Shown one piece after another: positions 1 to 64,000 of a DNA stretch of 64,000 bases (positions are counted from its first letter, which is position 1; each line of letters begins with the position of its first letter). This DNA comes from a phage, in the NCBI GenBank assembly GCA_009015555.1, contig GCA_009015555.1_3613.1; one strand, written 5' to 3'. The notes beneath the pieces were generated by a model that saw only the letters and a program-made list of their open reading frames with translations, was not told where the DNA came from and ran no database searches. A program made the translations under genes and the position numbers.

Positions 1-63
1 TTACGCGATGCCGCAAAGGCCCGCCGGGCCGAACTGGAAACAATGATCAGCACTAAATGCTAA
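1..63 (+). CDS. 3' end of an upstream ORF (partial, runs off window start)
   Basis: Open frame 1 from position 1 to TAA at 61-63; followed by a promoter. Confidence 0.3.
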   Translation, partial: LRDAAKARRAELETMISTKC

Positions 64-71
64 AAATAAAG

Positions 72-101
72 TTGACGCCGGGAAGCGTTACGGGTTATAC
101 T
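72..101 (+). promoter_or_regulatory. sigma70-like promoter (TTGACG-18-TATACT)
   Basis: -35 TTGACG and -10 TATACT with 18-nt spacer upstream of first early ORFs. Confidence 0.5.
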
Positions 102-149
102 CTTTTCATCGGGTCACAACAGACCACAACAAACAAAGAGAGAAACAAA

Positions 150-227
150 ATGAGCGTAATCTTCCTGGTATCTGTTTTCGTAGCTATCGCATCCACAACC
201 GCAATTTGCATCAAAATGGGCTGGTAA
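150..227 (+). CDS. small hydrophobic peptide (25 aa, MSVIFLVSVFVAIASTTAICIKMGW)
   Basis: ATG with upstream AAAGAGAG; stop abuts ATG of next ORF; below track size cut-off. Confidence 0.3.
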   Translation: MSVIFLVSVFVAIASTTAICIKMGW

Positions 228-228
228 A

Positions 229-621
229 ATGACTACTTTCAACGCTTTACACCTCCGCGCCTTTATCGCTGGTTACTTTGAGGCGCTGTATTTTGCAGAA
301 TCCGCCACCGGGAACGATGGCGAAGAGATCGACAACCTCGCCGGGTATGAGTTGAGCGCCACGGCGAAAGAAGAGGGCGAACAGGCTTGCGCCCGCTTCC
401 TGGACTGGCACGGCGAAAAGGTAAATTTAGCCATTGCCGGATCGGATGACTACGATCACACGCAAGCGGGCCGCGATTTTTGGTTTACCCGCCAGGGGCA
501 CGGCGTCGGATTCTGGGATCGTGGCTTGGGTATGGTTGGCGATGACCTAAGCACGGCGGCGCGGTCATTTGGTGAAAAACATGTATTTATCGACGATGAC
601 GGATTGATCGGGGTAGAATGA
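229..621 (+). CDS. hypothetical early protein (130 aa)
   Basis: Track ORF; downstream of promoter; 4-nt overlap with next ORF. Confidence 0.6.
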   Translation: MTTFNALHLRAFIAGYFEALYFAESATGNDGEEIDNLAGYELSATAKEEGEQACARFLDWHGEKVNLAIAGSDDYDHTQAGRDFWFTRQGHGVGFWDRGLGMVGDDLSTAARSFGEKHVFIDDDGLIGVE

Positions 622-1082
622 TGAACCTTACAGATCTGAAATATTACGACGAACTGACACCCGGCGCACAGGCTGAAGCCCGGCGCAACGTCGCCGCCAG
701 TGTGCAGACCTACCACGGGCGGAATATTGGCAAAGCGTTTTTTAAGTTTCAGCGGGACCCGCACGGGGCGATCAATGACCCGCTACACATCCGCCGGATC
801 ATTAACGGCGGGGAAGCGTGGCGCAAGATCCGCCAGGAGGGCGACGCCTATCTAATCCGCTTCATTCGTTCGAACCGTGTGATCTTCACCCCTTGCGGCG
901 CTTATGTGGCGTATGTGGATAGCTTCACGATGTTTATTGATGGGTTGGAATACATACCCACAGCCGAACAACAAAAGGCGCTGAGAACGCCTTACATTGA
1001 CGTTAACGGGCGGGGGCCTGCCTTTCATGATTGGCTATACCGTATGCACCACAAAATAAAATTTTTCATGATCCGGGGTTGA
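618..1082 (+). CDS. hypothetical early protein (154 aa)
   Basis: Track ORF, ATGA overlap with upstream gene. Confidence 0.6.
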   Translation: MMNLTDLKYYDELTPGAQAEARRNVAASVQTYHGRNIGKAFFKFQRDPHGAINDPLHIRRIINGGEAWRKIRQEGDAYLIRFIRSNRVIFTPCGAYVAYVDSFTMFIDGLEYIPTAEQQKALRTPYIDVNGRGPAFHDWLYRMHHKIKFFMIRG

Positions 1083-1107
1083 CACCCGGCGCAATAGGGC
1101 CGATAAT
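1079..1107 (+). promoter_or_regulatory. sigma70-like promoter (TTGACA-17-GATAAT)
   Basis: Consensus -35 and near-consensus -10 with 17-nt spacer. Confidence 0.5.
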
Positions 1108-1160
1108 GTCTCTCATAGGGCGGGGAATGGTCCCCGGCCCAATGACCTGGAGTCAGTACA

Positions 1161-1412
1161 ATGGAAATCAAACACGTAATTTCTGCAAACGTCGCCGTTT
1201 TAGGTTCTGTAAGTGAAACCCGTGTGAGTCTGGCTAAATGGTGCGCCGCTCAAACTTTCGGGAGTTACGGCGAAAAGGTAACAGAGGTTAAGCGCTTGCT
1301 TTCCTTTGGTAACGTGGGCCGCAAGTTGTTAACAGAGGATATCGCCCGCCGGGTTGAGATCCATTATTCACTTGCTCAAATCATCGTAAAAGAGATCGAA
1401 AGCGCAATTTAA
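1161..1412 (+). CDS. hypothetical early protein (83 aa)
   Basis: Track ORF with GGAG upstream; followed by GC hairpin GGCCCC-GCAA-GGGGCC. Confidence 0.6.
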   Translation: MEIKHVISANVAVLGSVSETRVSLAKWCAAQTFGSYGEKVTEVKRLLSFGNVGRKLLTEDIARRVEIHYSLAQIIVKEIESAI

Positions 1413-1448
1413 CCCGGCCCGGCCCCGCAAGGGGCCAACAGAGGACAA

Positions 1449-1673
1449 ATGAGAATGATTATCAAAAACACTTTGGGCAAAACTGATTTTCTGCGCTCGC
1501 TGGAGATCGGCAAGCCGCAAGCCTGGTATTGTAAAAAGCTGGCGCATGATGAAATGAAAGATTTTACAGCCACGTTAACCCGTGTTAAAATCAGCATTAC
1601 CCAAAAGAAAGCGCTTTTAGTGATTGAGGGGCAGATCCCGCAAACCGTGATCATTGTTGAGAGGACCGCATAA
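1449..1673 (+). CDS. hypothetical early protein (74 aa)
   Basis: Track ORF, RBS AGAGGA upstream. Confidence 0.5.
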   Translation: MRMIIKNTLGKTDFLRSLEIGKPQAWYCKKLAHDEMKDFTATLTRVKISITQKKALLVIEGQIPQTVIIVERTA

Positions 1674-1674
1674 A

Positions 1675-1899
1675 ATGGGGGCCAATACTCGCAACCGCTA
1701 CGGCATAACGCGCCGTTTCGGGGTCTGCTATATGCTGGCAGATGATCCACAATATCGGGCCTTGCTGGAGGCTTACCAGGTCACCAAACTGGACGCCCAA
1801 AAGGGCCGGGCCGAACACGACGCCCACACCGCCAACATTAAAGCGCTTCACGACTTTTTAGCCGTCGCGGAAAAGCGTCACGACATCCGCCACAATTGA
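1675..1899 (+). CDS. hypothetical early protein (74 aa; start moved to in-frame ATG after RBS GAGAGG)
   Basis: Track ORF 1654..1899; internal ATG at 1675 has RBS and avoids overlap. Confidence 0.5.
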   Translation: MGANTRNRYGITRRFGVCYMLADDPQYRALLEAYQVTKLDAQKGRAEHDAHTANIKALHDFLAVAEKRHDIRHN

Positions 1900-1909
1900 G
1901 GGCCGAACC

Positions 1910-2104
1910 ATGATCACAGCTTCAGAGATCCGCCAAACGTTAGCCGCCTTGCGTTACCTTCACCGCCTGCGCCGGGAGAGTGATCCGACTTATGCCGGGT
2001 CATGCCTGGCGAAAGATGCCGAAAACGGGATCGCCACCCTGAAGGAATTAAACGACCGCATGAGGGATAGCGACCGATCCGACTTTATCGGGGGTGAAAT
2101 ATGA
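1910..2104 (+). CDS. hypothetical early protein (64 aa)
   Basis: Track ORF with RBS. Confidence 0.5.
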   Translation: MITASEIRQTLAALRYLHRLRRESDPTYAGSCLAKDAENGIATLKELNDRMRDSDRSDFIGGEI

Positions 2105-2409
2105 TCGCTTTATCGCCAATGGTTTTAGAATGGTATCGCCAGCAGATCGCGCCGCCGCTGGCTATCTTCAAAGAGGCCGAAAGCAAACAGCGCCGGATCT
2201 CCATTCATGAGATCATTACGCTTAACGCCGGGCAGAAAATGAATGTTTCCCGGTCCCACATGGGCAACACGTTAGCGCTTTTAAGTTTACGCCGCAAGCG
2301 TCAACGCCTAACCCTTGAATCACTCCGCATTATGGGACAGCCGCACCAGGTCACCGGGGATCGGATCGCCAGGGCATGGAACCGGGCAAACAGTCGAAAG
2401 GCTGGATGA
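2101..2409 (+). CDS. hypothetical early protein (102 aa)
   Basis: Track ORF; ATGA overlap with upstream ORF. Confidence 0.55.
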   Translation: MIALSPMVLEWYRQQIAPPLAIFKEAESKQRRISIHEIITLNAGQKMNVSRSHMGNTLALLSLRRKRQRLTLESLRIMGQPHQVTGDRIARAWNRANSRKAG

Positions 2410-2828
2410 ATTAACAGTGTTTACAGGGGTTGACTTGTTCGCCCCTTTTTTGTTATTCTTATGTCATGCGATGGCACCTGATGCAGGGGGAGACAAACAC
2501 CGGACCTGCCCGCTATTCAGGAAGGCAGACCGGACCTGGGCCGCGCCGGGCAGATGAGAATGATTATCATTTTCAACAAAATCAAATACATACTTTAAAA
2601 CCGTTGTCAAATTTATTTCCGTTTACTGTATAAATGTACATGCCCGCCAAACGCTCTAAATCGCGTTTTAAGCCGTTTTCCCCTTACCCGGTATCCTACA
2701 TCATAAAAATATAGATCTCCCGAAATCGGACTTTCGCACTTTTTGCCCTTGCAAACGTAAAATTTTTATGTTAGACCTGAAGGGCTGAAAGCCGGGTTTA
2801 CGTTGACAAAACTTTACAATTCTCCCTA

Positions 2829-2857
2829 TTGACGCCAGGAGGCGGATCGCTTATTCT
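2829..2857 (+). promoter_or_regulatory. sigma70-like promoter (TTGACG-17-TATTCT)
   Basis: -35/-10 pair ~50 nt upstream of ORF 2910; a second TTGACA lies 26 nt upstream. Confidence 0.35.
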
Positions 2858-2909
2858 TTACCACGTAGGGCGGCAATGACGCGACGGCCCACAGAGAGGA
2901 GACCGTAAA

Positions 2910-3281
2910 ATGAACCTGAACAATTTCAACCGCTACTACATCCGCGACGAACAGGCAAATGCTTTCGGGTATGATCGTTCGTTCGAAATGCAACAGCACG
3001 TAAACGGCGCAAAGTTACACGTTGAAACTGTTACCTTTGAAAACTATTTTATGGCGACCTTTGAAAGCGGCTTACAGATCTCTATTGAGTACAAAGGCGG
3101 CGTGATGACTCTCGCAACAGATGACAAATTACGCCGTAAAGATCTGTTATCACATCCGGGCTACGCAAGCAACAAAGCATTATTGATTAAAATCTATATC
3201 CGCTGGGTAGTGGGCCGCATCGCAACAGAAGAGGAGATCGCCGCCCTGGTAGATCTGGCCCTGAATCTGGATTTAAATTAA
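2910..3281 (+). CDS. hypothetical early protein (123 aa)
   Basis: Track ORF; RBS AGAGAGGAG. Confidence 0.6.
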   Translation: MNLNNFNRYYIRDEQANAFGYDRSFEMQQHVNGAKLHVETVTFENYFMATFESGLQISIEYKGGVMTLATDDKLRRKDLLSHPGYASNKALLIKIYIRWVVGRIATEEEIAALVDLALNLDLN

Positions 3282-3284
3282 TCG

Positions 3285-3313
3285 TTGACAAGGGGGCCGA
3301 AAGGCCCCATAAT
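3285..3313 (+). promoter_or_regulatory. sigma70-like promoter (TTGACA-17-CATAAT) with GGGGCC-GAAA-GGCCCC hairpin in spacer
   Basis: Consensus elements; same architecture repeated at 3673. Confidence 0.5.
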
Positions 3314-3358
3314 ACCCACTCAAGCAACAAACCACTAAAAACACTGGAGACCGTAAAA

Positions 3359-3670
3359 ATGACTAAATCAAAATTTTTCGAAATGCTGGATCGCTACCTG
3401 TCAAGCCATAACGAATGGGCGAAGTTAGGCAACGGCGGCAACGAATACACCGCCGCACAGTTAGAGGGCTATGTATTCCACGAAGATCCGGCCCGTTTGG
3501 CATCTTACAAAGAATCTGATCCGTCTTATCCGTGGGTTGCTCACGCTTCAGGCTTCACCCTTGCCGATTGTTGGCATGTTGAAGTGATGCAACACAAAAC
3601 AGCGGCAGCGGCAGAAAAGCAAGCTGAAATCTTCACCCGCTGGATCGAAGAGTACAAAAACAAAAAATAA
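3359..3670 (+). CDS. hypothetical early protein (103 aa)
   Basis: Track ORF with RBS GGAGA. Confidence 0.6.
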   Translation: MTKSKFFEMLDRYLSSHNEWAKLGNGGNEYTAAQLEGYVFHEDPARLASYKESDPSYPWVAHASGFTLADCWHVEVMQHKTAAAAEKQAEIFTRWIEEYKNKK

Positions 3671-3672
3671 TA

Positions 3673-3701
3673 TTGACTCAGGGGCCGAAAGGCCCCATAA
3701 T
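3673..3701 (+). promoter_or_regulatory. sigma70-like promoter (TTGACT-17-CATAAT) with GGGGCC-GAAA-GGCCCC hairpin in spacer
   Basis: Near-identical copy of promoter at 3285. Confidence 0.5.
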
Positions 3702-3735
3702 GCGATCTCACCCAACAAAACGGGATTAAGCCATA

Positions 3736-3981
3736 ATGAACCGCCTTTTTAAAATCAATCTTCCACTTTGGACCCTGGCGGCGGTCCTCATCGCGTTTTC
3801 TGGCGATACCGTAAACAACTGGATTTTATCCGCTGTACTCGGACCCGATCAAATGGTCACAACATTTTTAAACGCTTTCGGCGCTACACTGGCAACGGCC
3901 CGCCTGGCTTATCGTCGTAAATCCTTAAACCGTTATGATCTGGCGCTGGCACTGCCTGCCCTGGTTACCTGCCTTAACTAA
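3736..3981 (+). CDS. small membrane protein (81 aa)
   Basis: Track ORF; hydrophobic N-terminal segment; followed by terminator. Confidence 0.55.
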   Translation: MNRLFKINLPLWTLAAVLIAFSGDTVNNWILSAVLGPDQMVTTFLNAFGATLATARLAYRRKSLNRYDLALALPALVTCLN

Positions 3982-3998
3982 CATCATTCAGCCAAACA

Positions 3999-4029
3999 GG
4001 CCCGCCACCCCGGCGGGCTTTTCTTTTGT
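3999..4029 (+). terminator. rho-independent terminator
   Basis: GC-rich hairpin GGCCCGCC-ACCC-CGGCGGGC followed by TTTTCTTTT. Confidence 0.6.
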
Positions 4030-4299
4030 CCCCAACGTGGCAAGCCTGGAGGGCTACCCGGTCCGACTCCCCCAGTCAATAGCCCTTATCACTTCCATTT
4101 GTGGAAATCAACACTTAATTTTATTCACTTTAAAGCGCATAATTGAATAAACGAGGGGCTAACCCACTAGCCAGGGTTGAGAGTAGCGGCCCGCATAGGG
4201 CCTTACAGCGCGTTTTAGACCCTATTGACTTCTATCTGCAAACGTGTATCAGGCCAAAACTGACTAAATCACCTTTTCTTTACATAACTTGACACTATT

Positions 4300-4950
4300 T
4301 ATTCATTTATCTGCATAATGCGAGAATGATTCTCATTTACTATCAATAACTTAACTTTTTATTGACTTCTCAGAAAACACGGTTTTACGTTCCCACGGAT
4401 CAAGGGAGGGCGCGCCGGAGGCGCGACCAATAGAAAACAGGTAACGAACCCTCCCCCGTTGCTAGCTCGCAACGGTTTAGCGTTACGTTCCCACGGTCAA
4501 GGGATGACCGCTATCACCTGTTTTCTATTGGTCATTTGAAGGTGTAAACCTTCATAAAGTCAAGCCTTTTTAGTGCCTACAGGCACAAATACGAATTATT
4601 CTCATCTGCATAAAATCGTGTTTTATCTGCATAAATACGTAAACAGGCGGACCCGTACAGCGTAGCGGGGGCCGCATAGGCCCTACAGGGCAAGGGGCTT
4701 TATTGTGCGAAAAGTAAACGAAAGCGTAGCTTTTGCCTGGCAAAATTCACTCTTCGTGTCAAGCGAAAAATAATTTTTTTTTTCTTTTTGCGTAAACGAT
4801 AATGGTTCTCATCCGACAACCATTCTCAAAGGGCGAATGCGAATCATTCTCATTATCATGCCACAAGGTGAGTGAGACTCATTCTCATCTACGCCAGTGC
4901 TGGCGGGCCTCTCCACGTGTTGGGAATGATTATCATTATCCCGAGTGCGT
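4300..4950. repeat. array of imperfect palindromes built on ATTCTCAT / ATGAGAAT half-sites plus TTATCTGCATAA direct repeats
   Basis: At least six sites, e.g. GAGAATGATTCTCAT, AATGGTTCTCAT..AACCATTCTCA, TGAGACTCATTCTCAT, ATGATTATCAT; TCTGCATAA three times. Confidence 0.5.
4381..4535. repeat. nested repeat structure: 16-bp perfect inverted repeat (CCAATAGAAAACAGGT / ACCTGTTTTCTATTGG) flanking direct repeats TTACGTTCCCACGG(A)TCAAGGGA
   Basis: Read directly; additional GGGAGGG/CCCTCCC and GCGCGCC-GGA-GGCGCGC stems inside. Confidence 0.55.
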
Positions 4951-6169
4951 ATAAGGTGTATTATGTTAAATGGGGTATGGTGGCGTGATGCACAGTCGGA
5001 CCGATGAGTCAATAAGAGAAGTGTAAAGATGGGCAAGATGGTAGACATTTTGTGGAGATGATCACGTAAAGCGAGGGCCTACCCGGTCCGATTGAGGAAA
5101 AGCTGAGAGGGGCTAAGTCATTGATTCATAAGGATATTTGGGGAAAATAACGAGGCCCCTCCCCACCCCCTGATCGCCATGCCTGGCAGCAATATCCATA
5201 CGCTGAGATATTTTTCTGGTTTCTGGGCAAGAAGGGCCACCCCTGATCGCGTTCTAAAAATTTTGGCGGGAGGGTAAAAACACCAAAAAGTCAGGGTAGG
5301 TGAGCCTCTCCGGCTCCCTTGATATTTGGGCAATGTGGGAATACAGACGGGTACGTCTCTGTGGGACGGTTACTACCCGGCGGGAGAGGGCCTCCCGGAC
5401 GGGGTGGTGCACCAGCCTGTGGCACATGAGTTATGCACAGGTCTGCCTCTTTAGGCGACAGATGTGGCTCTACAGGTTTACCACTGTGGGAAACAAAATT
5501 GTGGGAGGGAGATACAAAAATACCGCCCGAAGGCGGTTTATAGATGAATTATTTGTCCACCGTGGCTCTCATATATCTTTCGGACAGACTCCAGATTTTG
5601 GGAGTATGTGGTCTCTGTGGGGCCATCCCTTAAAGAGGATGTACCGCAGGTTAGGATTTTCTTACACTCAAGCTCCGCCTTTGTTGCCATTCCGGGTGGG
5701 AACCGATATATGAACAATGGTGTAACCGTGTGGTCTGGATTGTTCCTCTGTAGTTGCCTTATCCTAATCTTTGGTGTGTGGGTAACACCAAACTTGATGC
5801 TCCCCTCACCGACATCAAGTATGTAGGCACAGTCAGGCGACATCCTGTTGGATCTTCGGGACACGACCGCCATTTTATCACGGACTGACAAGTCAACACC
5901 TGGGTTTCTGACTAGGCCCGGCACCAATATATCCGGGCACCTTTTCCTCTCGATCGCTGCCATCTTTTGACTCTGTTCTGAGTACCACTCGTTACCCGAG
6001 ATTGTTTTGTATTTGTTCATATGCGGCCCGCCGTGGGTAATACGCGATGTGTTTGATATTGTGGTGGGCGAGGAACATAGGTCCGACTCTCCAGGTGTGT
6101 TTTCATAAGTGTTCCTCTTTGGCATGTTTGGAATATGTGGGGAGTATACCTATGTTTGGGGAAGGGGTC

Positions 6170-6192
6170 AAGGGCCTTTCGGCCCTTTTTAT
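6170..6192 (+). terminator. rho-independent terminator (plus-strand orientation)
   Basis: Hairpin GGGCC-TTTC-GGCCC followed by TTTTTATA; on the minus strand no U-run follows. Confidence 0.45.
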
Positions 6193-6473
6193 AGGATTTC
6201 AAATTCCTTGCGGAACAGGTCACGCTGGTTGTTGATGAACACCCAGGATGCTACAGGGTGGTCTTCGGAGAAGTCGTCCTTCTCTACAGTGACCACATCG
6301 TATGGTGGGTATGTGAGTGCCTCTACCCGACTGTGGAATCGGTAGACCTTACCGACCACAAACCCGTACTCATTTCCCCTAAGACACCGGGCGGTGCCTA
6401 CGGAAGGGACAGGGCAGTACGCTGGCTTGTATGCCTTGGCCTTCTTGGGGACATTCCACTTATGCGCCGTCAT
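6189..6473 (-). CDS. hypothetical protein (94 aa); last gene of the leftward block
   Basis: Track ORF; ATGA overlap with upstream small ORF. Confidence 0.5.
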   Translation of the reverse strand: MTAHKWNVPKKAKAYKPAYCPVPSVGTARCLRGNEYGFVVGKVYRFHSRVEALTYPPYDVVTVEKDDFSEDHPVASWVFINNQRDLFRKEFEIL

Positions 6474-6613
6474 TCGATCGTCCTCCGTGCATAGTCATAA
6501 CCTTGCTGGAAGAAATCCCACAGGTCCTCAACGTAGGACTTATTGGGGTACTCTGACGGGTCCCAGCCTGTGTGCTCCTCAAAGTATTCGTTGAACTGCT
6601 CGCGTAGTGTCAC
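6470..6613 (-). CDS. small ORF (47 aa, GTG start, RBS GGAGG)
   Basis: Fills gap between two track ORFs with overlapping stop/start on both sides. Confidence 0.3.
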   Translation of the reverse strand: MTLREQFNEYFEEHTGWDPSEYPNKSYVEDLWDFFQQGYDYARRTIE

Positions 6614-6828
6614 AGGTAATCCTCCAACTTTTTGAGCCAGAAACCAGACAGGTCCCGGCGTCGTCTATCCACTGGGCCGCTATCCATGATCTGGTAGATA
6701 ACGCCGTCTCTCTGGTCCTCGAAGATACGCACGTCACAGTCCACATACAGATACCGCAGTTCTTTCTGTGTGAAGCCATACGTCGGATACCAGTCAGAGA
6801 CCTTGACCTCCGGAGGGACCTTAATCAT
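6610..6828 (-). CDS. hypothetical protein (72 aa)
   Basis: Track ORF. Confidence 0.5.
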   Translation of the reverse strand: MIKVPPEVKVSDWYPTYGFTQKELRYLYVDCDVRIFEDQRDGVIYQIMDSGPVDRRRRDLSGFWLKKLEDYL

Positions 6829-7184
6829 GAGGATGCCTTAAACCCGGCGTTCCAGCCGAAGTCGTAATCAGTTTTGGGATCACCGTTCGCGCCCTTGTAG
6901 CCGCCCGGCGGGCACTCACCCTCAAAGTGCTTCAGTGCGTCCACATACCCGATGTACCAGTCCTTGGGCTTGTCCTCTTTCGAGTACCAAGATTCGCGGA
7001 ATACGAACTCTCTCCACAGGTCTTGGATGACGGCGACGTGCTCCCGCTGGCAGCGGCTATACAGGTTGTTCCTGCCGTTGTACAGCATGTCAAAGACACG
7101 CTGCTCCAGCGCTGCCTCTTCGTCACTGTTCGGGATAATCGGATTGTACCCGGCATACGGGCTTCGGTCTTCGGTATTTTCCAC
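6825..7184 (-). CDS. hypothetical protein (119 aa)
   Basis: Track ORF; 4-nt overlap with downstream ORF. Confidence 0.55.
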   Translation of the reverse strand: MENTEDRSPYAGYNPIIPNSDEEAALEQRVFDMLYNGRNNLYSRCQREHVAVIQDLWREFVFRESWYSKEDKPKDWYIGYVDALKHFEGECPPGGYKGANGDPKTDYDFGWNAGFKASS

Positions 7185-7217
7185 AGAAACTCCTTAGTTA
7201 TCAACAGGTTCGCCACT

Positions 7218-7502
7218 TCAGGCAGGGTACTGATGGGACTCGACAGGCTCCATGACTACCACCAATTGTTGGCCCACACCGCTTATGGTACGGTAGCGCA
7301 CGGAGCGCTCCGGCAGGGGAGGGCGGTTCTGTTCCAGTTGGTGGACCAGTTGGTAGATTTCCTCTTCCGTTGCCGGGCGGCATTCCATCCGGTATCCCAT
7401 GTTGGGAACGAGCGCGGAGGCCATAACCTCTGCCACGATGTGCTCCGGCACGATGGCGGCTACCATGCCGTCCCGGTCTACGATTGCATACGGAACACCC
7501 AT
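7218..7502 (-). CDS. hypothetical protein (94 aa)
   Basis: Track ORF. Confidence 0.5.
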   Translation of the reverse strand: MGVPYAIVDRDGMVAAIVPEHIVAEVMASALVPNMGYRMECRPATEEEIYQLVHQLEQNRPPLPERSVRYRTISGVGQQLVVVMEPVESHQYPA

Positions 7503-7503
7503 A

Positions 7504-7659
7504 CTAACCTCTCTTCAGCCATTGATCACGATTTTCCCAGATGCGTTCTGCGGCTTGTTCAGCCCAGCGCCTGTCCAGGTAACGCTCGAAGTAATACCCC
7601 GCCACCCCTGCGGCGATGATCAGCAGGAACCCACCGACGATTACGATGCCGGGAGTCAT
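7504..7659 (-). CDS. small membrane protein (51 aa, MTPGIVIVGGFLLIIAAGVAGYYFERY...)
   Basis: ATG overlaps stop of upstream ORF (ATGA); stop abuts next start; single TM helix. Confidence 0.35.
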   Translation of the reverse strand: MTPGIVIVGGFLLIIAAGVAGYYFERYLDRRWAEQAAERIWENRDQWLKRG

Positions 7660-7850
7660 GCGTCCACCAAACGGCGTCCAAACGCCGCTATGTCGTCTTC
7701 ATTTGCCAAACGGATAGTCGTAGACACCAGCAGGAATCTGTCCCAGTAGCGGGCCACTGAGCGGGCCATAACGATGTTATGCACCAAGGCCAACGGGTTC
7801 CCGTTGATGTCCTCGATAATGTGCGGGGCGTTCATTTCTTCAATAGTCAT
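7656..7850 (-). CDS. hypothetical protein (64 aa)
   Basis: Track ORF. Confidence 0.45.
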   Translation of the reverse strand: MTIEEMNAPHIIEDINGNPLALVHNIVMARSVARYWDRFLLVSTTIRLANEDDIAAFGRRLVDA

Positions 7851-8064
7851 CGTACCAATCTCCTTGCAGTTCCGCCAGCCGGGCGGTGTCGGATTTAATT
7901 CGGCGTTGCAGAGTACAGATTTCCCGGATGCGGGCCTCTTCAGGCGTTTCTATCGGGAACTCATGCACCAACCCTGTCGAGGACAGGCGCAGTTCTGTAC
8001 GGTGCCCGTTAGGGTACTGGATTATACGGACGCCCTGGTCCCACAAATCACGGTTCTTGCTCAT
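7840..8064 (-). CDS. hypothetical protein (start uncertain; track ORF extends to 8172)
   Basis: Track ORF; N-terminal 36 codons are Cys-rich low-complexity, internal ATG chosen. Confidence 0.35.
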   Translation of the reverse strand: MSKNRDLWDQGVRIIQYPNGHRTELRLSSTGLVHEFPIETPEEARIREICTLQRRIKSDTARLAELQGDWYDDY

Positions 8065-8289
8065 AGACCCATCCAGACCGCAATGGCACAAGGGGCGAAT
8101 AGCAGGGCTACAATGGCCCATGACACATATGCGTACCATGCAGGCCACAAAAGATAATCGCAGTTCTCCCATTCAGTGTTAGGGTTGTTGATCATTTGCC
8201 CTCCTCTCAGTGACTACCGTGCCCCAGGCACAGTTCCCCGTACAGGAATACCGCGCCAGCAACGCAGGCCATGAACAAACAAAAGCCCA

Positions 8290-8472
8290 TCATTCCAGAA
8301 TACCTCGCTTCACGCCTTCACGGCACAGTTCCACAACCACCAGGGCAGCGGAGCTATCCTTGCCGAGGCACAGGGCCATCTTACGCATCAGTGGCAGCGT
8401 GGACAGGATAACAGAGTCCTCCAGGCGGCTGATAGTCTCACGAATTTGTTCAATAGGTACTCGCTTTTCCAT
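8290..8472 (-). CDS. hypothetical protein (60 aa; start at internal ATG preceded by GAGGAG)
   Basis: Track ORF 8290..8502; RBS lies inside the first 10 codons. Confidence 0.4.
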   Translation of the reverse strand: MEKRVPIEQIRETISRLEDSVILSTLPLMRKMALCLGKDSSAALVVVELCREGVKRGILE

Positions 8473-8573
8473 AGTCTTCTCCTCTTCAGTTGATAAGGTC
8501 AATATACACCCATATGTTTACGCTGTAAACATGTTTCGGGGCATATGTCGAAAAAAGTTCATTCCATAAACAT

Positions 8574-8598
8574 GAAAACCGCCCGGATGGGCGGTTGC
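8574..8598 (-). terminator. rho-independent terminator
   Basis: Hairpin ACCGCCC-ATCC-GGGCGGT then U-run on minus strand. Confidence 0.45.
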
Positions 8599-8601
8599 GT
8601 T

Positions 8602-8814
8602 TTATTTGCGGAAGATTTGTACCGGGGTCGGCACGTAATGACTCTGCGGGTTCAGGGGGTGACGGTAGCAATCGAAATCCTCCGGGTTGTCGTTAGACTT
8701 CAGGATCACTTCACGAACCAGCGGCAGGCTGGTAAACAAACCCCAGTCCACATCGGTCTGTCCCATCTCTCCACGCATACTTACGTGGAATAGTTGGTAA
8801 ACGTATGCTTTCAT
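8602..8814 (-). CDS. hypothetical protein (70 aa)
   Basis: Track ORF. Confidence 0.5.
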   Translation of the reverse strand: MKAYVYQLFHVSMRGEMGQTDVDWGLFTSLPLVREVILKSNDNPEDFDCYRHPLNPQSHYVPTPVQIFRK

Positions 8815-8815
8815 C

Positions 8816-9286
8816 TCACTCTCCGTATTTTGCTTTCAGGCGGGCCAACTGGGCACGTTCCTCAGCCTCACGACGTTCAGCCGCCTGCTGCTCTGCTTTC
8901 TCCGCACGAAGTCGTTGCGCCTCCCGGTGATCAACCAGACGGGCATCATACTTACGCTTGGCGAGGATCTCTGCATCTTCCAGCATCAACTGACGTTCAG
9001 CCGAGTATTTCTCATACCCCTCGTCGGAGATTTCGTCAACCGCATAAGATGTACCGAAGTACCCGTTGATGCCCAAAGTGATGTCGGCCCCGGCAGTGAA
9101 CTCGTAATCCTTGTTCAGGCTACGATCCTGGGCCACAGTGTCCAGATAGATGGCGTGGGCCAGCAACTCAATAGCCTGTTCACGATCCTGAGTTGACTGA
9201 ATCGTCATGTCACTGTCAGTGCGGCCTTCACAGTAGCCGCCACGGTAGACGGCATCGTTTTCACGGTAAGAAATAATTGTGTACAT
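8816..9286 (-). CDS. hypothetical protein with charged coiled-coil C-terminus (start at ATG with RBS AGGGG)
   Basis: Track ORF 8816..9307; C-terminal RLRAEKAEQQAAERREAEERAQLARLKAKYGE. Confidence 0.55.
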   Translation of the reverse strand: MYTIISYRENDAVYRGGYCEGRTDSDMTIQSTQDREQAIELLAHAIYLDTVAQDRSLNKDYEFTAGADITLGINGYFGTSYAVDEISDEGYEKYSAERQLMLEDAEILAKRKYDARLVDHREAQRLRAEKAEQQAAERREAEERAQLARLKAKYGE

Positions 9287-9489
9287 TAGAACCCCTGTTT
9301 TGTCCAAGGTAGTGGAATACGTAACTGCCCGATTGTAAACTCCCTGCCAGGATACTCAGCAGCCAAAACCGTCAGGTTGAGTGCAGCAGCCTGCATGGAT
9401 TTATAAATGTGGAAGTGTCCGTCGATACAAACAATTCCGTCATTTCCTTTCTGCTTTATCGCAAAAGCATCATGGTAACCGCCAGCCAT
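9286..9489 (-). CDS. hypothetical protein
   Basis: Track ORF 9286..9522; internal ATG with RBS GGGGGA chosen. Confidence 0.45.
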   Translation of the reverse strand: MAGGYHDAFAIKQKGNDGIVCIDGHFHIYKSMQAAALNLTVLAAEYPGREFTIGQLRIPLPWTKQGF

Positions 9490-9490
9490 A

Positions 9491-9766
9491 TCATCCCCCA
9501 CAATATTTGTTAACTGGTTCACCGTCGATGTCTAAATCGGTGATTACGTGCTTAGGTCCAGTATAGTCCTCTGCCAGTTTCTTTGCAACCCTTTTTGCTT
9601 CTTCCAAGGTTTCAAAATCCTTGATGTCGGGGTCGCCGTGGGAGTAATGCTGCTGGACATACTGCCAGAAGGGCCACCAGAAGCCACGATTGTACTTCAC
9701 CCGGTAATACTCAACCACACGCCCGTTGGCGTAGGTCTTCACATTTTTCTCGATAAGAATCTTCAT
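9491..9766 (-). CDS. hypothetical protein (91 aa)
   Basis: Track ORF. Confidence 0.5.
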   Translation of the reverse strand: MKILIEKNVKTYANGRVVEYYRVKYNRGFWWPFWQYVQQHYSHGDPDIKDFETLEEAKRVAKKLAEDYTGPKHVITDLDIDGEPVNKYCGG

Positions 9767-10122
9767 TCAAACATCCCCTCCATATCGTTCTCGTAGATGT
9801 GATCCCGGATAGCCTCTGCGGTAGCTTTGATGCTGTCCTTGTGGGCATGGATAAGAGTCTTGAACATGTCCACCTTGCCCGGCAGACCAGCAAGCTGCGC
9901 CTTGTTGGCTGCGGCCCTAAAAACACCCATGCAGTGCATGTCATACCCCCAGGGTGTATACAGCCGGAGGAGTTCGGGGAACTCGTCCTTGATCATGTCC
10001 TCAAAATTGTAATATTTCGACTCCCAATACCCGAACATCATCAAATTACCGATATTCCGGCGGAGGGTTTCGTTAGTCTTTGCCATTTCAAGCAACAATT
10101 CAATTGCAGATTTTTCGATCAT
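9763..10122 (-). CDS. hypothetical protein (start at ATG with RBS GGAGG)
   Basis: Track ORF 9763..10140. Confidence 0.5.
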   Translation of the reverse strand: MIEKSAIELLLEMAKTNETLRRNIGNLMMFGYWESKYYNFEDMIKDEFPELLRLYTPWGYDMHCMGVFRAAANKAQLAGLPGKVDMFKTLIHAHKDSIKATAEAIRDHIYENDMEGMFE

Positions 10123-10245
10123 TTTGCCTCCTAAGTGCAATTATTTTGCGGTTTTGTGCAGAAAAGTGCCGGAATTTTGACTTTTACGTGCAAAAACGGC
10201 ACATTTTTACCTGATTTGTGTAAAATACATGAAAACTGTCAAAAA

Positions 10246-10473
10246 TCAACTCTTTTTGATGAATTGGTATCCCGGCGCTTTCAAAAAGGCGATTTGTTTT
10301 TGTACCTGGTCCAGCAAGAAAGATGACCACTCAGGGTAAACTGTTTCGAAGAAAGCCATCTCTTCCTTGTCATACAGGAAGGAATCGCTCAATTGGTGAA
10401 CAAAATCTATCACCTCTTCAGGGCAAAATACTGCCACAGTACCCTCTTCAAGCTCCAATTCAAGTATTTTCAT
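10246..10473 (-). CDS. short member of paralogous family (motif EEMAFFETVYPEW)
   Basis: Track ORF; shares C-terminal module with ORFs 14538-16834. Confidence 0.5.
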   Translation of the reverse strand: MKILELELEEGTVAVFCPEEVIDFVHQLSDSFLYDKEEMAFFETVYPEWSSFLLDQVQKQIAFLKAPGYQFIKKS

Positions 10474-10724
10474 ATGGCTACGAACCCATCCTCGTTCATC
10501 AGGACGTGGTTCGGTGCCCAGAAGTTGTGCCGGGACTCAAGCCACAGGTAGAATCGACGCTTACTTGACAGCGGATGCGGCTCTGTCTCGTAGGAAACGA
10601 GGGCCGTGCGGCCCTTATTCTTCCCACGGAGGATTCGTACACGCTGATCCTTTTTCCACTGGGATGGCACCCGTGGCGAATCGTAACACTTAGGCAGACA
10701 TTCCATGATATGGCCCCTTTCCAC
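10470..10724 (-). CDS. hypothetical protein (84 aa)
   Basis: Track ORF; ATGA overlap. Confidence 0.45.
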   Translation of the reverse strand: MERGHIMECLPKCYDSPRVPSQWKKDQRVRILRGKNKGRTALVSYETEPHPLSSKRRFYLWLESRHNFWAPNHVLMNEDGFVAI

Positions 10725-11205
10725 AGAATTTTTCCCAAAGTGCAGAGTCTATCCCGTGCAAGCCGGGCAGCAACTCCACCACCTGAGTCGTTATGCCCGG
10801 GTACAGAAACTCCAGCATCTCCAGTTCTTCGTTCTGGATGTCACGACAATCCAAGAAGAAGTCTGTCATCTTCACCGGGGATTGCCATACCTTTCCGACA
10901 CGACGCTTCAGGAACACATCCCCATCAGGCATCGCCATCCAAGAGATCCGGTCCAGCTTTCCGGTTGTGGAAATACTGAAGTGTCTCGGAGTGGAGGTGA
11001 CTGTCCCACCAAGGTATGGACCAATATCGAAACGAAACTTAATGGCAGGTTTGCCGACATTCTGAACCACACGATTGTCCTTGCGGTAGCCGCCATTTCC
11101 TGTAAAGATCAGGTTCCCGACGTATTTACGCCGAGTTAGATCTCGCCATGTCCACTCTTTAAACAGTTTGTGCAGGGTGGTCTTAGTCATCCGTGGAATC
11201 ATCAT
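10690..11205 (-). CDS. hypothetical protein (start at MM with RBS GGAGG)
   Basis: Track ORF 10690..11313. Confidence 0.45.
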   Translation of the reverse strand: MMIPRMTKTTLHKLFKEWTWRDLTRRKYVGNLIFTGNGGYRKDNRVVQNVGKPAIKFRFDIGPYLGGTVTSTPRHFSISTTGKLDRISWMAMPDGDVFLKRRVGKVWQSPVKMTDFFLDCRDIQNEELEMLEFLYPGITTQVVELLPGLHGIDSALWEKFCGKGPYHGMSA

Positions 11206-11413
11206 TTTCCTCCGGCAGGATCTCGAATTTTGCAACACCCAGTACCACCACGTGACCCAGAGACAGGACACCTGTCCACGGAGAGCCGTCACGCTTGGGC
11301 CGGGTCCCTTCAACGTCGCAGAAGCCGTTTTTAAGCTCCGAAGCAGTGAAGATCTGCCCCTTTGGAAACACTTTGTTGAAGTCGGTAATCACGTTCGTAC
11401 ATTTCAGCTTCAC
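11183..11413 (-). CDS. hypothetical protein (76 aa)
   Basis: Track ORF; long overlap with neighbour lowers confidence. Confidence 0.3.
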   Translation of the reverse strand: MKLKCTNVITDFNKVFPKGQIFTASELKNGFCDVEGTRPKRDGSPWTGVLSLGHVVVLGVAKFEILPEENDDSTDD

Positions 11414-11681
11414 GATTCATCCCCTCGTATTCAATAGCCACGGCTTTTTGCCACTCTTCTGCGTTTGGTTCCAGTGCCTGAGCCACAAGGCAGGCTCTGG
11501 TCCTCAGGTCTTCAGAAAACTTCCCTGTAGCAACAGTCTCACAACTGATGGCTGTGACCTCTGCGTTGAGTTCCTTACTCACGAAACCTTTGTAATACAT
11601 ATCCCGGGCCTGAAGAACAATGGCCTCCCACAGGTGCCAGTGCATATCGTCCACGTGTATCATATAACTATGGTCTCCCAC
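11331..11681 (-). CDS. hypothetical protein (116 aa)
   Basis: Track ORF. Confidence 0.45.
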   Translation of the reverse strand: MGDHSYMIHVDDMHWHLWEAIVLQARDMYYKGFVSKELNAEVTAISCETVATGKFSEDLRTRACLVAQALEPNAEEWQKAVAIEYEGMNREAEMYERDYRLQQSVSKGADLHCFGA

Positions 11682-11884
11682 TTGAAAAATTTACCAAACG
11701 GCCCATCAACCTCAACCTCATAACTGGCCTCCAAGCTCGTTCCTACCTCCCGGTAAGCATGGATACGGATATCTACCCTATACCTCTCCATGCCGCAGGG
11801 GAATCTGAACTTAATCTCCCTTTTAATCAGATCCGTTATCCCACCGCACTCCGCGACGGGTTTTCTCCACGGCGTTGTCTTCAT
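11660..11884 (-). CDS. hypothetical protein (74 aa)
   Basis: Track ORF. Confidence 0.45.
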   Translation of the reverse strand: MKTTPWRKPVAECGGITDLIKREIKFRFPCGMERYRVDIRIHAYREVGTSLEASYEVEVDGPFGKFFKWETIVI

Positions 11885-11934
11885 AAGTCACCTCCAGGGC
11901 CAGTATACACGAACATCATCGGATTGCAAGCAAT

Positions 11935-11962
11935 AAAAAACCGCCCGAAGGCGGTTGTTTTT
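11935..11962 (-). terminator. rho-independent terminator (hairpin usable in both directions)
   Basis: AAAAAACCGCCCGAAGGCGGTTGTTTTT. Confidence 0.5.
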
Positions 11963-12073
11963 AAAGAGGGGCGATGTCCGACTCAGGAACTTCCTGAACA
12001 ACAGGCCGACCACCGATCTTCACCTCGACGTACCAGTTTTCGGTGTCAGCAACCGGAGCGAGAGTTTTGCCCA

Positions 12074-12580
12074 TCAGACCTTCAAATGGGCCGGAGATGA
12101 ATCGGATTTGTTGATATTCGCTAAATGACATTTATCTTCCTCGTTAATAAACAAAGACATATCTGTCTTCAGGTCGTATTCACGACGCCAAAAGACAGCC
12201 ATAGTTTCGACGATTTGGTTCCCGTACATTGTACGGATGAAGCCAATATCGCCATATGTCAACTCCTTCCCTACAGGCAAGGCGTCGTAGAAGTGGCGCG
12301 GCACCGGAGACCAAAACTCAATACCCTTCCAGAAGAACTGGGCTTTTCTTTCGGTCCGAGGGTCATAGGCATACTTATCCCACGCATCCTTCCCTGGCTC
12401 TCCCGGGGAACCAGCCATACCCATAGGCCCCATAGGGCCAGGGTGGTTCTTTATTTCCGCAGCAGCGATGCCCTTTATGTGGGACCAGATATCTCCGCAG
12501 TCCATATCATACCCGGCGACACGGATAGCAGCCTGCAAGGCACCAATCAAGTCAGTTGTTCTTTTAAGCTCCTGCTCCAC
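12074..12580 (-). CDS. collagen-like repeat protein (GPMGPMGMAGSPGEPG), paralog family member
   Basis: Track ORF; Gly-X-Y tract; FWKGIEF motif shared with ORF 16328. Confidence 0.55.
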   Translation of the reverse strand: MEQELKRTTDLIGALQAAIRVAGYDMDCGDIWSHIKGIAAAEIKNHPGPMGPMGMAGSPGEPGKDAWDKYAYDPRTERKAQFFWKGIEFWSPVPRHFYDALPVGKELTYGDIGFIRTMYGNQIVETMAVFWRREYDLKTDMSLFINEEDKCHLANINKSDSSPAHLKV

Positions 12581-12785
12581 TCTCCACCCCTATCCATACC
12601 AAGACCTTGCAGAAGATGTAGTAATACAGGGGAACAGCCCCCAGTATGTACCAGAATACCCACTGACTGGACCAACCCTTTACCCAATACGGGACGATGA
12701 CCTTCCTTACGATCAGGATCAGACCACCCAGCGGTACGATAATACCAAAGAACCAGAGTGCAGCAAGAATCAGGAAATCAATCAT
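12564..12785 (-). CDS. small membrane protein (73 aa, 2 TM)
   Basis: Track ORF; hydrophobic. Confidence 0.5.
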   Translation of the reverse strand: MIDFLILAALWFFGIIVPLGGLILIVRKVIVPYWVKGWSSQWVFWYILGAVPLYYYIFCKVLVWIGVESGAGA

Positions 12786-13120
12786 TTGACCCCCTTTACG
12801 CCAGTAATATTTTTAATTTCCGCCTTTACCGATGCAGCTTGGGATTTTTCCACAGTTACGATAAGGACCTCGGTAGTTTGTATTTTGAGCCAACGGCGAT
12901 AGAAAGCCTCCAGAGAAGTATCACGGGCGGCAAGTTGGAAGCCTTCGGCTTCAAAATACACATCCCCGGCCTGTACGTCAACCACGGCGTCATCTGCTGG
13001 GTTGTCATACTCCTCTTGCTCAACACCGTCAAATAGGATCAGGGTGTCGTCATGCCAACGACTGCCCCAGAACTCCTCGTCATTGTAGAATTGTTTCCAA
13101 AGGGCACCTTTTACCTTCAT
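12782..13120 (-). CDS. hypothetical protein (start at ATG with RBS AGGAG)
   Basis: Track ORF 12782..13198. Confidence 0.45.
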   Translation of the reverse strand: MKVKGALWKQFYNDEEFWGSRWHDDTLILFDGVEQEEYDNPADDAVVDVQAGDVYFEAEGFQLAARDTSLEAFYRRWLKIQTTEVLIVTVEKSQAASVKAEIKNITGVKGVK

Positions 13121-13255
13121 TTGTATTCTCCTGTAAAGTTTTAAACGGGAATGCCCGTCAGGACGCACCAGATCGATTCTGAGGCGTTTTCTCGCCAAGG
13201 ATGATAAATCACCTTACCTCACCTCTAAAACGCTTACAGCGCGTTACAGGGCGTT

Positions 13256-13465
13256 TTAAGGAACCTTGGTGCAACTCACATTTGGACTACCCTCCATAAG
13301 ACGACAGATCATCGTCTTATCTGATGTCTTCGTGATGACGTAATCCGGGCAGGCGATGATAGTGGCACCACCGCCGTGGTCATGCACGGTACACTTCTTC
13401 AGGTCTTCCTCGGCACTGGCCCCAAAGGCCAAGAGTGCCAGTAAAATTAACGACGCTCTTCCCAC
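13256..13465 (-). CDS. small secreted protein (signal peptide, 4 Cys)
   Basis: Track ORF; N-terminal LILLALLAFGASA. Confidence 0.45.
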   Translation of the reverse strand: MGRASLILLALLAFGASAEEDLKKCTVHDHGGGATIIACPDYVITKTSDKTMICRLMEGSPNVSCTKVP

Positions 13466-13743
13466 TGGCGGTACTCCTCTTCCAGACCCTCAAGGGTCGC
13501 ATTAGCCATAAGCGGCTGGCCCTCCACAGGGTCGATGATATACAGCGTCCCGGTAACATTGTCCACCTGATCCATCATCTGCATGATGTCCGGACGCTTG
13601 AACACGTCATACGGCAGGCCGGGGAAGGCTGTCTGCAACATCATCTTGCAGTTCTGGGCAAATCCGCAGTTTGAGCCTTGGAAGGACATGAACCCCGGCG
13701 TAACCACCATTAGAGACACAACACCAAAACGAGATCTGCTCAT
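13447..13743 (-). CDS. hypothetical protein (98 aa)
   Basis: Track ORF. Confidence 0.5.
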   Translation of the reverse strand: MSRSRFGVVSLMVVTPGFMSFQGSNCGFAQNCKMMLQTAFPGLPYDVFKRPDIMQMMDQVDNVTGTLYIIDPVEGQPLMANATLEGLEEEYRQWEERR

Positions 13744-13744
13744 A

Positions 13745-14008
13745 TCAGTTCAACCTGTTGATTTCTTTAGCTTCGACCACTTCCAGATTTTTGTAGTTCA
13801 CGATCTGGTAGCTCCCCAAGTAGATGTCAGTCTCAAGGATCACCCGGCGGGCTTCCTCCAACGACAGTGCCACACACAGGAAGTCGTTAAACCCGCCCTG
13901 CGGGTAGTATTTTTCCGATGCGAACACCAGAAACAGTCCGGTTGCCGCCGGAGGCTCAGACATCGCCGTAACGGCTTGAGCGGTAACTTCTTTGTTCATC
14001 TGTAACAT
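13745..14008 (-). CDS. hypothetical protein (87 aa)
   Basis: Track ORF. Confidence 0.5.
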   Translation of the reverse strand: MLQMNKEVTAQAVTAMSEPPAATGLFLVFASEKYYPQGGFNDFLCVALSLEEARRVILETDIYLGSYQIVNYKNLEVVEAKEINRLN

Positions 14009-14019
14009 ATTGATCTCCT

Positions 14020-14310
14020 TTACCAGTCCAGTTTGTCAGCGCGGTGGCAGATTGCCAGTCGTGCAGCGCCGAGTTCGTCGCCTTTGCCCAGCAGTATATT
14101 ATGGTCCCGCTGGAACTTCAACTCTTTTATCACATATTCGAGATGCGGTTCGAGTAAACTTACCAGCACCTCGGCCTTTTCCGGATGCAGGGTCTCAAAG
14201 AGATCCCAGCCTGCATCGAAGTTCTCTTCATCGTCGGTGAAGAACTGCTCGCGTAGTTCCGGCGACATGATGTGGAACAAAAGGTGAGAGTATCGGGTAT
14301 TTTTGCTCAT
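14020..14310 (-). CDS. hypothetical protein (96 aa)
   Basis: Track ORF. Confidence 0.5.
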   Translation of the reverse strand: MSKNTRYSHLLFHIMSPELREQFFTDDEENFDAGWDLFETLHPEKAEVLVSLLEPHLEYVIKELKFQRDHNILLGKGDELGAARLAICHRADKLDW

Positions 14311-14483
14311 CAGCTACGACTCTTATGCAGAAGGCCGATGATGGCAGCACCCAAGACGCCGAAGCCCAGACCAATACCGAAGGCCCCTGTCAGCCCAGCG
14401 TTCGCCAGTACCGCTGCACAACCGCTAATCATGGACATGATGCCGATGATAAATGCTTTTTCGATGGTAGATACCTTTTTCAT
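14310..14483 (-). CDS. small glycine-zipper lipoprotein (57 aa; lipobox ISGC)
   Basis: ATG with RBS GAGGAGAG; stop overlaps next start; not in track (<60 aa). Confidence 0.45.
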   Translation of the reverse strand: MKKVSTIEKAFIIGIMSMISGCAAVLANAGLTGAFGIGLGFGVLGAAIIGLLHKSRS

Positions 14484-14537
14484 TCTTCTCTCCTCTGTTG
14501 TTTGATAGGACCCATCATACAGGGTCCTGTGTCAATG

Positions 14538-14996
14538 TCAATCGTTTTCGAAAGCATTTAATGCCTGAAGCTCTTTCCAGGCGGCAATCCATGCCTGCTT
14601 TATCTTGGCGTACTCTTTAGGATGAGCAACTTCCAGTAATCGAAGCTCGTCCCGAGTTACGTGCCTGTCGTCCTCGAAGAACTCCATAGCCTCATCAGAG
14701 AGGTAAGCCGTAAAGACGATCTCTTTGAACTTTATCGTCCTGTTCCTCGACGTCGGAGGATCTACGATGACCTGGGTTCCAGTTGTTGTGATAGTCGGGG
14801 CCGGGGTATTCATGACCTCCCTCATAATCCTTTCCCACTCCCGGGCCTTGATATCGGACGGGGAGGGGGTCCAAGGTTGGTGAATGTTCGGCGGGATGTT
14901 GCCATCCCCAATTCTCCACGGCCCGCCAATCCCAGTTGTCTCATTACCCATCAATGAAGAATTGATGTGTTCCTTCAGGCTCTTATGTTCACTCAT
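14538..14996 (-). CDS. paralog family member (Gly-rich N-terminal part; C-terminal ...KQAWIAAWKEL)
   Basis: Track ORF; shared motifs with neighbours. Confidence 0.55.
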   Translation of the reverse strand: MSEHKSLKEHINSSLMGNETTGIGGPWRIGDGNIPPNIHQPWTPSPSDIKAREWERIMREVMNTPAPTITTTGTQVIVDPPTSRNRTIKFKEIVFTAYLSDEAMEFFEDDRHVTRDELRLLEVAHPKEYAKIKQAWIAAWKELQALNAFEND

Positions 14997-15435
14997 TTGG
15001 CATCATCTCCCCTAAATCAAAGGCTCGGTACGCCTGGCGTTTGTTCCACTCTTCCGCCCAAGCATCCCGGATCGATTTCCACTCGGACTCATCCACCACC
15101 TTGATAAAAGAAAGTTCGTCCCCGTTCAATTGGGTAGCATCATCAATCATGGCAAAGGTTTCTGGTTTCAAGCGGACCTTGAATGCAAGCCCGGCATACG
15201 ATAAAACATAAAGCTCTGTGCAGATACCCATAGGCCCAGGTGTCCCGCACACCCCGGACACCCCCATATCCCCTCTTGGTCCCAACATCCCATTTACCCC
15301 CATCACAACCCCGGTAGTTGCGTCGTAACGCAGTTCGTTCAACTGCGCCGCCCTCAGTTCATCATTAGCGCTTCGCTTTTGGCCCATTGAATTTCTCCAG
15401 CAACAGTTTATCGGCTTCGTCCAAAGCCCCAGCAA
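14989..15435 (-). CDS. paralog family member with collagen-like tract (GVNGMLGPRGDMGVSGVCGTPGPMG)
   Basis: Track ORF; WAEEW motif; start uncertain. Confidence 0.5.
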   Translation of the reverse strand: MLGLWTKPINCCWRNSMGQKRSANDELRAAQLNELRYDATTGVVMGVNGMLGPRGDMGVSGVCGTPGPMGICTELYVLSYAGLAFKVRLKPETFAMIDDATQLNGDELSFIKVVDESEWKSIRDAWAEEWNKRQAYRAFDLGEMMPNE

Positions 15436-15838
15436 AGAGAGGCACCATTGGGGAAAGATCTGCGTACAGCATCTCGAACATCGCCACCTCTCCTTCGTCC
15501 ACGTTGTGCGTGTCTAAGAAGATTTCTTCAATAGACAGACGTTCGGTATCTCCTCGCCCAAAGGCATGATAAACCAAACGATCACCCTTCTCAGGGCAGG
15601 TTCTCCACTGAAGAAGGCCACTCATGCTCTTAGTCCACAACCGCAGGTCCCCGTTCTTCATCTCGTGACGCATGGTAAACTCCCGGACGGTATTCGGCCC
15701 GGTGGGGACTTCGATAGTCAAACCTCGGAACTTACCTTCCAACTTGGTCACTACTTGGCGTCGAACAGGATCATCCATAACGGCCTTCCAACTCCAATCC
15801 CGAGCCAGCCTCTCAATTACATCTTTGATTTCACTCAT
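15365..15838 (-). CDS. paralog family member (motif EVAMFEMLYADL)
   Basis: Track ORF. Confidence 0.55.
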   Translation of the reverse strand: MSEIKDVIERLARDWSWKAVMDDPVRRQVVTKLEGKFRGLTIEVPTGPNTVREFTMRHEMKNGDLRLWTKSMSGLLQWRTCPEKGDRLVYHAFGRGDTERLSIEEIFLDTHNVDEGEVAMFEMLYADLSPMVPLFAGALDEADKLLLEKFNGPKAKR

Positions 15839-16359
15839 TATTTATCCTTCGTTGGGAAAAATACAGACAGGGTATTGGAACCCGCCGCCTTATCGAGTTT
15901 TCGGGTGACGCCGAAGAACTCCCGATTCATATCTATGAGCATTTGCTCGTCGCCGTAAAGCATCTGGAACATATCCAACTCTTCAAATGTCGGACGCCAA
16001 GGGTCGTCAAACATCTCCGATAAATGAGTCTTTACACCGTCACACTCGTAAGTGCAGGAGTTTTCAGTGACTACCAATCTGGCCCGGAGACCTTTTATGC
16101 CAATGCCGGGGATCTCTATGCTCGCCAGATCTCCTGTCTCAGGGTCGATATTCGCCTTTACCATCTTGTCCATCTCCCAAGAAGAATCCATCTTGGTTTT
16201 GAGGTAGAACGAGGCCCGGCTGTCTATATCTATCCCTCTCTCCACCCGATGCTCAAGGAACTTGAAGAAAACTTGGTGTTTCAGCCAGTGGTTCCACCCG
16301 ATCCAGCGAGCACCCTGCCCAAATACCTCACGGGTAATTTCTTCTTGGCTTTTTCTCAT
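15838..16359 (-). CDS. paralog family member (motif ELDMFQMLYGDE)
   Basis: Track ORF. Confidence 0.55.
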   Translation of the reverse strand: MRKSQEEITREVFGQGARWIGWNHWLKHQVFFKFLEHRVERGIDIDSRASFYLKTKMDSSWEMDKMVKANIDPETGDLASIEIPGIGIKGLRARLVVTENSCTYECDGVKTHLSEMFDDPWRPTFEELDMFQMLYGDEQMLIDMNREFFGVTRKLDKAAGSNTLSVFFPTKDK

Positions 16360-16834
16360 AGTAGTCTAACTCCCACTCGTCAAATTCTTCTTTGGCCCTT
16401 TCGATTGCCCACTTTTCCGCCCACTGCTCCCTAAACGCTTTAAATTCATCCGGATAAGTCATCTGGAAGAATGCCATATCCTCCTTGGTGAGGGCATACT
16501 GGTTAAAGAAGAGAGCCTTTATGTCCTCTTCTGAATATAATGTAACCGAAATTCCCTTCCAGATCAACTTGGATTCGATAATTTCTTTCGGCGGTTCGTA
16601 TGATCCGCTGTGACCCATCGGTCCTCCCGGCGCACCTAAGTTTGCCCAACTCCCGTGCATCCACATATACAGAACACCCCCGATGATATAGGTGTCGCCG
16701 TGGTTTGCCGTCAAGGGTAGATTGGTCACTGATTGCAATGACCCTTGTATCACCATATTTTGTGTCGCAGCAGGGAAAAGGCCGGGAGACGTTGAATACG
16801 GGTTAGATACATTACCAGTGTTAAAATTTGCCAT
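16328..16834 (-). CDS. paralog family member (GAPGGPMGHSGS; EDMAFFQMTYPDEFKAFREQWAEKW)
   Basis: Track ORF. Confidence 0.55.
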   Translation of the reverse strand: MANFNTGNVSNPYSTSPGLFPAATQNMVIQGSLQSVTNLPLTANHGDTYIIGGVLYMWMHGSWANLGAPGGPMGHSGSYEPPKEIIESKLIWKGISVTLYSEEDIKALFFNQYALTKEDMAFFQMTYPDEFKAFREQWAEKWAIERAKEEFDEWELDYYEKKPRRNYP

Positions 16835-16881
16835 GCACCCTCCAAAAGAAAAGGCCGACCGTCTTTCGACGATCGACCCGA

Positions 16882-17325
16882 TTATCCAAAGAACAGCACG
16901 ATGACTGTCACAATGGCGTATACCGCCGCCCCGGCAATGAGAATCATTCCGAATGGCTTGCGTGTGAAGCGCTTTAGACGAGCGAACAGGGAGTTTCTTT
17001 TCTTATGCTCTACAACAAGATTCTTGCAGAGTGTCAGGAAAGAATTGATCTCTCCGGCATCGCCTGTCATAGCGAATGGAGTGTGCTTCAACTCTCCGGG
17101 GTTCGGGACTGCAATCGGCCCAGATGGTGTTTCCACAACCATGCCGCGCTGATTTACCCGGTAAGTAACCCCTCGGATCTTATCTTCAAGGACGTATGCC
17201 CTGAATCCCCAAAGATCGGCCTTGGCCCGGCGGATAGATCCGCACGAGTAATCCAAGCGATCCCCTCGGATCAGATCGAGGTTACCCTCTACCATCGGAA
17301 GTTGACGAACGTATGCGTAAAACAT
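16882..17325 (-). CDS. hypothetical protein with C-terminal transmembrane anchor
   Basis: Track ORF; RBS GGGAGGAAGG; C-terminal GMILIAGAAVYAIVTVIVLFFG. Confidence 0.55.
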   Translation of the reverse strand: MFYAYVRQLPMVEGNLDLIRGDRLDYSCGSIRRAKADLWGFRAYVLEDKIRGVTYRVNQRGMVVETPSGPIAVPNPGELKHTPFAMTGDAGEINSFLTLCKNLVVEHKKRNSLFARLKRFTRKPFGMILIAGAAVYAIVTVIVLFFG

Positions 17326-17530
17326 AGCCTTCCTCCCGTTGTAAGATTCCGCACAACCATTTTACCATGTTATGCAAAAATACAACAGAAGACTCTTGAC
17401 AAAGTTGCCATGTTGTCATTTTACACAACAAATTCTCCGCTTCACATTTAAATTGCTAAAATCTATTTTAATACATCGAAAATGCCTATCGTCGGGATCT
17501 GGTCAATAGGCATAACCTTGCAATGAATTT

Positions 17531-18124
17531 TTAGTCAAAAGTCGTTTCACATTTATGCTGGAAACGTTCCAGTGCGATCGAGGTCCTTGGCTCCGCCAAT
17601 CCGGTCCCGTAAACATACGATTTTCCGGTCATGGTTTTACGCACACCGTATGATCCGAGTTCCAGATCTTCGTACATGACGTCGAACCCGTCCTCTGTCT
17701 CGATCACCTCTGTAGGCAGTGCATAAAACTCCCTCAGAAACTTCTGCATCTTCCCGGCGATCCACAGTGCATCCGTCCGGGTGTAGAAGTTGCTGTCATC
17801 ACTCAGCTTCATGAGTTCCAGTTTCAGGAACACAGGTAAGTGAGTTTCGTCAAGGATCGGCTCGTCACGGTAGCAAGGGGTCAACGCCATCCAACGCCCT
17901 GGTTTAAGTTTGCCCTCTTTCTCCAACTGGAGAAAAGATTGCTCCGCCGAGGCAACAACAGTATCCGGATATTTACCGTACAGGCGGGAATCATGTACGC
18001 CCGCCGGGCAGGTGTGAGACATAACATCCGGGTCTACAAGGGCCGGGACCTTTTTGGTCTCAAACCAAAGCCCCCACCAGTTAATCGCGTCACGTACCAG
18101 TGCCAAGTTCATAGGATATTTCAT
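17531..18124 (-). CDS. hypothetical protein with class-II aminoacyl-tRNA-synthetase-like motifs (tentative)
   Basis: Track ORF; motif-2-like CYRDE..HLPVF and motif-3-like GTGLAEPR; function unverified. Confidence 0.5.
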   Translation of the reverse strand: MKYPMNLALVRDAINWWGLWFETKKVPALVDPDVMSHTCPAGVHDSRLYGKYPDTVVASAEQSFLQLEKEGKLKPGRWMALTPCYRDEPILDETHLPVFLKLELMKLSDDSNFYTRTDALWIAGKMQKFLREFYALPTEVIETEDGFDVMYEDLELGSYGVRKTMTGKSYVYGTGLAEPRTSIALERFQHKCETTFD

Positions 18125-18125
18125 A

Positions 18126-18386
18126 TTACCCCCTGTGCCCGTTTTCGAATACTCGGCGGGTAATGCCGGAGAACTTTTTCAGGTCTTCCATCTTGAACCC
18201 CGGGTAGTTTTCCTCCAAGAATCCTTGCATGGCCCCGTAAAGATCAGACATCTCGACAAGAATCATGACGTGACTGCCCTGACGGTGTGCATCGACCAGT
18301 TCCTCGACCTCCTCTTGAATCTTGCCGAGAGATCCGAAACGGCGCTTTTCTATTTTGTCCAGATGATAACCAGGTTTATCTTGCAC
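18126..18386 (-). CDS. MazG/HisE-like all-alpha NTP pyrophosphohydrolase (tentative)
   Basis: Track ORF; EEVEEL...EMSDLYGA pattern. Confidence 0.45.
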   Translation of the reverse strand: MQDKPGYHLDKIEKRRFGSLGKIQEEVEELVDAHRQGSHVMILVEMSDLYGAMQGFLEENYPGFKMEDLKKFSGITRRVFENGHRG

Positions 18387-18395
18387 TTTCTCCTC

Positions 18396-18896
18396 CTATG
18401 GGCAGCAGCGCGGCCCTCCACCACAATAATATTGCCAGCTTCTACCCCCGTGGTAGTTTACTGGCCCTGCTCTCTCACACCCTGACCCGCTGCACCCCTC
18501 TTCCATAATGTGGTAGTCGATGGAACATGAGTGTGGATGGTCCAGCATATCGAGGATCTCAAAACAAAGTCCTCTCAACCATATAAAGTGATTATGCTCG
18601 CATACCTCCAACAAGTCAATCTCTTGTTTTGTCGGTTTTGCCGGATTCTCAAAATACGGGTATGATTTCCATCCAGTAATGACATGGATAACCTTACCGT
18701 CCTTTACCTCATAATCCACGCTCTCAACCAGCCTGATCGAAACCTCTTGGATTACCTCTGTGCAACTTGATCCGTAATCAGGATTTGCCTTCCCTGTGCG
18801 AATGTTTTCCTCTATCCAAGAGATAACCGGGCTTTTGGCCCGGTGTGTATCGACAGACAGGAGATGCGCCATTCTCCCGTTAGTCATTGTGACCAT
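18396..18896 (-). CDS. Cys/His-rich hypothetical protein
   Basis: Track ORF; CEHNH, HPHSC, CSGSGC, CGGGPRCC clusters. Confidence 0.5.
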   Translation of the reverse strand: MVTMTNGRMAHLLSVDTHRAKSPVISWIEENIRTGKANPDYGSSCTEVIQEVSIRLVESVDYEVKDGKVIHVITGWKSYPYFENPAKPTKQEIDLLEVCEHNHFIWLRGLCFEILDMLDHPHSCSIDYHIMEEGCSGSGCERAGPVNYHGGRSWQYYCGGGPRCCP

Positions 18897-20008
18897 GCAG
18901 CATCCTGTACATTGAGGATCAGTTCTTCCGCCAATCGCTTGTTGCTGTTCTTCGGCAGCTTACTCTCGTGGTAGAGAACTTCACGGATCAGTTTGTCCTT
19001 GTCCGATGCCCACTCAACGATGTCCTCGTAACTGTGGGTTCCGTTACGAATGCCCAGCAGTTCCTCTGCGTCCGGGCGGCGAACGATGACCTGCCCCGTT
19101 TCAAGGATTTCCTGTCCCATACGGAGCAGGCGCACCAAGTGCATGGCGTGTTTGGTGTCGTAACCGAACTTCTCCTCCAGCTCATGCCGGGCGGCGTTAC
19201 GGTTCTTCACCCACTGCCAGTAGTTGTGGTGCTTATCCTTGGCAACCGTGTGATCCTGACGAAGATATTTAACGATGAACAACGGCGGCTGCTTTTTCAC
19301 AGACTCTGGGATCTCATCGTACTGCAATTTACGGATCGACCCGTCGGGGTTGAACATCGGCCCAACATCTTCACGGTGGTCCGGTACTACGCCATAGATG
19401 TCCGCCCCGAACGGCACCAACGTGCAGACACCCTGCATATTGTTCAGCTTACGCATGAAGTCTTCGTGCTTCAGCACCTTCACGTCGAGGTAGCTCTGTA
19501 CCAAACGGAAGAACTCAAGTTGGGTCGGCTTTTCTTCCGGCATCGGGTTGTTGATATGCTTGTTGTGACCCTTGATGCGTTTCAACTGCGCCATCGCATA
19601 ACCGCCGAAGCGGTAGGCCACGTTTTTGTTCAGCAGTTGCGGCAGGAAGGACTTCAAATAGTCCCACGCCGGATGCTTGTACAGAGTCGCCTGATCATCA
19701 GTGAAGCCCAGTTCAATGATATTTGGGTTCATGTCGCAGAACAACTCCATGAAGTTGTTCAGTTCGTAAACCTTTCCATCTTCCTCGTCCTCGATCCCCA
19801 TCTCACGGAGGGTTCGGAAAGGTGCCCGGATTACTCCCGGGCGGGCAACGATGATGCCACGAATATCAGTGTCGCTAGTCGGCGTCGCCGTCCCATACGC
19901 ATGAGATCCTGCGAGACATAGCATCAGCACCTTCGATACGTCTTTGTGACTTTCCAGCTTCTCGACGATGCTTTTTACCCTTCCATTTGTCACAATGGTA
20001 TTTTCCAT
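18884..20008 (-). CDS. nucleotidyltransferase-fold protein (Pol-beta superfamily signature GS..G...SDTD)
   Basis: Track ORF 18884..20041; start at in-frame ATG (MENTIV). Confidence 0.6.
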   Translation of the reverse strand: MENTIVTNGRVKSIVEKLESHKDVSKVLMLCLAGSHAYGTATPTSDTDIRGIIVARPGVIRAPFRTLREMGIEDEEDGKVYELNNFMELFCDMNPNIIELGFTDDQATLYKHPAWDYLKSFLPQLLNKNVAYRFGGYAMAQLKRIKGHNKHINNPMPEEKPTQLEFFRLVQSYLDVKVLKHEDFMRKLNNMQGVCTLVPFGADIYGVVPDHREDVGPMFNPDGSIRKLQYDEIPESVKKQPPLFIVKYLRQDHTVAKDKHHNYWQWVKNRNAARHELEEKFGYDTKHAMHLVRLLRMGQEILETGQVIVRRPDAEELLGIRNGTHSYEDIVEWASDKDKLIREVLYHESKLPKNSNKRLAEELILNVQDAAWSQ

Positions 20009-20095
20009 TAATCCTCCAGTCGTGCAAATCACAGAGACCAACCCATCCGGGCTTTTTCACCCGGATGAAACTGTCACAGTTAGTACAGTCTTTTG

Positions 20096-20497
20096 TTACA
20101 GACATTTTACCCCGTAGAAAATCAGAGCGATCACCATCCCGGTTGTGTAGATTGCACCGAAGACGTGCTGACCGTAAGTGTACGTTTTCGCCTTGCCTGC
20201 ATTGGCAATGCCCAAGATATAGCTAACGATGATCGATGCCCAGTGTACAATCATGATGCCGAGGCTCAGTGCGCCAGGGGACCAAATGTACAGCGAGTAC
20301 GAAAGGTACGCTGCAAAGATACCCATCAAAGTTTTGAAGAGAAGAGACCCGGCACCTAACGTTCGCTGTTCGAACTTCAACGCCTCCGGCTTAATGCTTT
20401 CCAAGAAGAGCATCAGACCCAAGCTGATTACATTCAGGCTCGCGCCCAAGCAGAAGATTACCATAAGAACGATGTACTGCCAAGTTGGTGCCAACAT
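20096..20497 (-). CDS. integral membrane protein (4 TM)
   Basis: Track ORF; hydrophobic. Confidence 0.5.
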   Translation of the reverse strand: MLAPTWQYIVLMVIFCLGASLNVISLGLMLFLESIKPEALKFEQRTLGAGSLLFKTLMGIFAAYLSYSLYIWSPGALSLGIMIVHWASIIVSYILGIANAGKAKTYTYGQHVFGAIYTTGMVIALIFYGVKCL

Positions 20498-20898
20498 TAT
20501 AATTTCTCCTCATAAATATCAGTGATGAGGTCAGAGACCTCGAAAGGTTCTAACTCTTCAACGTTAATCAACCGCTTCAGTCGCTCGATAACGAAGTCCT
20601 TCTTCACAAACACATCCGACAAGTGGGCAATGTCCTGCTTGCCACGCATCCCACTGACCAACTGCTTGTACCGGATGTGCTCATAATACTCTTCCCGGGT
20701 GATGTCTGTCAACATCTTTCCGTCTTCCAGTTTCAGAAAGACAGTCCCGTGGTCCCAGTCGAATCCACTGTGGGCAGAGTCTACACCGACACGGGGTGTT
20801 CCGCCAATGGTCACGAAACCTTTGTCGATCTGTACCGCCACTTTGTCTTCCGGGTTGCATTTCTGCAACTGCTCAATCAACTCTTTAACTTTTATCAT
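20497..20898 (-). CDS. hypothetical protein (133 aa)
   Basis: Track ORF. Confidence 0.55.
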   Translation of the reverse strand: MIKVKELIEQLQKCNPEDKVAVQIDKGFVTIGGTPRVGVDSAHSGFDWDHGTVFLKLEDGKMLTDITREEYYEHIRYKQLVSGMRGKQDIAHLSDVFVKKDFVIERLKRLINVEELEPFEVSDLITDIYEEKL

Positions 20899-21194
20899 TT
20901 GCCAACCTTACAGAAATGTGCCAAGGCCAGCCCAATCAGAGACAGAATTGCCGCCGCCAAGATGAAAGGTAAAAAGAACGGTAGTATTGTCAGGAGTACC
21001 GGGGTGATGAAGCCAAGAACGGCACCAACCAATGACCCCAGTACGGCCCCATTTTCACGATTGTAACTCGGTTCCCCGGCGAGGGCCAAGAGTACCACCC
21101 CTAACCACACCAGGACACCGATTATCGCCCATACCCACCCGATCATCACGACACTACCGATGGCGTTCGAGGCCGCAACCATTAAATCAAACAT
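20895..21194 (-). CDS. integral membrane protein (99 aa)
   Basis: Track ORF; hydrophobic. Confidence 0.5.
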   Translation of the reverse strand: MFDLMVAASNAIGSVVMIGWVWAIIGVLVWLGVVLLALAGEPSYNRENGAVLGSLVGAVLGFITPVLLTILPFFLPFILAAAILSLIGLALAHFCKVGK

Positions 21195-21195
21195 A

Positions 21196-21651
21196 TTAAC
21201 CCCTTTTAAGATGGAACTTTTTCAGTTCGACGATGAAATTACGTTCTGTTTCCGTAAAGTCTACCCAGCGGCAGAAATCGCCCTCCCCGAAGTAACCCGC
21301 CGGGGCCTCTCCGTCCTCGTCCAGCTTAACATCGTAAAAGTAATCTGGGAGAACGAAGGCAATAGCCGTCAGTGCCCCGTTCAGTGCATCCTCTTCCTCA
21401 TGGAAGTAAGCAAACGGAATGGAACTTGGGATCTTATCCGCAAATTCATACATCCGTTGCTGATACCCGCCGTCCAGCACGATAAAGGTTTTATCCTTCT
21501 TGAGCCACTGCTCGATCATTTTCACTTTCGGATTGTCTCGCGGTTCGTCCCAGTAGTCAGCCAGTAGTTCGCAGGCAGCATGTCCCGGCTGGATACCTGC
21601 CTGGATGCCCATGATATACTGGTTGACCAAGAAATACATACGAGTCTTCAC
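21196..21651 (-). CDS. PTH2-like peptidyl-tRNA hydrolase (tentative)
   Basis: Track ORF; IMGIQAGIQPGHAA resembles PTH2 GKIAAQCxHAA core. Confidence 0.45.
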   Translation of the reverse strand: MKTRMYFLVNQYIMGIQAGIQPGHAACELLADYWDEPRDNPKVKMIEQWLKKDKTFIVLDGGYQQRMYEFADKIPSSIPFAYFHEEEDALNGALTAIAFVLPDYFYDVKLDEDGEAPAGYFGEGDFCRWVDFTETERNFIVELKKFHLKRG

Positions 21652-21974
21652 TCTTTACCTCCGAAAATTTTACGGGCCAATTCCTCATCGCCGATCGTGT
21701 GGTTCCAAATCCACCGGATTATTTCAATTGCCCACGCGATAGCGTAACAGCCGATCAGGATAAACCATGCAATGGGCCAAACCACTGCGATCAAGACCCA
21801 CCCTAGCATTAGCATGGACCAATCCACGGTTTTACCCTTGTCCAAAGGGCAAAGATACCACCCATCGATGGCGTCCGGCATCTTTATCCCCCGGCCAGTC
21901 TGCCGCCACTTGATAATCCCGAACCACACTGCCGCACTAATACAGACGCCAAGTAGGTAAATTGGAATCGTCAT
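21648..21974 (-). CDS. membrane protein (108 aa)
   Basis: Track ORF; hydrophobic. Confidence 0.5.
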   Translation of the reverse strand: MTIPIYLLGVCISAAVWFGIIKWRQTGRGIKMPDAIDGWYLCPLDKGKTVDWSMLMLGWVLIAVVWPIAWFILIGCYAIAWAIEIIRWIWNHTIGDEELARKIFGGKE

Positions 21975-23253
21975 ACCCTTCCTCCTCTCTTAATTTTTTG
22001 ATTTCTGCCTTTACTCGTGATAGAGCGCGGGCAACGTATTTAACTTTCATCGCTCGGATCTCAGAAGAGATTAATTCACGACGACCTGCCAATCTCGCGG
22101 AGATCTCTTTACTCTTCTCGGAGATTTCCAGTCGATTCTTATGCAACTCGACAGCACAGGCCCATAGTACATGAGGCTGGTCGTAGATGTCAAACATTTT
22201 CTCCGGCCCACGACCCCGTGCGTCGCACATACAAGCCTCAATGAACTTCAGTGCGAACTGATTTTCCTGCGGTTTGTGCGCCTTGATGCGTTCAATCAGG
22301 TCGAATACCTTGCGAGGCTTCAGATCCATGATCCGGTGCAGTCGTGTGTGGTCGGCGCAAACGCGATGGGCGAGGTCTGCCCATTTGTTTGGTACGCCGA
22401 ATCGCTCGCTCAGTTGTGCAACCAACCCAAGACCGAAGTATTCGTGCCCGTGCAGGTTCCCGTACTCAAAATACTGGACCTTCCCCAAGTCGTGACACAG
22501 GACTGCCCATTTCACCTCCGGTGATGACATGATGCGCTGGGCATAGTCCAAACACAGCAGCGTGTGAACGTATGCGTCACCCTCGGGGTGGTGGGCTTTC
22601 GGCTGCAATGCACCTCGCAGGTTTGCCACCTCCGGCATTTCCCCAAGATTGCAGAGCATGTCGATCATCAACGAGGGTCGGTTGTCATTACTCTGGTCCT
22701 CGAAGCATTTGCGGATCTCAGCCATCTTGCGCTCTTTCGGGAGCGCAGCCAGTGTCGCTTTTGCACTCTCGCAAACGAACATCGTTGAGTGGTCCACCAC
22801 GAACTTGCCGCCAAAGCGGGCCAAGAATCGAGCCAGGCGGTAGATACGGAGCGGGTCTTCACGCATAGCTGCCGCTGATACGTTCCTCAGAACACCTTTT
22901 TGGATGTCACGGATGCCGCCATATGGGTCGATGTATTCCCCGGTCTCCAGATCCTTTGCGATCGCATTAATGGTCAAGTCCCGGCGGGCCAAGTCCTCTT
23001 CGATGGTCACATCTGGGCTGAACATCACCTCGAAATCGTGGTATCCTGCGCCAGTTGAACGCTCGGTACGGGCCAGGGCGTACTCTTCCTTGGTCTCAGG
23101 ATGCAGGTAAACTGGGAATGCGGCACCAACTTGCTCGAAGCCGAGTGCCATCATCTCTTCGTGGGTGGAGCCGACCACAACGTAGTCACGGTCTTTGCTC
23201 TCAACACCCATCAGTTCATCGCGGACCGCGCCGCCTACCAGATAGATTTTCAT
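21937..23253 (-). CDS. cca: tRNA nucleotidyltransferase (CCA-adding enzyme) with HD domain
   Basis: MKIYLVGGAVRD..DRDYVVVG head motif, RDLTINA, HD-domain HHPEGDAYVHTL. Confidence 0.9.
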   Translation of the reverse strand: MKIYLVGGAVRDELMGVESKDRDYVVVGSTHEEMMALGFEQVGAAFPVYLHPETKEEYALARTERSTGAGYHDFEVMFSPDVTIEEDLARRDLTINAIAKDLETGEYIDPYGGIRDIQKGVLRNVSAAAMREDPLRIYRLARFLARFGGKFVVDHSTMFVCESAKATLAALPKERKMAEIRKCFEDQSNDNRPSLMIDMLCNLGEMPEVANLRGALQPKAHHPEGDAYVHTLLCLDYAQRIMSSPEVKWAVLCHDLGKVQYFEYGNLHGHEYFGLGLVAQLSERFGVPNKWADLAHRVCADHTRLHRIMDLKPRKVFDLIERIKAHKPQENQFALKFIEACMCDARGRGPEKMFDIYDQPHVLWACAVELHKNRLEISEKSKEISARLAGRRELISSEIRAMKVKYVARALSRVKAEIKKLREEEGYDDSNLPTWRLY

Positions 23254-23471
23254 TTTTTGATGTTCCCTTCCCAGTTGTGCAGATAATCATCGAAGGTCTC
23301 TTTGCAATCGGCAGAGACCACTACTTCCGTATCATCACCCCAGTTGGTGACTCCAGACTCAACAACCTTGAGGTGCTTGGCACCCCAGGATGGGTTGTAC
23401 ACATCATCGAAAAACTTACCCGGCACCGTGCCGCCTTCAAACAGATAGGTTCTTTCTACGTATCCGCTCAT
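23250..23471 (-). CDS. hypothetical protein (73 aa)
   Basis: Track ORF; ATGA overlap. Confidence 0.5.
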   Translation of the reverse strand: MSGYVERTYLFEGGTVPGKFFDDVYNPSWGAKHLKVVESGVTNWGDDTEVVVSADCKETFDDYLHNWEGNIKK

Positions 23472-23800
23472 ACTCTTTCTCCTCGTAAGTTGACAGACCA
23501 GCGGTCAATATCCTTTTCCCAATCCATCGTTCGTTTGGGCATCTCTTTCTCACCACGCAGGTATCTTATGATATTCAGCGGGTGCTTGTCAACAAAAGAA
23601 ATGTCGCTGAACGGGTCATACTCACCACGAAGCATGTTTTCGAATCGAGTGAACTCATTGCCGGACTTTGCCTCAATGGTCATTACGTCAAAATCGTCGT
23701 GTGGACGAGCAGGATCATGAGGGTACACGACCATTTCATACCCTGACAGAGTTTTGGCTTTCTTTGTAAACACCGGGCGGTAAAAAATGTCGTATTTCAT
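23468..23800 (-). CDS. hypothetical protein (start at ATG with RBS GAGGAG)
   Basis: Track ORF 23468..23866. Confidence 0.5.
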   Translation of the reverse strand: MKYDIFYRPVFTKKAKTLSGYEMVVYPHDPARPHDDFDVMTIEAKSGNEFTRFENMLRGEYDPFSDISFVDKHPLNIIRYLRGEKEMPKRTMDWEKDIDRWSVNLRGERV

Positions 23801-23847
23801 GATTATCTCCTCTTCAATGATGGTCATTATACACATGTCTGGTCGCA

Positions 23848-23882
23848 ATGCAATAAAAAAGGCCACCCGAAGGTGACCTTTT
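23848..23882 (-). terminator. rho-independent terminator
   Basis: Minus strand hairpin GGTCACC-TTCG-GGTGGCC followed by TTTTTT. Confidence 0.5.
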
Positions 23883-23884
23883 TG

Positions 23885-24397
23885 TTATTTGGGAGAGACC
23901 CAGTAGAAAGGCTTCTCCAGATTCAGCTTTTTCAGTGGGTCCCAGATGAAATATGCGTACCCGGCACCGTCTGTTTTACCATCCTCGGTGAAGGATGGTC
24001 GCTTCGACAACGTGATCAGGTGGTCAAGGGGGTACTGTTTCCAGAACTCCTCTCGACGCATACTCTCCAAGAACCCCAGGCGCAGCAGCATGATTACGAC
24101 ATCTGCATCTTTATGGGCCTTCTCCACAAACTCTTGGGCCAAGGAGTAGGGCGGATTGGTGATAATGCAATCCACACGATCGTAAGAAGTATTAAGGTAA
24201 TCAACACCGTCCCTGATCTCTCCCCACGCTGACCCGATCGGCAGTTCGTTGTAAAAGCGCCCGGAGGCGCGACAAGGTTCCATGTAAGTCCAGCCCTTGC
24301 GGATTGGAATCAGGTCGAACAGACATTTTACTGCCCACTCAGGAGTTTCGTATACATCGAATGCCTTACGTTCGCCCTTCGGCTTCAGTGCCGCCAT
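23885..24397 (-). CDS. small DNA N6-adenine methyltransferase-like protein (NPPY motif)
   Basis: Track ORF; motif IV IITNPPY, motif-I-like EPCRASGRF. Confidence 0.55.
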   Translation of the reverse strand: MAALKPKGERKAFDVYETPEWAVKCLFDLIPIRKGWTYMEPCRASGRFYNELPIGSAWGEIRDGVDYLNTSYDRVDCIITNPPYSLAQEFVEKAHKDADVVIMLLRLGFLESMRREEFWKQYPLDHLITLSKRPSFTEDGKTDGAGYAYFIWDPLKKLNLEKPFYWVSPK

Positions 24398-25320
24398 TAA
24401 TCTTCCTCTCCAACATAGAACTGACTTCCCGCCAGGATTTCTTCAATCAAGCACTCCAGTGCCTGCTGACGAGTATTCTGCGAGGGATCGAGATCAAGGC
24501 CAAAGGCAATGCCGATCTCCTCGATCTCGTCCATGTTGTACTCATCGAAATCCTTCGGGCACAGGGTACTCAGACGAAACACCTTTTTGTAGCCGTCATC
24601 CAAGGTGATGTCGAACTCATCTCCCTGTGGGAAGTCTTCCGCCGACAGAACTTTAGTCTCCGGGAACGGAAGGGAAATTACCTCTCCGATCGGCAATAAA
24701 ATACCTTCGTCCTGTGAAGCAGGTTCCGGCAGTTTACCCGAGCCAAATCGGGAAAGAATCTGCTCACGACGTTCACTGTTCTGCAAACGCTCACGCATCT
24801 CTTCCGCCGTCAGGTATATTTCCCCGGCACGTTCGAACAACTCAGCCAGTTCAAGAGGCGTCAGGACCTCAGCCATCATCCCGTAGAACTTCTCTTTGAA
24901 GAGACGTTCATAAAATTTGCTGCGGGCGATCACGTGGGCACTATCACCTCCAGATCCCAACTGAACGTTGTGGAACATGAAATAGCAGCCGTCTTCACAA
25001 ATACGCTCATCCCCGGACAGGAAGATCGTGGTTGCTGCACTGGCACACTCACCAATGGCCCGGGTAATGATCTTCGCCTTGCTGTCACGGAAAGCAGCGA
25101 GGTACATGTCGGCAATGTCTACTCGCCCGCCCGGTGATGTGATCAGGATTTCAATAACATCATCTTCCTCTGCGGTCCGAATCATGTCCAAACCCTCGAA
25201 GTGGTTTCGTGGATCATTGTCCAGTTCGGTCACATAGAGACGCCAGTCACGGCGCTCTTGAGGGGTACACCAAAGGTTACCACGGTAAGTTTGATCAACG
25301 GTATCGAATTGCTCTTCCAT
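24397..25320 (-). CDS. ClpP-family serine peptidase-like protein with C-terminal extension
   Basis: ITSPGGRVDIADMY...ECASAATTIFLSGD...FMFHNVQLGSGG matches ClpP Ser/His region. Confidence 0.6.
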   Translation of the reverse strand: MEEQFDTVDQTYRGNLWCTPQERRDWRLYVTELDNDPRNHFEGLDMIRTAEEDDVIEILITSPGGRVDIADMYLAAFRDSKAKIITRAIGECASAATTIFLSGDERICEDGCYFMFHNVQLGSGGDSAHVIARSKFYERLFKEKFYGMMAEVLTPLELAELFERAGEIYLTAEEMRERLQNSERREQILSRFGSGKLPEPASQDEGILLPIGEVISLPFPETKVLSAEDFPQGDEFDITLDDGYKKVFRLSTLCPKDFDEYNMDEIEEIGIAFGLDLDPSQNTRQQALECLIEEILAGSQFYVGEED

Positions 25321-25796
25321 CAGGCCCCCTTGCTCAGTTCAGTACGGACACGAATGTGGTTTTGCAGAATCCACTCAATAACCTGAGACCGATCCGAATC
25401 CACAATTACTTCATGATGGCGCTTGAACATGTCGAGGATCTTTTGAGCCTCGACCGCATACCGCGCTGCCCGGTCGATAAACAGCAGACGCTCTTTTGCA
25501 TCACCTGTCACCGGACACAGTTCACTTGGCACCTCGATATCTGCCAAATGGTCAACCAGTTCTTGACGCTTTGAGAACATGAGGTGGACCTCTTGCTCAA
25601 CTGGCATCGACAGGTCGAATAATTTGGCCCAAAAGCCGGGCTTAACCCGTAGCTTACGGACGTTGATGATTTCCTCTTTCATGTCCAAGAAAAGGAGTTC
25701 CGCCAGATCTTCCAGGCGAGCGGCATCGACAGCACCACAGTTTTTAAGTTCCATCAGTTTGCGATGTTCAACTGTGGCAAAAATACCCTTATCCAT
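25320..25796 (-). CDS. hypothetical protein (start at ATG with RBS GGGAGAG)
   Basis: Track ORF 25320..25946. Confidence 0.5.
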   Translation of the reverse strand: MDKGIFATVEHRKLMELKNCGAVDAARLEDLAELLFLDMKEEIINVRKLRVKPGFWAKLFDLSMPVEQEVHLMFSKRQELVDHLADIEVPSELCPVTGDAKERLLFIDRAARYAVEAQKILDMFKRHHEVIVDSDRSQVIEWILQNHIRVRTELSKGA

Positions 25797-25806
25797 AAAC
25801 TCTCCC

Positions 25807-26121
25807 TTAGATACCGACGAGGTAGTGAAATTTTCCGTCATCTGACGTAATTTTGTCAATAACGTAGTACCACTCATTGATACCTCGCTTAACACTAATG
25901 CCAACCCGATCACCAGGGGACAACTGCACATCAGAAATGTGCTCAATTGCCTCTCGGAAATAACGCCAATGGGTCATCTCCTTGAAAGCACAGATACGCT
26001 TGTTGGAACCATCCACGGTCCAGAGCGCTTGGTTGGCCCACTGACCTACCGACCACTTCCCGGTCTTCTTATCCTTACCCAGTGCAAAAGCGCTGTTAAG
26101 GTTATTACGATTTAAGGCCAC
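25807..26121 (-). CDS. hypothetical protein (104 aa)
   Basis: Track ORF. Confidence 0.5.
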   Translation of the reverse strand: MALNRNNLNSAFALGKDKKTGKWSVGQWANQALWTVDGSNKRICAFKEMTHWRYFREAIEHISDVQLSPGDRVGISVKRGINEWYYVIDKITSDDGKFHYLVGI

Positions 26122-26698
26122 GCTTTTCCTCCATACTTACCAAAAACTTCTCAAGGACTTCGTGGTTTTTCTCATGAAGGAGATTCAAGGTACGAATACC
26201 CTGCTTCTTCGCAAGATTCACTGCCGTCGCCGTCCCACCCTTCGGGTCACCCTTCTTGGTTTCGAGGGCGTAATATAACACAAACTTGCTCTGGTTCAAG
26301 TAAGCATTTCCGAGATCGGCACCGAACAACTGGTGTACGTTCCGTTCATGGAGCTTGCGAGCACCTTGGGATAACCTCTCCCACCCACCATGCACTTCCT
26401 TCACCCAATCCCAACGCATCTCTGCGTGTTCCGGGAACTGTCTGTCCACAGCGTCCAAAGTGATGTCCCACGTATTGACAAGGCCATCACCACCTGTGAA
26501 ACCTCTCCAAGGGATGAAGATCTCACATTTTGCACCTTCAAATCTCTGCGCTCCACGTTGGAACGCCGCATCCGCCCCGGCAGCTTTACCGGAACGCAAA
26601 ACAAACCCCATACGGGCTAGTCGGTAAGCGGCGTCTTCCATGACGCCTACGACTTCAGCCGGGGTTTCACGGGAACCAATCCCGGTGTATGCCGTCAT
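26105..26698 (-). CDS. DprA/SLOG-like Rossmann-fold protein (tentative)
   Basis: YTGIGSRETP...VLRSGKAAGADAAF pattern. Confidence 0.45.
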   Translation of the reverse strand: MTAYTGIGSRETPAEVVGVMEDAAYRLARMGFVLRSGKAAGADAAFQRGAQRFEGAKCEIFIPWRGFTGGDGLVNTWDITLDAVDRQFPEHAEMRWDWVKEVHGGWERLSQGARKLHERNVHQLFGADLGNAYLNQSKFVLYYALETKKGDPKGGTATAVNLAKKQGIRTLNLLHEKNHEVLEKFLVSMEEKRGLKS

Positions 26699-27444
26699 TA
26701 CTGCTCCTTCAAGTCACGCTCACGCGCCTTAACCACTGCCTTACAGAACGGGCTACGGACGATATCGTCACTGGAACCTTCGACAAACTCTGCCAGATGG
26801 AAGAGGTTGTGACGATCGATAAACTCAATCGCCCAGTCCAGCCCGGATTCACGGCCCTTCATGTCGTTCTGGGTAATGTCACCCAGGCAGAACATCTTGG
26901 AACCTTCACCCAGTCGTGTCATGATCGTATATGCGGTCTCTTCGTCCGTGTTCTGAAACTCGTCGATAATAACCACAGAATCCTCAAAGGATCGACCACG
27001 CACGTACTCCAGAGGAACGAACTCGATGTTCTTGTTGTTCAACTGGGTCTCGTAGTAGTTCGCCCCGTAGCGATCTTTGATCACCTGAACCAGTGCCGCG
27101 AGGTACGGTTCAAATTTCTCTCTGATATCACCCGGCAGCAGGCCCAAACTGTTCCCCATACCCACGGTTGGGCGGGACAGGACGATCTTTTTAATCTTCC
27201 CAGATTTGAGCCAGTCAATGACGGTACTCATCACAACGAAAGTCTTACCAGTGCCAGCGGGGCCGTTTACGAAAACGGCATCCTTCTGGTTTACCGCGCT
27301 CAAAAGGCTTTTCTGGAAGTGGGTCCGGGTCTGGATAGCCTTAGCCAGTTCAACTTCCTCGCGGGCGCGGGGTGTTACCACACGCTCACGACTTGCCTTC
27401 TTCTCACGACGAGATTGACGCTCTTGACGATTGTTATGACGCAT
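26698..27444 (-). CDS. phoH: PhoH-like ATPase
   Basis: Walker A VNGPAGTGKTF, Walker B VIIDEFQN, RBS GGAGG. Confidence 0.85.
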   Translation of the reverse strand: MRHNNRQERQSRREKKASRERVVTPRAREEVELAKAIQTRTHFQKSLLSAVNQKDAVFVNGPAGTGKTFVVMSTVIDWLKSGKIKKIVLSRPTVGMGNSLGLLPGDIREKFEPYLAALVQVIKDRYGANYYETQLNNKNIEFVPLEYVRGRSFEDSVVIIDEFQNTDEETAYTIMTRLGEGSKMFCLGDITQNDMKGRESGLDWAIEFIDRHNLFHLAEFVEGSSDDIVRSPFCKAVVKARERDLKEQ

Positions 27445-27488
27445 AGTACCTCCGAAAGCTGTTTATGGCCCCCGGCGGGGGCCGTCAG

Positions 27489-28082
27489 TTACTTCTGGCA
27501 AAGGCCCAGTTCAACGTTGTACTCCGGCATTTCCCGGAACACACGGTCGTACCACCCGTAGGTGAACTCCTCGTTGGCCTGACGCTTCTCACTGATGTCT
27601 GTGTAATAAGACACCTGATGACAGGTCAGTGCGAATGCAAGAACGTTGATGCCCTTGTCTCCACGCGCCTTCTGGAACGCCTTCAGGGCAGCAAGGGTAT
27701 TTTTACCCATGCCTCCATCTGTGGCAATATCTCCGTAGAGTTTGCCCTGGCGATTCAGTACGTTCAACATACGCTGAAGAGTCTTGACTGCGTTTGCACG
27801 TCCGGAGTTGATCCCGAAGTCAAACAGGCGGTCGGCGATAGCCGGGCTGATAGCCAAGATATCATCCAACCACATACGCTGCCACCAACCACGGTCATAA
27901 ATGTCCAAGGCTTGGGCCACTGTCAAGTCTTTCATCGCGCCTTTATACCCGAACTCCCTTGCCGTTGCAATGGTGATCCCATGATTGGTTTCACCACCAA
28001 GGTCGTTCTTGTTGTTGACATACCCAGCCTCGATATTCACCTTGGCGCGGATAATGCCTTCTTTACTAAAGCGTACTGGCAC
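27489..28082 (-). CDS. peptidoglycan hydrolase-like protein (GH108 N-terminal domain + PG-binding-like C-terminus), GTG start
   Basis: EAGYVNNKNDLGGETNHGIT signature; RBS GGAG before GTG. Confidence 0.65.
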   Translation of the reverse strand: MPVRFSKEGIIRAKVNIEAGYVNNKNDLGGETNHGITIATAREFGYKGAMKDLTVAQALDIYDRGWWQRMWLDDILAISPAIADRLFDFGINSGRANAVKTLQRMLNVLNRQGKLYGDIATDGGMGKNTLAALKAFQKARGDKGINVLAFALTCHQVSYYTDISEKRQANEEFTYGWYDRVFREMPEYNVELGLCQK

Positions 28083-28091
28083 TACAACTCC

Positions 28092-28505
28092 TTATTGCAG
28101 GGTCGGCTTACTGACGACGCCATAAAGAAGCTCCTGCTGCGCTTCTTGAAGCGCCGGGACGAGTTGCAGGTTCATCTCTGCAATCGCATCCTGATAAAGA
28201 ATATCTGCGTGGTACTGCTTCAGGTGCTCCGGAGCCAACGTCGCCAAATGTTCAGCAAACAGGTTCTGGAGGCGGTTCCGATAATCTTCACCGGACAATT
28301 GATCAACCAGTTTCTCCTGGTCTTTAATCCGGCGCAGATCGTCGGCAGTTTTGTCTTCAATGTCCTGGAGAAACTCCAGGGTATCGACAGCCACTTCGAT
28401 TTGCGGTTCAATGTTGATTTCCGCAAGACGGATAGCCACGTCATGGAGAATGTCCAGTTCCGCTTCTTCCGGGGATACCACGATGTTCTCAGCCAGTGCT
28501 GTCAT
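28092..28505 (-). CDS. hypothetical acidic protein
   Basis: Track ORF 28092..28550; internal ATG with RBS AGGAG chosen. Confidence 0.45.
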   Translation of the reverse strand: MTALAENIVVSPEEAELDILHDVAIRLAEINIEPQIEVAVDTLEFLQDIEDKTADDLRRIKDQEKLVDQLSGEDYRNRLQNLFAEHLATLAPEHLKQYHADILYQDAIAEMNLQLVPALQEAQQELLYGVVSKPTLQ

Positions 28506-28515
28506 TCCCTTCTCC

Positions 28516-28803
28516 TTACAGTTCGCCAATGTCGAAATCGCCAGCTTCAACGACCTCTTTTTCAGACTCGAAATGAGCCACTAACTCAGTGTACCCGCCG
28601 ATGTACCGATCGTCAAGGAAAATCTGCGGCACGGTAGCAGCAGGTCGTCCAGTCGCATCTTTCACCCAAGCGTTCATTTGCATAAAGAACACTTCGTCCT
28701 CTAAAACATCCTTGTATGTGAACTCCAACAGTTTTGACTGGAGAAGCTCCTTGGCCCGTACACAGTACGGACAGTTTTCCTTGCCGAAGACCGTAAAGTA
28801 CAT
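28516..28803 (-). CDS. glutaredoxin/NrdH-like redoxin (CPYC)
   Basis: FGKENCPYCVRAKELL; adjacent to RNR genes. Confidence 0.8.
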   Translation of the reverse strand: MYFTVFGKENCPYCVRAKELLQSKLLEFTYKDVLEDEVFFMQMNAWVKDATGRPAATVPQIFLDDRYIGGYTELVAHFESEKEVVEAGDFDIGEL

Positions 28804-29030
28804 CAAACCTCCACAAACATAGCCAGTACCGGGGATTTGGCGTCGAAATAATCGACATGTGCTTCCAGCGGGCCGTGATTTTCAAAAGTGCCCAGCGTAT
28901 GAGGGATACCCTCTGCATCATACACCAGATTCAGATCTTTGCTGTATTTGTACACCGAGCCAGCCTTGAACGGATTGTTCATGGATTTGGCAACCACCTT
29001 GCAGTACAAATCTTGTAGGTCTTCCATCAT
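28803..29030 (-). CDS. hypothetical protein (75 aa)
   Basis: Track ORF. Confidence 0.5.
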   Translation of the reverse strand: MMEDLQDLYCKVVAKSMNNPFKAGSVYKYSKDLNLVYDAEGIPHTLGTFENHGPLEAHVDYFDAKSPVLAMFVEV

Positions 29031-29248
29031 TCCTCCACAATTTCAAAAGTCGCCACAATGGCGCTGTCTTCATCACAACAAGCGGCACGGACCGTAACCC
29101 CATCTGGTTCCAATTCCCAGTTGTGATCAGTCTCGTCTATGGAGTCGTTGTCAGCAACACCATACTCCAAATCTGCCCCGTACACCTTTCCGACGGTGAA
29201 GAACTTTCCATACCCATTGCCAACGGTCTTACATTTCAGCTTTGCCAT
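29027..29248 (-). CDS. hypothetical protein (73 aa)
   Basis: Track ORF. Confidence 0.5.
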   Translation of the reverse strand: MAKLKCKTVGNGYGKFFTVGKVYGADLEYGVADNDSIDETDHNWELEPDGVTVRAACCDEDSAIVATFEIVEE

Positions 29249-29257
29249 AAAACCTCC

Positions 29258-30355
29258 TTACAGGTCCATATTGAAATCTTCGGCAGACATAGAGGAATCA
29301 ACCTGGCCGGACAGATACTGACCGTTCTCGGTTTCCTGCGGTGTTACCTGCACATTACCGGTATTCAGGTGGCTGTTGATCCAAGGGATTGGGTTCTTGG
29401 TCGGTTTTCCGATCAGTTCACCAAGGCCAACCGCCCGCATACGTTGATCTGTGATGTAGTCGATGTAACCGTCCAGCATACCTTTGTTCAGACCGATCAT
29501 CGAACCGTCTTTGAACAGGAAGCTGCCCCAGTCTTTCTCCTGCACCGATGCGTCGATAAAGCCCTGTCGTGCCTCTTCGTAGCAATCCTCTGCTACACGA
29601 GCAAACAGATCACCTTCGTTACCGTTCTGCATTTCTTTCAGCATATACTGGGTGCCGGACAAATGCAAGGCTTCATCACGGGCAATCAGTTCAATAATGT
29701 TGGTGTTGCCCAGCATTACCCCGCGCTCGCCGAACGCAAATGAGCAGGCGAAGCTCACGTAGAAGCGGATCGCTTCCAGTGCGTTGATATTGTGCAGGCA
29801 CAGGTACAGCGCACGGGCATGAGTGTACGGGTCAACCGGAAGGTTTAGGGCCTTGCGGCAGTTCAGTTCGTACAGGTCATCATACATCTTCGTCACCGCC
29901 TCGGCGCGGGCGATAATCTCCGGCGACTTCATGATGTCGTCAAAGACGATCGACGGATCTGCCAGGATGTTACGGATGATATGGGTGTATGAGCGAGAGT
30001 GGATAGTCTCACTGAACGCCCAAGTCTCGACCCATGTTTCCAAGGTTGTGTCGGACACGATCGGGAGCAGAACTGCGTTCGGCCCACGGCCCTGTACAGA
30101 ATCCAGAAGGATCTGGTACTTCAGGTTGCTGATGAAGATGTGCTTCTCGTGATCCGGCAGATTCATGTAGTCGATACGGTCACGGGTCACGTTAACTTCT
30201 TCCGGACGCCAGAAGAACGCCAGTTGCTTCTCGATCAGCTTCTCGAACTTGGCGTGTTTCTGCTGGTCATAACGAGAAACGTTCGGTGTCTCGCCGAGGA
30301 ACATCGGCTGAGTCAGGAAATCGAATTTGTTCTGGTTGAAAGTGCTGTAAGACAT
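29258..30355 (-). CDS. nrdB: ribonucleoside-diphosphate reductase beta subunit (class Ia)
   Basis: Full-length R2 homolog; start at ATG with RBS AAGGAG (track ORF extends to 30388). Confidence 0.95.
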
Positions 30356-30425
30356 TGTTTTCTCCTTTTCTCTAAACTTGCGGTCCATTATACGGATGCC
30401 GGACCAAGTGTCAATACCCTAAGAC

Positions 30426-30450
30426 AGAAAAACCGCCCCGAAGGGCGGTT
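30426..30450 (-). terminator. rho-independent terminator
   Basis: ACCGCCC-TTCG-GGGCGGT with flanking T-runs. Confidence 0.5.
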
Positions 30451-30452
30451 TA

Positions 30453-30623
30453 TTATTTGAGGATCTTCTGCATGTCACGGTAGATCGCTTTGTGGTCACG
30501 ACACGAGCACAGATTCACCTTGTATGCGTTGTTGATGAGAGTCTTCTTCTCCAACGGCCCATACGTCTTGGTCCAACTGATCATCCGCCAGCGGCGATAG
30601 ATGAACCACCATAACACAGTCAT
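30453..30623 (-). CDS. small hypothetical protein (W/R-rich)
   Basis: Track ORF 30453..30659; weak. Confidence 0.3.
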   Translation of the reverse strand: MTVLWWFIYRRWRMISWTKTYGPLEKKTLINNAYKVNLCSCRDHKAIYRDMQKILK

Positions 30624-30631
30624 ACTGCCCC

Positions 30632-32890
30632 TTACAGTTTGCAAGCCCCGCCGCCGCAACCATCGTCTTCCTGATCGTTGCCGTCTTTGGTCTCTTGGTA
30701 ATACAGAGTCTTCAGTCCGTGTTTATACGCCCACATAATGTCACGCAGCACGACCTTGATCGGCAGCTTTCCGCCCGGGAAGTCCCACGGCTTGTAGAAC
30801 GTATTCGCCGATGCCGCCTGGTCGATGAACTTCTGCATGATTGCCACGAGAGTCAGGTAAGGAATAGGCGAAGCCATGTCCCACTTGTACTCGTAAACCA
30901 CACTTGGGTCACCTACCCCCGGCACCAACACTGGCAGCATACCCGCTCCGGATTTCTTGAAGGAAATCGCATCACGAGGTGGCTCAAAACCATTCGTGGA
31001 GTTAGTGATCTGGCTGGATGTCTCGCAAGGCATCATCGTGGACAGCGTGGAGTTACGCAGGCCATGAATCGCGATATCGACACGCAGCTTTTCCCAGTCC
31101 ATCTTCAGTTCCGCAGTGTGGAGAGCATCCACCTCTTTTTTGTAACGGTCGATCGGCAGAATGCCCTGAGAGTAAGTGGTCTCGTGGAAGAGATCACATT
31201 TGCCCAGTTCTTTTGCCAGGTCAACCGACGCTTCCAGTAGGTAATACTGGAATGCTTCAGCCAGTTCGTGAACAGCGTTAGCTGCACGAGGGTCGCTGTA
31301 CTTCATCCCGCGCTTCGCCAGGTAGTACGCGAGGTTGGTCCAGCCAATCCCCAGTGTACGGCGCAGCTTGGTCTTCTCTGCCGCCAGAACCGGGTAGTTC
31401 TGATAGTCCAGCAGTCGGTCCAGAGCACGAACCAGTGTACGGACAGGCTCACGCATGTCTTCCGGCTTCTCGATCTTGCCAAGGTTAATGGCAGACAGAG
31501 TACACAGGGCTACCTCGCCCGGGTCTTCTGGATCGTTAATGTCGTTGATCGGATGCGTCGGCAGCGCGATCTCCATACACAGGTTGGACTGCTTCACCGG
31601 GGCCTGTTTAGGGTCAAACGGGCTGTTGGTATTACAGTGGTCAACGTGCTGAACATAAATACGACCAGTTTGTGAACGCTCCTGCCCAAAGACAGAGAAT
31701 GCGTCCGCCGCAGGGATAGACTTCTTCGCCACGGAAGGATCTGCTTCCAGTTCCTCGTAAAGCTGTTGGAATTTCTCCTGATCAGAGAAGAAATATTCGT
31801 ACAGCTTACCGCCAGCCACGTTCGGGTGGAACAACGTGATGTTCTTGCCCTGCTGGAGGCGGGTATAAAGCAGCTTGTTGATCTGGAGGCCGTAGTCCAC
31901 ATGGCGAGCACGAGTGCTCTCGGTGCCACGATTGTTCTTCAGAACGATCAGGCTCTCAAAATCCCAGTGCCACATCGGGTAGAAATAGTTAGCCGATGCC
32001 TTACGGACGCCGCCCTGAGAGGTCCACCCAAGAGACTCTTGGTACATGCGGACAATCGGCACGGTGCCTGCGTGTTTAACCTCACCACCACGAATGGCAG
32101 AATCCTGACCACGAATCATGCCGAAGTTCAGGCCGATCCCGGCTCGTTGAGCCGCATATTTACCCTGCGCCGTGTTGGCGTTAAAGATCTGGTCGATATT
32201 ATCACCAGACTCAATCAGTACGCAAGAGCTAAACTGACGGGTCGGGGTACGAACACCCGCCATGATCGGGGTCGGTAAAGACACCTTCATCAGCGATACG
32301 TTCTCGTACAGGTCAACAATACGTTCCAGACGGGTCTTTTTGTCTTCCTGTGACAACAGGCCCATTGCAATCAGCATCAGCGCCATCTGAGGGGATTCAT
32401 AAATCTCCCCGGTGACGCGGTGCTTGACCAGGTACTTGTCTTCGTACTGACGCATTGCTGCGTAAGTGTAATCGAAGTCGCGGTCGTGAACGATCTTGTC
32501 ATTCAGGAAAGCAATCTCATCACGGGTGTAATCGTCCAGCAGGTGGCGGTCGTACTTGCCGTTGCCCACGTTCAGATAAATCTGATGGAACAGATCGAAC
32601 GGCTGGAAATCACCATATGCCTCTTTGCGGATCTTGAACAGCAGCAGTCGTGCAGCAGCGTACTGGTAATCCGGATTCTGAACACTAATCAGGTCGGATG
32701 CCGCCTTAATCAGGGTTTCGTGGATGGCCTTTGTTGTTACTCCATCGAACATTTGAATCTGGGCTTTCATAAGGATCTCTGATGCACACACATCGAGACC
32801 TTCACATGCCCACTCTACCACACGGTTAGCCTTCTCGGCATCGAACTTCTCTGTCGCGCCGGAATTTTTTACAACATTAATGCTGGTCAA
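30632..32890 (-). CDS. nrdA: ribonucleoside-diphosphate reductase alpha subunit (class Ia), TTG start
   Basis: 752 aa R1 homolog; C-terminal CGGGACKL; RBS GGAG upstream of TTG. Confidence 0.95.
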   Translation of the reverse strand: MTSINVVKNSGATEKFDAEKANRVVEWACEGLDVCASEILMKAQIQMFDGVTTKAIHETLIKAASDLISVQNPDYQYAAARLLLFKIRKEAYGDFQPFDLFHQIYLNVGNGKYDRHLLDDYTRDEIAFLNDKIVHDRDFDYTYAAMRQYEDKYLVKHRVTGEIYESPQMALMLIAMGLLSQEDKKTRLERIVDLYENVSLMKVSLPTPIMAGVRTPTRQFSSCVLIESGDNIDQIFNANTAQGKYAAQRAGIGLNFGMIRGQDSAIRGGEVKHAGTVPIVRMYQESLGWTSQGGVRKASANYFYPMWHWDFESLIVLKNNRGTESTRARHVDYGLQINKLLYTRLQQGKNITLFHPNVAGGKLYEYFFSDQEKFQQLYEELEADPSVAKKSIPAADAFSVFGQERSQTGRIYVQHVDHCNTNSPFDPKQAPVKQSNLCMEIALPTHPINDINDPEDPGEVALCTLSAINLGKIEKPEDMREPVRTLVRALDRLLDYQNYPVLAAEKTKLRRTLGIGWTNLAYYLAKRGMKYSDPRAANAVHELAEAFQYYLLEASVDLAKELGKCDLFHETTYSQGILPIDRYKKEVDALHTAELKMDWEKLRVDIAIHGLRNSTLSTMMPCETSSQITNSTNGFEPPRDAISFKKSGAGMLPVLVPGVGDPSVVYEYKWDMASPIPYLTLVAIMQKFIDQAASANTFYKPWDFPGGKLPIKVVLRDIMWAYKHGLKTLYYQETKDGNDQEDDGCGGGACKL

Positions 32891-32908
32891 GCGGATCTCC
32901 TTATTGAA

Positions 32909-33139
32909 TTACTTAGCTTCAGGCTTTTTGACTTCGTACTGCTCAACATCTTCCTCGGAAGCCGCACCGAGGCGGATTGTTTTACCGGAGTACGGGTCGT
33001 GGTACGTATCGTCGTAACCCATCGACTCATCACACAGGTCGTTGAACTGCAACCAGCCAATGTACTCGGCTTTGCTTTGGAAGCCACGTTTGAACCACTT
33101 AGTCTGCTCGTCCGGAACAGCATTGTTTTTCTTTGCCAT
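32909..33139 (-). CDS. hypothetical protein (76 aa)
   Basis: Track ORF. Confidence 0.5.
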   Translation of the reverse strand: MAKKNNAVPDEQTKWFKRGFQSKAEYIGWLQFNDLCDESMGYDDTYHDPYSGKTIRLGAASEEDVEQYEVKKPEAK

Positions 33140-33141
33140 GA

Positions 33142-33636
33142 TTACGCTCCTTTCACCAGGTTGAAGATATCATCCATGTCGTCGAACTCTGGCAGGTCCA
33201 TGACAACAACGTCGCTACGATCCTCGCGTTTGGTGTACTTGCGGGTGTTGACCTTTTCCACAGATGGGATGTCGAACGCCAGGGAGTTCACCAGTGCAGC
33301 ACCCACGGCGCTGTTTACATCGAGGACATCTACTTTATCATAAATCCCCACGAACGGGAAGTCACGTTCATCACGCAGACGACCTGAGAAAATGGTTGTC
33401 GTGCGGAACATGTAAGGCTTATCAGCACATCGGACATTTACGCCGTCCATGCGGTCAATCTTGCATGGGACGTACAGACCAGTCTCTTCATTCAGGACAG
33501 AGACCTCAAATCCGATCAGGTGCAACACTTGGCGAAGAGTTTCCTTTTTCTTCATGTCCTTTCCAAGAAACTTTGCACACTCGACAATGAAATCCAGAGT
33601 CACAGAGCCATATTTAATATTTTTACCGAAAGCCAT
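33142..33636 (-). CDS. hypothetical protein (start at ATG with RBS GAGGAG)
   Basis: Track ORF 33142..33657. Confidence 0.5.
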   Translation of the reverse strand: MAFGKNIKYGSVTLDFIVECAKFLGKDMKKKETLRQVLHLIGFEVSVLNEETGLYVPCKIDRMDGVNVRCADKPYMFRTTTIFSGRLRDERDFPFVGIYDKVDVLDVNSAVGAALVNSLAFDIPSVEKVNTRKYTKREDRSDVVVMDLPEFDDMDDIFNLVKGA

Positions 33637-33717
33637 TCTACATCTCCTCGTACACAAATTCCGGGGCCAATGCCCCGGTCATAACAGAATAGGGTAAGGT
33701 TACTTCTTTGTCAAACT

Positions 33718-34764
33718 TTATTTAGCAAAATTGCTCAGGTTGTACCCACCAACTGCAACATGGCCCGGGATTAGCTGGCGATGCTGGATAAATCCCTTGA
33801 AATTGCCCGACCAGAAGTTTCCTTCGCGATCGACGTGCGTGATCCCTTTCTCCCAAGAGGATGGGCACCATGCCGCATTCAGCAACTGGCTCTCTGGGTA
33901 CTCACAATCATCAACCGTCTCTTCAATTTCACGACCCTGGTGTTCGAATGGAGAGGCATGTACCTTCTTCCCGGCAACCAGACGGGTGTAGATGTCCAGA
34001 GCCTTGTCCTTGGTGCTGTCCAGACGGCGATAGCTCACCTGACCACAACAAGAGGCAGAGATGCGGAGCGCCTCTTCTTCTGTCAGCATTACCGGGCGGT
34101 CATTTTCATCCAGAACGCAATAGCCTTCGAAGATGTGTGCGTCACCCTCCGGCCCGAAACCGTACACGTGGTCAACATACGGGGTGTGCCATACGCCCGC
34201 CGGGAGCCACTCCGGCTCGGAGTTATCCATCGCCTCCTTCATGAGGTTAGCCAGAACCTCGATCGTTGGGTCTGCATCAGCATCGACACGAAGCCACAGG
34301 AAGTTTTCCATTTCCGTTGTGGTCATGACCGTCTTCATCATCTGGAACGGTTCGATCAGACGGTTAGCGATCTGCTTGTGGAATTTGGCCTCTTCAAAAG
34401 CCAGTGCCACTTCGCAGGCGCGATCAGCCGCCTCGGCCCATGCGTCGCGCCCAGTCATTCCCTGCTCGTACTGCGGCAGGTAAACCAACGCATCATGCTC
34501 AACACCCTTGTCCTGCATACCCGGCTGGTTGGAGCCGAAGCGGACTGGCATTGCCATGTTTTCACGAATCAGCTTCACCATCGTCTTGATCGGTACAGCG
34601 CGAGATGACATCGCGTTACGGCTGAACAGTCGGTGAGTCATGAACTCACTGTGGATGATGCGAGGGTAAGTCAATTCAAAAGTCGTGATACGACCACTGC
34701 GCTGCCCCACAGAATCGGCGATGATCTGAACTTCGATATTGCCACGACTAAATACCTGACCCAT
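33718..34764 (-). CDS. thyX: ThyX-like flavin-dependent thymidylate synthase homolog with C-terminal extension
   Basis: ThyX-like motif THR-LFSRNAM-SSR (canonical RHR-x7-S-x-R) and preceding FELTYPRIIHSEF block. Confidence 0.6.
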   Translation of the reverse strand: MGQVFSRGNIEVQIIADSVGQRSGRITTFELTYPRIIHSEFMTHRLFSRNAMSSRAVPIKTMVKLIRENMAMPVRFGSNQPGMQDKGVEHDALVYLPQYEQGMTGRDAWAEAADRACEVALAFEEAKFHKQIANRLIEPFQMMKTVMTTTEMENFLWLRVDADADPTIEVLANLMKEAMDNSEPEWLPAGVWHTPYVDHVYGFGPEGDAHIFEGYCVLDENDRPVMLTEEEALRISASCCGQVSYRRLDSTKDKALDIYTRLVAGKKVHASPFEHQGREIEETVDDCEYPESQLLNAAWCPSSWEKGITHVDREGNFWSGNFKGFIQHRQLIPGHVAVGGYNLSNFAK

Positions 34765-34778
34765 AAAATCTCCTTTTA

Positions 34779-34982
34779 TTACTTCAACTTACGAATTTTG
34801 TAAGGAACAACAACATCATGCCTGACGGCAAGATACAAGTCAAGCATCTCCTTGCACATATCCTGCGTCACCCTGAAAGAAGTGAGCAGGTCTCCCTGCT
34901 CCGTTCTTACCTCAATATGCTCCCCGTATCGGACAACATATCGACCTTTTCCGCAACGCATTACAGGTTTTCCAGCAACCAA
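34779..34982 (-). CDS. hypothetical protein (67 aa)
   Basis: Track ORF. Confidence 0.4.
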   Translation of the reverse strand: MVAGKPVMRCGKGRYVVRYGEHIEVRTEQGDLLTSFRVTQDMCKEMLDLYLAVRHDVVVPYKIRKLK

Positions 34983-35572
34983 TCAGCGATTTCTTTCCAG
35001 TCCGCTGAAGTTAAGTCGTAATTGATGCGTGGCTCAACATCCTGACTGAAAGGCGTGTCGAACTTGATCTTAATCACGTCGTCCGGGAATTGATTCAGGA
35101 ACTGGTTCCGATCGTCAATGATTACCCCTCCAGCGACGCCCGCTTTAACCTTTGTGGCATAAAAACCGCTGCCGTCTGTCCCGTTGTCGAGATCAAGGAA
35201 CGGACAATGACGCTTCAGGAATCGTACCTTGCTGCTGAAGTGCCCCTTCTTGCAGTAAGATACGAAACGAATCGGGTGCCCGGCCTCGTGCAAACGACGA
35301 ATTGCATCCACTGCCCCGGCAATCGGCGTCATCTTGTCGTACAGATGAGGATCTTCCCAAAACTCATACGGCTCAATCGCCTCTTTGCAACGAGTCGGGA
35401 AGTATTTGGAGAGGTTGTAATTGAACAACCCCTTTTCCTCATAATCCTTGTCCATCAAATCAACGTCCGCAGGGATTTGATAGACACTTTCCATCCAGTA
35501 AAGCCAAGGCCACCCTGAATCAACGAACGTCAGATCTACATCTACCAGGATCGGGGTCTTAGTGAATGACAT
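34961..35572 (-). CDS. HAD-family 5'(3')-deoxyribonucleotidase-like protein
   Basis: ILVDVDLT N-terminal motif; start at ATG with RBS GGGAG (track to 35608). Confidence 0.5.
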   Translation of the reverse strand: MSFTKTPILVDVDLTFVDSGWPWLYWMESVYQIPADVDLMDKDYEEKGLFNYNLSKYFPTRCKEAIEPYEFWEDPHLYDKMTPIAGAVDAIRRLHEAGHPIRFVSYCKKGHFSSKVRFLKRHCPFLDLDNGTDGSGFYATKVKAGVAGGVIIDDRNQFLNQFPDDVIKIKFDTPFSQDVEPRINYDLTSADWKEIADWLLENL

Positions 35573-36218
35573 ACAGGTCGCTCCCTTTACAGTCTTGCAC
35601 AAAATCACAAATCTTACGGACCGTGCCGTTCAGATCGCCTTCTTCGTTCAGGATGTCAGTTTCATACATCCGAAGATGTTCAGGAAACTCTTTCGCATAG
35701 ATATATCGGCGAGAATCCCCATCGAAATTGTACTCCGTGCCATCTTTTTTCAGACGGTGGATTCGGACAAGGAAATAGTTGTCCGGGCCAACCACATTCA
35801 CAACCGGGATCGACTCCTCTAAGAAGCCCCCGTCGCTGACCACAACTACCAGTTGCACGTCTGCCGGGGTTTCATCCTTCAGCTTTTGCAACTTGGCGGC
35901 AAATGCCTTACCAAACACATCATTCCCAAATGTGGGCTTCATGATGTTCTCGGAGCAGTGGATCATCCAGTCACGAGGGCTGACGTTTACGCCGTTGATC
36001 TGGAGATACGGGCACGGCTTCTCTTTGTACTCACGCTCATACAGAGCGAACCACAGCTTACGGCTCAGGCCGGATGCCCGGATAGCGATATCGAACAGAA
36101 GTTCCTTGAACTCCATGTGGACGACTTCAAACCCCGGGGTGTTGATATAGCTGTGGAGACCTTCGCACAGTGCATCTTTTCCCGCGCCCGCCGGGGCATT
36201 CAAATTAATCAGAATCAT
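35559..36218 (-). CDS. P-loop nucleotide kinase (dNMP kinase-like)
   Basis: P-loop NAPAGAGKDA; start at ATG with RBS GGGAG (track to 36245). Confidence 0.55.
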   Translation of the reverse strand: MILINLNAPAGAGKDALCEGLHSYINTPGFEVVHMEFKELLFDIAIRASGLSRKLWFALYEREYKEKPCPYLQINGVNVSPRDWMIHCSENIMKPTFGNDVFGKAFAAKLQKLKDETPADVQLVVVVSDGGFLEESIPVVNVVGPDNYFLVRIHRLKKDGTEYNFDGDSRRYIYAKEFPEHLRMYETDILNEEGDLNGTVRKICDFVQDCKGSDLYVIH

Positions 36219-36529
36219 TAGTGCTCCCACTCCTCTCTGTACCATTTTGGCATAGGTGCCAAATAACCATTCACACGCTCAAGTTCGTTAAGGATCTTCT
36301 CTGCCGAACTTAATTTTGTAAAGCGGCGGAGGGTCTTCCACCCCTTGTAATGAACCGGGAGTTCAAAACACTCATAAGAGCCTTCGCAATACCTGAACTC
36401 TTGAACCCGATACTTAAAGAAATAAGCTCTCGGGTCGTACTGGATTCGATATTTGAACTGATCGCCATTATCCCGATGCGCCTGCTTTTTGTCAAGGGCC
36501 TTTTTCATTTCTTGGGAGATGAACATCAT
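36218..36529 (-). CDS. hypothetical protein (103 aa)
   Basis: Track ORF. Confidence 0.5.
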   Translation of the reverse strand: MMFISQEMKKALDKKQAHRDNGDQFKYRIQYDPRAYFFKYRVQEFRYCEGSYECFELPVHYKGWKTLRRFTKLSSAEKILNELERVNGYLAPMPKWYREEWEH

Positions 36530-36544
36530 TATCCTCCTGTTTCA

Positions 36545-36572
36545 AAAAGAAAAACCGCCCCGAAGGGCGGCT
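36545..36572 (-). terminator. rho-independent terminator
   Basis: GCCGCCC-TTCG-GGGCGGT followed by TTTTTCTTTTT on minus strand. Confidence 0.55.
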
Positions 36573-36576
36573 TGGG

Positions 36577-37659
36577 TTACAGAATGTTCGCCAGCGTTTT
36601 CTTCATCGCTGCCTTCTCACGAACGTTCTGGCGGTCACGGGCACAAGACCCGCATTCCTGACAACGGTACACCTTAAATTTGGACAGGAAGGTGTGGGCA
36701 GATTTGCCTTTTTCTTCCACCAAGTCGTCGGAACCGCAGCGTACACATCGCATCACAGACTGATCCGGGTGGAACAGGGCAATGTTAGGGTGCTTACGCA
36801 TAAACGGACGAACGGTCAGGTACAGTTCTTCCAATGTCGGGATATCCCCGATGTTGTACTCTTCCATTTCGTCGAATGCCGTAGGATCACCTTCCACACA
36901 GCGACGCCACAGACCGAATCCTTCGTGAGACAACTTACGGCTGTCCAGTTCGAAGTAGTTACACGCCGCTTCCAGTGCATTGGAAGGCAGAGAGAACGAC
37001 TCCTTCAGTGCCGCCAGTGTGTCGATCGTGATATATGGGCTTGGCGGTTGCATACCGTAATATGCGAAACGCTGGTTGGCCCAACCACGGTCGAAACGGG
37101 CGTTGTGTGCAATGAAGATATCACACTCGTCAAGGACTTGCCAGAGATCCTGAATCAGTTTTTTATCCGACTGATGATCCCGTTTGAACTCTTCCGGGTA
37201 GTCGGTCAGTTTACGACTGAAGATGGACGGGTTGTGCAGCCACTTCCCGGCGAACGTCAGCATGTACGGCTCTTGAATAACCTGCTTCGGCGCGATGAAT
37301 TGCTTGAAGCGACCAAACGAATAGGCGATGCTCGGAGAGGTCTCGACATCACCAAGGAACACTTTGGCACCCGGGTTATTTTCCTTCACCTTTTCGATGA
37401 AGGTTTTCTGGATCTCTGCCAGCGTTTTACCACCATTGACTTCCTGCTGCATAAAATCAGCGTACTCATCTGGTGTTGGGATACTGTCAATCAATTGTTG
37501 GACAGTTTCCAGATTACGTGCTTCCAGTTCACGCTTCAGCATGTTGCGTACAGTTGACTCTTGAGATTCCTTGCCCAGTTGACGGGCTACCTCGCGCTGG
37601 GACAACCCACCCTTCATCAGAGCCATAACCTGTTCAACAGTAAAAGTCACATTAGCCAA
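36577..37659 (-). CDS. DEDD-family 3'-5' exonuclease with N-terminal HTH and C-terminal zinc ribbon
   Basis: FLGDVETSP, IFIAHNARFD, YNIGDIPTLEELY motifs; CVRCGS...CQECGSC. Confidence 0.7.
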   Translation of the reverse strand: MANVTFTVEQVMALMKGGLSQREVARQLGKESQESTVRNMLKRELEARNLETVQQLIDSIPTPDEYADFMQQEVNGGKTLAEIQKTFIEKVKENNPGAKVFLGDVETSPSIAYSFGRFKQFIAPKQVIQEPYMLTFAGKWLHNPSIFSRKLTDYPEEFKRDHQSDKKLIQDLWQVLDECDIFIAHNARFDRGWANQRFAYYGMQPPSPYITIDTLAALKESFSLPSNALEAACNYFELDSRKLSHEGFGLWRRCVEGDPTAFDEMEEYNIGDIPTLEELYLTVRPFMRKHPNIALFHPDQSVMRCVRCGSDDLVEEKGKSAHTFLSKFKVYRCQECGSCARDRQNVREKAAMKKTLANIL

Positions 37660-37673
37660 AATTAATCTCCCGA

Positions 37674-37907
37674 TTACTTACAAAATTCGATAATGTCTAC
37701 CACGGCGAAGTCACGAACATCGTCTTTATCGACATCGTGCGCCTTGATGAACCACTGAGCGCCTTTATGGTACTCACTTTCCCCGTACCAGAACATTGGG
37801 GCACCCTTGATGGTTCGATAACCGCATTCACCTCTCCAGTTACGGTAGAAGAACCGAATGTTCGGGGCATCCAACCCCGCATACAGACTTCGATCGATCT
37901 TACTCAT
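37674..37907 (-). CDS. hypothetical protein
   Basis: Track ORF 37674..37937. Confidence 0.4.
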   Translation of the reverse strand: MSKIDRSLYAGLDAPNIRFFYRNWRGECGYRTIKGAPMFWYGESEYHKGAQWFIKAHDVDKDDVRDFAVVDIIEFCK

Positions 37908-38469
37908 AAAGATAGTCTTCCTCCAATTTCCGGACAAACTCAGTGACGTAGATGGTGATCATCACGCCCTTGTCCAGGTTCTCGTCAATAACGATACCGA
38001 AGTTCAGGTAGGCGTTACGGGCGATAGTTTCCTTTGTCCACCTCTTGAGTGACTTCTTCAAGTCGGCGACAATCTCTCCGTGGAACTTATGGTGGAGATA
38101 GTCCCTTTCAAGATAGTCTGCCAGTCTACGCAGAGTTTCACTCATTGTCAACCCTGTTTTCCCTTCCATGTGCTTAGACCACAACTTCTGGACTCCGCCC
38201 TCGAAAAGATTAAGAGTTGACCCGATGACCCCACGGCATTTTCCGTCGTAATGGTCATGGTCCAAACATGGGTCCGCCATCGGCTCCCGCAGGATAGCAC
38301 AAAGACCACCCTGCTCCAAAAGGAGTTGATCCCGGTAGGCCGCAATACTCTTCGACCCAGAGACCCACTTATCCTTGCTCAAAGGTACACGAATCGGCGT
38401 TGTAGCCTTCACTTTAGCAGTGAAGCTGGGCTTCCTCGATCGCCTTCTTCTCCCTGTCCGTATTGCCAC
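37900..38469 (-). CDS. recombination endonuclease VII-like protein
   Basis: CAIL..DPCLDHDH..GKCRGVIGSTLNLFEG matches endo VII zinc/active-site motif. Confidence 0.7.
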   Translation of the reverse strand: MAIRTGRRRRSRKPSFTAKVKATTPIRVPLSKDKWVSGSKSIAAYRDQLLLEQGGLCAILREPMADPCLDHDHYDGKCRGVIGSTLNLFEGGVQKLWSKHMEGKTGLTMSETLRRLADYLERDYLHHKFHGEIVADLKKSLKRWTKETIARNAYLNFGIVIDENLDKGVMITIYVTEFVRKLEEDYLYE

Positions 38470-39058
38470 TAATACCCTCCATCGTCAGAGCGAAAAGGAA
38501 CTCCTCCCGGGTCGGGTTTTTGAAGTCCTCAAAATATCCCAGCATGGTCCGGCGGAACAGCGTAACAGGAAAGTCAAACTTATCCGACAGTGATCCGACA
38601 TTTGTACCGACGCCTGTACTGGTCAGGGCAATATCTGAACCCAGCCCGTTCCTGATCCTCTCATCGTTTTGCGTTAAGAGGAACATAGCCATGCCCGGTA
38701 TGTAATCTGATCTTTTGCAACGAGACATCACCTCTGCCAAGTTTTCAGGATACTCCATCCTCTCAAACCCCCGCCCGGTGACGAGGACCTCATCATAGAT
38801 GAGGCCCCTTGTCTTCTCTGCCCAAGACCATTGATTAGTGCAGTAAAAGTTGATCAGGAAATCAACATTCAGCACCTTGTCACGAACAATGATCTCGTCG
38901 AAGTGTTTCCTGTCTACAGACTCGTATGTTTTATCGCGGGAAAGAGTCCCCTGCAAAGAAAACCTCCAGTCCTGCTTATCACTCCGGTCGTAACACAGGA
39001 TAATCTTACGTGTTGCGTTCTTTAAGATTGAATCCCAGTCTTTCTCCGTTTCTCTCAA
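38414..39058 (-). CDS. hypothetical protein (TTG start in track)
   Basis: Track ORF. Confidence 0.45.
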   Translation of the reverse strand: MRETEKDWDSILKNATRKIILCYDRSDKQDWRFSLQGTLSRDKTYESVDRKHFDEIIVRDKVLNVDFLINFYCTNQWSWAEKTRGLIYDEVLVTGRGFERMEYPENLAEVMSRCKRSDYIPGMAMFLLTQNDERIRNGLGSDIALTSTGVGTNVGSLSDKFDFPVTLFRRTMLGYFEDFKNPTREEFLFALTMEGISGNTDREKKAIEEAQLHC

Positions 39059-39629
39059 GGAAACACCCTCCGATCAGGATGGCGTCGGCGAGGTCGGTAG
39101 CCCCGCCATTCTTTCCAGACTTATTATAGCCCTTCAGGAATCCCGGATGCAGGATCTCGCAAACACGCATCATTTCGTTTTTGCCCATCTTCACCTTGAC
39201 CATCTTCGTCCCGGCATCGTTCATGGTTTCCTGTTCTTCACCCGGTAACCACTTACGTGCCCAAGACTTAACCGATGTCGGCGCGATGACGTGAATTTGG
39301 TCCATAGTATACCCGTCACGAAGAAGAGTCAACTGGATGCTGTAAAATAATCCAGCCAGGTCCCTTGTGGCATCGCCAACCGACCCCAGGCTCAACGATT
39401 CAAGCACGATGTGATCCACATCGAACGAATCACACACCCCGGCAATCTGCCCGGTGATGTAGGCAATCTGTTCAGCAGTGTGCTCGAAGTACATGCACCA
39501 ACCTTTGGAGTCCTTGGCCTTCTTCTCTGACCCCGTGGTGTGGAGTACCTCCTTAAAGATCGGAATCCCGTCTTCCAACACCACATAGGCACATGAAGAC
39601 AAACTTTGGTCAATCGTCAATAAGCGCAT
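39006..39629 (-). CDS. RuvC-like Holliday junction resolvase (tentative)
   Basis: LLTIDQS...IVLESLSLG...GATDLADAILIG acidic catalytic pattern. Confidence 0.55.
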   Translation of the reverse strand: MRLLTIDQSLSSCAYVVLEDGIPIFKEVLHTTGSEKKAKDSKGWCMYFEHTAEQIAYITGQIAGVCDSFDVDHIVLESLSLGSVGDATRDLAGLFYSIQLTLLRDGYTMDQIHVIAPTSVKSWARKWLPGEEQETMNDAGTKMVKVKMGKNEMMRVCEILHPGFLKGYNKSGKNGGATDLADAILIGGCFLERNGERLGFNLKERNT

Positions 39630-39945
39630 CTTCATCCTTAGCAATAAAATGGTACTCGTTCATCAAAAACACATAGTTCTTGATGACCTTTTGAACTTCG
39701 TCGTACACCGTGAACATGGCGTACTTGTCCCCCGGGTAAGGAACACCCACCGGGTATACTTCGCACAGACTACGCACCCGTGGGTCGTACCACTGGATTC
39801 GCCAAGGTTCTTCCAGCATGGTCCACGGCTCCTCGATGAGATAGAAGGTCTTTGAAGCCCCGGGCACGAATGCCGCCCGGAGTTCATCTGCCTTAATCAT
39901 CTCCTCGACGCGAACATCCAAACCGCCAGCGTCGTTTTGACTCAT
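39610..39945 (-). CDS. hypothetical protein (111 aa)
   Basis: Track ORF. Confidence 0.5.
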   Translation of the reverse strand: MSQNDAGGLDVRVEEMIKADELRAAFVPGASKTFYLIEEPWTMLEEPWRIQWYDPRVRSLCEVYPVGVPYPGDKYAMFTVYDEVQKVIKNYVFLMNEYHFIAKDEDALIDD

Positions 39946-41057
39946 TACACAACCCCCACTTTACGAAGAACATGTCCCAGAGTGGTCTTATCATCCGGGG
40001 TGCGCTTCATGTACACCGCTTGGAAGATAACAGAGGCCCACTGCCCGGCGCTGAACTTGCGATCCACGCCCATGTGATCAGTGAATGCCACCCCGTCAGG
40101 GAACCACTCCTTGTACTGATTTACGATCGCTTCCCACATGGCCTTCTCATCCTGACACGGAGAGATGACTTGGAAGGCAGAGGTCTCGCCAAACTTGATC
40201 TTGTCGAAGTTTTGGTATGGCTTCACGTTATCCGATTGATCACCGAACAACATTTGGTAACCAAAGAACTTCTGGCCCCAGCCTTTTACCTTACCCTTCT
40301 CCATCCAGATCTCCCCCATCGACTCATCAATAAGCCACGGGAGCGGATGCTTCCAGTCGCGCTCTGTTGAGTCACGCATGGTATTGAAGATAAGGCCAGG
40401 GCACTGGACTTGATCTTTGTCGAATGATGCCACGATATAGTTGAACTTGCCAGTCTTTTTGTAATGCAACCAGCCCTCATACTGTTTCATGGTCAGATAA
40501 TCATCCGCCTCGATCCCGTCAATCACGATCGCGCCGTATTTCCGTTGAACATATTCACGGGTATCCGACAGCAACAACGGGCGAACAGTGTCCTCACGGT
40601 TGCCTTTGTAGATTTCCGGCGTCGGCAGCGCCAACCGGAAGTTTCCGGTCCCACCCAAGACACCGAGTCCATTTGTCGTACCCATGTGTTCAAGGATCGC
40701 GTTGATCTTAATCTTCAGCAAGTGCAGGCAGTTTTCCACAGGTTCAGGGTACTGCTTGTCCGTAATTGTGAAATCATCACGGGTCCAAGGAGTAAACTCC
40801 CGGCCCGCTGCCGCCATCTTCGCCTCCATGTTGGTGTTCTGGTCCTTCAGCCACCCGCCGACTACTGTTTTCTGTCGGCCCCAAAACTCCGTCTTGTTCT
40901 TGAACTCCATCTGACGACCGGATTTGTTGTGGGTTGCGATAATGGTACGCTTTTCCGCGCCCGCCGCCGCAACATAACACGTCTGATCCAAATCAAGAAC
41001 AATAGTAACATCATCCGTAACGATATCCTTCAGGTTTTCTACAACGGGATAACCCAT
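39945..41057 (-). CDS. FEN-family 5'-3' exonuclease / flap endonuclease
   Basis: EIYKGNRED, GIEADDY, FGDQSDNV motifs; RBS GAGGAG. Confidence 0.8.
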   Translation of the reverse strand: MGYPVVENLKDIVTDDVTIVLDLDQTCYVAAAGAEKRTIIATHNKSGRQMEFKNKTEFWGRQKTVVGGWLKDQNTNMEAKMAAAGREFTPWTRDDFTITDKQYPEPVENCLHLLKIKINAILEHMGTTNGLGVLGGTGNFRLALPTPEIYKGNREDTVRPLLLSDTREYVQRKYGAIVIDGIEADDYLTMKQYEGWLHYKKTGKFNYIVASFDKDQVQCPGLIFNTMRDSTERDWKHPLPWLIDESMGEIWMEKGKVKGWGQKFFGYQMLFGDQSDNVKPYQNFDKIKFGETSAFQVISPCQDEKAMWEAIVNQYKEWFPDGVAFTDHMGVDRKFSAGQWASVIFQAVYMKRTPDDKTTLGHVLRKVGVV

Positions 41058-41069
41058 TACTCACTCCTC

Positions 41070-41576
41070 TTAAAACGCATCACCAAAGTCCTCTTCTTCC
41101 TTGACGGGGCGCTTGAACTTAAAGTCCGGCCCCATGTACTCACTCAGGTAGTCGATATTAAGCGACCACTCCTGCTGGCTGCGCTGCCGCCATGTGGCAA
41201 ACTCACTTTTCAGATAAGCAATGGCCTGATCACGAGTGATCCCATTAACCTTCATGAATTGCTTGATCGCCCTTTCGAGTTTCCCGTTCTTCTCGGCGAG
41301 GCCCGGATGGTGGAACTCATGGCACGGCGGACACAGGCTCATGAGGCCGACCAGTTTAACCTCTCCATTTTCGAATGTCCAGCTTTCATGACACTCAACC
41401 GGATGTTTTCTTCCGTTTCCACCCTGCCCACCACAGATCTGGCAGGTGTAGTTGTGCTCGGCATAGCACTTCCGGCGCACCTTATCCCACCCGGTCTGGG
41501 TGAGGTAAGAACGGAGGTTGTTGTCCCACGCCGTTTGTGGGATCAGGCAGATTTTATGCTTAATCTTTGAAGTCAT
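41070..41576 (-). CDS. HNH-motif zinc-binding endonuclease-like protein
   Basis: CQICGG..HPVECHESW...LCPPCHEFHH; start at ATG with RBS AGAGGG. Confidence 0.55.
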   Translation of the reverse strand: MTSKIKHKICLIPQTAWDNNLRSYLTQTGWDKVRRKCYAEHNYTCQICGGQGGNGRKHPVECHESWTFENGEVKLVGLMSLCPPCHEFHHPGLAEKNGKLERAIKQFMKVNGITRDQAIAYLKSEFATWRQRSQQEWSLNIDYLSEYMGPDFKFKRPVKEEEDFGDAF

Positions 41577-42111
41577 TACGCACCCTCTCATACCCGCCGC
41601 AGCGGTCAATCAGGGCGTCCGTCGCCCGGTCCCACGCCTTGCCCAAGAGGTTCATCCCCAACCAGTTGGCCTCGTCGTCAATCATCGGGTGGTCTTGGCT
41701 CAGGCCGACACCCCAGATACGATCCCGGTCAGAAGCCTCAACAAAACTCCGGCCCGCAAGTCGGTGCTGGATCGCCTCGCAGCGGAGGCCGAGGTCAAAC
41801 ACCAGACGGCAGTAACAGACATTCTCGACGATCTGCTCTCGGGACTTCTCCCACAGTTCGTTGTTGAACCCCTTTACCTTACGACCAAGCATCTTGGCTT
41901 CCTGCGGGTGGAATACCTCTGTGATCTGCCGGGCGATATTGTGATCGGCAAACAGCATGGCCTTTTCGTACATCATCATGTGCTCCCCGGTGTAGAACTT
42001 AACACCTTCCTGCTCATGTCGCGGCAGAGCGAAAGCCCTGTCGTTTCGGTAATGATTACTGAACATGTCCTTCCACGAATAGAAGAACACGTGCTTGTCG
42101 GTCACCCTCAT
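41560..42111 (-). CDS. NADAR (YbiA-like) domain protein
   Basis: FFYSWKDMFSNHY, GEH..MYEKAMLF, AKMLGRKV, ANWLGMNLLGKAW blocks. Confidence 0.65.
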   Translation of the reverse strand: MRVTDKHVFFYSWKDMFSNHYRNDRAFALPRHEQEGVKFYTGEHMMMYEKAMLFADHNIARQITEVFHPQEAKMLGRKVKGFNNELWEKSREQIVENVCYCRLVFDLGLRCEAIQHRLAGRSFVEASDRDRIWGVGLSQDHPMIDDEANWLGMNLLGKAWDRATDALIDRCGGYERVRNDFKD

Positions 42112-42305
42112 ACGCAGAACTCCCCTGCCAGTCGGTTGTACTTTTCCCGGAAGAACTCAAGGCGGACCTCCAGGTCGTCGATATGGTCCGCAGCCTGAAT
42201 CATCTGGTCATACGGATCTCCGTCGCAGTTCTCCTGACTCGCAAGGTCCCGCAGGACCGTCTGAATCGGGAACATGCCGTTTTTAATTGGATGGATCACT
42301 TTCAT
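42108..42305 (-). CDS. hypothetical protein
   Basis: Track ORF 42108..42320. Confidence 0.4.
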   Translation of the reverse strand: MKVIHPIKNGMFPIQTVLRDLASQENCDGDPYDQMIQAADHIDDLEVRLEFFREKYNRLAGEFCV

Positions 42306-42517
42306 CGGCGGCTTCCCCACTCGGTGGAGATCAGGAAGGCCATAGCCACGGCAAATACCAACTCAACCATCAATGTGACATTGATCACTGTCTCCAGTTC
42401 ACGACCGTAAATACCGTTCAGGTTGAAAGTCGTTAACCCCACAATCGCCGGGGTGGCGAAAAGGATCAGTACGCCGATAACAACATAGCCGATCAAGAAT
42501 TTAACCAAACTGTTCAT
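42302..42517 (-). CDS. small membrane protein (2 TM)
   Basis: Track ORF 42302..42592; internal ATG with RBS. Confidence 0.45.
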   Translation of the reverse strand: MNSLVKFLIGYVVIGVLILFATPAIVGLTTFNLNGIYGRELETVINVTLMVELVFAVAMAFLISTEWGSRR

Positions 42518-42852
42518 AGTCCATCTCCAAAAATCAGGGACGCCGGGCAACTGATCCGGCAGTCTTTTGCTAACGGGAAGTCCTGCAACCACTGCGCCAG
42601 TAGGATGCTCGAACTGTTTTTGTAATCACCGGAGTTGATGTGGATGTATCCGATCTCCCAAGGGAACAGAGGGCTGTTCACGATGTGAGTCTCCACAATG
42701 TCCGTCAACTGACCATAAGTGATCAAGTTCTCTGCCTTCGATGGCAGGTACAAGCCGAAGCGAAGACCCGCCGGGCCAGTCGGTTCCATCTTACGGAACC
42801 CTACCGCCTTGGACATGTCTACCGCAAACACCTCAATAGTTACAGTTTCCAT
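42514..42852 (-). CDS. hypothetical protein (112 aa)
   Basis: Track ORF. Confidence 0.5.
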   Translation of the reverse strand: METVTIEVFAVDMSKAVGFRKMEPTGPAGLRFGLYLPSKAENLITYGQLTDIVETHIVNSPLFPWEIGYIHINSGDYKNSSSILLAQWLQDFPLAKDCRISCPASLIFGDGL

Positions 42853-43229
42853 CAGTAAAGATCCTCGCTAAACAGTGTATCGTATGGCGCACCTTTTTTA
42901 CGCACCGTGTTGATCTGTCCTGCGTGAGTGGCAATGACCAGGGCATCTTGTCGGTTGTGATACTCTCCCCATTGGTCGATAAAACCCTGCTCTTCACCCG
43001 CTACAAAACGAGTAGAAATTTTATCTTCCAAGAGGTCAAGAACCTCAGCCATATCTTTGGAATAGTGACGAGACCCCGGAACTACCACAAAACCACCAGT
43101 CTTCAGTTCGAAGCGGTTGGCGGCACAAACAATCCGTCGCTGCAATTTGCGACCGTCCCACCAGTCGGCGATCTTATAACAAATTTCCGGGAGACCTTCT
43201 TTTACGGTATCTTCCATCAGTTCCTCCAA
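42852..43229 (-). CDS. hypothetical protein (125 aa)
   Basis: Track ORF. Confidence 0.5.
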   Translation of the reverse strand: MEELMEDTVKEGLPEICYKIADWWDGRKLQRRIVCAANRFELKTGGFVVVPGSRHYSKDMAEVLDLLEDKISTRFVAGEEQGFIDQWGEYHNRQDALVIATHAGQINTVRKKGAPYDTLFSEDLY

Positions 43230-43429
43230 TATACGTTTTTGTCTTTTTTAATCATGCGGCTTACCTCTTTTGCCGACAAACGGTCATAACTTGCTCCGTT
43301 TTCCCGGTATGCGCCGCATGGGACCCATTCAGGGATAGAAAAGCTATAGTGCTGGTAGAAGATAGTACCTTTGGCAATTTCAATCTCCAGCCAAGGGAGA
43401 TGAACCTCGCGGATTTTGAAATATGTCAT
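43217..43429 (-). CDS. hypothetical protein (70 aa)
   Basis: Track ORF. Confidence 0.45.
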   Translation of the reverse strand: MTYFKIREVHLPWLEIEIAKGTIFYQHYSFSIPEWVPCGAYRENGASYDRLSAKEVSRMIKKDKNVYWRN

Positions 43430-43599
43430 TGTCTGTTCACCAGGCTCGTCAGGATCGCAGAACCGATATATTCCAGCACATCATTGGTCGTGCTCATCTC
43501 CGGCAGTTTGATTGCCTTGCTTTCTTTATCTATTCCTGCCTGAACAGAGGGGTTTTTGAGAAGGGCCGCGATCTGCTCTTTGTTGAACTTTACTAACAT
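43426..43599 (-). CDS. hypothetical protein (start at ATG with RBS AGGAGA)
   Basis: Track ORF 43426..43647. Confidence 0.4.
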   Translation of the reverse strand: MLVKFNKEQIAALLKNPSVQAGIDKESKAIKLPEMSTTNDVLEYIGSAILTSLVNRQ

Positions 43600-43609
43600 G
43601 ATGGTCTCC

Positions 43610-43819
43610 TTAGTGCTTAACGTATTTTGAAGGGCAAGAACCGCCACCTTCGTGAGTTATCGCCACGGTGGTGCGCCCGTTGCTATAAATGCACACCTTG
43701 TCACTACCGTCGGTGTAGTAATCCTCCAGGTCCAGCGTTTGAGCCGCATGTGCCGCAGAGAAATTTAACACACCTGTAATCAAAACTCCCAGCATAAACC
43801 CTAAGAATACTTCTTTCAT
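43610..43819 (-). CDS. small secreted protein (signal peptide)
   Basis: Track ORF; N-terminal hydrophobic stretch ending AHA. Confidence 0.45.
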   Translation of the reverse strand: MKEVFLGFMLGVLITGVLNFSAAHAAQTLDLEDYYTDGSDKVCIYSNGRTTVAITHEGGGSCPSKYVKH

Positions 43820-44022
43820 TTCGTCACCCCTTTTGCGATATTTTCGATTCGTTGGCGAAGGATCTCTTCGCCCGGTATTGGCCCGGCCTTAATAAATTCA
43901 CGGGCCTCTGGAAATTCAGTCTCCGGAAGTGCATTCAGGATCTGTTTCAGAAAACACAAAGCCTGCATACGGTGCCCATCGAACTGAAGCGCAAGGTCTC
44001 GCCATTTCATTTCTGTACTCAC
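43816..44022 (-). CDS. hypothetical protein (68 aa)
   Basis: Track ORF. Confidence 0.45.
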   Translation of the reverse strand: MSTEMKWRDLALQFDGHRMQALCFLKQILNALPETEFPEAREFIKAGPIPGEEILRQRIENIAKGVTK

Positions 44023-44522
44023 TTTGCCCCCATCGCTTTCGATATGTCGTCCAAATACTGAGTCTGTGTCTTGTCATCGTCCGGCAGGCGGAGGATGTCG
44101 GCACCCCAGCGGTTGGCGTTCATCATGATGTGCAGCGGACCGCGCCGCCATTCGCCGTACCATGCACTAAGTTTGTCGTGCTCTTTGTGCATACTGTCCA
44201 ACTGGTCAATAAGATAATACGCATGATTCAGGAACTTTGCAACCAATTTCACAATATTTTCGTACTTCGGTGGAAACGGGTTGTACTCGAACATCTTATC
44301 CAGAATAACCATCTCGCGGACCATCTCACGAACGGTGCCGATCGGGTTGGCTACCGGGGCGTTCTCCCAGTTGAAGCGGTAAAGAGACTCACAGATTTCC
44401 TTGCAGCGCTTCTCCTTCTTCTCTTGGCTCTTTGGAGCTTGGAAGAAGATCTCTGCTGGAGGGTAGATGGATACGTTGTTGATCCACTTTTCAATGAAGG
44501 CCAGGTTGATACTGTTGCTCAT
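44019..44522 (-). CDS. hypothetical protein (167 aa)
   Basis: Track ORF. Confidence 0.55.
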   Translation of the reverse strand: MSNSINLAFIEKWINNVSIYPPAEIFFQAPKSQEKKEKRCKEICESLYRFNWENAPVANPIGTVREMVREMVILDKMFEYNPFPPKYENIVKLVAKFLNHAYYLIDQLDSMHKEHDKLSAWYGEWRRGPLHIMMNANRWGADILRLPDDDKTQTQYLDDISKAMGAK

Positions 44523-44591
44523 GATATTTCCTCTTTCGTTGTTTGATGGGAGTAGTATACAGGAGGGGAGGCAGGAGTCAAGAGGCAGATA

Positions 44592-44620
44592 AAGAAAAAC
44601 CGCCCCGAAGGGCGGTTCTT
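44592..44620 (-). terminator. rho-independent terminator
   Basis: ACCGCCC-TTCG-GGGCGGT followed by TTTTTCTTT on minus strand. Confidence 0.55.
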
Positions 44621-44902
44621 TTAGTATTGATCTTCAGCGTAGCGGCGCTGATTTTCTGTGTTATCCACGTCCTTTAGCGTAAAGTTGTACTGCTCGCTAC
44701 GGACTGGGGCCGGGCGCGGTGTCGGGTCCAGATGGGCCAGCTTGACACCCGGCGGAATTTCATTGATGGTGAACGTGGTGTTGACCAGTTGTCCAGCCAG
44801 TTCATCCATACGCATGGAAACGAAGGCGGCTACGGAACGACCTTCACGGTCAGCCAGGAAACGCAGTTTTTCGAAGGTTGCATCGTTGAAGTTAATGTTC
44901 AT
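44621..44902 (-). CDS. ribbon-helix-helix-like DNA-binding protein (tentative)
   Basis: Track ORF; N-terminal beta-strand/helix pattern FEKLRFLADREGRSVAAFV. Confidence 0.45.
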   Translation of the reverse strand: MNINFNDATFEKLRFLADREGRSVAAFVSMRMDELAGQLVNTTFTINEIPPGVKLAHLDPTPRPAPVRSEQYNFTLKDVDNTENQRRYAEDQY

Positions 44903-44974
44903 ATTGTAAATCTCCTTTCTGAATTATGTTTGGGTTAACCGCCCCCGTAGGGGCGGGGTACTGCACAGCGGGTA

Positions 44975-45292
44975 TTACTCGCCGTCTTCTTCAGAAGCGC
45001 GGCCCATCAGGATGTCCAGTTCGTTAAGCTGCTCAATCTGGCCTTCCAGCGCCGCACGTTTCTTCTCAGCGGCGTCCTGCTTGTCGTACTCGCCGTTGAT
45101 CAGGGTTCGCAGGAATTTCGGATCGATGTTCAGATCTTCTTTGGTGATCGCCAGGATGCTTTTCAGGTCTTCTGCGGCGTCCTTCTGCTTACGAATCGCA
45201 TCAACACCTTCCTGAACGATATTTGCAAGGCGCTTACGTACAGCCGGGTCAGAAGGCAGGGTGTTCAGCAGTTCAACTTTTACTTTAGCCAT
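44975..45292 (-). CDS. hypothetical protein (105 aa)
   Basis: Track ORF. Confidence 0.55.
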   Translation of the reverse strand: MAKVKVELLNTLPSDPAVRKRLANIVQEGVDAIRKQKDAAEDLKSILAITKEDLNIDPKFLRTLINGEYDKQDAAEKKRAALEGQIEQLNELDILMGRASEEDGE

Positions 45293-45366
45293 TTGTGTTA
45301 CTCCTCTTCAGTGAATGTGTGAGCATTATGCTCGTTTTAACTCAGTGTGTCAACAACTTTTTGAAA

Positions 45367-45543
45367 CTATCGGACGAACATTCGACCTTGTTCAAAATAT
45401 CCATTCTTAATGCCCCGAGGGGCAGAAAGAGACTGTACCGCAGTAGCACCACAATTGCAAGTGGCAGTTTTGCGGTCTGCAATCTTTCGATTCTTGTCAA
45501 ATACTGCCCCGCACCCGGGGCATTTGTAAGAATACGTCGGCAT
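45367..45543 (-). CDS. FmdB-type zinc-ribbon protein (58 aa, MPTYSYKCPGCG...CNCG)
   Basis: Hand-translated; TAATG overlap with MazG stop; below track size cut-off. Confidence 0.5.
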   Translation of the reverse strand: MPTYSYKCPGCGAVFDKNRKIADRKTATCNCGATAVQSLSAPRGIKNGYFEQGRMFVR

Positions 45544-45905
45544 TACTTGTCTGTCTCCAGGATCTTACGCTCAGTAGCCAGATCACGGTTCTCCGCCAGG
45601 TCGTTTTCGAACTTACTCGGGTAACGAGCCTTCAGCTTGCGAATCACACGGTCCTGCTCTGCATCGAAGTCGGTGTTCAGTGCATCCATCGCCAGTGCCA
45701 GATACCACAGCAGGTCACCCATTTCCTCTTTCAGGTTGGTGGTGTCCAGAGGCTTGCCGTAGAACAGGGACTTCTTCAGGGCATCCTGGAACTCTGCCGC
45801 CTCGGTCACCAGACCCATTGAAGCGTGAATCAGGCGCGGGCCAACCGCGTCCAGATAAAAGTTGTGGGACTCGGTACGGATAGCATCTTTAATAAACTGC
45901 GACAT
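45543..45905 (-). CDS. mazG: MazG-like nucleotide pyrophosphohydrolase
   Basis: EEMGDLLWYLALA motif; start at ATG with RBS AAGGAG (track to 45944). Confidence 0.7.
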   Translation of the reverse strand: MSQFIKDAIRTESHNFYLDAVGPRLIHASMGLVTEAAEFQDALKKSLFYGKPLDTTNLKEEMGDLLWYLALAMDALNTDFDAEQDRVIRKLKARYPSKFENDLAENRDLATERKILETDK

Positions 45906-45959
45906 CAACTTCTCCTTTTCTGTTTCAGTGGGGCCATTATACATGACCCCGTTACACTG

Positions 45960-46400
45960 TCAACGACTTTTGTAAATCTTTTCTGCTTCTTCCCGGCGAC
46001 GTTCGTCACGGGCCTTCCTTTCGATGGCACACGCTTCCCGGTAGGCTTTCCGCCGGGCACCGCAGATACCTTCGACCAGACGCAGAACGCGATCCTGCTC
46101 CCAACGGTTCATCCAGTCGAGATCCCCGGAGACAACAGGGGAGCCGTGGAAGTTGTCACGGTAAAGGTACGTCTTCACCTTCCGTTCGTGGTCGAGGATC
46201 ACATAGTCCACAAAGTGGCTACAGCGGTCTCGGTCCGCTTGCGATGGGTTGTCGTACACTTCCAGCTTTTTGGCAGCGATCAATTCGAGAATCCGATTGA
46301 CCGGGGGCCGGGTCATGCGCCTTGGTGTCACGTACTTATCCCATGCCCATACGAGGACCAGAAGAATAAACAAACTTGTGCAGACCCAGAATCCCGTCAT
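45960..46400 (-). CDS. membrane-anchored hypothetical protein
   Basis: Track ORF; N-terminal TM helix. Confidence 0.55.
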   Translation of the reverse strand: MTGFWVCTSLFILLVLVWAWDKYVTPRRMTRPPVNRILELIAAKKLEVYDNPSQADRDRCSHFVDYVILDHERKVKTYLYRDNFHGSPVVSGDLDWMNRWEQDRVLRLVEGICGARRKAYREACAIERKARDERRREEAEKIYKSR

Positions 46401-47764
46401 TCCAGATCCTCCGCAATAGCCCGCAGCAGATCCAGCAGGGAGTCAGATGCCTCGATCACCTCTTCCAGGCTGTTAGCCTTGGTCTTGTCCATACGGATCT
46501 CGACGAACTTGTAGTTCAGACGAGGCAGGAACAGAGACTGAAGCTCTTTGGTTTCCGACTTCGTGATGTCGTTGGCCTTGATCGTGATGATCTGCCCGAT
46601 GAAGAAGTCCGCTGGCTTCTTACGAAGCGCGTCCGTCAAGCCGGAGCCGACGCCAACTTCCAGCAAGCCGTCACGAGTACGACAGATCAGTGCGCCGACG
46701 AGACTAGGATCTTTCTTGTGCGGCGTTGTAGCCACGACTTCCAGATCAACATCGAACTCGTTCTTCAACTTGACGCCTTTCTTCGTCTTGTTGTCGCCCC
46801 ACGGCATCTTCGCCTCTTTGAGGACGGTGCCCTCTTTCTTCTGGAGGCGCATTTCGATGAAGTGGTCGATCGCTTCCTTCAGGCTGTTGATCTTACGGCC
46901 CGTAACCATACGGAAGTTGTAACGGCGATCGACTTCCTGCACCAGCAGATCCGCCTCGATACGACGATCAGCGTAGTCGGTCTTCGACTTACGTGCGATG
47001 TACTCTTCCATCGTCACGATGTCCCAGATCACCAGGCGCACCAGATCACGATCGATGTCTGCCGGGTCTTGGTTCAGGTAGCCGTTGCCCTCAGCACGTT
47101 CCATCACACCATGCAGGCCATCATCGTCGATAACCAGACCTTCGCCATGTGCCACAAAGGCCCCACGGTTTTCTGCCGCCTGCATCAGGCGCTGCTCGAT
47201 CTCTTCCGGAGCACGGAAGTTCAGTTCCTTCCCGGAGCGGGAGCGGTAGATCACCTGCTCAGGCCACACCATGATGTCCGCATACAGGCCATCCATTTTC
47301 TCGTCGGAGAAAGCGCCCTTGTAGTTGAACTTACGCAGCAGATCCTCTTTGAACAGGGTGTAGCTCTGGTACGGAGGCTCCGTGATCAGGTCTTTCCACA
47401 CCTTATTGGTCAGAGTGGTCTGGATGCCGCACTCCAGATCTCGGTTGATGATCTTCAGAAGTGTGCCCGGCTCCTCGCAGGTCTGTACCAGTTGAGTCAT
47501 GTACGACTTCGCATCATCACCCGTGTAAACTCGCCCTGCGATGTTCTTCACCAACAGATCCACGCTTTCAGACAGCGGGGTAAGACCAGTCGTGAAGAAT
47601 GGAACCCGCAGTCCTCGGACGAAAAAGTTCAGTTCTTTGGAATATGCAACAGCGAAGGCTTGTTTCAGGCCATCGTTATCGGCATTCGCCCGCAGGATCG
47701 CTTCCTTCTCCTTGAGGGATCGGGTTGCAGACAACTCTGCGAGAATACTCGTTACGTTTGACAT
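46397..47764 (-). CDS. ATP-dependent DNA ligase (T4 gp30-like)
   Basis: KMDG adenylation motif, RDLECG, PHKKDP, DKTKAN blocks collinear with T4 ligase; RBS GAGGAG. Confidence 0.9.
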   Translation of the reverse strand: MSNVTSILAELSATRSLKEKEAILRANADNDGLKQAFAVAYSKELNFFVRGLRVPFFTTGLTPLSESVDLLVKNIAGRVYTGDDAKSYMTQLVQTCEEPGTLLKIINRDLECGIQTTLTNKVWKDLITEPPYQSYTLFKEDLLRKFNYKGAFSDEKMDGLYADIMVWPEQVIYRSRSGKELNFRAPEEIEQRLMQAAENRGAFVAHGEGLVIDDDGLHGVMERAEGNGYLNQDPADIDRDLVRLVIWDIVTMEEYIARKSKTDYADRRIEADLLVQEVDRRYNFRMVTGRKINSLKEAIDHFIEMRLQKKEGTVLKEAKMPWGDNKTKKGVKLKNEFDVDLEVVATTPHKKDPSLVGALICRTRDGLLEVGVGSGLTDALRKKPADFFIGQIITIKANDITKSETKELQSLFLPRLNYKFVEIRMDKTKANSLEEVIEASDSLLDLLRAIAEDLE

Positions 47765-47850
47765 TTGGTCTCCTCATTAACGCCACAATTGTAAGCCCGG
47801 CGAGCATTGCCCCACCGAGAATTAAGAATACCGCAAGAAATCGGATCGCG

Positions 47851-48237
47851 TCAAGCATTATCTGGTGACCAGAGTAACACTGATTCCTCGATCTCAAAAT
47901 CGTAGTCGTCCACATGACCAGACTCCCGGTCGATATGAGTGTGATAACTGCACGTCCAGCGATAAACACCAGGGTCCATGTCATCTACGTCCGGCGGCAG
48001 GCCAAGATACTCCGCCTCCGGGCCGTTGTCCATGATACCGGGATGCAGGTTTGGTGGGTCCAGCACGGTAACCCTTCCAGCATAATCCACCGCCACGATC
48101 CACACACTCCCGTGCGGGGAGTCATATTCCGGCTCTTCGTCAACCATGATCAGCATATCCTCGGTCTCCTCTACTGGAGGATTAAGGCACTTATCGATCC
48201 CGGCGTCAAGCCACTTTTCAGATAAACTCTTACCCAC
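47851..48237 (-). CDS. hypothetical acidic protein (128 aa)
   Basis: Track ORF. Confidence 0.5.
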   Translation of the reverse strand: MGKSLSEKWLDAGIDKCLNPPVEETEDMLIMVDEEPEYDSPHGSVWIVAVDYAGRVTVLDPPNLHPGIMDNGPEAEYLGLPPDVDDMDPGVYRWTCSYHTHIDRESGHVDDYDFEIEESVLLWSPDNA

Positions 48238-48496
48238 GAACCCACCCCTTCGATTTCATATACGCCTCCGCAGAGGGCCAGTTATTATCGACAACAGCCT
48301 TTAACCAATCATGGTCGAGTCCGTCATGTACATGCTCCGAGTACAGGTCGTCAATGGTCTCCAAGTGATCCTCTTGACCTTGGTCAACGAGATAATCACG
48401 GAGCGCCGTCACCCGGCGACCCAGCTTGCACGATTCGCAATCACACATCAACTTCCTCCACGACGCAAAGTCTTTGAGCGAGAACCCAAGTTCCAC
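48230..48496 (-). CDS. hypothetical protein (88 aa)
   Basis: Track ORF. Confidence 0.5.
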   Translation of the reverse strand: MELGFSLKDFASWRKLMCDCESCKLGRRVTALRDYLVDQGQEDHLETIDDLYSEHVHDGLDHDWLKAVVDNNWPSAEAYMKSKGWVRG

Positions 48497-48782
48497 CTTG
48501 TGACTCTGGTCTCTGGAATGTTCTGATCCCCTGAACCCTCACCTTGAACCACTTCCGAGTTTCCCCAGACTTCAGGTCGGTTTTCAGATGTGGGGCAACA
48601 GGTGCCAGTGTACAGTGCCAGCCGGGCCGCAGGGCGAATCCCTTTGTCGGGTGGGACTCTGCCTCCATCCACTGCCCAGGCACCACTACGAGCTTCCTGT
48701 TGATAAACAGAGGCCCTATCGTACCATCTTTCCGCACACGGAACAACTTGTATGCGGTTATTTCAAGACATATATCAGCCAT
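48441..48782 (-). CDS. hypothetical protein (start at ATG with RBS GGAG)
   Basis: Track ORF 48441..48860. Confidence 0.5.
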   Translation of the reverse strand: MADICLEITAYKLFRVRKDGTIGPLFINRKLVVVPGQWMEAESHPTKGFALRPGWHCTLAPVAPHLKTDLKSGETRKWFKVRVQGIRTFQRPESQGGTWVLAQRLCVVEEVDV

Positions 48783-49077
48783 CAATATGCTCCAGAACCA
48801 GAAGGTGTTTGCACCGCTTGTTGTTTGCCCAGACCAGAAGGGCCATGTCCATCCATGCAACCTGATCCGGGTCTCCGGCCACGGTTAAGTGCATGTTGTC
48901 ACAGTTCTGCCTTACTTTCGTCACAGTGAAGTCAATATTGGCCCGGTTCATCCGTTCCTCAAGATACTCCAACTGGTCGTTCAGATCAATACTCCATTTG
49001 TAAAATCGCGGTTTTTCTTGTGCCCGGTAGATCTCTTCCATTCGATCAACCACACCCTCCGCAAAGCTCAGTGTCAT
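48775..49077 (-). CDS. hypothetical protein (start at ATG with RBS GGGGG)
   Basis: Track ORF 48775..49137. Confidence 0.5.
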   Translation of the reverse strand: MTLSFAEGVVDRMEEIYRAQEKPRFYKWSIDLNDQLEYLEERMNRANIDFTVTKVRQNCDNMHLTVAGDPDQVAWMDMALLVWANNKRCKHLLVLEHIDG

Positions 49078-49292
49078 CCTACCCCCTTCATTCCCGCCCG
49101 GCACTCCGGGCAATACCAAACCCCGAGACCGGGGCATTCAGGATCTTCCACGTAATTATCAGGCTTATTCGATACAGTCACTGATTGACCGATCACCGCA
49201 CCCGGTATTTTGTAGAAACAGATATGCGGCCCAACACCATAGTGAGGGTATGAACCGTCTGCACAGTTACCACACATCGCGTTTCTTCCCAC
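49074..49292 (-). CDS. Cys-rich small protein (putative zinc-binding)
   Basis: Track ORF; CGNC...CPGLGVWYCPEC. Confidence 0.5.
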   Translation of the reverse strand: MGRNAMCGNCADGSYPHYGVGPHICFYKIPGAVIGQSVTVSNKPDNYVEDPECPGLGVWYCPECRAGMKGVG

Positions 49293-49494
49293 GAGGGTGC
49301 AGATCCATATCCACAGCCAAGAACGGATTCTTACGCGCCCAGCGCTCTTCTTTAGTCTCCAGCCCGTAGTTAAGATAGGACAACAACCAACGACCCAGCA
49401 CTATCGCCAACACAATGATTACGGCAAACACAACCAGATCCAATTCGCGTTGATTAAGACCGAAAGCCACAATATCATTCACACACTGTTTCAT
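49267..49494 (-). CDS. small membrane protein (75 aa)
   Basis: Track ORF. Confidence 0.5.
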   Translation of the reverse strand: MKQCVNDIVAFGLNQRELDLVVFAVIIVLAIVLGRWLLSYLNYGLETKEERWARKNPFLAVDMDLHPRGKKRDVW

Positions 49495-49775
49495 CAGATC
49501 ATCTCCATCGTAATCAGTACATTGTCGAGGTCATCAGCGTTAAGCTGGAGTTCAGGCTTCATACTATCTTCCACACGGTGATAAATCAACCCCTTTTCCA
49601 CATATTTGATCATCACCTCGTAATATTTCCCCAACAGGGTGTCCCATCCACACTCGTAAACAGACACCATACAGACTTTCAGGCCAGCTTTTGCTGAGTG
49701 CCATGCCTCACGCACAGCTTCCAGATGGGCTAATTCCAGTTCATCAATTTTATTACGCTGCTTATTACTTAACAT
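49494..49775 (-). CDS. hypothetical protein (93 aa); first gene of leftward block
   Basis: Track ORF; RBS GAGGG; promoter upstream. Confidence 0.55.
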   Translation of the reverse strand: MLSNKQRNKIDELELAHLEAVREAWHSAKAGLKVCMVSVYECGWDTLLGKYYEVMIKYVEKGLIYHRVEDSMKPELQLNADDLDNVLITMEMI

Positions 49776-49814
49776 TCTATAACCCTCATACGGTTGTCTC
49801 GTTTCAATGTGTGC

Positions 49815-49843
49815 ATTCTATGATCCAATGATCCTCTTGTCAA
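49815..49843 (-). promoter_or_regulatory. sigma70-like promoter driving the leftward gene block (TTGACA-17-TAGAAT on minus strand)
   Basis: Plus-strand ATTCTA and TGTCAA read as -10/-35 on minus strand with 17-nt spacer. Confidence 0.5.
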
Positions 49844-49859
49844 TACTTTAAATTTTAAA

Positions 49860-50010
49860 TTTTTCATGTAAGATCTATATAAAGATCCTAAAGATCAATA
49901 GGAATCTTCTATTGTTTTCTTGTTTTTAATAATTATTATGAATGTATATGAATAATAATTATAAGATCAATAATTTATGAGTGGAACGAATAAATTATAA
50001 GATTAATAAA
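49860..50010. repeat. AT-rich region with reiterated (T)AAGATC(A)ATA motifs and clustered GATC sites
   Basis: AAGATCTATATAAAGATCCTAAAGATCAATAGG, TATAAGATCAATAA, TATAAGATTAATAA. Confidence 0.45.
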
Positions 50011-50139
50011 ACCGTAGCCCGGAGGGCGAGCGTAGCGAGGTTTATAGATTCTATTATTACTTCGTGTGCCTTTCAGGGCTACATGGTTGACAACCGATTT
50101 GATTAATGAAACACTGGGTAGGGTTTCAAAGGAGGGTAT

Positions 50140-50508
50140 GTGAAGGATTTTGTTGTTCCAGAGGGTTCTTTTGTAAGCCTCCCTACTAAGTGGGGCTTCG
50201 ACTTGCCTGCTGAAGACCTGAAGCGGATGTTCTTGTTACATTTCCGATTCAAGTATTTTGCAGAGCAAGCGTTTCAGAGTGGTGAAGACGTTAGGCGTTG
50301 TTACTATGAGTCACAGGAGACCATGTGTCGCCTGTTTGGTATGTCTGAAGCATCAAGGACGAAGGTTGGAAAGTTTCTCAAGCGAATGGAGGCATCGGGC
50401 CACATTTCCATCATACGTGAGAAAGTAATGCTGTACGGTTCAATGAAGCCACGGCACTACATTGTGGTCAATGACCCTGTGCTATTGGAAAGGTATGGTC
50501 TTTCTTAG
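50140..50508 (+). CDS. hypothetical protein, possible winged-helix DNA-binding protein (GTG start)
   Basis: Track ORF; RBS AAGGAGGG; first rightward gene after AT-rich region. Confidence 0.5.
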   Translation: MKDFVVPEGSFVSLPTKWGFDLPAEDLKRMFLLHFRFKYFAEQAFQSGEDVRRCYYESQETMCRLFGMSEASRTKVGKFLKRMEASGHISIIREKVMLYGSMKPRHYIVVNDPVLLERYGLS

Positions 50509-50550
50509 ACTATCTGACTGAATCTTGATAAAATGGGGGCGGAGGAACTC

Positions 50551-51201
50551 ATGAACGAAATGCTTATGCTTGGGCAGGCCAAAGCTAAAGCTGGCCTGGA
50601 TATTGATTTTGAAGACGCCGAGATTGGCAGCACCACGATTGTGGACAAGAACGGACATCCTTTCACACTCGTTGGTACTATCGCGACTGGTGGTGGGGTA
50701 GTCGAAGACCCCGAGGTAGGGAAGTGCTTCTACTTCCCCGGTACGGGATACTTCGAAACCCCTATGGTAAAGGACCTTCAACTCGCTGGAGTACCTGTCA
50801 TGATCGAGGCGGTATTTAAGTGGGACGGTGCCGCAGGAGGGTCTATCTGGGAGACTGGGAACTACCCCAGTGGACGACCACCAACACCCGGCATTTGCCT
50901 TAGTGTTGGTCAATACCCTGCTACGTACATCCAGTATTTCATGATGTATACCAACGGGTCTTGGGGCCGTGGCCTACCTCCAGCTACAACCTTCACCGGG
51001 GAATGGGAGACTGTAACCTTCCAACGGTCAAATGATGGAACGGGACCAATGGTTGTTTATCGCGACGGTGCCGAGTTCTCCAGGGTTGCCTTGGGTCCAA
51101 GCCCGATCGGTAATGGAAGCAAGCTGTCGGTTGGCGGGTCGTACACATACGGTGCCTATTGGAAGGGACGCCTGAAAAGTCTTAAAATTACACCACTCTA
51201 A
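50551..51201 (+). CDS. hypothetical protein with lectin/LamG-like C-terminal pattern (tentative)
   Basis: Track ORF 50533..51201; start at ATG after GGAGGAA. Confidence 0.5.
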   Translation: MNEMLMLGQAKAKAGLDIDFEDAEIGSTTIVDKNGHPFTLVGTIATGGGVVEDPEVGKCFYFPGTGYFETPMVKDLQLAGVPVMIEAVFKWDGAAGGSIWETGNYPSGRPPTPGICLSVGQYPATYIQYFMMYTNGSWGRGLPPATTFTGEWETVTFQRSNDGTGPMVVYRDGAEFSRVALGPSPIGNGSKLSVGGSYTYGAYWKGRLKSLKITPL

Positions 51202-51203
51202 CA

Positions 51204-51234
51204 AAAGGCCCTTGACGGGGCCTTTTTCTTTTTG
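51204..51234 (+). terminator. rho-independent terminator
   Basis: AGGCCC-TTGAC-GGGGCCT followed by TTTTCTTTTT. Confidence 0.55.
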
Positions 51235-51269
51235 TAAGATCGCTTTACTTTAACTGAGAGGAGAGAGAT

Positions 51270-52160
51270 ATGATTCGTGCATATTTAGGCGGAAGTCAGT
51301 TGGACATCGAGTTCAGCACATTTGCCGGGGGCGAGAGAAACGTCCTCATCAAGGGTTTCCAATGGCCCAGTCCGTTCAATGCGGATCTGAAAGAGAAGAT
51401 GCCAGAAGGTAAAGACCTTGTTGTCTACGCCCATGTTGACAGTTCAGATGCCATCATGGACCTGCTGCTGTTTACCGACGCATTCAACCGCATGGGTCGA
51501 GGCACAGGCAACCAGGTGAAGAAGGTCTGTTATGTGCCATACATCCCGTATGCCCGTCAAGACCGAGTGATGGTTCCTGGAGAACCGCTGTCGTCGGCAG
51601 TGTTTGGAACACTTATCAACCTGTGTGGATTTGACCGTATCATTGTTGATGACCCGCACTCAGATGTGTCTCCGTCACACATCAAGAACGTTGCCATTTT
51701 CGAACAATATGAACTGGCCTTGGATATTCTTGGCCCGGGCTTCTTCGACGATGCCGTTATCGTAGCTCCGGACGCCGGGGCAATCAAGAAGGTCACGAAG
51801 TTGGCTCAGAAGGTCAACCACCGTGAAATCGGGGTTGGGACCAAGCATCGTGACCTTATGACCAATAACATCACTGACACGACTTATGCCGGGCCGGATG
51901 TTAATGGTAAGCGTGTCATCATGGTTGATGACATTTGCGACGGAGGTCGTACATTTATCGAGCTTGGTAAGGTTCTCCGTGCCAATGGTGCGAAAGAGGT
52001 TGTTCTGTACACCACGCACGGGATTTATTCCTACGGCGCGGATGTGTTTAAGGACGTTATTGATGAGGTTTACTCCGCCTATCCGTGGATGAAGAACCTG
52101 GAAGGCCGAAACGAAAATAATATTTTCAAATCTGTTGACAAGATGGTTGAGTTCAAGTAA
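51270..52160 (+). CDS. ribose-phosphate pyrophosphokinase (Prs)-like enzyme; candidate ADPR-pyrophosphate synthetase of a NAD+ reconstitution pathway
   Basis: PRTase type I motifs YARQDR, DPHS, VIMVDDICDGGRT; RBS GAGAGGAGAG. Confidence 0.85.
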   Translation: MIRAYLGGSQLDIEFSTFAGGERNVLIKGFQWPSPFNADLKEKMPEGKDLVVYAHVDSSDAIMDLLLFTDAFNRMGRGTGNQVKKVCYVPYIPYARQDRVMVPGEPLSSAVFGTLINLCGFDRIIVDDPHSDVSPSHIKNVAIFEQYELALDILGPGFFDDAVIVAPDAGAIKKVTKLAQKVNHREIGVGTKHRDLMTNNITDTTYAGPDVNGKRVIMVDDICDGGRTFIELGKVLRANGAKEVVLYTTHGIYSYGADVFKDVIDEVYSAYPWMKNLEGRNENNIFKSVDKMVEFK

Positions 52161-52211
52161 TATTCACAACGTTCCGGGGCACATTGCCCCAATTTAACTG
52201 AGGAGATTTAT

Positions 52212-54002
52212 ATGTTACATAACGACCTGCCTATCCTGTTTGCTGACTGGTACAAACCGAGCCATATTTCCATGTACAGCAAACAGTCTGAGATCGTACA
52301 AGACAACATGACCCCACGCTCAAGCAAACACTTTCAGCACTTTTCTGACAGTGACCAGCGCGTCATGTCTGCTGGCCTGCAAGGCTTTATTAAGTGGTTC
52401 CTGATTGAACACTTCAACCGTGAGTTCTTCGGTCGTCCGAAGGAAGAAGTTATCGGGGAGTTCAAAGAGATCTGTGACCTGGCGATCGGCCCAGACATGG
52501 TTGAAACGTGGGGCTTCGAAAAGCTGCATGACCTGGGCTATCTGCCTGTTGAAATCCGCGCCCTGCCGGAAGGTACTCTTTCTCCGGTACAAGTGCCTCT
52601 GTTCACAATTCAGAACACGCACCCGGACTTCTACTGGCTTCCTAACTACCTGGAGTCAGTGATCTCCTCTGAAAACTGGAAAACCGTAACTACGGCAACC
52701 ATTTTCTGGCAGTATCGTAAGCTGGCTGAACTGTGGGCGCAGAAAACCTGCGACAACAACCTGCACGTCCCGTTCCAGATTCATTGCTTCGCTTATCGCG
52801 GCCAGGCTGGCACTCACGATGCGGCCCAGTCTGAACTGGGACAACTGATGAACTCTCAGGGCACCGACACCATCCCGGCGATCCTGTATGCAAACCGTTA
52901 TTACGGTATGAAAGGCAAGTTCGTATCCGGCTCCATCCCGGCATCCGAGCACAGCGTTGCAACAACGAACATCGGGTTCATCATCGGACGCCTCCGTTCT
53001 GAGCATCCGGAAATGTCGCTGGATGACCTGCGTTTCCACGCAGAAGTCGAGTTCCTGCGCCGATACATCACTGAAATCTTCCCGAAAGGTTTCGTGTCTT
53101 ATGTCGGCGACAGTTATGACTGGTTCCGCCTGATCACTCAGGGTGTTCGTATCCTGAAAGACGAAATCATGGCCCGTGATGGTCGTGTGGTATTCCGCCC
53201 GGATTCCGGCGTACCGGAAGACATCATCTGCGGCACACTGGACTGGCGTAAGATTGAAGACCTCGACACGGCAGGTACTCTGGAACGCGCTGCCAATTGG
53301 GCACTGGAAAGTGCCGAAGATGAAGTTCGTGAGAACACCCCGCACGGTGAATGCGGTGATGAATCCGTTGAACGTTACTTCCTGTTCGATGGCGATCTGT
53401 ACCTGATGAAGGGTGAGATTGACTGGAACCGTCACGACAAAACGTATTACTACATCGACGGTCGCCGTGTTCTGTCTTACGAAAAGGCAGAACTCACTGA
53501 TGAGCAGAAAGGTTCTGTTGAACTGCTGTACGATGTGTTCGGTGGCGACCTGAACTCCAAAGGCTATCGTACTCTGGACACCCACGTCGGCCTGATTTAC
53601 GGTGACTCCATCACCGTTGCTCGCGCCAAAGAGATCTTCGAGCGCCTGGAAGCAAAAGGCTTTGCATCGAACAACGTTGTGTTCGGTGTCGGTTCCTTCA
53701 CCACCCAGTTCAACACTCGTGATTCTCTGGGTCAGGCAGTCAAGGCGACAGGCGCGGTTATTGACGGTCAGCAGATCATGGTCGTCAAAGAGCCTAAGAC
53801 CGACCTCGGCAAGAAGTCTGCTCAGGGCTTCCTGAAGGTTGTTCGTGGTGAAGACGGTGAACTGAAGCTGGTTGATAACCTCCAACTGGAGCAAGTCAAC
53901 GATACCGACAATGAACTGCGTGTGGTTTTCCGTGACGGCGTTCTGCTGGTTGACGAAACGCTGACTGAAATCCGTGAGCGTGTCACAGCAAACCTGAAAT
54001 AA
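52212..54002 (+). CDS. nadV: nicotinamide phosphoribosyltransferase (NAMPT/NadV)-like enzyme with ~100-aa insertion
   Basis: DWYKPSHI, PEG..VPLFTIQNT.PDFYWL, FAYRG, GTDT, SIPASEHS, YVGDSYD, FRPDSG, VFGVGSF collinear with NAMPT. Confidence 0.9.
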   Translation: MLHNDLPILFADWYKPSHISMYSKQSEIVQDNMTPRSSKHFQHFSDSDQRVMSAGLQGFIKWFLIEHFNREFFGRPKEEVIGEFKEICDLAIGPDMVETWGFEKLHDLGYLPVEIRALPEGTLSPVQVPLFTIQNTHPDFYWLPNYLESVISSENWKTVTTATIFWQYRKLAELWAQKTCDNNLHVPFQIHCFAYRGQAGTHDAAQSELGQLMNSQGTDTIPAILYANRYYGMKGKFVSGSIPASEHSVATTNIGFIIGRLRSEHPEMSLDDLRFHAEVEFLRRYITEIFPKGFVSYVGDSYDWFRLITQGVRILKDEIMARDGRVVFRPDSGVPEDIICGTLDWRKIEDLDTAGTLERAANWALESAEDEVRENTPHGECGDESVERYFLFDGDLYLMKGEIDWNRHDKTYYYIDGRRVLSYEKAELTDEQKGSVELLYDVFGGDLNSKGYRTLDTHVGLIYGDSITVARAKEIFERLEAKGFASNNVVFGVGSFTTQFNTRDSLGQAVKATGAVIDGQQIMVVKEPKTDLGKKSAQGFLKVVRGEDGELKLVDNLQLEQVNDTDNELRVVFRDGVLLVDETLTEIRERVTANLK

Positions 54003-54006
54003 TTTC

Positions 54007-54030
54007 AGCCGCCCTTCGGGGCGGTTTTTA
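54007..54030 (+). terminator. rho-independent terminator
   Basis: GCCGCCC-TTCG-GGGCGG followed by TTTTT. Confidence 0.6.
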
Positions 54031-54047
54031 ACTATCCGGAGGATGAA

Positions 54048-54206
54048 ATGAAACTGAATGAATCTCAGTATCTGGCGGCAAGAAAGGCGTTTGTGGAAAA
54101 TTCCGTATTCGATAATATCCGTATGTGGGTGGAAGATGGGCAAATGTCAGAGGATGAGCTTCGGGTGTTGATTGGAGAGATCTTCGCTCCCGTGGAGGTA
54201 GAATGA
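54048..54206 (+). CDS. small hypothetical protein (52 aa, MKLNESQYLAARKAF...)
   Basis: RBS GGAGG; ATGA overlap with next ORF; below track cut-off. Confidence 0.35.
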   Translation: MKLNESQYLAARKAFVENSVFDNIRMWVEDGQMSEDELRVLIGEIFAPVEVE

Positions 54207-54394
54207 GAAACCCAGTTGCACGAAACGACTTTAACCGGGCAGCAACGCACCCAGATCGCTCTAAGCGGCCTCAAAAGACTGTAGACGAGGGTTTGCTCGA
54301 CTACTTTGCAGAAAACGCTGAGAACGTCGCATACAGCGAATATGAACGTGCCTCTACAAACGCTCCGGGCGCTCCCCTTCCACCCGGGCGTTGA
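54203..54394 (+). CDS. hypothetical protein (63 aa)
   Basis: Track ORF. Confidence 0.4.
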   Translation: MRNPVARNDFNRAATHPDRSKRPQKTVDEGLLDYFAENAENVAYSEYERASTNAPGAPLPPGR

Positions 54395-54419
54395 CTATCA
54401 TTAAGTCCTCCAGTAAAAT
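54391..54419 (+). promoter_or_regulatory. sigma70-like promoter (TTGACT-17-TAAAAT)
   Basis: Upstream of ORF 54454. Confidence 0.4.
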
Positions 54420-54453
54420 GACCATATCACTTGATTAACTTACTGTTGGACTT

Positions 54454-54705
54454 ATGAATCCCTATAAACTCACTCTCAGCTTTATCACCCCTGATTACAC
54501 TTCTGAAGAACATTGTGAGCATTACCCTACCCTTCAAGACGCTCTCGATGACGCCGACGATTTAGCTTTCAGTACCGTCGGATTCCCTCTTGAGGATTGG
54601 CAAAGTGTTGACTTTGGTGAAGGTAATTACTTATACTCGTTTTACCCGAACGAGGTTGATAAAACCTCTCGCTATAAACTGGCAATCCTGAAGGAGGAAG
54701 TTTGA
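54454..54705 (+). CDS. hypothetical acidic protein (83 aa)
   Basis: Track ORF. Confidence 0.45.
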   Translation: MNPYKLTLSFITPDYTSEEHCEHYPTLQDALDDADDLAFSTVGFPLEDWQSVDFGEGNYLYSFYPNEVDKTSRYKLAILKEEV

Positions 54706-54938
54706 GAAAGTTCCATTACTTAGTCACCATCGACCTGGATGATGACCACCTTGAGCAGATGGTTAAGGACCAGCCTGACCTTATCGACTGCGAGACGTTC
54801 GAAGGAGTAGCCCCGGAAAACTTCGTAAGTGTTTTCGCAGAGAAGATGACCGAAGGTATTGACGAGGCTTTACAAGAAGGTCTCGGTGACGCTGGCAACA
54901 GCAAAGTTAAAACTATTTTCGCAGGAGAATGCAAATGA
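54702..54938 (+). CDS. hypothetical acidic protein (78 aa, TTG start)
   Basis: Track ORF; RBS AGGAGG. Confidence 0.45.
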   Translation: MRKFHYLVTIDLDDDHLEQMVKDQPDLIDCETFEGVAPENFVSVFAEKMTEGIDEALQEGLGDAGNSKVKTIFAGECK

Positions 54939-55004
54939 ACAGCACCGAATTAGTGATCGGCTACGGAGAAGGCATTCGTAGCGAAGAGGACTGGGGAGTT
55001 TTCG

Positions 55005-55175
55005 ATGAGCGCCCGGACCTTTAATCACCTGCCGGGGGCGGATGACCCCCGGAACCACGAATATAAGGGATACATCTGCCTTTGTTTTGTGTGCGGAAAC
55101 AAATATCTTGGTCCAAAACGCTCGGTTATGTGCAATCTTTGTGCAAACGGTAAAAAGCCTGTTGACAAAGAGTAG
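55005..55175 (+). CDS. small zinc-ribbon protein (56 aa; CLCFVCG...CNLCANG)
   Basis: ATG with RBS GGGGAG; two CxxC pairs; below track cut-off. Confidence 0.4.
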   Translation: MSARTFNHLPGADDPRNHEYKGYICLCFVCGNKYLGPKRSVMCNLCANGKKPVDKE

Positions 55176-55190
55176 AGCTACAGGTAATCT
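55162..55190 (+). promoter_or_regulatory. sigma70-like promoter upstream of tRNA cluster (TTGACA-17-TAATCT)
   Basis: Consensus -35; ~290-nt leader before first tRNA. Confidence 0.4.
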
Positions 55191-55477
55191 GAATATGTCC
55201 CGAACGAGATGACAATCAAGTAGGTGGATGGATAAGTCAACCCGGTCTGTTAAACGACCAAAGTGCCATTGCGGTTCGGGTTGAGTTCAGCCGGATAAAC
55301 AGCGGCTCCATCGACGGCCTCTGGAATAGCGACGGTTGCTTCAGGTCTCACGACCACCCGTTACGTGAAACACGCTTTTGCTGGACGAGAAGGGGAAGTC
55401 AACCCCACGGGCATACGTCCTCTGCCCATTTCTCCCTCCCCCGGAGCGTAACAACTACCGGACTTGCTGGGAGACTT

Positions 55478-55553
55478 GCTGGATTAGCTCAGTAGGTAGA
55501 GCGCCTCACTTGTAATGAGGATGTCGCGGGTTCGATTCCTGCATCCAGCACCA
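55478..55553 (+). tRNA. tRNA-Thr (anticodon TGT)
   Basis: Cloverleaf by hand: acceptor GCTGGAT/ATCCAGC, loop CTTGTAA, T-loop GGTTCGATTCC, encoded CCA. Confidence 0.8.
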
Positions 55554-55559
55554 GATCAT

Positions 55560-55636
55560 GCAACGTTGCCGGAGTCTGGTAACGGCTCTCGCTGCAAACG
55601 AGATGAGCACTGGTTCGAATCCAGTACGTTGCTCCA
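55560..55636 (+). tRNA. tRNA-Cys (anticodon GCA)
   Basis: Acceptor GCAACGT/ACGTTGC, loop CTGCAAA, T-loop GGTTCGAATCC, CCA. Confidence 0.8.
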
Positions 55637-55637
55637 A

Positions 55638-55714
55638 GCGCCTTTGGTCCAATTGGTAGAGGCACTACATTCAAAATGTAGGGGTTCCCAGTTCGAATCT
55701 GGGAAGGCGCACCA
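55638..55714 (+). tRNA. tRNA with Leu anticodon CAA but short (5-nt) variable arm; identity uncertain
   Basis: Acceptor GCGCCTT/AAGGCGC, anticodon stem CTACA/TGTAG, loop TTCAAAA, T-arm CCCAG-TTCGAAT-CTGGG, A73, CCA. Confidence 0.55.
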
Positions 55715-55730
55715 AAATTTATGTAACCTA

Positions 55731-55759
55731 TTGACATAGTGTAATTATACTGCTAATAT
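55731..55759 (+). promoter_or_regulatory. sigma70-like promoter (TTGACA-17-TAATAT)
   Basis: Consensus -35, good -10, upstream of ORF 55786. Confidence 0.5.
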
Positions 55760-55785
55760 GGATACACTAATTCAATGGGGGCATT

Positions 55786-56160
55786 ATGAGCAAGGCTGCG
55801 ATTGTAACTCGTAAGCGTGGTCGCCCAAGCAAAGAAGAGAGCACAGCAATCGCCCTTGAAAAGGCAATGCTTGATCTCCGAGGCGAATTGGCCCGTCTGA
55901 CGCCGAAGGCCATTCATACTCTCGAAAACCTGCTCACAACAGGCACAGAGAAAGTGAAGGAAACCACGGCGAAGTATATCCTTGAGCAGGCGAAAGAGGT
56001 TAACAACCTCTATACTGAAGAGGATAACGAAGACGACGCAGCAGGCGGCACAACATCTGCCTCTTCTGAAACTCACGCTGGTTCTTCTGACGAGATGAAA
56101 AATGCCATCCCGTTGACAACCCAGATTCGTGAGTATAAAGCAGTAGGCGAAGATGATTAA
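55786..56160 (+). CDS. small basic/acidic protein with AT-hook-like RKRGRPSK motif
   Basis: Track ORF; own promoter and terminator inside tRNA cluster. Confidence 0.55.
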   Translation: MSKAAIVTRKRGRPSKEESTAIALEKAMLDLRGELARLTPKAIHTLENLLTTGTEKVKETTAKYILEQAKEVNNLYTEEDNEDDAAGGTTSASSETHAGSSDEMKNAIPLTTQIREYKAVGEDD

Positions 56161-56163
56161 CTG

Positions 56164-56190
56164 GAAGGCTCCCGAAGGAGCCTTTATTAG
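56164..56190 (+). terminator. rho-independent terminator
   Basis: AGGCTCC-CGAA-GGAGCCT then TTTATT. Confidence 0.5.
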
Positions 56191-56325
56191 AAGTTCTCTT
56201 TTGACGGGCACTTGTTAACGACCCGCAGAATGACGACGGTGTACAACGGCGTTTGATGGCGAGGAAGGTCTATAGGGATCAGCGCAGATCCTTGGATGTC
56301 AGGTGAGCCGTACAAAAGAGAATTT

Positions 56326-56413
56326 GGGGAGTTATTTCCGTAGAGGTAGCGGTGCAGACTGTAAATCTGTTGTCATTGCGACTCGGGTGGTTCGACTCCA
56401 TCACTCCCCACCA
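56326..56413 (+). tRNA. tRNA-Tyr (anticodon GTA), long variable arm
   Basis: Loop CTGTAAA, variable arm GTCATTGCGACTC, T-loop GGTTCGACTCC, CCA. Confidence 0.8.
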
Positions 56414-56419
56414 AATTAT

Positions 56420-56514
56420 AGTAGGATGGCTGAGTGGCTTAAAGCAGCATCTTGGAAAGGTGTCGGATCAGGTAACCCCTGGTCCCGGGAGTTCAAATCT
56501 CCCTCCTACTGCCA
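56420..56514 (+). tRNA. tRNA-Ser (anticodon GGA), type II
   Basis: Acceptor AGTAGGA/TCCTACT, D-loop GAGTGGCTTAA, loop TTGGAAA, long variable arm, CCA. Confidence 0.75.
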
Positions 56515-56518
56515 GACC

Positions 56519-56595
56519 GGATCGTTAGCTCAATTGGTTAGAGCAAGGGACTTTTAATCCCGAGGTTCGGGGTTCGAGTCCCTGACGGTCCACCA
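56519..56595 (+). tRNA. tRNA-Lys (anticodon TTT)
   Basis: Acceptor GGATCGT/ACGGTCC, loop CTTTTAA, T-loop GGTTCGAGTCC, CCA. Confidence 0.8.
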
Positions 56596-56760
56596 GAAAG
56601 GAAGAGGGTCCAAGCTGGTAATGCGAGAGGCGAGTCCTCAGACCAAAGCCCAGATGGAGGCCACCCTAAAGTCGTCCAACCGAAGGTCCCTGATTGAGTA
56701 ATACTTCCCCGCTTGTCGGGTACAGTTCTCAGTCACACCGGAAGGGGCGCACCCTATAAT

Positions 56761-56836
56761 TGACGGTGAGCATATAAGGACATGCGGGGGCCTGTTAAGT
56801 CCAGGATAGCTGGTTCGAATCCAGTACCGTCAGCCA
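56761..56836 (+). tRNA. tRNA-Asn (anticodon GTT)
   Basis: Acceptor TGACGGT/ACCGTCA, loop CTGTTAA, T-loop GGTTCGAATCC, CCA. Confidence 0.75.
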
Positions 56837-56945
56837 ATTTGGTTCCGACAAGGTGACGGCGCACCCCGGAGCGACGCTGAAAGATGCAGGCCGACGAACA
56901 CATACGTGTACTTAATCAATAGTCATTGCGATGGCTATTCGTTAA

Positions 56946-57023
56946 GTCCTGGTAGACAAACTGGATAAAGTCACCACCCTTTCAAGGTGGGGTTTGAGGG
57001 TTCGATCCCCTCTCAGGACGCCA
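56946..57023 (+). tRNA. tRNA-Glu (anticodon TTC)
   Basis: Anticodon stem CCACC/GGTGG, loop CTTTCAA, T-loop GGTTCGATCCC, CCA. Confidence 0.75.
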
Positions 57024-57117
57024 ATCTTTTAGGTCGGTAGATTAATGAGCAAAGGCCGCTCGCTGGATTCCAACCCCAGTTCAAGGCGTTCGATTCGTCA
57101 CCTTCCTGCCAAATTCA

Positions 57118-57193
57118 GGTCCTATGGTATTAGCGGTAAACATACTCGCCTGTCACGCGAGAGTCACGGGTTCGAATCCCGTTAGGACCGCCA
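57118..57193 (+). tRNA. tRNA-Asp (anticodon GTC)
   Basis: Acceptor GGTCCTA/TAGGACC, loop CTGTCAC, T-loop GGTTCGAATCC, CCA. Confidence 0.8.
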
Positions 57194-57200
57194 CTTCAAA

Positions 57201-57275
57201 TGGGGATTAGCTCAGGGGTAGAGCGCACAACTGATAATTGTGAGGTCGGTGGTTCGAAACCACCATCCCCAACCA
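57201..57275 (+). tRNA. tRNA-Ile (anticodon GAT)
   Basis: Acceptor TGGGGAT/ATCCCCA, loop CTGATAA, T-loop GGTTCGAAACC, CCA. Confidence 0.8.
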
Positions 57276-57345
57276 AACAGCCCCTCCCGGGATTGGACCG
57301 GGTTAACGGCAATCGCACACTGAGGCGTCTTCCGGGGGAACAATA

Positions 57346-57422
<77 letters not shown>

Positions 57423-57428
57423 AATTAT

Positions 57429-57503
57429 TGCGAGGTAGTTCAGCGGTAGAACAGGGGTTTCATACGCCTCATGTCGGCAGTTCGATTCTGCCCTTCGCAA
57501 CCA
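57429..57503 (+). tRNA. tRNA-Met (anticodon CAT; initiator/elongator/Ile-lysidine not resolved)
   Basis: Acceptor TGCGAGG/CTTCGCA, loop TTCATAC, T-loop AGTTCGATTCT, CCA. Confidence 0.7.
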
Positions 57504-57509
57504 AATCAT

Positions 57510-57587
57510 GCTCCAGTAGCCCAATTGGTAGAGGCACTTGATTTAGGATCATGTCAGCGATGAGTTCGAATCTCTCCTGGAGTACCA
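57510..57587 (+). tRNA. tRNA-like gene with Leu anticodon TAG, short variable arm and weak T-stem; identity uncertain
   Basis: Acceptor GCTCCAG/CTGGAGT, D-arm CCAATTGGTAGAGG shared with 55638 tRNA, loop TTTAGGA, A73, CCA. Confidence 0.45.
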
Positions 57588-57593
57588 CATAAA

Positions 57594-57667
57594 GCGGGCA
57601 TGGTATAGTGGTTGTGCCTTAGCCTTCCAAGCTAATGAGTCCGGTTCGATCCCGGATGTCCGCTCCA
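57594..57667 (+). tRNA. tRNA-Gly (anticodon TCC)
   Basis: Acceptor GCGGGCA/TGTCCGC, stem TTAGC/GCTAA, loop CTTCCAA, T-loop GGTTCGATCCC, CCA. Confidence 0.8.
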
Positions 57668-57740
57668 ATTCACGGTGAGTCACTGCCGTTAAGTGTGAAG
57701 TTAAAAATGCCCGTGGTGATCGGGTTATCTCACCCAGTGT

Positions 57741-57816
57741 AGGGGATTAGTTTAATTGGTAAAACATCGGGTTTTGATCCCGACATCGCGAGGTTCGAAT
57801 CCTCCATCCCCCGCCA
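57741..57816 (+). tRNA. tRNA-Gln (anticodon TTG)
   Basis: Stem TCGGG/CCCGA, loop TTTTGAT, T-loop GGTTCGAATCC, CCA; 1-72 is A-C mismatch. Confidence 0.7.
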
Positions 57817-57898
57817 CATTAATGCTCATTAGCTCTTGTCAGTGGAACTCGAACCCTTAGAGCAGGCGACACAGACGTGTGTTTTAGTGAGCATCAAT

Positions 57899-57974
57899 GT
57901 GGCCTTAATTCAGCAGGTAGAATCCCCGGTTGTGAACCGGGCAGTCGTGGGTTCAAGTCCCACAGGTCACCCCA
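57899..57974 (+). tRNA. tRNA-His (anticodon GTG)
   Basis: Acceptor GTGGCCT/AGGTCAC, stem CCCGG/CCGGG, loop TTGTGAA, C73, CCA. Confidence 0.8.
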
Positions 57975-57978
57975 ATCT

Positions 57979-58071
57979 GGAAGATAGGGCGTAGTGGTAC
58001 GCACCCGGATTTGAACCCCGGCCCGCTGTGGCGACCCCACGGTGATAGTTCGACTCTATTATCTTCCGCCA
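57979..58071 (+). tRNA. tRNA-Ser (anticodon TGA), type II
   Basis: Collinear with bacterial tRNA-Ser(UGA): acceptor GGAAGAT, loop TTTGAAC, long variable arm, ...TTCC-G-CCA end. Confidence 0.7.
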
Positions 58072-58092
58072 CCCCTGATCATAAGGCAAACT

Positions 58093-58785
58093 ATGTTAGA
58101 AATGTTAACAGTGGGTAAATACACCCCTAGTCCTATAATTTCTAGCCCTATGGATGCTTATTTTGAGGGCGAGAGGAATAATAAATACGGCACTGTTGAG
58201 TGGGTTGTTCCTCAAGGCGTCACCTCAATCTGCTGTGTAGTGATAGGCGCAGGATCTTCTGGCAGAAGCGGCGGTCTTTCTTGGAGAAACAACATTCCAG
58301 TTACACCTGGTGAAAAACTTAAAATGCAGGTTAACTCCACAGCCAGCGCCCTCTTGAGAGAGACAACTATCCTTTGTGCTGCCCAGTGTGGCGGCAACGG
58401 AGGAAAAACATATAACTCTGTGAACGACGGTGGAGGCAATGCTGGACAATCACCACATGGTAGAGGTGGTGCTGGCGGCTACACCGGGAATGGTGGTGAT
58501 GGGCATACGTTCACAGGTGGTCCAGGACCAGGGTCCCCAGGTTCAGGTGGCGGCGGCGGCGGAGGCGCAGTTGTGTATCTGAACGGATCATTGACACCAA
58601 CTGTCTGCGGCGGAGTCGGCATGTATGGACAGGGGTCGAATGGTGGCGCTGATAACAGCGCCGGATATCCAGGCTCCGGCGGTTCTGGAACAAGATACGG
58701 AAGAGCAGTCGATGGTTATGGTGTTGTCAGGGTTGTGTGGGGAAATTATTCATTCCCAACAAATGCCCCGAGACCGAAATCCTGA
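58093..58785 (+). CDS. glycine-rich repeat protein (GGxGG tracts, poly-Gly run) embedded in tRNA cluster
   Basis: Track ORF 58042..58785; start at ATG after AAGG just downstream of tRNA-Ser. Confidence 0.5.
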   Translation: MLEMLTVGKYTPSPIISSPMDAYFEGERNNKYGTVEWVVPQGVTSICCVVIGAGSSGRSGGLSWRNNIPVTPGEKLKMQVNSTASALLRETTILCAAQCGGNGGKTYNSVNDGGGNAGQSPHGRGGAGGYTGNGGDGHTFTGGPGPGSPGSGGGGGGGAVVYLNGSLTPTVCGGVGMYGQGSNGGADNSAGYPGSGGSGTRYGRAVDGYGVVRVVWGNYSFPTNAPRPKS

Positions 58786-58856
58786 TAGGGATGGTCCCTA
58801 CGAGGATCGTCTTTTGCTCAGTGGTACTCAGCATTTACTTAGTATTCAAACAATAT

Positions 58857-58943
58857 AGAAGAGTGGCGAAATAGGTAGCCGCACCGGACTGCTAATCCGG
58901 GGTCCTTCGGGGCCTGAGAGTTCAAGTCTCTCCTCTTCTGCCA
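58857..58943 (+). tRNA. tRNA-Ser (anticodon GCT), type II
   Basis: Acceptor AGAAGAG/CTCTTCT, stem CCGGA/TCCGG, loop CTGCTAA, long variable arm, CCA. Confidence 0.75.
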
Positions 58944-58948
58944 AGCAT

Positions 58949-59024
58949 GGAACTGTAGCTCAGTTGGTAGAGCGGTTGCCTGAAGAGCAGCGCGTCAGCG
59001 GTTCAAATCCGTTCAGTTCCACCA
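58949..59024 (+). tRNA. tRNA-Phe (anticodon GAA)
   Basis: Acceptor GGAACTG/CAGTTCC, D-arm TAGCTCAGTTGGTAGAGC, loop CTGAAGA, T-loop GGTTCAAATCC, CCA. Confidence 0.8.
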
Positions 59025-59063
59025 CATTCTAACAAGAATAAAATATCTCCTCTCCTTCGCCTC

Positions 59064-59094
59064 AGTGCCCTCCTTCGTGGAGGGCTTTTTTATT
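59064..59094 (+). terminator. rho-independent terminator closing tRNA cluster
   Basis: GCCCTCC-TTCGT-GGAGGGC then TTTTTTATTT. Confidence 0.5.
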
Positions 59095-59130
59095 TCTGGT
59101 TTCGGTGATAAAATACCCAAAGGAGGTATT

Positions 59131-59502
59131 ATGACAACTTTCATATTGAAGTACAAGAAGTACCTGATCGGCATCGGGGTCGCGGCCCTTCTGCTGTTCT
59201 CCTTTAATTGGTATGTCGGCACCAAGGAGGATGCGGCTTATGACCGTGGCTTTCAGTATGCAAACACCCAGTGGGAGAAAAAGGGAAAAGAGTACGTTGA
59301 TCTTATCGACAAAGGTAAGGCTGACAACACGGCTCTTAATGAAGAACTGGCTCGGGTATCTGAGGAAAAGCGTAAGCTGGAAGAAGCCCGCCGTCATAAT
59401 GTAAACGACAAACAGGTCGAATACAACAAAACTGAAGCCGCCCGGAAGAAAGGGTTGGACGATGACTTTGTGGATCTGTACAACGAATCCTTGGGGGACT
59501 GA
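59131..59502 (+). CDS. i-spanin (Rz)-like protein: N-terminal TM helix plus charged coiled-coil
   Basis: Track ORF 59065..59502; start at ATG after AAAGGAGG; LIGIGVAALLLFSF then KRKLEEARR. Confidence 0.55.
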   Translation: MTTFILKYKKYLIGIGVAALLLFSFNWYVGTKEDAAYDRGFQYANTQWEKKGKEYVDLIDKGKADNTALNEELARVSEEKRKLEEARRHNVNDKQVEYNKTEAARKKGLDDDFVDLYNESLGD

Positions 59503-59816
59503 TGAGAAAATTTATTCTCGGAATGTTCATGGTTCTGGCACTGTCAGCGTGCAGCAACAAAGACAGAATCCCAGAGGTTGCCTTCAAGGGCACCACGGTA
59601 GAAGACCTTGTAGATAAGCCGGACCGAGAGCTAATGCGTAAGGCTCCACCAAAGCAGTACCTCAAGAAAGGTACAGACAACGGTGAAGGCGCGGTTGTTA
59701 TAAGTAACAACAACTTGCGGGCAGCGACAGTCGAGCGCAGGCTCGAAGACCTCCAGCAATACGTCTGCAACCTCTTCCAAGACCCAGTTGGGGAAGTCTG
59801 CGTAAAGGGTAAGTGA
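59502..59816 (+). CDS. o-spanin (Rz1)-like outer-membrane lipoprotein (lipobox LSAC)
   Basis: Track ORF; start overlaps Rz-like stop (TGATG); signal peptide MFMVLALSAC. Confidence 0.5.
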   Translation: MRKFILGMFMVLALSACSNKDRIPEVAFKGTTVEDLVDKPDRELMRKAPPKQYLKKGTDNGEGAVVISNNNLRAATVERRLEDLQQYVCNLFQDPVGEVCVKGK

Positions 59817-59825
59817 TTGTGCCAA

Positions 59826-59860
59826 AAGGCTCTCCATACGTGGAGGGCCTTTTCTTTTAG
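59826..59860 (+). terminator. rho-independent terminator
   Basis: AGGCTCTCCA-TACG-TGGAGGGCCT then TTTCTTTT. Confidence 0.5.
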
Positions 59861-59921
59861 GTCACTTTGTGATAATATACCTACTATCGAAGCATGTCAA
59901 TTTATTTATTCAGGAGAGTTA

Positions 59922-61409
59922 ATGTCCGCTACATTCGCACCCGCGAGTCGTAAGCAACAGATGGTTCTCGAATCTAAAGCACAGATCCTCATCATGGGTG
60001 GCGCAGCAGGCTCCGGCAAATCTTACCTGCTCCAGTTGATGCCCCTGTTGATCATTGATGATCCTCGTACAGCTTGCATCATGTTCCGCCGTACAGTGCC
60101 TCAGATTCGTGGTCAGGGCGGTCTGTTCGACAAAGCGAAAGATATTTACAACCAGCTTCCTCCGGTCGTCAAGCCTAAGTTCAAAGAGAACGAGATGATT
60201 GCGACCTTCCCGAACGGGGCGACGGTGAAGTGGCAGTCCATGCAGCACATCAACGATAAGTATAACATCCAGGGTCTGGAATTTACTTTCATTGGTGTGG
60301 ATGAAGGGACCCAGTTTGACTGGGAACAGCTTGAGTACATGATGTCGCGTTTGCGTTCAAACTCAAAGTACCCTTCCCGTATGGTCGTATCTTGTAACCC
60401 CGACCCGGATCATAAGCTCCGGGAAATGATTGACTGGTATCTGGATGAGAATGGTCTGCCGATCCCTGAACGTGACGGAGTTATCCGTTGGTTTGTTCGT
60501 GTGGATGACAACTACATCTGGGGTTCCACCAAGGAAGAACTGAAGCAACGCTTCGGTAAGAAATGTAAGCCTGTTTCATTCAGCTTCATCTCTTCCACCA
60601 TTTACGACAACCCTCCGATGCTGATCAACAACCCGGAGTACCTTGCCCAGTTGGAAGGTCTGAACGATGTTGACCGCGCCCGCCTGCTTCACGGCAACTG
60701 GGACGCTCGCCCGGAAGGTGCAAACTATTTCAAACGTGAGTTCCTGAAAGAGGTGGATTGCCTCCCGATGAACGTCACGAAAGTCCGTGCTTACGATAAG
60801 GCAGGTACGGAGCGATCCACAGCAAACAAAACCCCTGACTTTACGGCGGGGATTGGTGTGGCCCGCGATGACGACGGATTTTATTACCTGTATGGAAACT
60901 ACCATGACGATTTCATCGACAATGGTGAGTGGTCCACTGGCACCGCCGGGCGCTTCTGTAAGAAAGCTGGCGAACGTGACGTGATTATCACGAAGCAGGC
61001 AATGCTGGACGGTGACGACACAATCGTCATTTTCTCCGTTGACCCCGGTCAGGCAGGTATCTCCGAGTTCACCACGTCATCCCGTGATCTTATCTCGAAA
61101 GGGTATATGGTAGAGAAAGACCCGACACCCGGTAACAAATCGAAGCTAACCCGCTTCTCCCCGTTTGCCCAGTTGGCACAGAACGGATTTGTCCGGATCG
61201 TTAAGAAGTCATTCCCTCTGGACACGTACAACGCATTGATGAAAGAACTTGAGTCTTTCAACGGTGAACGTTCTACCGGGTCCCGTAAGGATGACTGGGC
61301 GGATGCCGTGGCATCAGGAATTAACTTCCTGGAGAAGACCGAGGTCGTCCGCGCCGTCGCTATTCCTCGACCAAATGCCCCTACTCTGTACGCCTCACGT
61401 CGTTATTAA
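59922..61409 (+). CDS. terminase large subunit
   Basis: Walker A GGAAGSGKS, Walker B FIGVDEG, C-terminal nuclease region; RBS CAGGAGAG (track ORF from 59817). Confidence 0.9.
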   Translation: MSATFAPASRKQQMVLESKAQILIMGGAAGSGKSYLLQLMPLLIIDDPRTACIMFRRTVPQIRGQGGLFDKAKDIYNQLPPVVKPKFKENEMIATFPNGATVKWQSMQHINDKYNIQGLEFTFIGVDEGTQFDWEQLEYMMSRLRSNSKYPSRMVVSCNPDPDHKLREMIDWYLDENGLPIPERDGVIRWFVRVDDNYIWGSTKEELKQRFGKKCKPVSFSFISSTIYDNPPMLINNPEYLAQLEGLNDVDRARLLHGNWDARPEGANYFKREFLKEVDCLPMNVTKVRAYDKAGTERSTANKTPDFTAGIGVARDDDGFYYLYGNYHDDFIDNGEWSTGTAGRFCKKAGERDVIITKQAMLDGDDTIVIFSVDPGQAGISEFTTSSRDLISKGYMVEKDPTPGNKSKLTRFSPFAQLAQNGFVRIVKKSFPLDTYNALMKELESFNGERSTGSRKDDWADAVASGINFLEKTEVVRAVAIPRPNAPTLYASRRY

Positions 61410-61427
61410 TATCACAGGGGATATGCC

Positions 61428-62951
61428 GTGTCAAGAAAACGTAATCGTAACCGCTCCGTTAAAGTGGCTAAGGCCACCAGCGAGCAACTTAACGTATCCC
61501 GTATGCGTATGAGTGAGCAAGGGACCTTTGCTCTGGCTAAGGTTCAGGTTGACTCCGAACGTATGAAGGCCGAAGAGATTCGCTGGCCCAACCTGATTGG
61601 TACAGTCGAGTCAATGAAGCAGGACGCCACCGTTGCGACGGGCCTTGACATGCTGTACACTTTCGTGGAGAAGGCGTTCAAGGATTTCAAGGTAATCCCT
61701 GGCGAATCTGAGGAGTCCAAAAAGGCTGCTAAGTTTGTTGAGTATTGCCTGAAGAACATGGAAGGTCAAACCCTTCGTCAGTTCGCCCGTGACGCCGCAA
61801 CATTCAACGAGTATGGCCTGTCAGTTGTGGAGAAAGTCTACACTCAGGTTACTGTTGGGGAATACATCGGCAAGTACAAGGTAAAGAACCTTGCTTTCCG
61901 ACCGCAGGCGTCCTTGAGCCGGACAAACCCGATTGTTTACAATGAGGACGGCTCTGCCATCATCGGTATTAAACAATCCCTATCTGCGTTCCAGAACTAC
62001 ACAGCCAGTGAGATTGGTGTTGGTGGCGTATCCACCCGCATGAGTGATGTCATTATCCCAATCAATCGTGTCATGCTGATGAACACGGGAGGCTCTTCAT
62101 CTCAGGCTCTCGGTGTCTCTCCTCTGGTAGGGTGCTACCGAGCGTGGCGTGAAAAGATTCTGATTGAGAACCTTGAGGTTGTTGGCGCAACCAAGGACAT
62201 GGGTGGTGTGATCGAATTGAAGATCCCTTCCCAGATCCTGAACAAAGCTGCAATGGACCAGTCTTCTCCTGAAGCAGAAATGGTCCGTGGCCTGATGTCT
62301 GACGCTGCAAATGCCCACTCCGGTGAGCAGTCATTCTTCATGCTGCCATCTGATACAAAGGATAACGCCCCTCAGTATTCAATGACCCTCAAGGGCATCG
62401 ACGGGATGGGTAAGCAGTACAGCACCGCACAGTTGATCAGTGACCGTAAGAAGTCAATCCTTGATCGTCTGGGCGCTGGCTTCATCAACGTGGGTAACGA
62501 CAAAGGCGGTTCTTACAACCTGTCTGAGTCCAAGCAGACTATCCACACCCAGTTTGTTCAACGTGTAAACGAGATCATTCTGGAAGCTCTGAACGAAAAC
62601 CTGCTGCCACAATTGCTGGCTCTGAACGATATGCGCCTCCCGGAGACGGAGATGCCATACGTCAAGGCTGGGGAAATCGTGGACGTGGACATGGAAGGTT
62701 TCTCCAAGGCGATTCAGCGTATTGGTGCCGTTGGATACCTGCCGAAAACTCCGAAGGTTATCAACCGTGTACTGGAAGTTCTGGGCATTGATGAGAAGAT
62801 TGAGGAAGACATTTCTCAGGAAGAACTCATGAAGCTGTTGGGTGAAGATACGAGCCGCGCCGGAGACGGCATGACGAAAGGATCTTCTGGTAACGGTACT
62901 GGCAAAATCTCTTCCACAAGAGATAATTCAGCGGCTAATTTGGATAATTAA
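61428..62951 (+). CDS. portal protein (by size and position after terminase), GTG start
   Basis: 507-aa ORF immediately downstream of terminase; RBS AGGGGA. Confidence 0.6.
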   Translation: MSRKRNRNRSVKVAKATSEQLNVSRMRMSEQGTFALAKVQVDSERMKAEEIRWPNLIGTVESMKQDATVATGLDMLYTFVEKAFKDFKVIPGESEESKKAAKFVEYCLKNMEGQTLRQFARDAATFNEYGLSVVEKVYTQVTVGEYIGKYKVKNLAFRPQASLSRTNPIVYNEDGSAIIGIKQSLSAFQNYTASEIGVGGVSTRMSDVIIPINRVMLMNTGGSSSQALGVSPLVGCYRAWREKILIENLEVVGATKDMGGVIELKIPSQILNKAAMDQSSPEAEMVRGLMSDAANAHSGEQSFFMLPSDTKDNAPQYSMTLKGIDGMGKQYSTAQLISDRKKSILDRLGAGFINVGNDKGGSYNLSESKQTIHTQFVQRVNEIILEALNENLLPQLLALNDMRLPETEMPYVKAGEIVDVDMEGFSKAIQRIGAVGYLPKTPKVINRVLEVLGIDEKIEEDISQEELMKLLGEDTSRAGDGMTKGSSGNGTGKISSTRDNSAANLDN

Positions 62952-63020
62952 TCCGGTCGTGAAAACAACCTGTTGCAAAACAGTCAGTTCAGTGCTAAAA
63001 TAATTATCACGGGAGCAATG

Positions 63021-63596
63021 ATGGAAAACATTACCCTTTCCGACCTTCCTTCACAAACTAATCTGACTCGAATCCAAAAGAGTCGGTTTGTGAAAAAGGC
63101 CAACGACCTGTTGAAGCAGGGCTTTAATAAAGCTGCTGCCGTTAACGGGGCCGTTGGCTCCGTCCTCGTCCAGAAAGCCGCTGGTGAAGAAGAGATGATT
63201 TCTTATGAGATCATCTACGAACCTGACACCCCGGACCTTCACGGACAGTGGATGTCGAAAGAGACCTTGGTAAAGGCTCAACAGGATTTCAAAAAGGCTC
63301 AGGAACTCGGTGCTGTCACGGAGAACCTGTATCACCTTTTCGACACCGACTCTTGGAAAATCGTTGACCACTGGATTCAACCAGAGTTCGACGTTAATGT
63401 AGCGCAAACTGGCGAAGTAATCAAGGCCGGATCTTGGGTTGCAAAAGTTCAGTACACCCCTGAGACATGGGAGTTGAAGAAGGCCGGACTTATCGGTGGC
63501 CTGTCACTTCAGTGCGGCGGAATGCTGAACGAAGAGACGAATGAACTTTCCGAACTGGACTTCAGTATTTCACTCGAAGAAGAGGAAGCCAAATGA
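63021..63596 (+). CDS. hypothetical head-morphogenesis-region protein
   Basis: Track ORF 62973..63596; start at ATG spaced 5 nt after GGGAG. Confidence 0.45.
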   Translation: MENITLSDLPSQTNLTRIQKSRFVKKANDLLKQGFNKAAAVNGAVGSVLVQKAAGEEEMISYEIIYEPDTPDLHGQWMSKETLVKAQQDFKKAQELGAVTENLYHLFDTDSWKIVDHWIQPEFDVNVAQTGEVIKAGSWVAKVQYTPETWELKKAGLIGGLSLQCGGMLNEETNELSELDFSISLEEEEAK

Positions 63597-64000
63597 TCAA
63601 GACGTGGATCGAGAAAGGTCGCCAGATTAAATCTCGCGGCATTGCTCTCACTCACCGAGATCAGGGCTACAGCGCGAATAACCGCCACGTCAGCCTCCTG
63701 ACCAAATCCGAAGTTGACCCTGAGAAACTCACGGTTGACATCATCAAATCTCTCGAACAGGTCCAACTCACCATTTCTATGGAAGAGTACCTGCGCCGCT
63801 TCTTCCACCTGTGGAGTGGAGATGCAGAGTTGCTCACCAAAGTGCTGGGCATGAAGACCGAGTTCGAACAGTCCATCGAAGACAACCCGCCGGATGATGA
63901 TTCCTGGGAAGCAGAATGGAATGAGCGCCACCAAGAATACTTGGAACAGAAGCTCTCCTCTGTCACCCTTATCAAGAAAGCGAAGGCTGGCGATGAACTG
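63593..64000 (+). CDS. hypothetical protein (partial, continues beyond window end)
   Basis: ATG overlapping upstream stop (ATGA), RBS GAAGAGGAAG; open to end of window. Confidence 0.4.
   Translation, partial: MIKTWIEKGRQIKSRGIALTHRDQGYSANNRHVSLLTKSEVDPEKLTVDIIKSLEQVQLTISMEEYLRRFFHLWSGDAELLTKVLGMKTEFEQSIEDNPPDDDSWEAEWNERHQEYLEQKLSSVTLIKKAKAGDEL

Follow-up and report, generated by a model that had tools for sequence, protein, structure and literature searches.

Does the short open reading frame (ORF) between positions 45367 and 45543 of a phage genome segment encode a protein and, if it does, what might that protein do? The window, by which we mean the whole 64,000-nt stretch of DNA that was analysed, is a segment of a Certrevirus (Vequintavirinae) genome that is related in mosaic fashion to Cronobacter phage CR3 and distinct from CR3 itself. 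A 1.6-kb query around the focal ORF matched CR3 with 99.8% identity and 24 other Certrevirus records with 80–98% identity. Over its whole length, the window aligns with CR3 at 93–100% identity, interrupted by insertions, replacements and indels; no record in the phage collection was found to cover its variable parts. By nucleotide similarity, the window is related to CR3, CR8, PBES02, DU_PP_I and POP15. Regions for comparison were taken from these phages and from KaOmega, CR9, W70 and SSBI34, and the comparison set additionally included IMG/VR contigs, phiTE among these.

The initial annotation, which gave no strands, had proposed the focal ORF and six others as small genes with ribosome binding sites and stop/start overlaps. 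All seven proved to be complete start-to-stop ORFs that encode the quoted peptides, four of them on the minus strand and three on the plus strand (Table 1). Shine-Dalgarno (S-D)-like motifs precede all six non-focal ORFs, and 4-nt stop/start overlaps are found in three of these six. In the 5 kb around the focal ORF, the six frames contain 68 ORFs of ≥30 aa. Given this number, the bare presence of an ORF is not beyond chance, and we therefore tested for conservation, the check that had been proposed along with dN/dS across related phages. The reading frame is unbroken in 2–12 diverged relatives for every one of the seven ORFs. Substitutions gather at third codon positions, with Nei-Gojobori dN/dS values of 0.06–0.47 across the seven ORFs, and synonymous change per site exceeds non-synonymous change in each case (one-sided Fisher test with the best comparator; the focal ORF has the smallest p, 3e-11, and the 25-aa ORF the largest, 0.002). 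We conclude that the seven small ORFs are genuine protein-coding genes whose placement agrees with the packing of the operons.

Table 1 Coordinates of the small genes, promoters and associated elements in the window
Feature	Position	Strand	Remarks
Conserved sigma-70-like promoter, GTTGAC-N19-TATACT	70..101	+	Upstream of the 25-aa ORF
Gene for 25-aa single-helix hydrophobic peptide	150..227	+	First ORF past the conserved promoter
Gene for 47-aa acidic protein, GTG-initiated	6470..6613	-	Strong GGAGGA S-D; GTGA overlap with upstream gene
Gene for 51-aa protein with N-terminal transmembrane helix	7504..7659	-	Kyte-Doolittle 2.27
Gene for 57-aa hydrophobic lipoprotein-type protein, Cys22, GxxxG	14310..14483	-	CR3 gp184
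Second sigma-70-like promoter, TTGACA-17-CATAAT	45325..45353	-	14 nt past the focal stop codon
Focal zinc-ribbon gene, 58 aa	45367..45543	-	ORF, Pfam/TIGR matches, conservation
Gene for MazG-like NTP pyrophosphohydrolase, 120 aa	45543..45905	-	Upstream of the focal gene; CR3 gp245
S-D-like GGAGA, 10 nt before the focal ATG	45554..45558	-	Within the 3′ end of the MazG gene
Perfect sigma-70 promoter, TTGACA-16-TATAAT	45936..45963	-	12/12 consensus matches; precedes MazG
Gene for 52-aa acidic protein	54048..54206	+	Directly after the nicotinamide phosphoribosyltransferase gene
Gene for 56-aa Cys-rich protein, CxCxxC...CxxC	55005..55175	+	Directly upstream of the tRNA cluster

The peptide encoded by the focal ORF is MPTYSYKCPGCGAVFDKNRKIADRKTATCNCGATAVQSLSAPRGIKNGYFEQGRMFVR, and it is 100% identical to its counterparts in CR3 and DU_PP_I. 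The ORF is intact in 12 Vequintavirinae genomes, with dN/dS values of 0.06–0.38 against 10 relatives; compared with phiTE, 13, 7 and 32 differences fall at the first, second and third codon positions, respectively. The gene is under purifying selection, and we have next to no doubt that it is real.

The product had been described as an FmdB-type zinc ribbon, and curated models bear this out. PF09723 (Zn_ribbon_8) scores the focal protein at 41.0 bits, above the curated cut-off of 34.4, and TIGR02605 (FmdB family zinc ribbon protein) at 48.9 bits over residues 1–42, above a cut-off of 31.3. The protein also matches phrog_1076, which is filed in the PHROG category ‘transcription regulation’. Residues C8, C11, C29 and C31 are invariant in 16 members of the clade, the second pair being spaced CxC and not CxxC, and the protein is predicted to bind zinc. 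In an AlphaFold2 (AF2) model built from a 36-sequence alignment, residues 1–40 form a four-stranded ribbon with pLDDT ~80, and the tail has pLDDT ~55. A search of the PDB with the family profile returned only spurious C2H2 repeats (‘YKCPECGKSF’) and no solved homolog, and a Foldseek comparison of the AF2 model with the PDB gave no match with E < 0.09, the top match being RbpA at E ~0.1. Given that the FmdB family has no established function, membership tells little about mechanism.

We searched 50,697 phage records by tblastn and found 309 that carry a homolog of the focal protein. The best matches outside the Vequintavirinae were the ‘39.2’ genes of the T4-like phages RB49, Phi1, JSE, RB16 and RB43. 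Pairwise BLASTP against RB49 Gp39.2 gave 47% identity over 53 aa (E 4e-15), and hhalign of a 16-sequence Vequintavirinae-type profile with a T4-like Gp39.2 profile gave 99.6% (E 6.9e-25) across 52 of 58 columns. The reverse tblastn search, with frameshift-corrected T4 Gp39.2 as the query, reached a Certrevirus, with 54 aa aligned at 39% identity and a database-wide E of 1e-4. The correction applies to the T4 RefSeq 39.2 CDS, which is 45 aa long; once one T is removed from GCTTCC, the frame extends to 58 aa and its tail has the family motif. The full-length form of Gp39.2 is encoded in 978 of 1001 phage records, and P0019 and P0020 have it as well. The tail motif, [ST]AP[RK]x[IV]xxG[YF][YF][DE], reads SAPRGIKNGYFE in the window, TAPRGINGGYYD in RB49 and SAPKHVNGGFYD in T4-like proteins. 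Judging from these alignments, the focal protein is very probably a full-length homolog of the Gp39.2 (NwgI) subfamily. A search of the literature on phage FmdB zinc ribbons, Gp39.2 and NwgI found no link between Vequintavirinae and NwgI, and the focal gene goes unmentioned in two Certrevirus genome papers (one of them PMC7344957).

The gene order around the focal ORF is DNA ligase, membrane protein, MazG, zinc ribbon. The product of the gene immediately upstream matches Pfam MazG with 33.8 bits (cut-off 22) as well as phrog_229, and its TAA stop codon and the focal ATG have one base in common (TAATG). An AAGGAG S-D sequence precedes the MazG start at 45905. The longest ORF would start at 45944, a candidate that we rejected, since its ATG falls within the -10 region of the perfect sigma-70 promoter. 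The second promoter opens the next unit, which comprises genes at 44975-45292 and 44621-44902 followed by a terminator at 44595-44620. Early promoters of a sigma-70-like type, clustered among short ORFs, are described for Certrevirus genomes (PMC7344957). With this layout, the focal gene would be the distal cistron, after MazG, of an early transcript of two genes initiated at the consensus promoter, and its translation would be coupled to that of MazG through the TAATG overlap. We infer that the focal gene is expressed early.

Homology to T4 Gp39.2, the only characterised homolog, makes modulation of the chaperonin the most likely function of the focal protein. T4 Gp39.2 (NwgI) is described as a 58-aa peptide that moves GroEL to an open state that can bind GroES or phage co-chaperonins, and a T4 39.2 deletion is reported to abolish growth on specific groEL mutant hosts (PMC5153855 and PMC4396842, both of which refer to Ang and Georgopoulos 2012, Genetics 190:989). 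The initial annotation had favoured a regulator or anti-defence effector; for the focal gene, the GroEL activity of the sole characterised homolog points elsewhere. The homologs from RB43 and RB49 are reportedly active too, in work by Ang and Georgopoulos from 2012.

In the mechanism that we propose, the N-terminal four-Cys zinc ribbon of the focal protein (C8, C11, C29, C31) would act as a zinc-stabilised scaffold that presents the conserved, probably flexible C-terminal tail (SAPRGIKNGYFEQGRMFVR). The protein would bind host GroEL and shift it toward the open conformation that accepts GroES, and the outcome would be better folding of phage proteins on hosts, or under conditions, where GroEL/GroES is limiting. 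An early Gp39.2-type gene that modulates the host chaperonin is, taken as a whole, the best explanation for the focal locus, and on balance a probable one. For the proposition that the focal protein shares the GroEL-modulating function of T4 Gp39.2, the arguments on the two sides seem to us about evenly balanced. The transfer of a function across phage families, at 38–47% identity and for a protein of 58 aa, counts against it, as do the CxC spacing of the second knuckle and the differing genomic context. A more speculative idea is that the focal tail (SAPRGI..G) may mimic the GroES mobile loop (KSAGGIVLTG), which resembles the tail at 4–5 residues. A tblastn search of all phages with E. coli GroES had no Certrevirus among the hits listed, a negative that is uninformative, because T4 gp31 would equally escape such a search.

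If chaperonin modulation also operates in Vequintavirinae, then chaperonin tuning by a 58-aa zinc-ribbon protein would be common to two families of large Enterobacterales myoviruses that are unrelated to each other. The name ‘FmdB-like transcriptional regulator’ stands on hundreds of phage records, T4 RefSeq included, and misleads automated functional summaries, given that such experiments as exist for the family indicate modulation of GroEL.

That same product name, together with the phrog_1076 category, is what a role in transcription would draw on: the zinc ribbon would dock on RNAP or sigma, with the tail contacting a second site. Certreviruses have no RNAP of their own and must redirect the host enzyme (PMC7344957), and the top Foldseek matches, although non-significant, are to actinobacterial RbpA, a small sigma-binding protein composed of a barrel and a tail. 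However, T4 39.2 has the identical RefSeq name, yet experiments assign it to GroEL, and the matches to RbpA have E ≥ 0.09, TM ~0.48 and rmsd 5–9 Å. When we looked for a DNA- or RNAP-binding domain, the only significant Pfam/NCBIfam matches of the focal protein were to zinc-ribbon families. The FmdB name was inherited from an uncharacterised Methylophilus ORF, and we know of no member of TIGR02605/PF09723 with demonstrated DNA or RNAP binding. A transcription factor or RNAP-binding protein is thus an unlikely reading. We judge it similarly unlikely that the focal protein is directed at a different target in the host, as an anti-defence or host-takeover effector might be, with the GroEL activity of T4 Gp39.2 being specific to its lineage. 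Small early phage proteins often play such roles (general knowledge; PMC11323111), and both the zinc knuckle and the genomic context have diverged from those of the T4-like proteins. Against this, conservation with the T4-like proteins extends over the full length, including the tail, the part that most likely mediates binding; the gene is present in all Vequintavirinae examined, whereas accessory anti-defence genes are usually patchy; and the annotations examined include no defence-related neighbours.

The position of the focal gene directly behind MazG raises a different possibility, that the protein is a partner or regulatory subunit of MazG, made in a fixed ratio through the translational coupling that TAATG would provide. 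Placement of the zinc ribbon directly after an ‘NTP pyrophosphohydrolase’ gene recurs in Certrevirus, in rV5-like/Seunavirus-like phages (rV5-like/SSBI34) and in Jiaodavirus (Straboviridae). However, the ‘pyrophosphohydrolases’ of these three lineages fall into different PHROGs, with no detectable similarity to one another, the upstream genes in T4 and RB49 are goF and dexA, and tight packing with stop/start overlaps is usual throughout this genome. We rejected a homologous MazG/zinc-ribbon cassette shared with T4-like phages: the window MazG and the Jiaodavirus ‘MazG-like’ protein gave a BLASTP E of 3.2 and 0.1% by hhalign. The window MazG gave no alignment with T4 GoF, and a Pfam MazG match was absent from both the Jiaodavirus protein and GoF. 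A subunit of MazG is therefore a decidedly improbable reading, and the presence of a zinc ribbon next to a pyrophosphohydrolase gene is an unexplained adjacency. We attach similarly low probability to a functional two-gene module, in which a Gp39.2-type zinc ribbon would be paired with an upstream pyrophosphohydrolase that has diverged beyond recognition. If such a module did exist, the role of the small protein would be bound up with the hydrolysis of nucleotides or alarmones, or would connect such hydrolysis with control of the chaperonin, and the zinc ribbon would not be a stand-alone modulator of GroEL. The remaining reading is that the focal frame is open by chance, or that the conserved signal comes from an element that is antisense or non-coding. 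The region does hold many spurious ORFs of comparable length, including an opposite-strand ORF of 109 aa (45295-45624, plus strand) that covers the focal ORF. However, the third-position bias is in the minus-strand frame, dN/dS is ~0.1, curated HMMs match the protein and >1000 phage records encode homologs. The same variable sites are first codon positions of the 109-aa ORF, which we rejected as a real gene. The dN/dS, HMM and hhalign results effectively refute the chance reading, and we give it almost no weight.

The six non-focal genes are of three kinds, three of them encoding membrane- or lipoprotein-type proteins, two acidic proteins and one a Cys-rich protein. The small transmembrane peptides that had been claimed, of 25 and 51 aa, do contain hydrophobic segments. 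The 25-aa gene ends 1 nt ahead of the ATG of the next gene. Across six genomes, 20, 24 and 11 of 27 sites are invariant at its first, second and third codon positions, and dN/dS is 0.15–0.47 (the Fisher p of 0.002 being against CR9); it has no match in PHROGs or Pfam. The promoter upstream of it fits the Certrevirus early-promoter consensus (PMC7344957). The 51-aa gene, with dN/dS of 0.06–0.17, lies on a 153-nt segment that is missing from CR3; in that phage, the genes on either side overlap each other directly.

The GTG-initiated 47-aa ORF and the 52-aa ORF are complete, as claimed, and intact in relatives. The product of the former is 71% identical to POP15_189 and 59% identical to unannotated ORFs of CR3 and CR9 (Fisher p 6e-7). 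It belongs to a small acidic family; its match to phrog_34067 is confined to profile positions 66–103 of 107, the C-terminal third. The 52-aa ORF fills the slot that DNA methylase 2 occupies in CR3 and CR8, and its product is 98% identical to POP15_291 and 62% identical to an unannotated CR9 ORF (Fisher p 3e-9).

The 56-aa Cys-rich protein occurs in Certrevirus-clade genomes only, matches phrog_8931 (E 5.6e-30, function unknown) and is encoded by an ORF that is intact in 10 relatives with dN/dS of 0.07–0.12. Proposed as a zinc ribbon, it has five invariant cysteines (C25, C27, C30, C43 and C46), but a shallow, low-confidence AF2 model (core pLDDT ~75) has a beta-hairpin plus helix, which is treble-clef-like and not a classical ribbon. 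The 57-aa protein, proposed as a glycine-zipper lipoprotein, matches phrog_17188 (E 4.8e-34, function unknown), and its gene has dN/dS of 0.22–0.37. Its lipobox agrees with a PS51257-like rule (a regular expression), with ISGC in the window and IGGC in relatives ending at Cys22, and it has two overlapping GxxxG motifs, but no Pfam/NCBIfam glycine-zipper family matched at E ≤ 1. The protein could equally be a two-helix membrane hairpin.

All seven genes had been called unannotated, which holds for the 25-aa ORF alone: it has no annotation in any of the six relatives that carry it, whereas each of the others appears in the public annotation of one relative or more. CR3 gp244 (CR3_244; YP_006383259.1 / AFH21409.1), named ‘hypothetical’ in GenBank and ‘FmdB-like transcriptional regulator’ in RefSeq, matches the focal protein at every residue (100% identity). 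The gene is further annotated in PBES02, CR9, DU_PP_I, POP15, KaOmega and W70, and has no annotation in the CR8 and SSBI34 records. The lipoprotein-type gene, annotated as CR3 gp184, also has an annotation in four other relatives. The Cys-rich gene is annotated in PBES02, KaOmega, CR9, CR8 and DU_PP_I and is missing from the annotations of CR3 and POP15. The 51-aa gene appears as ADU18_0004 in PBES02 and as POP15_191, its CR8 copy being unannotated, and the 47-aa and 52-aa genes are annotated in POP15. Near-identical genomes thus annotate small genes inconsistently, and a comparative re-annotation across the genus would cost little and repay the effort. With the focal gene and five of the six others already in public annotations, the scientific weight of finding them is small; the focal gene belongs to a known family that has a characterised member.

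Comparison with known systems places the focal protein closest to CR3 gp244, which has the same length (58 aa) and likewise follows MazG with a one-base overlap, with no difference in the protein. Among the other small proteins of the window, the 57-aa lipoprotein-type product resembles small glycine-zipper lipoproteins such as OsmB and SlyB in having a lipoprotein-type signal and a Gly-rich hydrophobic GxxxG segment, but differs from them in lacking a glycine-zipper family match. RbpA, like the focal protein, combines a small beta-rich core with a flexible tail; at 17–23% identity and E ≥ 0.09 there is no sequence relationship, and the likeness is a resemblance only. With the FmdB family (PF09723; TIGR02605, CxxC_CxxC_SSSS), the focal protein shares the pairing of its Cys knuckles and the characteristic start at Met1. 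Most bacterial proteins of the family are longer and have low-complexity C-terminal tails, whereas the focal protein has the short Gp39.2-type tail motif.

Several differences separate the focal protein from T4-like Gp39.2. Identity is only 38–47%, and the phages belong to different families. The second knuckle is CPxC in the T4-like proteins but CxC (C29, C31) in the entire Vequintavirinae clade. The neighbouring genes are MazG and ligase here and the gene 39, goF and dexA region in the T4-like phages, a context that reflects Straboviridae synteny and bears only weakly on subfamily membership. Modulation of GroEL is known experimentally from the T4-like proteins alone, and the Vequintavirinae proteins are known here from sequence. 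Common to the focal clade and T4-like Gp39.2 are a length of 57–60 aa, an MPxYxYxC start and a KI[RK]KI[SA][ED]R core, and the focal gene and T4-like 39.2 both lie in an early-type genomic setting.

A Gp39.2-like zinc-ribbon gene lies immediately after a gene labelled NTP pyrophosphohydrolase in three phage groups: Certrevirus, the rV5-like/SSBI34 phages and Jiaodavirus (Straboviridae). The upstream pyrophosphohydrolases of these three groups fall into different PHROGs and have no detectable similarity to one another. Within the window, the ATG of the longest MazG ORF (45944) falls within the -10 region of a sigma-70 promoter; we therefore conclude that the annotated MazG start, 45905, is correct.

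The zinc-ribbon gene is intact and conserved, yet it is absent from the annotations of phages CR8 and SSBI34; its start codon in SSBI34 appears to be GTG. Likewise, the Cys-rich 56-aa gene is intact and conserved, yet absent from the annotations of CR3 and POP15.

The T4 RefSeq entry for 39.2 (NC_000866.4, 3640-3860, minus strand) is a CDS of 45 aa, whereas the protein is 58 aa long in the literature and in ~980 other phage records. Removing one T from GCTTCC in T4 39.2 restores the 58-aa frame, which then ends in ...SAPKHGNNGFYDLLKG. The short T4 CDS is probably due to a frameshift in the reference or to a strain mutation. The same entry is named ‘transcriptional regulator’, which is at odds with the GroEL data.

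Coordinates of features in the window and in other phage records
Feature	Record	Position (nt)	Strand	Detail
Sigma-70 promoter	window	45936-45963	minus	12/12 consensus positions
Pyrophosphohydrolase/zinc-ribbon adjacency	window	45543-45905		
Pyrophosphohydrolase/zinc-ribbon adjacency	L043	1760-2497		
Pyrophosphohydrolase/zinc-ribbon adjacency	L044 (SSBI34)	1697-2500		
Pyrophosphohydrolase/zinc-ribbon adjacency	L052	2179-2514		
Small gene skipped by annotation	L038 (CR8)	10471-10644		
Small gene skipped by annotation	L044 (SSBI34)	2501-2674		
Small gene skipped by annotation	L004 (CR3)	5763-5930		
ORF in segment without CR3 match	window	5538-6125		195 aa
ORF in segment without CR3 match	window	6189-6473		94 aa
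ORF in segment without CR3 match	window	6825-7184		119 aa
tRNA cluster	window	55478-59024	plus	18 genes, directly 3′ of Cys-rich ORF

Several differences separate the window from CR3. Megablast gave no CR3 match for 5456-6610 and 6829-7195. A region with a ‘DLW’ motif is common to the 119-aa ORF and the 47-aa GTG-initiated ORF, suggesting that the two may be paralogs. The layout of the tRNA cluster is unlike that of CR3, with several indels, and ARAGORN found no tRNA-Tyr in it. At the right end, 59922-64000 has no match within the fetched part of CR3 (88160-149273 of the record). Because CR3 would stop ~2.9 kb before the end of the window, the source genome is probably either circularly permuted relative to CR3 or different at this end. 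Finally, in the stretch 54029-54202, the 52-aa ORF stands where CR3 and CR8 have a DNA methylase 2 gene of ~720 nt, as it also does in POP15 and CR9; hence, the methylase content of the window phage differs from that of CR3.

Follow-up and report, generated by a model that had tools for sequence, protein, structure and literature searches.

A divergent promoter region with a conserved AT-rich core is a candidate replication origin in CR3-like Certrevirus phages

Two divergent host-type promoters, PL and PR, are very probably located 243 bp apart in the intergenic region at positions 49776-50139 of the window (the whole stretch of 64,000 nucleotides of phage DNA that was analysed), with PL predicted to drive the gp253-like gene and a block of genes for DNA metabolism, and PR the rightward block. 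The first rightward gene, gp254, codes for a predicted winged-helix protein, which as a dimer probably binds a palindrome at 50065-50083, possibly also a related element at 50013-50030, and would at least autoregulate PR. The block with a GC content of 18% between the two promoters may be a replication origin of the ori-lambda or the iteron-plasmid type, which is the reading that we favor, as a serious possibility rather than as probable. New here are this candidate origin, consisting of a unique block of 200 bp and a predicted DNA-binding protein of 122 aa, and a conserved bidirectional promoter map. Phage therapy and biocontrol collections make wide use of rV5-like phages (Vequintavirinae), and the block and the promoter map should be useful for genome engineering, models of gene timing and the search for satellites in these phages.

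Over positions 49400-50600, the window matches Cronobacter phage CR3 and PBES 02 with 98.7-98.8%, as compared to 86-96% for 20 other records from Certrevirus, a genus of rV5-like myoviruses in the Vequintavirinae, and the genome in the window is CR3-like. The intergenic region of 364 bp corresponds to the spacer between gp253 on the minus strand and gp254 on the plus strand in CR3. The leftward block covers ~45 kb of the minus strand from the gene start at 49775 and includes genes for DNA ligase, exonuclease, thymidylate synthase and ribonucleotide reductase. The rightward block contains gp254 and genes for PRPP synthetase, nicotinamide phosphoribosyltransferase, 18 tRNA genes, spanins, terminase and virion genes. 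The phage is lytic with a genome of 150 kb and has its own polymerase, primase-helicase and helicase, and the replication genes are ~80 kb distant from the spacer, which weighs against an origin here. The sequence-only reading had placed a switch between leftward and rightward gene blocks here, which the ORFs, the GC skew and the annotation of CR3 all bear out. The minimum of the cumulative GC skew falls in this region, in favor of an origin. Against an origin, the skew switch coincides with the transcription switch; for rV5, it has been noted that skew changes follow transcription, and the authors could not locate the origin from the skew (PMC3606486). The features of the region are listed in Table 1.

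Table 1. Features of the spacer and its flanking genes, in window coordinates.
Feature	Position	Strand	Description
gp253-like gene	49494-49775	-	ORF corresponding to CR3_gp253; 93 aa; phrog_12865; heads leftward block
PL, sigma70-type promoter (predicted)	49843-49815	-	TTGACA (49843-49838), 17 nt, TAGAAT (49820-49815)
A/T tract upstream of PL	49844-49868	-	GAAAAATTTAAAATTTAAAGTA (minus strand); resembles an UP element
Three GATC words	49869-49911		TAAGATCTATA, AAAGATCCTAA, AAAGATCAATAG, then GAATCTTCTATTG
T-rich repeats	49911-49927	+	ATTGTTTTCTTGTTTTT; two TTGTTTT units
Imperfect direct repeat	49936-50009	+	Copy 1, 49936-49973 (38 nt); copy 2, 49975-50009 (35 nt)
GC-rich island	50012-50040	+	CCGTAGCCCGGAGGGCGAGCGTAGCGAGG; hairpin GCCC-GGA-GGGC; CGTAGC twice
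Imperfect palindrome	50065-50083		TGTGCC-TTTCAG-GGCTACA; abuts PR -35
PR, sigma70-type promoter (predicted)	50087-50115	+	TTGACA (50087-50092), 17 nt, TGa + AACACT; score 12.6
Inverted repeat	50107-50128		TGAAAC..GTTTCA; overlaps PR -10 and start region
gp254-like gene	50130-50508, including SD	+	AGGAGG 50130-50135; GTG 50140; 122 aa; heads rightward block

The consensus leftward promoter that had been read from the letters alone was recovered as the top-scoring site of the region in a position-weight scan (16.4), with matches to 11 of the 12 consensus positions. Both of its hexamers are invariant in 10 Certrevirus genomes, and its spacer contains two GATC sites (49822 and 49830). The tract upstream of PL, which may act as an UP element for this promoter, contains 2.4 tandem copies of TTTAAAT, and its A+T content of 88% is the maximum among the 28 TTGAC-type sites in the window. 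The CB7 paper describes conserved sigma70-like early promoters in Certrevirus of the form AAAA-N3/4-TGTTGAC-N17-19-TATAAT, with 13-21 sites per genome (PMC7344957). PL is similar to these promoters in its A-rich upstream tract, TTGACA and 17-nt spacer, which place it in the same promoter style, but differs from the class as given there by having TATTGACA instead of TGTTGAC, a TAGAAT -10 and two GATC sites in the spacer. The main text of that paper contains no description of the AT-rich block, PR or the palindrome (PMC7344957).

The rightward genes had been thought to lack an obvious sigma70 promoter. This claim is unsupported since PR was found at a position that is conserved in every related lineage examined, and since the depositors of the FBKp34 record annotated promoters at exactly the positions that match PL and PR. 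The AACACT -10 of PR (50110-50115) has a TGn extension, such that TGa and the -10 together span 50107-50115, and the motifs TTGAC and TG.[AC]A[AC]ACTGG are kept in 10 of 10 Certrevirus genomes, despite a divergence of ~50% in the surroundings. PR is located upstream of the AGGAGG motif and ~25 nt from the start codon, as compared to ~40 nt for PL. Each of PVP-SE1, W70, Hena1, Av-05, Kashira and FBKp34 has a leftward TTGAC[AT]-16/17-TAnnAT promoter beside the left gene and, 25-50 bp ahead of its gp254 homolog, a TTGACA promoter that points rightward. In total, the promoter positions are conserved in 16 genomes from 7 lineages (10 Certrevirus genomes and the six distant relatives), and the divergent sigma70 pair is thus recovered both from its hexamers and spacing and from its conserved position. 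Transcription from PR would run through gp254 and the genes for NAD salvage, on through the tRNAs and into the virion genes. Additional TTGAC-type sites on the plus strand (TTGAC-N16-18-TAnnnT) are located further to the right, at 51212, 52135, 54391, 55162 and 55731. The authors of the phiTE study were unable to place promoters (PMC3475682).

The core of the spacer is by far the most AT-rich segment of the sequence, as had been claimed. The GC content is 0.18 at 49851-50000, which is the only site below 0.2 in the 64-kb window, as compared to a mean of 0.51 (sd 0.049) and a next lowest value of 0.31 in windows of 150 bp, and the homologous spot in CR3 is the single GC minimum over 144.9 kb (0.19; next 0.32). 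An AT-rich stretch of 150 bp, of the kind associated with unwinding, is thus located beside the candidate initiator site. The other divergent switch in CR3 (69005-69128) is 124 bp long with a GC content of 0.40 and one GATC; because of this ordinary composition, an AT-rich block does not generally accompany divergent promoters in CR3.

Six GATC sites were identified in the spacer (49822, 49830, 49872, 49884, 49893 and 49965), as compared to 0.25 expected from local composition and a mean of 1.55 in dinucleotide shuffles of the 364 bp (P ~0.001). The raw count of 6 per 150 bp merely ties two clusters in coding regions of the window, and GATC is over-represented window-wide (408 versus 305 expected). 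The word AAGATC is found at 49870, 49882, 49891 and 49963, accounting for 4 of its 20 forward-strand occurrences in the 64 kb, and AAGATT at 49999, so that the reiterated AAGATC words with clustered GATC sites described earlier are present. The final two AAGAT words (49963 and 49999) belong to the longer imperfect direct repeat, each copy of which consists of TTATGA..GAATAA..ATTATAAGATYAATAA and includes a -10-like TAAGAT. The core 17-mers of the two copies, at 49957 and 49993, are 94% identical and 36 nt apart, and AATTATAAGAT occurs only in this repeat within the 64 kb. Neither a conserved DnaA box (TTATNCACA) nor the IHF consensus was found in the region, and the T-rich repeats match the oriC 13-mer GATCTnTTnTTTT only weakly, with 2 mismatches; of the marks of a DnaA-dependent, oriC-like origin, only the clustering of GATC is present. 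CB7 DNA is probably Dam-methylated, according to the CB7 paper (PMC7344957). The homolog in the window (23885-24397) of a gene annotated as a DNA methyltransferase in CR3 had no match to any family, and a phage Dam gene inside the window is therefore unconfirmed.

Similar words were identified in the homologous spacers of the distant relatives. Individual GATC sites turn over within Certrevirus, and GATC is enriched in the spacers of the window, W70, Av-05, FBKp34 and PVP-SE1, with a significant enrichment of WWAGATCWT words in W70, PVP-SE1, Av-05 and FBKp34. T-rich runs of the form TTGTTTT(T)ATTGTTTT recur among the spacers of the relatives, and runs comparable to TTGTTTT are found in W70 (e.g., TTGTTTTTATTGTTTTT), PVP-SE1 and Hena1. 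W70 also carries two copies of a 31-nt analog of the direct repeat, and analogous GCGAG..CGAGC islands are present in W70 and Kashira.

In an alignment of ten Certrevirus genomes, the segment 49776-50046 is almost invariant, with an identity to the window of 91-98% over 49500-50040 as compared to 45-88% in the flanks. The divergence of this block from the relatives is K = 0.007-0.098, and with dS values of 0.135-0.313 for gp253 (dN 0.014-0.041), it evolves at 0.09-0.39 of the neighboring synonymous rate; for PRPP synthetase, dS is ~1.2-1.5 versus most relatives. The ~200 bp of non-coding sequence between the promoters hold the GATC words, the TTGTTTT repeats, the direct repeat and the GC-rich island, which has no base substitution in the 10 genomes and a 1-nt insertion in P7_Pc (GGATGGGC). 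A coding function for the block is ruled out by uncompensated single-base indels in P7_Pc, PcCB7V and phiTE. These indels break a 41-aa ORF at 49981-50106, which also diverges past 50046 and was rejected as a small protein. Unwinding elements normally need AT-richness and not a conserved sequence, so the constraint on the block must have another source, a point against an origin.

Similarity to CR9, F1M1E and POP15 stops abruptly at 50046/50047, at the right edge of the GC-island side, which marks a mosaic junction. The comparison with these three phages indicates that the AT-rich block and the GC-rich island travel with gp253, and that a separate module is made up of the palindrome, PR and gp254, with the protein identity of gp254 down to 51-61%. 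The invariance of the block during this divergence of gp254, together with a junction that ties the block to gp253 and not to gp254, is an observation that speaks against an origin.

The AlphaFold2 model of gp254 (pLDDT 91) shows a winged helix-turn-helix, in which both the N-terminal helix and the beta wing are long. No curated family other than phrog_8453 was identified for this protein. Pfam and a Foldseek search against PDB gave generic winged helices only, and the weak matches in BFVD include several phage entries named replication initiator or replication protein O. In a PHROG scan of 30 members of the gp254 family, 21 matched phrog_270 and 21 matched phrog_428, both of which are annotated as replication initiation proteins (best E-values 2e-7 and 9e-6, respectively), 14 matched the O-like family phrog_678, and 6 matched a transcription-regulator family, all with E-values of at least 0.2. 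The match of gp254 from the window itself to the initiator families is weak (E = 0.089), and the protein consists of the winged-helix domain alone, with no C-terminal helicase-loading domain, and matches generic winged helices nearly as well. To judge from these profile matches, the gp254 family appears closest to the origin-binding N-terminal domain found in replication initiators of phages and plasmids. An HMM search of 1.84 billion representatives recovered only 23 proteins. Homologs of gp254 were found in 74 phage records, and the homolog in PcCB7V is annotated as a transcriptional regulator. Some relatives are 233-253 aa long and consist of a gp254-like domain followed by an acidic tail that ends in DWVPF, DTVPF or DPPF, which we take to resemble the C-terminal tip of SSB. 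The SSB tip recruits replication proteins.

The palindrome that abuts the -35 of PR is a candidate operator or iteron for the winged-helix protein, and it varies together with the gp254 allele. The related element at 50013-50030 contains the half-sites GTAGCC/GGGC. In PVP-SE1, Hena1, Av-05 and FBKp34, two to three copies of repeats of 22-26 nt are located directly upstream of the rightward -35: three in PVP-SE1 (ATTCC..GGGAATAATTAG), three in Hena1, two in Av-05 (TGTCCCC..GGGGACA) and two in FBKp34. These tandem repeats adjoin an AT-rich, GATC-rich stretch in all four phages, and dyad symmetry is clear in Av-05 and in PVP-SE1 (ATTCC..GGGAAT). The third copy overlaps the ribosome-binding site in PVP-SE1 and Hena1; that the copies in these two phages flank the promoter and the ribosome-binding site also speaks against an origin, since autoregulatory operators fit equally well. 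An iteron array of at least three regularly spaced direct repeats was not found in the window, which has one palindrome, one half-site element and one two-copy repeat of 35-38 nt.

The layout recurs across the Vequintavirinae and in one phage of the Stephanstirmvirinae. In all six distant relatives, the gp254 homolog heads the rightward block and comes after a divergent AT-rich spacer of ~270-680 bp, and in five of them the next gene codes for PRPP synthetase, the exception being W70. Homologs of gp253 head the leftward block in W70, PVP-SE1, Hena1, Kashira and FBKp34. By this distribution, the divergent layout is older than the genus Certrevirus. In rV5, a gp254 homolog was not detectable, and ORF79 is another winged-helix gene of 116 aa. 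The ORF78/ORF79 spacer of rV5 (DQ832317, ~64930-65307) is similar to the region described here in that a small winged-helix gene is located near palindromic repeats and an AT-rich stretch. Four palindromic repeats with a spacing of 21-22 bp (TGTCCGTATCACGGACA) are present downstream of ORF79; after these come an AT-rich stretch, in which two GATC words are found (GGATCTAGT and TAGATCTTT on the plus strand of the record), and then a GC-rich segment, an arrangement that by analogy resembles ori-lambda. Unlike here, the repeats are on the downstream side of the gene, and the strand switch is elsewhere. Homology between the two loci was rejected, with no detectable DNA similarity and an hhalign E-value of 0.025 for the proteins (probability 2%). 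The failure to detect a gp254 homolog or DNA similarity in rV5 counts against the origin reading. We also discarded the transposon-free 2.5-kb spacer of Bas54 (bioRxiv 10.1101/2025.11.20.689424), which is a different locus, in a convergent region at another place in the genome.

An exact-pattern scan with the GC-rich island identified a contig of 21.9 kb in IMG/VR (L030), which has 156 bp in common with CR9 (86% identity, and 98.9% over the inner 91 bp), corresponding to ~49933-50088 in the window. Nothing else in the 6.4 kb around this copy matches any phage or plasmid record. The contig contains an integrase-like gene, a gene for an AAA_15/AAA_21 ATPase and a spacer of 1.7 kb, in which the 156-bp copy is found along with palindromic repeats of the FBKp34 type, and the two winged-helix genes after the spacer match PHROG replication-initiation families. 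Its copying into this unrelated integrative element shows the right half of the block to be a discrete cis-module. A relative of L030 in the chromosome of Pectobacterium odoriferum carries a different cassette at the equivalent position, with the same grammar of two AT-rich repeats with AAAGATCTTTTAT followed by a GC island.

Both roles suggested by the sequence-only reading, a replication origin and a binding region for a phage transcription factor, gain indirect support here. Origin function is plausible in that the AT-rich block is unique in the genome and the neighboring gene appears to be initiator-like. At such an origin, the AT-rich stretch would be opened jointly by gp254 bound beside the block and by the negative supercoiling from the diverging promoters. 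Through the GATC words, this opening or the use of the promoters would become sensitive to the methylation state of the DNA, and the repeats and the GC-rich island could be further protein- or primer-related sites. The weakest points of the origin reading are that the lineage of the window has no iteron array and that the block is independent of the divergence of gp254.

The N-terminal winged helix of lambda O binds the origin repeats, and ori-lambda depends on nearby transcription. The likeness to this system is that dyad-symmetric repeats adjoin an AT-rich stretch in ori-lambda, as the candidate palindrome and the AT-rich core do here, and that members of the gp254 family match PHROG families for O-like replication initiation. 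The differences are that the site is intergenic and upstream of the gene rather than inside it, that the window has one palindrome where lambda has four iterons, and that gp254 is only 122 aa long and has no C-terminal domain that recruits the helicase loader. Iteron plasmid origins (P1 oriR, pSC101 and RepA_N plasmids; structure 4pta) are similar in the order of their elements, from an AT-rich sequence with clustered GATC over repeats and an inverted repeat at the rep promoter to the gene for a winged-helix initiator. Here, by contrast, DnaA boxes are absent, the repeats are few and heterogeneous, and the genome is that of a lytic 150-kb phage with its own replication enzymes.

A much broader reading is that the block and the gp254-like protein are the replication origin module of the Vequintavirinae and related phages, with a stand-alone domain like the N-terminal part of lambda O, diverging promoters and gating by GATC methylation. 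The right-hand 150 bp (repeats, GC-rich island and palindrome) would be a portable cis-module, which integrative satellite-like islands of Pectobacterium/Cronobacter-type hosts would copy in helper-specific versions to answer or exploit an infecting Certrevirus. We consider this reading as a whole to be unlikely.

Three other functions were weighed for the spacer. In P1-type pac sites, TGATCA/G hexamers form two groups that surround an IHF site, within the small-terminase gene (pacA). A pac site for headful packaging with Dam-dependent cleavage at clustered GATC hexamers would agree with the uniqueness of the site in the genome, the two groups of GATC words (TGATCC twice and AAGATC three times) and the partial copy of the region in an integrative element that is possibly a satellite. 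The genomes of phiTE and its relatives show circular permutation and terminal redundancy, and there is a possible pac fragment (PMC3475682). We nevertheless think a pac function very unlikely: the words differ from the TGATCA/G hexamer of P1, the IHF consensus is absent, the site is inside no terminase gene, with the gene for the large terminase subunit ~9.7 kb downstream, gp254 has no match to small terminases, and the part copied in L030 leaves out the GATC triplet. The spacing of 36 nt in the direct repeat and its ~1.5-2 copies in a close relative of phiTE also recall the pseudo-ToxI-type antitoxin mimic of the phiTE escape locus, with 1.5 copies of a 36-nt unit. This idea is already refuted and was excluded, since the phiTE locus (phiTE 106714-106772) belongs to the tRNA region, ~7 kb rightward of the homologous spacer, since its unrelated sequence is matched nowhere in the window at up to 3 mismatches, and since no Rfam family including ToxI reached an E-value of 10 or lower in the region. 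A small non-coding RNA or structured 5' leader, starting at a weak promoter in the direct repeat (-10-like TAAGAT at 49998-50003) and running rightward across the GC-rich island and a hairpin at 50014-50084, is very unlikely. The plus strand at 50008-50086 folds to -31.3 kcal/mol (z = -3.7; z = -3.6 in CR9), the inner stem GCGAGGU/ACUUCGU survives changes between GC and GU in CR9, F1M1E and POP15, and, in our reading, the island starts close to the predicted +1 in both the window and W70, and directly after the -10 in Kashira. Against this, just one predicted pair is changed on both sides, F1M1E has lost the outer stem (z = +0.5), W70 and Kashira have no equivalent fold, the upstream promoter candidates are poor and there is no terminator. 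No Rfam covariance model reached the gathering threshold in the region, the best match being far below. The hairpin at 50014-50084 was rejected as a conserved RNA structure, being significant in the window and CR9 and lost in F1M1E, W70 and Kashira.

The main rival is a purely transcriptional switch, in which the AT-rich block is a regulatory platform that times both promoters and has no role in replication, with gp253, gp254, host nucleoid proteins (H-NS, Fis) or SeqA/Dam as the binders; we consider this less than likely. It accounts well for the small gp253-like and gp254-like genes that face away from the block in every lineage, in the fashion of cI and cro, for the palindromic repeats around the core promoter of PR and the ribosome-binding site in PVP-SE1 and Hena1, for the two GATC sites inside the PL spacer and for the co-inheritance of the block with gp253. 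Also, TAAGAT, which is contained in three of the AAGATC words, serves as the -10 of predicted promoters elsewhere, and the annotation of the PcCB7V homolog as a transcriptional regulator points in the same direction. However, the other divergent promoter region in CR3 manages with 124 bp of ordinary composition, and ~180 bp that are nearly invariant go far beyond the needs of two promoters and one operator. The gp254 family, moreover, scores against families of replication initiators rather than regulators. As for the other candidate binder, gp253 had no sequence match in Pfam, NCBIfam or PDB, and a search for a DNA-binding fold detected none in this protein. Even if its function is only regulatory, the block is the most constrained non-coding element in the genome.

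Of the AT-rich and constrained non-coding block between the divergent gp253-like and gp254-like genes, the right half recurs in an IMG/VR contig (L030, IMGVR_UViG_2531839180_000003), where the inner 91 bp of the copy are 98.9% identical to the Certrevirus phage CR9. This 21.9-kb contig is integrative-looking and, apart from the copied stretch, unrelated. The L030 element may represent a satellite that copies a cis-site of its helper. In a relative of the element in the chromosome of Pectobacterium odoriferum NCPPB 3839 (L033), this position is occupied by another cassette, made up of two AT-rich repeats of approximately 60 bp each with AAAGATCTTTTAT and, after them, a GC-rich island. The grammar of this cassette is the same as that of the block in the window, but the sequence is not shared.

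Four tandem palindromic repeats (GTGTCCGTATCACGGACAGTTA) with a spacing of 21-22 bp were identified in the Vequintavirinae phage rV5, directly downstream of ORF79, a small winged-helix gene. An AT-rich stretch that contains GATC words comes next, and then a GC-rich segment. This locus, for which the GenBank record DQ832317 contains no feature annotation, looks like ori-lambda. Across the whole window, GATC is over-represented, with 408 occurrences as compared to 305 +/- 15 in shuffles.

Positions of the features in the window and in the related loci
Feature	Sequence	Position
Right half of the block	Window	~49933-50088
gp255 gene	Window	50533-51201
PRPP synthetase gene	Window	51270-52160
Counterpart of CR3 gp258 position	Window	54003-54453
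18 tRNA genes	Window	55478-59024
Copied stretch (right half of the block)	L030	7112-7260
1.7-kb spacer holding the copy	L030	
Initiator-like winged-helix genes, near the copy-bearing spacer	L030	
Integrase	L030	
AAA_15/21 ATPase	L030	
Different cassette	L033	2030-2600
Palindromic repeat locus	rV5 (L020)	about 64940-65260 (1440-1760)

Three distant relatives of gp254 from metagenomic contigs (P0043, P0045 and P0046; 233-253 aa) have an acidic C-terminal tail that ends with DTVPF, DWVPF or DPPF and resembles the C-terminal tip of SSB.

Between the genes for gp254 and PRPP synthetase is the gene for CR3 gp255, a LamG/concanavalin-like "virion structural protein". Among the aligned Certrevirus genomes, this gene is confined to the window, CR3 and PBES 02 and missing from the other seven; it looks like an insertion. 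The dS values for the PRPP synthetase gene are 0.02-0.03 in comparisons to CR8 and PcCB7V, but 1.2-1.5 to the remaining relatives, which indicates recent exchange of this gene among otherwise diverged genomes. In CR3, the phosphoribosyltransferase gene is followed by gp258, a "DNA methylase 2" gene of 720 bp, the counterpart of which appears to be missing from the window, since the corresponding segment spans only about 450 bp with no ORF of at least 70 aa. Nor does the tRNA region of the window contain an equivalent of the pseudo-ToxI escape locus of phiTE, with no match at up to 3 mismatches.

Follow-up and report, generated by a model that had tools for sequence, protein, structure and literature searches.

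In the NARP1 pathway, whose biochemistry and phenotypes have been described (10.1101/2024.02.11.579819; PMC12774641), two phage enzymes act in succession. According to this scheme, an NADase-type defence (Thoeris, DSR1/2, SIR2-HerA, SEFIR, etc.) would cleave NAD+ into ADP-ribose and nicotinamide, Adps would then move a pyrophosphate from ATP onto the ribose of ADP-ribose to give ADPR-pyrophosphate (ADPR-PP), and Namat would swap that pyrophosphate for nicotinamide, thus yielding NAD+ directly, with neither an NMN intermediate nor an adenylyltransferase. NARP1 occurs in approximately 4.3% of phages (10.1101/2024.02.11.579819) and is defined operationally by a Namat homologue lying within ten genes of an Adps-clade gene (Osterman et al.). 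The biochemically tested examples that we found were SPbetaL1, Bas63 (in vivo), Fado, DyoEdafos, Vibrio phage Gary, and one bacterial pair; no Certrevirus enzyme was among them.

The NARP1 of CR3, CR8, PBES 02, and PcCB7V is listed in Tables S1/S2 of Osterman et al. 2024, where the CR3 and PcCB7V orthologues of the genes described here are tabulated as Adps (Namat neighbour: Yes) and "Adps-associated" Namat. Because these orthologues, to which our proteins are 95-97% identical, appear in the tables, the present pair is an already catalogued NARP1 instance, and it shares with the Certrevirus NARP1 the same two genes, their order, their lengths (296 and 596 aa), and the flanking terminators. In Bas63 (JohannRWettstein, Felixounavirus), whose system was validated in vivo, Adps is likewise followed by an adjacent Namat, which is comparable in size (593 aa) and has an insertion at the same site; this phage, however, belongs to a different virus subfamily, and its proteins are 40% (Adps) and 42% (Namat) identical to ours. 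Bacillus phage SPbetaL1, whose system was validated biochemically (crystals 9W5X and 9W5W), differs in having a Namat of 491 aa that lacks the insertion.

Layout and signals of the gene pair

The window, a 64,000-nucleotide stretch of phage DNA (contig GCA_009015555.1_3613.1), has a GC content of about 50% and shares approximately 96% identity with phages PcCB7V and CR3. It belongs to a CR3/PcCB7V-like Certrevirus (Vequintavirinae) myophage of the Cronobacter/Pectobacterium type, and not to a Felix-O1-like phage; Felix-O1-like phages do carry the pair, as the first-pass annotation had stated. The two genes were found where they had been reported, adjacent, co-directional, and each behind a strong ribosome-binding site. 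The adps ORF (51270-52160, +, 296 aa) and the namat ORF (52212-54002, +, 596 aa) are both intact and are separated by 51 nt. Read directly from the sequence, the ribosome-binding site of adps, GAGAGGAGAGAG (51256..51267, +), has its GGAG core 6 nt before the ATG, and that of namat, TGAGGAGA (52199..52206, +), lies about 6 nt before the ATG.

On the 5' side, the pair is delimited by an intrinsic terminator belonging to the preceding gene (50533..51201). The terminator scan matched it at 51203..51235 (+), with a AAAAGGCCC/GGGCCTTTT stem and a T-run; its hairpin (51203-51226; -15.7 kcal/mol, z=-3.9) is identical in CR3. Inside this terminator, a sigma-70-like match, TTGACG-17-TAAGAT (51212..51240, +), agrees with the consensus at 9 of 12 positions and is kept in CR3, which weakly suggests a candidate promoter of the pair. 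Downstream, a second intrinsic terminator, AGCCGCCC-TTCG-GGGCGGTT followed by TTTTT (54007..54029, +), was read directly from the sequence and its fold, being missing from the scan listing, and marks the 3' boundary; the same hairpin (54007-54026; -15.2 kcal/mol, z=-4.5) follows namat in CR3. Between the genes, a GC hairpin, GGGGCA-CAT-TGCCCC (52176..52190, +; -11.0 kcal/mol, z=-2.8), is probably not a full terminator. As it lacks a T-run, the genes are not individually bracketed by terminators, and the bracketing holds for the pair as a whole.

Compared with CR3, the pair is 95-96% identical in nucleotides and the proteins 97-99.7% in amino acids, with adps at 99.4% nucleotide identity and namat at only 93.7%. 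The dN/dS values of the two genes against CR3 were 0.07 and 0.05, indicating purifying selection. Downstream of the pair, CR3 has a DNA methylase gene, whereas the window has a 52-aa ORF. A 495-aa antisense ORF (52656..54143, -) over namat was rejected as a gene, as it runs in the codon-aligned antisense frame and carries 5 stops in CR3; its openness is explained by the near absence of the sense codons TTA (1), CTA (0), and TCA (2). The ligase gene showed the same antisense-frame artefact.

The window contains many nucleotide-metabolism genes, including those for RNR, thymidylate synthase (ThyX), NT5C, and MazG, and a NADAR gene was also located. Such a setting could suit a pair that serves phage DNA synthesis by enlarging the pools of PRPP and pyridine nucleotides, whether or not a defence is active, and NARP2, for its part, lifts NAD+ even without a defence system (Osterman et al.). 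The pair, however, constitutes its own transcription unit, lying some 15 kb away from the RNR/ThyX block on the other strand, ADPR-PP was seen in Bas63 infection only with an active NADase defence (10.1101/2024.02.11.579819), and the first protein is placed in the Adps clade, as set out below. We therefore regard a defence-independent role in nucleotide supply as highly improbable.

Family placement and predicted substrate of the first enzyme

The first gene encodes a putative ADP-ribose pyrophosphate synthetase of the Prs family (adps, 51270..52160, +), as judged by family, clade, and residues. The motifs PYARQDR, DDPHSDVS, and RVIMVDDICDGGRTF were all present in the protein, and Pfam detected Pribosyltran_N, Pribosyltran, and Pribosyl_synth. 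Matches to PHROG 619 (E=1.5e-87) for Adps and PHROG 448 (E=3e-188) for Namat, like the Pfam matches, were far beyond chance, bearing out the earlier recognition of a Prs homolog and a NAMPT homolog. On these names the pair could be read as classical salvage, in which a true PRPP synthetase and a true NAMPT supply NMN and host NadR or PncC/NadD finish NAD+; the 2020 paper on Certrevirus CB7 reads it so, the Pfam, PHROG, and NCBIfam names are those of Prs and NAMPT/NAPRTase, and the shared catalytic residues of both Prs and NAMPT are all present. We rejected the NCBIfam, Pfam, and PHROG names as discriminators, since no Adps- or Namat-specific model exists; they cannot discriminate because validated Adps, Namat, and NARP2 Nampt proteins match the same models with similar scores.

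Phylogeny, on the other hand, did separate the two families. In a neighbour-joining tree with 18 Adps-clade sequences, one of them the window protein, alongside 6 bacterial Prs and 2 Prs-like proteins, the window Adps grouped with those of Bas63 and SPbetaL1 in a phage Adps clade without any Prs in 200 of 200 bootstraps, which argues against a true PRPP synthetase. The window Adps also failed all Prs equivalog models of NCBIfam (best scores 98-112 bits against cut-offs of 296-536) and passed only the broad subfamily model TIGR01251 (139.9 versus 113), and the validated Adps proteins showed the same pass/fail pattern. At the columns that discriminate Adps from Prs in our own small alignment, which are candidate determinants, the Adps residue was found in 6 of 6. 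Lys192 aligns to the catalytic K162 of SPbetaL1 Adps, whose K162A mutant is inactive (10.1101/2024.02.11.579819); this lysine is necessary but not discriminating, as it is also conserved in Prs. The stretch DDICDGGRT is common to the window and Bas63 proteins, whereas SPbetaL1 Adps reads DDLSSFGGT. In the PDB, we found no experimentally determined structure of an Adps.

Published experiments likewise speak against classical salvage, as SPbetaL1 Adps formed no product with ribose-5-phosphate and Bas63 overcame SIR2-HerA even in a host without pncC and nadR (10.1101/2024.02.11.579819). By homology to the Bas63 and SPbetaL1 enzymes, the window Adps would use ADP-ribose, and not ribose-5-phosphate, as its pyrophosphate acceptor.

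The probable Namat, its adenine clamp, and its insertion module

The second gene (namat, 52212..54002, +) encodes a putative nicotinamide ADP-ribose transferase of the NAMPT family, as judged by family, motif, and fold. Pfam detected NAPRTase (E=1.6e-24), and phmmer gave 418 bits to SPbetaL1 Namat (9W5X), 354 to Haemophilus ducreyi NadV (HdNadV, 9KE8), 190 to Xcc Nampt, and about 156 to mammalian NAMPT. The AF2 model was confident (pLDDT 96.7), and its best Foldseek match was again 9W5X (TM 0.94 on the target). The second-closest solved structure, HdNadV (TM about 0.92), which from its PDB title and established knowledge we take to be an NMN-forming NAMPT, differs in lacking both the aromatic clamp (its motif reads GAQTYQRNTRD) and the insertion; a literature search on the PDB codes 9KE8 and 9KEO returned nothing relevant. 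Sequence identity was 47% to SPbetaL1 Namat and 31% to the NARP2-type enzyme of RB16.

The catalytic (autophosphorylated) histidine of the NAMPT/Namat core aligned to His247 (codon at 52950..52952, +), which was invariant among 145 sequences, as was R329, the equivalent of SPbetaL1 R306; the catalytic role of the conserved histidine is documented (PMC12774641). Among the 20 NAD+-contact residues, 16 were identical to SPbetaL1, and the remaining four match or conservatively mirror the validated Bas63 Namat. The selectivity-clamp loop (SCL; residues 34-49, TPRSSKHFQHFSDSDQ; 52311..52358, +) and the selectivity-clamp helix (SCH; residues 494-504; 53691..53723, +) were located by alignment using published definitions, under which Arg, Lys, or Tyr occupies the third SCL position and stacking passes to the following residue whenever that position holds Lys or Tyr (PMC12774641). 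The window loop reads S-S-K39-H40-F41, with the Lys as in Bas63 followed, at the candidate stacking position, by His where Bas63 has Trp; by sequence, the loop is of the Bas63 type, with Lys and then an aromatic residue or His, and His is the second commonest residue at this position (37 of 145 family sequences). SPbetaL1 differs here, as its loop uses Arg40 directly. The SCH motif, GSFTTQFNTRD, is shared with SPbetaL1, supplies the aromatics Phe496 and Phe500, and carries the published Namat signature GS-F-T-T-Q-F-N-TRD, with Thr at motif position 5, where Tyr is usual. The His after Lys39 and this Thr count against the assignment to Namat. At the aromatic clamp positions, the NMN-forming comparators have Q/R, A/K, or G/E. 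The adenine-clamp residues are present in the window Namat and missing in HdNadV, Xcc, human, and RB16 enzymes.

These data bear on classical salvage from both sides. Namat does form NMN from PRPP in vitro (10.1101/2024.02.11.579819), and because Enterobacterales hosts have NadR and PncC, the gene content is compatible with an NMN route. When both substrates were offered, however, Namat made NAD+ only (10.1101/2024.02.11.579819), and the adenine clamp sets the window protein apart from NMN-forming enzymes. Considering also the clade of the first protein, we judge classical salvage very unlikely. The assignment to Namat rather than Nampt is based on bit scores, the motif, the contact residues, and the clade label given by the authors to the CR3 orthologue, and suggests that the window Namat would prefer ADPR-PP and yield NAD+ directly.

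An insertion of about 100 aa relative to NAMPT had been described in this protein. It is real but split in two, with +21 aa at about residues 254-274 and +81 aa at about 343-431 relative to SPbetaL1 Namat, and it is not peculiar to this locus, since the insertion site is hypervariable across the Namat family. The larger segment is called the insertion module here (residues 343-431; 53238..53504, +); 92 aa lie between the anchor residues of the site, compared with 11 aa in SPbetaL1. The module was predicted by AF2 as an ordered helix plus a three-stranded sheet (pLDDT 94-98) and contains ENTPHGECG and WNRHDKTYYYID, corresponding to the conserved motifs ETPHGExG and WNRxDKQYYYxD. The module was detected in only 54 of approximately 2,000 Namat/Nampt-bearing phage records. 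It was missing from both validated Namats compared directly, SPbetaL1 and Bas63, the insertion of the latter lacking the two motifs, and no Namat with the module was among the biochemically tested examples that we found. The divergence of Namat from CR3 is concentrated in the module, and the presence of the module showed no correlation with the clamp residues (positions 39-41, 496, 498, and 500). It is conceivable, though in our estimation unlikely, that the module adds a function instead of being a passive loop, in which case it would define a distinct NARP1 subtype. Possible roles would be docking of Adps to channel the labile ADPR-PP, an altered or wider range of ADP-ribose-derived substrates, or a shield against a host counter-measure.

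Partner genes and meaning of the locus

The homologous NAMPT-family enzyme of NARP2 (NAMPT plus NMNAT/Nudix; Vibrio phage KVP40 and T4-like RB16) also restores NAD+, but NARP2 lacks Adps, needs an NMNAT, and has G/G/E at the clamp positions, whereas the window has Adps. As the first-pass annotation had reported, we found no NMNAT: no CTP_transf_like match occurred in 47 window genes of at least 127 aa (every coding-strand ORF that reaches 150 aa and seven that fall short of it) or in 10 neighbours, a result that, drawn from the best 25 of 33 matched families, rules out matches better than about E=3e-7, and none was annotated in the collinear CR3 region or its right end. The window covers about 43% of a genome of approximately 150 kb, so a distal NMNAT gene could lie outside it and convert NMN made by the NAMPT-like enzyme to NAD+, as in NARP2. 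Against this stand the missing NMNAT-like domain in the window and the collinear CR3 annotation, the labelling of the CR3 and PcCB7V proteins as "Adps-associated" and not "Nmnat-associated", the failure of Osterman et al. to find any phage with both pathways, and the lower identity of Namat to the RB16 enzyme than to SPbetaL1 Namat. An NMN-based route with a phage adenylyltransferase is thus extremely improbable.

Extended forms of NARP1 share its core enzymes, namely, NARP1-AP (Adps, the Macro-domain phosphatase Adpp, and Namat; Vibrio phage Gary) and the RyDEP-extended type (mycobacteriophage DyoEdafos). Unlike these, the window pair is neither interrupted nor flanked by a Macro- or RyR-domain gene, as neither a Macro-domain phosphatase (PF14519, PF01661, PF20016; Adpp) nor a RyR-domain gene (PF02026; RyDEP) was detected within two genes of it; the neighbour scan matched only Laminin_G_3 and, weakly, DUF7230. 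All these partner-gene negatives refer to the window, the neighbours, and the CR3 annotation.

Given that an Adps-clade gene directly adjoins a Namat homologue, the arrangement that defines NARP1 operationally, the pair is very probably a core two-gene NARP1 operon. The earlier assignment to NARP1 is upheld by the clade tree, the clamp motif, the NAD+ contacts, 9W5X as the closest structure, the adjacency of the genes, and the lack of NMNAT, and all the sequence-level tests grouped the two proteins with the experimentally validated NARP1 enzymes and not with canonical Prs and NAMPT. Gene integrity, signals, family and clade placement, catalytic and adenine-clamp residues, and a confident Namat-like fold were established in this analysis. 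By homology to the NARP1 of Bas63 and SPbetaL1, the substrates, products, and anti-defence phenotype of the pair would be those of that pathway.

The main value of the finding lies in annotation. The genes are still called "ribose-phosphate pyrophosphokinase" and "nicotinamide/nicotinate phosphoribosyltransferase" in public records, PHROGs, and NCBIfam, and the PRPP/NMN route of the 2020 genus description would be better replaced by a counter-defence module. As no Adpp phosphatase is present, sensitivity to an aRES-type defence yielding ADPR-1''-phosphate may be predicted. The same annotation predicts that biocontrol phages of this genus directed against Cronobacter, Pectobacterium, and Enterobacter would resist NADase-type defences (Thoeris, DSR, SIR2-HerA, and SEFIR).

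Organization and lineage of the adps-namat pair

The first-pass annotation had described two adjacent co-directional genes, and the ORFs adps (51270..52160, + strand, 296 aa) and namat (52212..54002, + strand, 596 aa) were located exactly there, as neighbours on the same strand, with namat uninterrupted. The motifs quoted for the first protein, PYARQDR, DPHS, and VIMVDDICDGGRT, were all present in the adps translation, and the strong ribosome-binding sites corresponded to a Shine-Dalgarno sequence about 6 nt ahead of the ATG in each gene. The proposed bracketing by terminators held for the pair as a whole, as a terminator hairpin with a T-run (51203-51235) lay immediately 5' of adps and a second such hairpin (54007-54029) immediately 3' of the namat stop, but not for each gene, as the intergenic hairpin (52176-52190) lacked a T-run; adps and namat therefore most likely form one unit. 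A promoter-like TTGACG-17-TAAGAT match was embedded in the upstream terminator, and this region was identical in the close Certrevirus relative CR3. The arrangement at 51203..51240 is compact, with the -35-like TTGACG in the hairpin loop and the -10-like TAAGAT after the T-run.

The DNA of the pair was 95-96% identical to Pectobacterium phage PcCB7V and Cronobacter phages CR3, CR8, and PBES 02, and 84-88% identical to other Certrevirus (Vequintavirinae) members. Together with a window GC of about 50%, this indicated that the phage is not Felix-O1-like; that Felix-O1-like phages carry the pair was confirmed, though the window phage itself is a Certrevirus. The pair lies just beyond a strand switch near 50,000 and opens a rightward gene block running on into 18 tRNA genes. 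These tRNA genes (55478..59024) follow the pair on its strand and are collinear with CR3; tRNA-Tyr was not called in the window, and an extra tRNA-Ser(tga) occurred at 57979..58071.

Relationship of both proteins to validated NARP1 enzymes

NARP1 consists of Adps and Namat, which rebuild NAD+ from ADP-ribose and nicotinamide via ADPR-PP. Osterman et al. (bioRxiv 10.1101/2024.02.11.579819) reported that the "Prs + Nampt" operon of Bas63 still gives protection from SIR2-HerA when the host has neither pncC nor nadR, that the first SPbetaL1 enzyme pyrophosphorylates ADP-ribose but yields no product from the Prs substrate, and that the second converts ADPR-PP and nicotinamide to NAD+, preferring ADPR-PP over PRPP. 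In the same study, Adps formed a phage-specific clade with a Namat neighbour for 97% of its members, 859 phages (4.3%) carried NARP1, and NARP2 was a separate Nampt clade paired with Nmnat. The main rival is the classical Prs plus NAMPT reading, and the 2020 description of Certrevirus CB7 took the pair as a PRPP-to-NMN route.

As the first-pass annotation had proposed, the first protein belongs to the Prs family, matching Pribosyltran_N, Pribosyltran, and Pribosyl_synth in Pfam and phrog_619 in PHROGs (E=1.5e-87). BLASTP identity was 40% to Bas63 Adps and 34% to SPbetaL1 Adps, and the best solved Prs scored 81 bits. A bootstrapped neighbour-joining (NJ) tree compared 18 Adps-clade sequences with six genuine bacterial Prs and two divergent Prs-like proteins; of the 18, five came from fetched loci (the window protein and those of CR3, Bas63, SPbetaL1, and pBtic235) and 13 from Osterman Table S1. 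In 200/200 replicates, the window protein grouped with both validated Adps and all Prs fell outside this clade. Its K192 aligned with the catalytic lysine K162 of SPbetaL1, and at 6/6 alignment columns that distinguish the two families among these sequences it carried the Adps residue. NCBIfam cannot distinguish Adps from Prs. Neither the window protein nor the validated Adps proteins reached any of its Prs equivalog cut-offs; on the broad subfamily model TIGR01251, which has a cut-off of 113, Bas63 Adps (138.5) and the window protein (139.9) passed, whereas SPbetaL1 Adps (106) fell below.

The second protein matched NAPRTase and phrog_448 (E=3e-188), in agreement with the claimed NAMPT/NadV homology. 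By phmmer against the PDB, it scored 418 bits with SPbetaL1 Namat, of which Lan et al. (PMC12774641) solved structures 9W5X and 9W5W, 354 with H. ducreyi NadV, 190 with Xanthomonas Nampt, and about 156 with mammalian NAMPT. Its AlphaFold2 model (145 diverse sequences as input; pLDDT 96.7, pTM 0.93) gave Namat chains as best Foldseek matches (TM 0.94 on target). The selectivity-clamp helix reads GSFTTQFNTRD, in contrast to three enzymes that form NMN, HdNadV (GAQTYQRNTRD), Xcc (GGALLQKVDRD), and the NARP2-type RB16 (GGGLLQEVTRD). Sixteen of the 20 NAD+-contact residues of the SPbetaL1 crystal structure were identical, and the four that differed (S190A, A362S, Y396F, and R40K) were Bas63 residues or conservative variants thereof; RB16 departs exactly at the adenine clamp. 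The clamp loop reads Lys39-His40-Phe41, as in Bas63 except that His replaces Trp, and may or may not supply the stacking residue.

The NARP1-type assignment was thus supported by the Adps clade placement, the Namat motif and contacts, and the closest structure. The pair is an intact Certrevirus copy of the core NARP1 operon, and, judged by strong homology to validated systems, it very probably works by the NARP1 mechanism; that it encodes a classical Prs and NAMPT is highly improbable.

Gene content and related loci

Pfam searches detected no Macro, RyR, or NMNAT domain in ten neighbouring ORFs. Among 47 further window genes, matches included ribonucleotide reductase, ThyX, NT5C, MazG, PhoH, tRNA nucleotidyltransferase, ligase, terminase, portal, and a NADAR domain, and no CTP_transf_like, Macro, RyR, or Nudix match scored better than about E=3e-7; in the collinear stretch of CR3, no NMNAT, Macro, RyR, or Nudix gene is annotated. 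Within these limits, the earlier observation that the window lacks an NMN adenylyltransferase stood. The absence of NMNAT, Macro, and RyR matches therefore marks a core two-gene NARP1, without the phosphatase of NARP1-AP or the RyDEP extension.

About 9 kb from the pair and on the other strand, the NADAR-domain protein (41560..42111, - strand, 183 aa; PF08719, E=1.4e-32) adds a further function related to ADP-ribose; RefSeq does not name it in the collinear part of CR3. Proteins with this domain reverse guanine ADP-ribosylation, so the gene could be a second counter-defence gene.

The same adjacent pair occurs on the 235-kb B. thuringiensis plasmid pBtic235 (locus L013, 2872..5399), annotated as "ribose-phosphate pyrophosphokinase" and "nicotinate phosphoribosyltransferase", which indicates that NARP1 is also present on plasmid or phage-plasmid elements; its first protein clusters with SPbetaL1 Adps in the NJ tree. 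The Shigella phage Ag3 protein entered in Osterman Table S1 (row FJ373894_00125) begins as Adps, up to DDICDGGRTFVE, and then runs straight into the C-terminal two-thirds of Namat (…ATEHAVMCMG…RPDSGDP…), an apparent Adps-Namat fusion, deletion, or annotation artefact.

Namat insertion module and mosaicism

The approximately 100-aa insertion noted relative to NAMPT was present as two segments; compared with SPbetaL1 Namat, the second protein is longer by 21 aa around residues 254-274 and by 81 aa around 343-431. Among 145 diverse family members, 3 to 161 aa separate the equivalents of G341 and G434 (92 aa in the window protein, 88 in Bas63, and 11 in SPbetaL1), so the insertion site is hypervariable family-wide. 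The validated Bas63 Namat (593 aa) is of the same size class, but its insertion lacks the motifs ETPHGExG and WNRxDKQYYYxD, which the window protein carries and which 31/145 sequences share, with R407 invariant among the 31. The window insertion (residues 343-431) is a distinct module, confidently modelled by AlphaFold2 as a helix and a three-stranded sheet.

Within the operon, this module has diverged furthest from CR3 (dS 0.79 versus 0.22 in the rest of Namat) and holds 14/18.5 nonsynonymous changes, yet it is still under purifying selection. Nucleotide identity to CR3 was 99.4% for adps and 93.7% for namat (51270..54002 versus L001 9001..11733); such near-identity of adps beside the diverged module points to mosaic exchange. 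Right after the namat terminator, a cassette is swapped (54030..54210 versus L001 11770..12489): CR3 carries a 720-nt "DNA methylase 2" gene and the window only a 52-aa ORF (54048..54206), the two sequences re-converging at about 54203.

HNH homing-endonuclease genes split the Namat gene in several Certrevirus relatives (phiTE, CB7, DU_PP_I/IV, and P7_Pc). The CB7 paper reported that the HNH-associated intron is not spliced, and the N-terminal CB7 fragment stops at the window's second variable site (residue ~258, about 52980). The Namat-family entries P0258, P0260, P0264, P0290, and others reach 800-1114 aa; these diverse relatives carry internal inserts of about 300 aa between the NAMPT_N and NAPRTase parts, probably inteins, since some have weak LAGLIDADG_3 matches. 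Namat genes seem to be hit often by selfish elements. Opposite namat and the ligase gene run very long antisense shadow ORFs of 495 aa (52656..54143, - strand) and 461 aa (46376..47761, + strand), respectively; they exist because the sense strand hardly uses the codons TTA, CTA, and TCA, and in CR3 five stops interrupt the one opposite namat.

We found no enzyme assay on any Certrevirus member in the literature. Supplementary tables in Osterman et al. (10.1101/2024.02.11.579819) include the proteins of CR3, PcCB7V, CB7, and phiTE; the first protein appears as a Prs/Adps homologue marked "Namat within 10 genes: Yes", the second under the label "Adps-associated". Because CR3 and PcCB7V orthologues appear there, NARP1 in this lineage is already known at catalogue level; the reading was recognised correctly, with pathway and lineage already in the literature.
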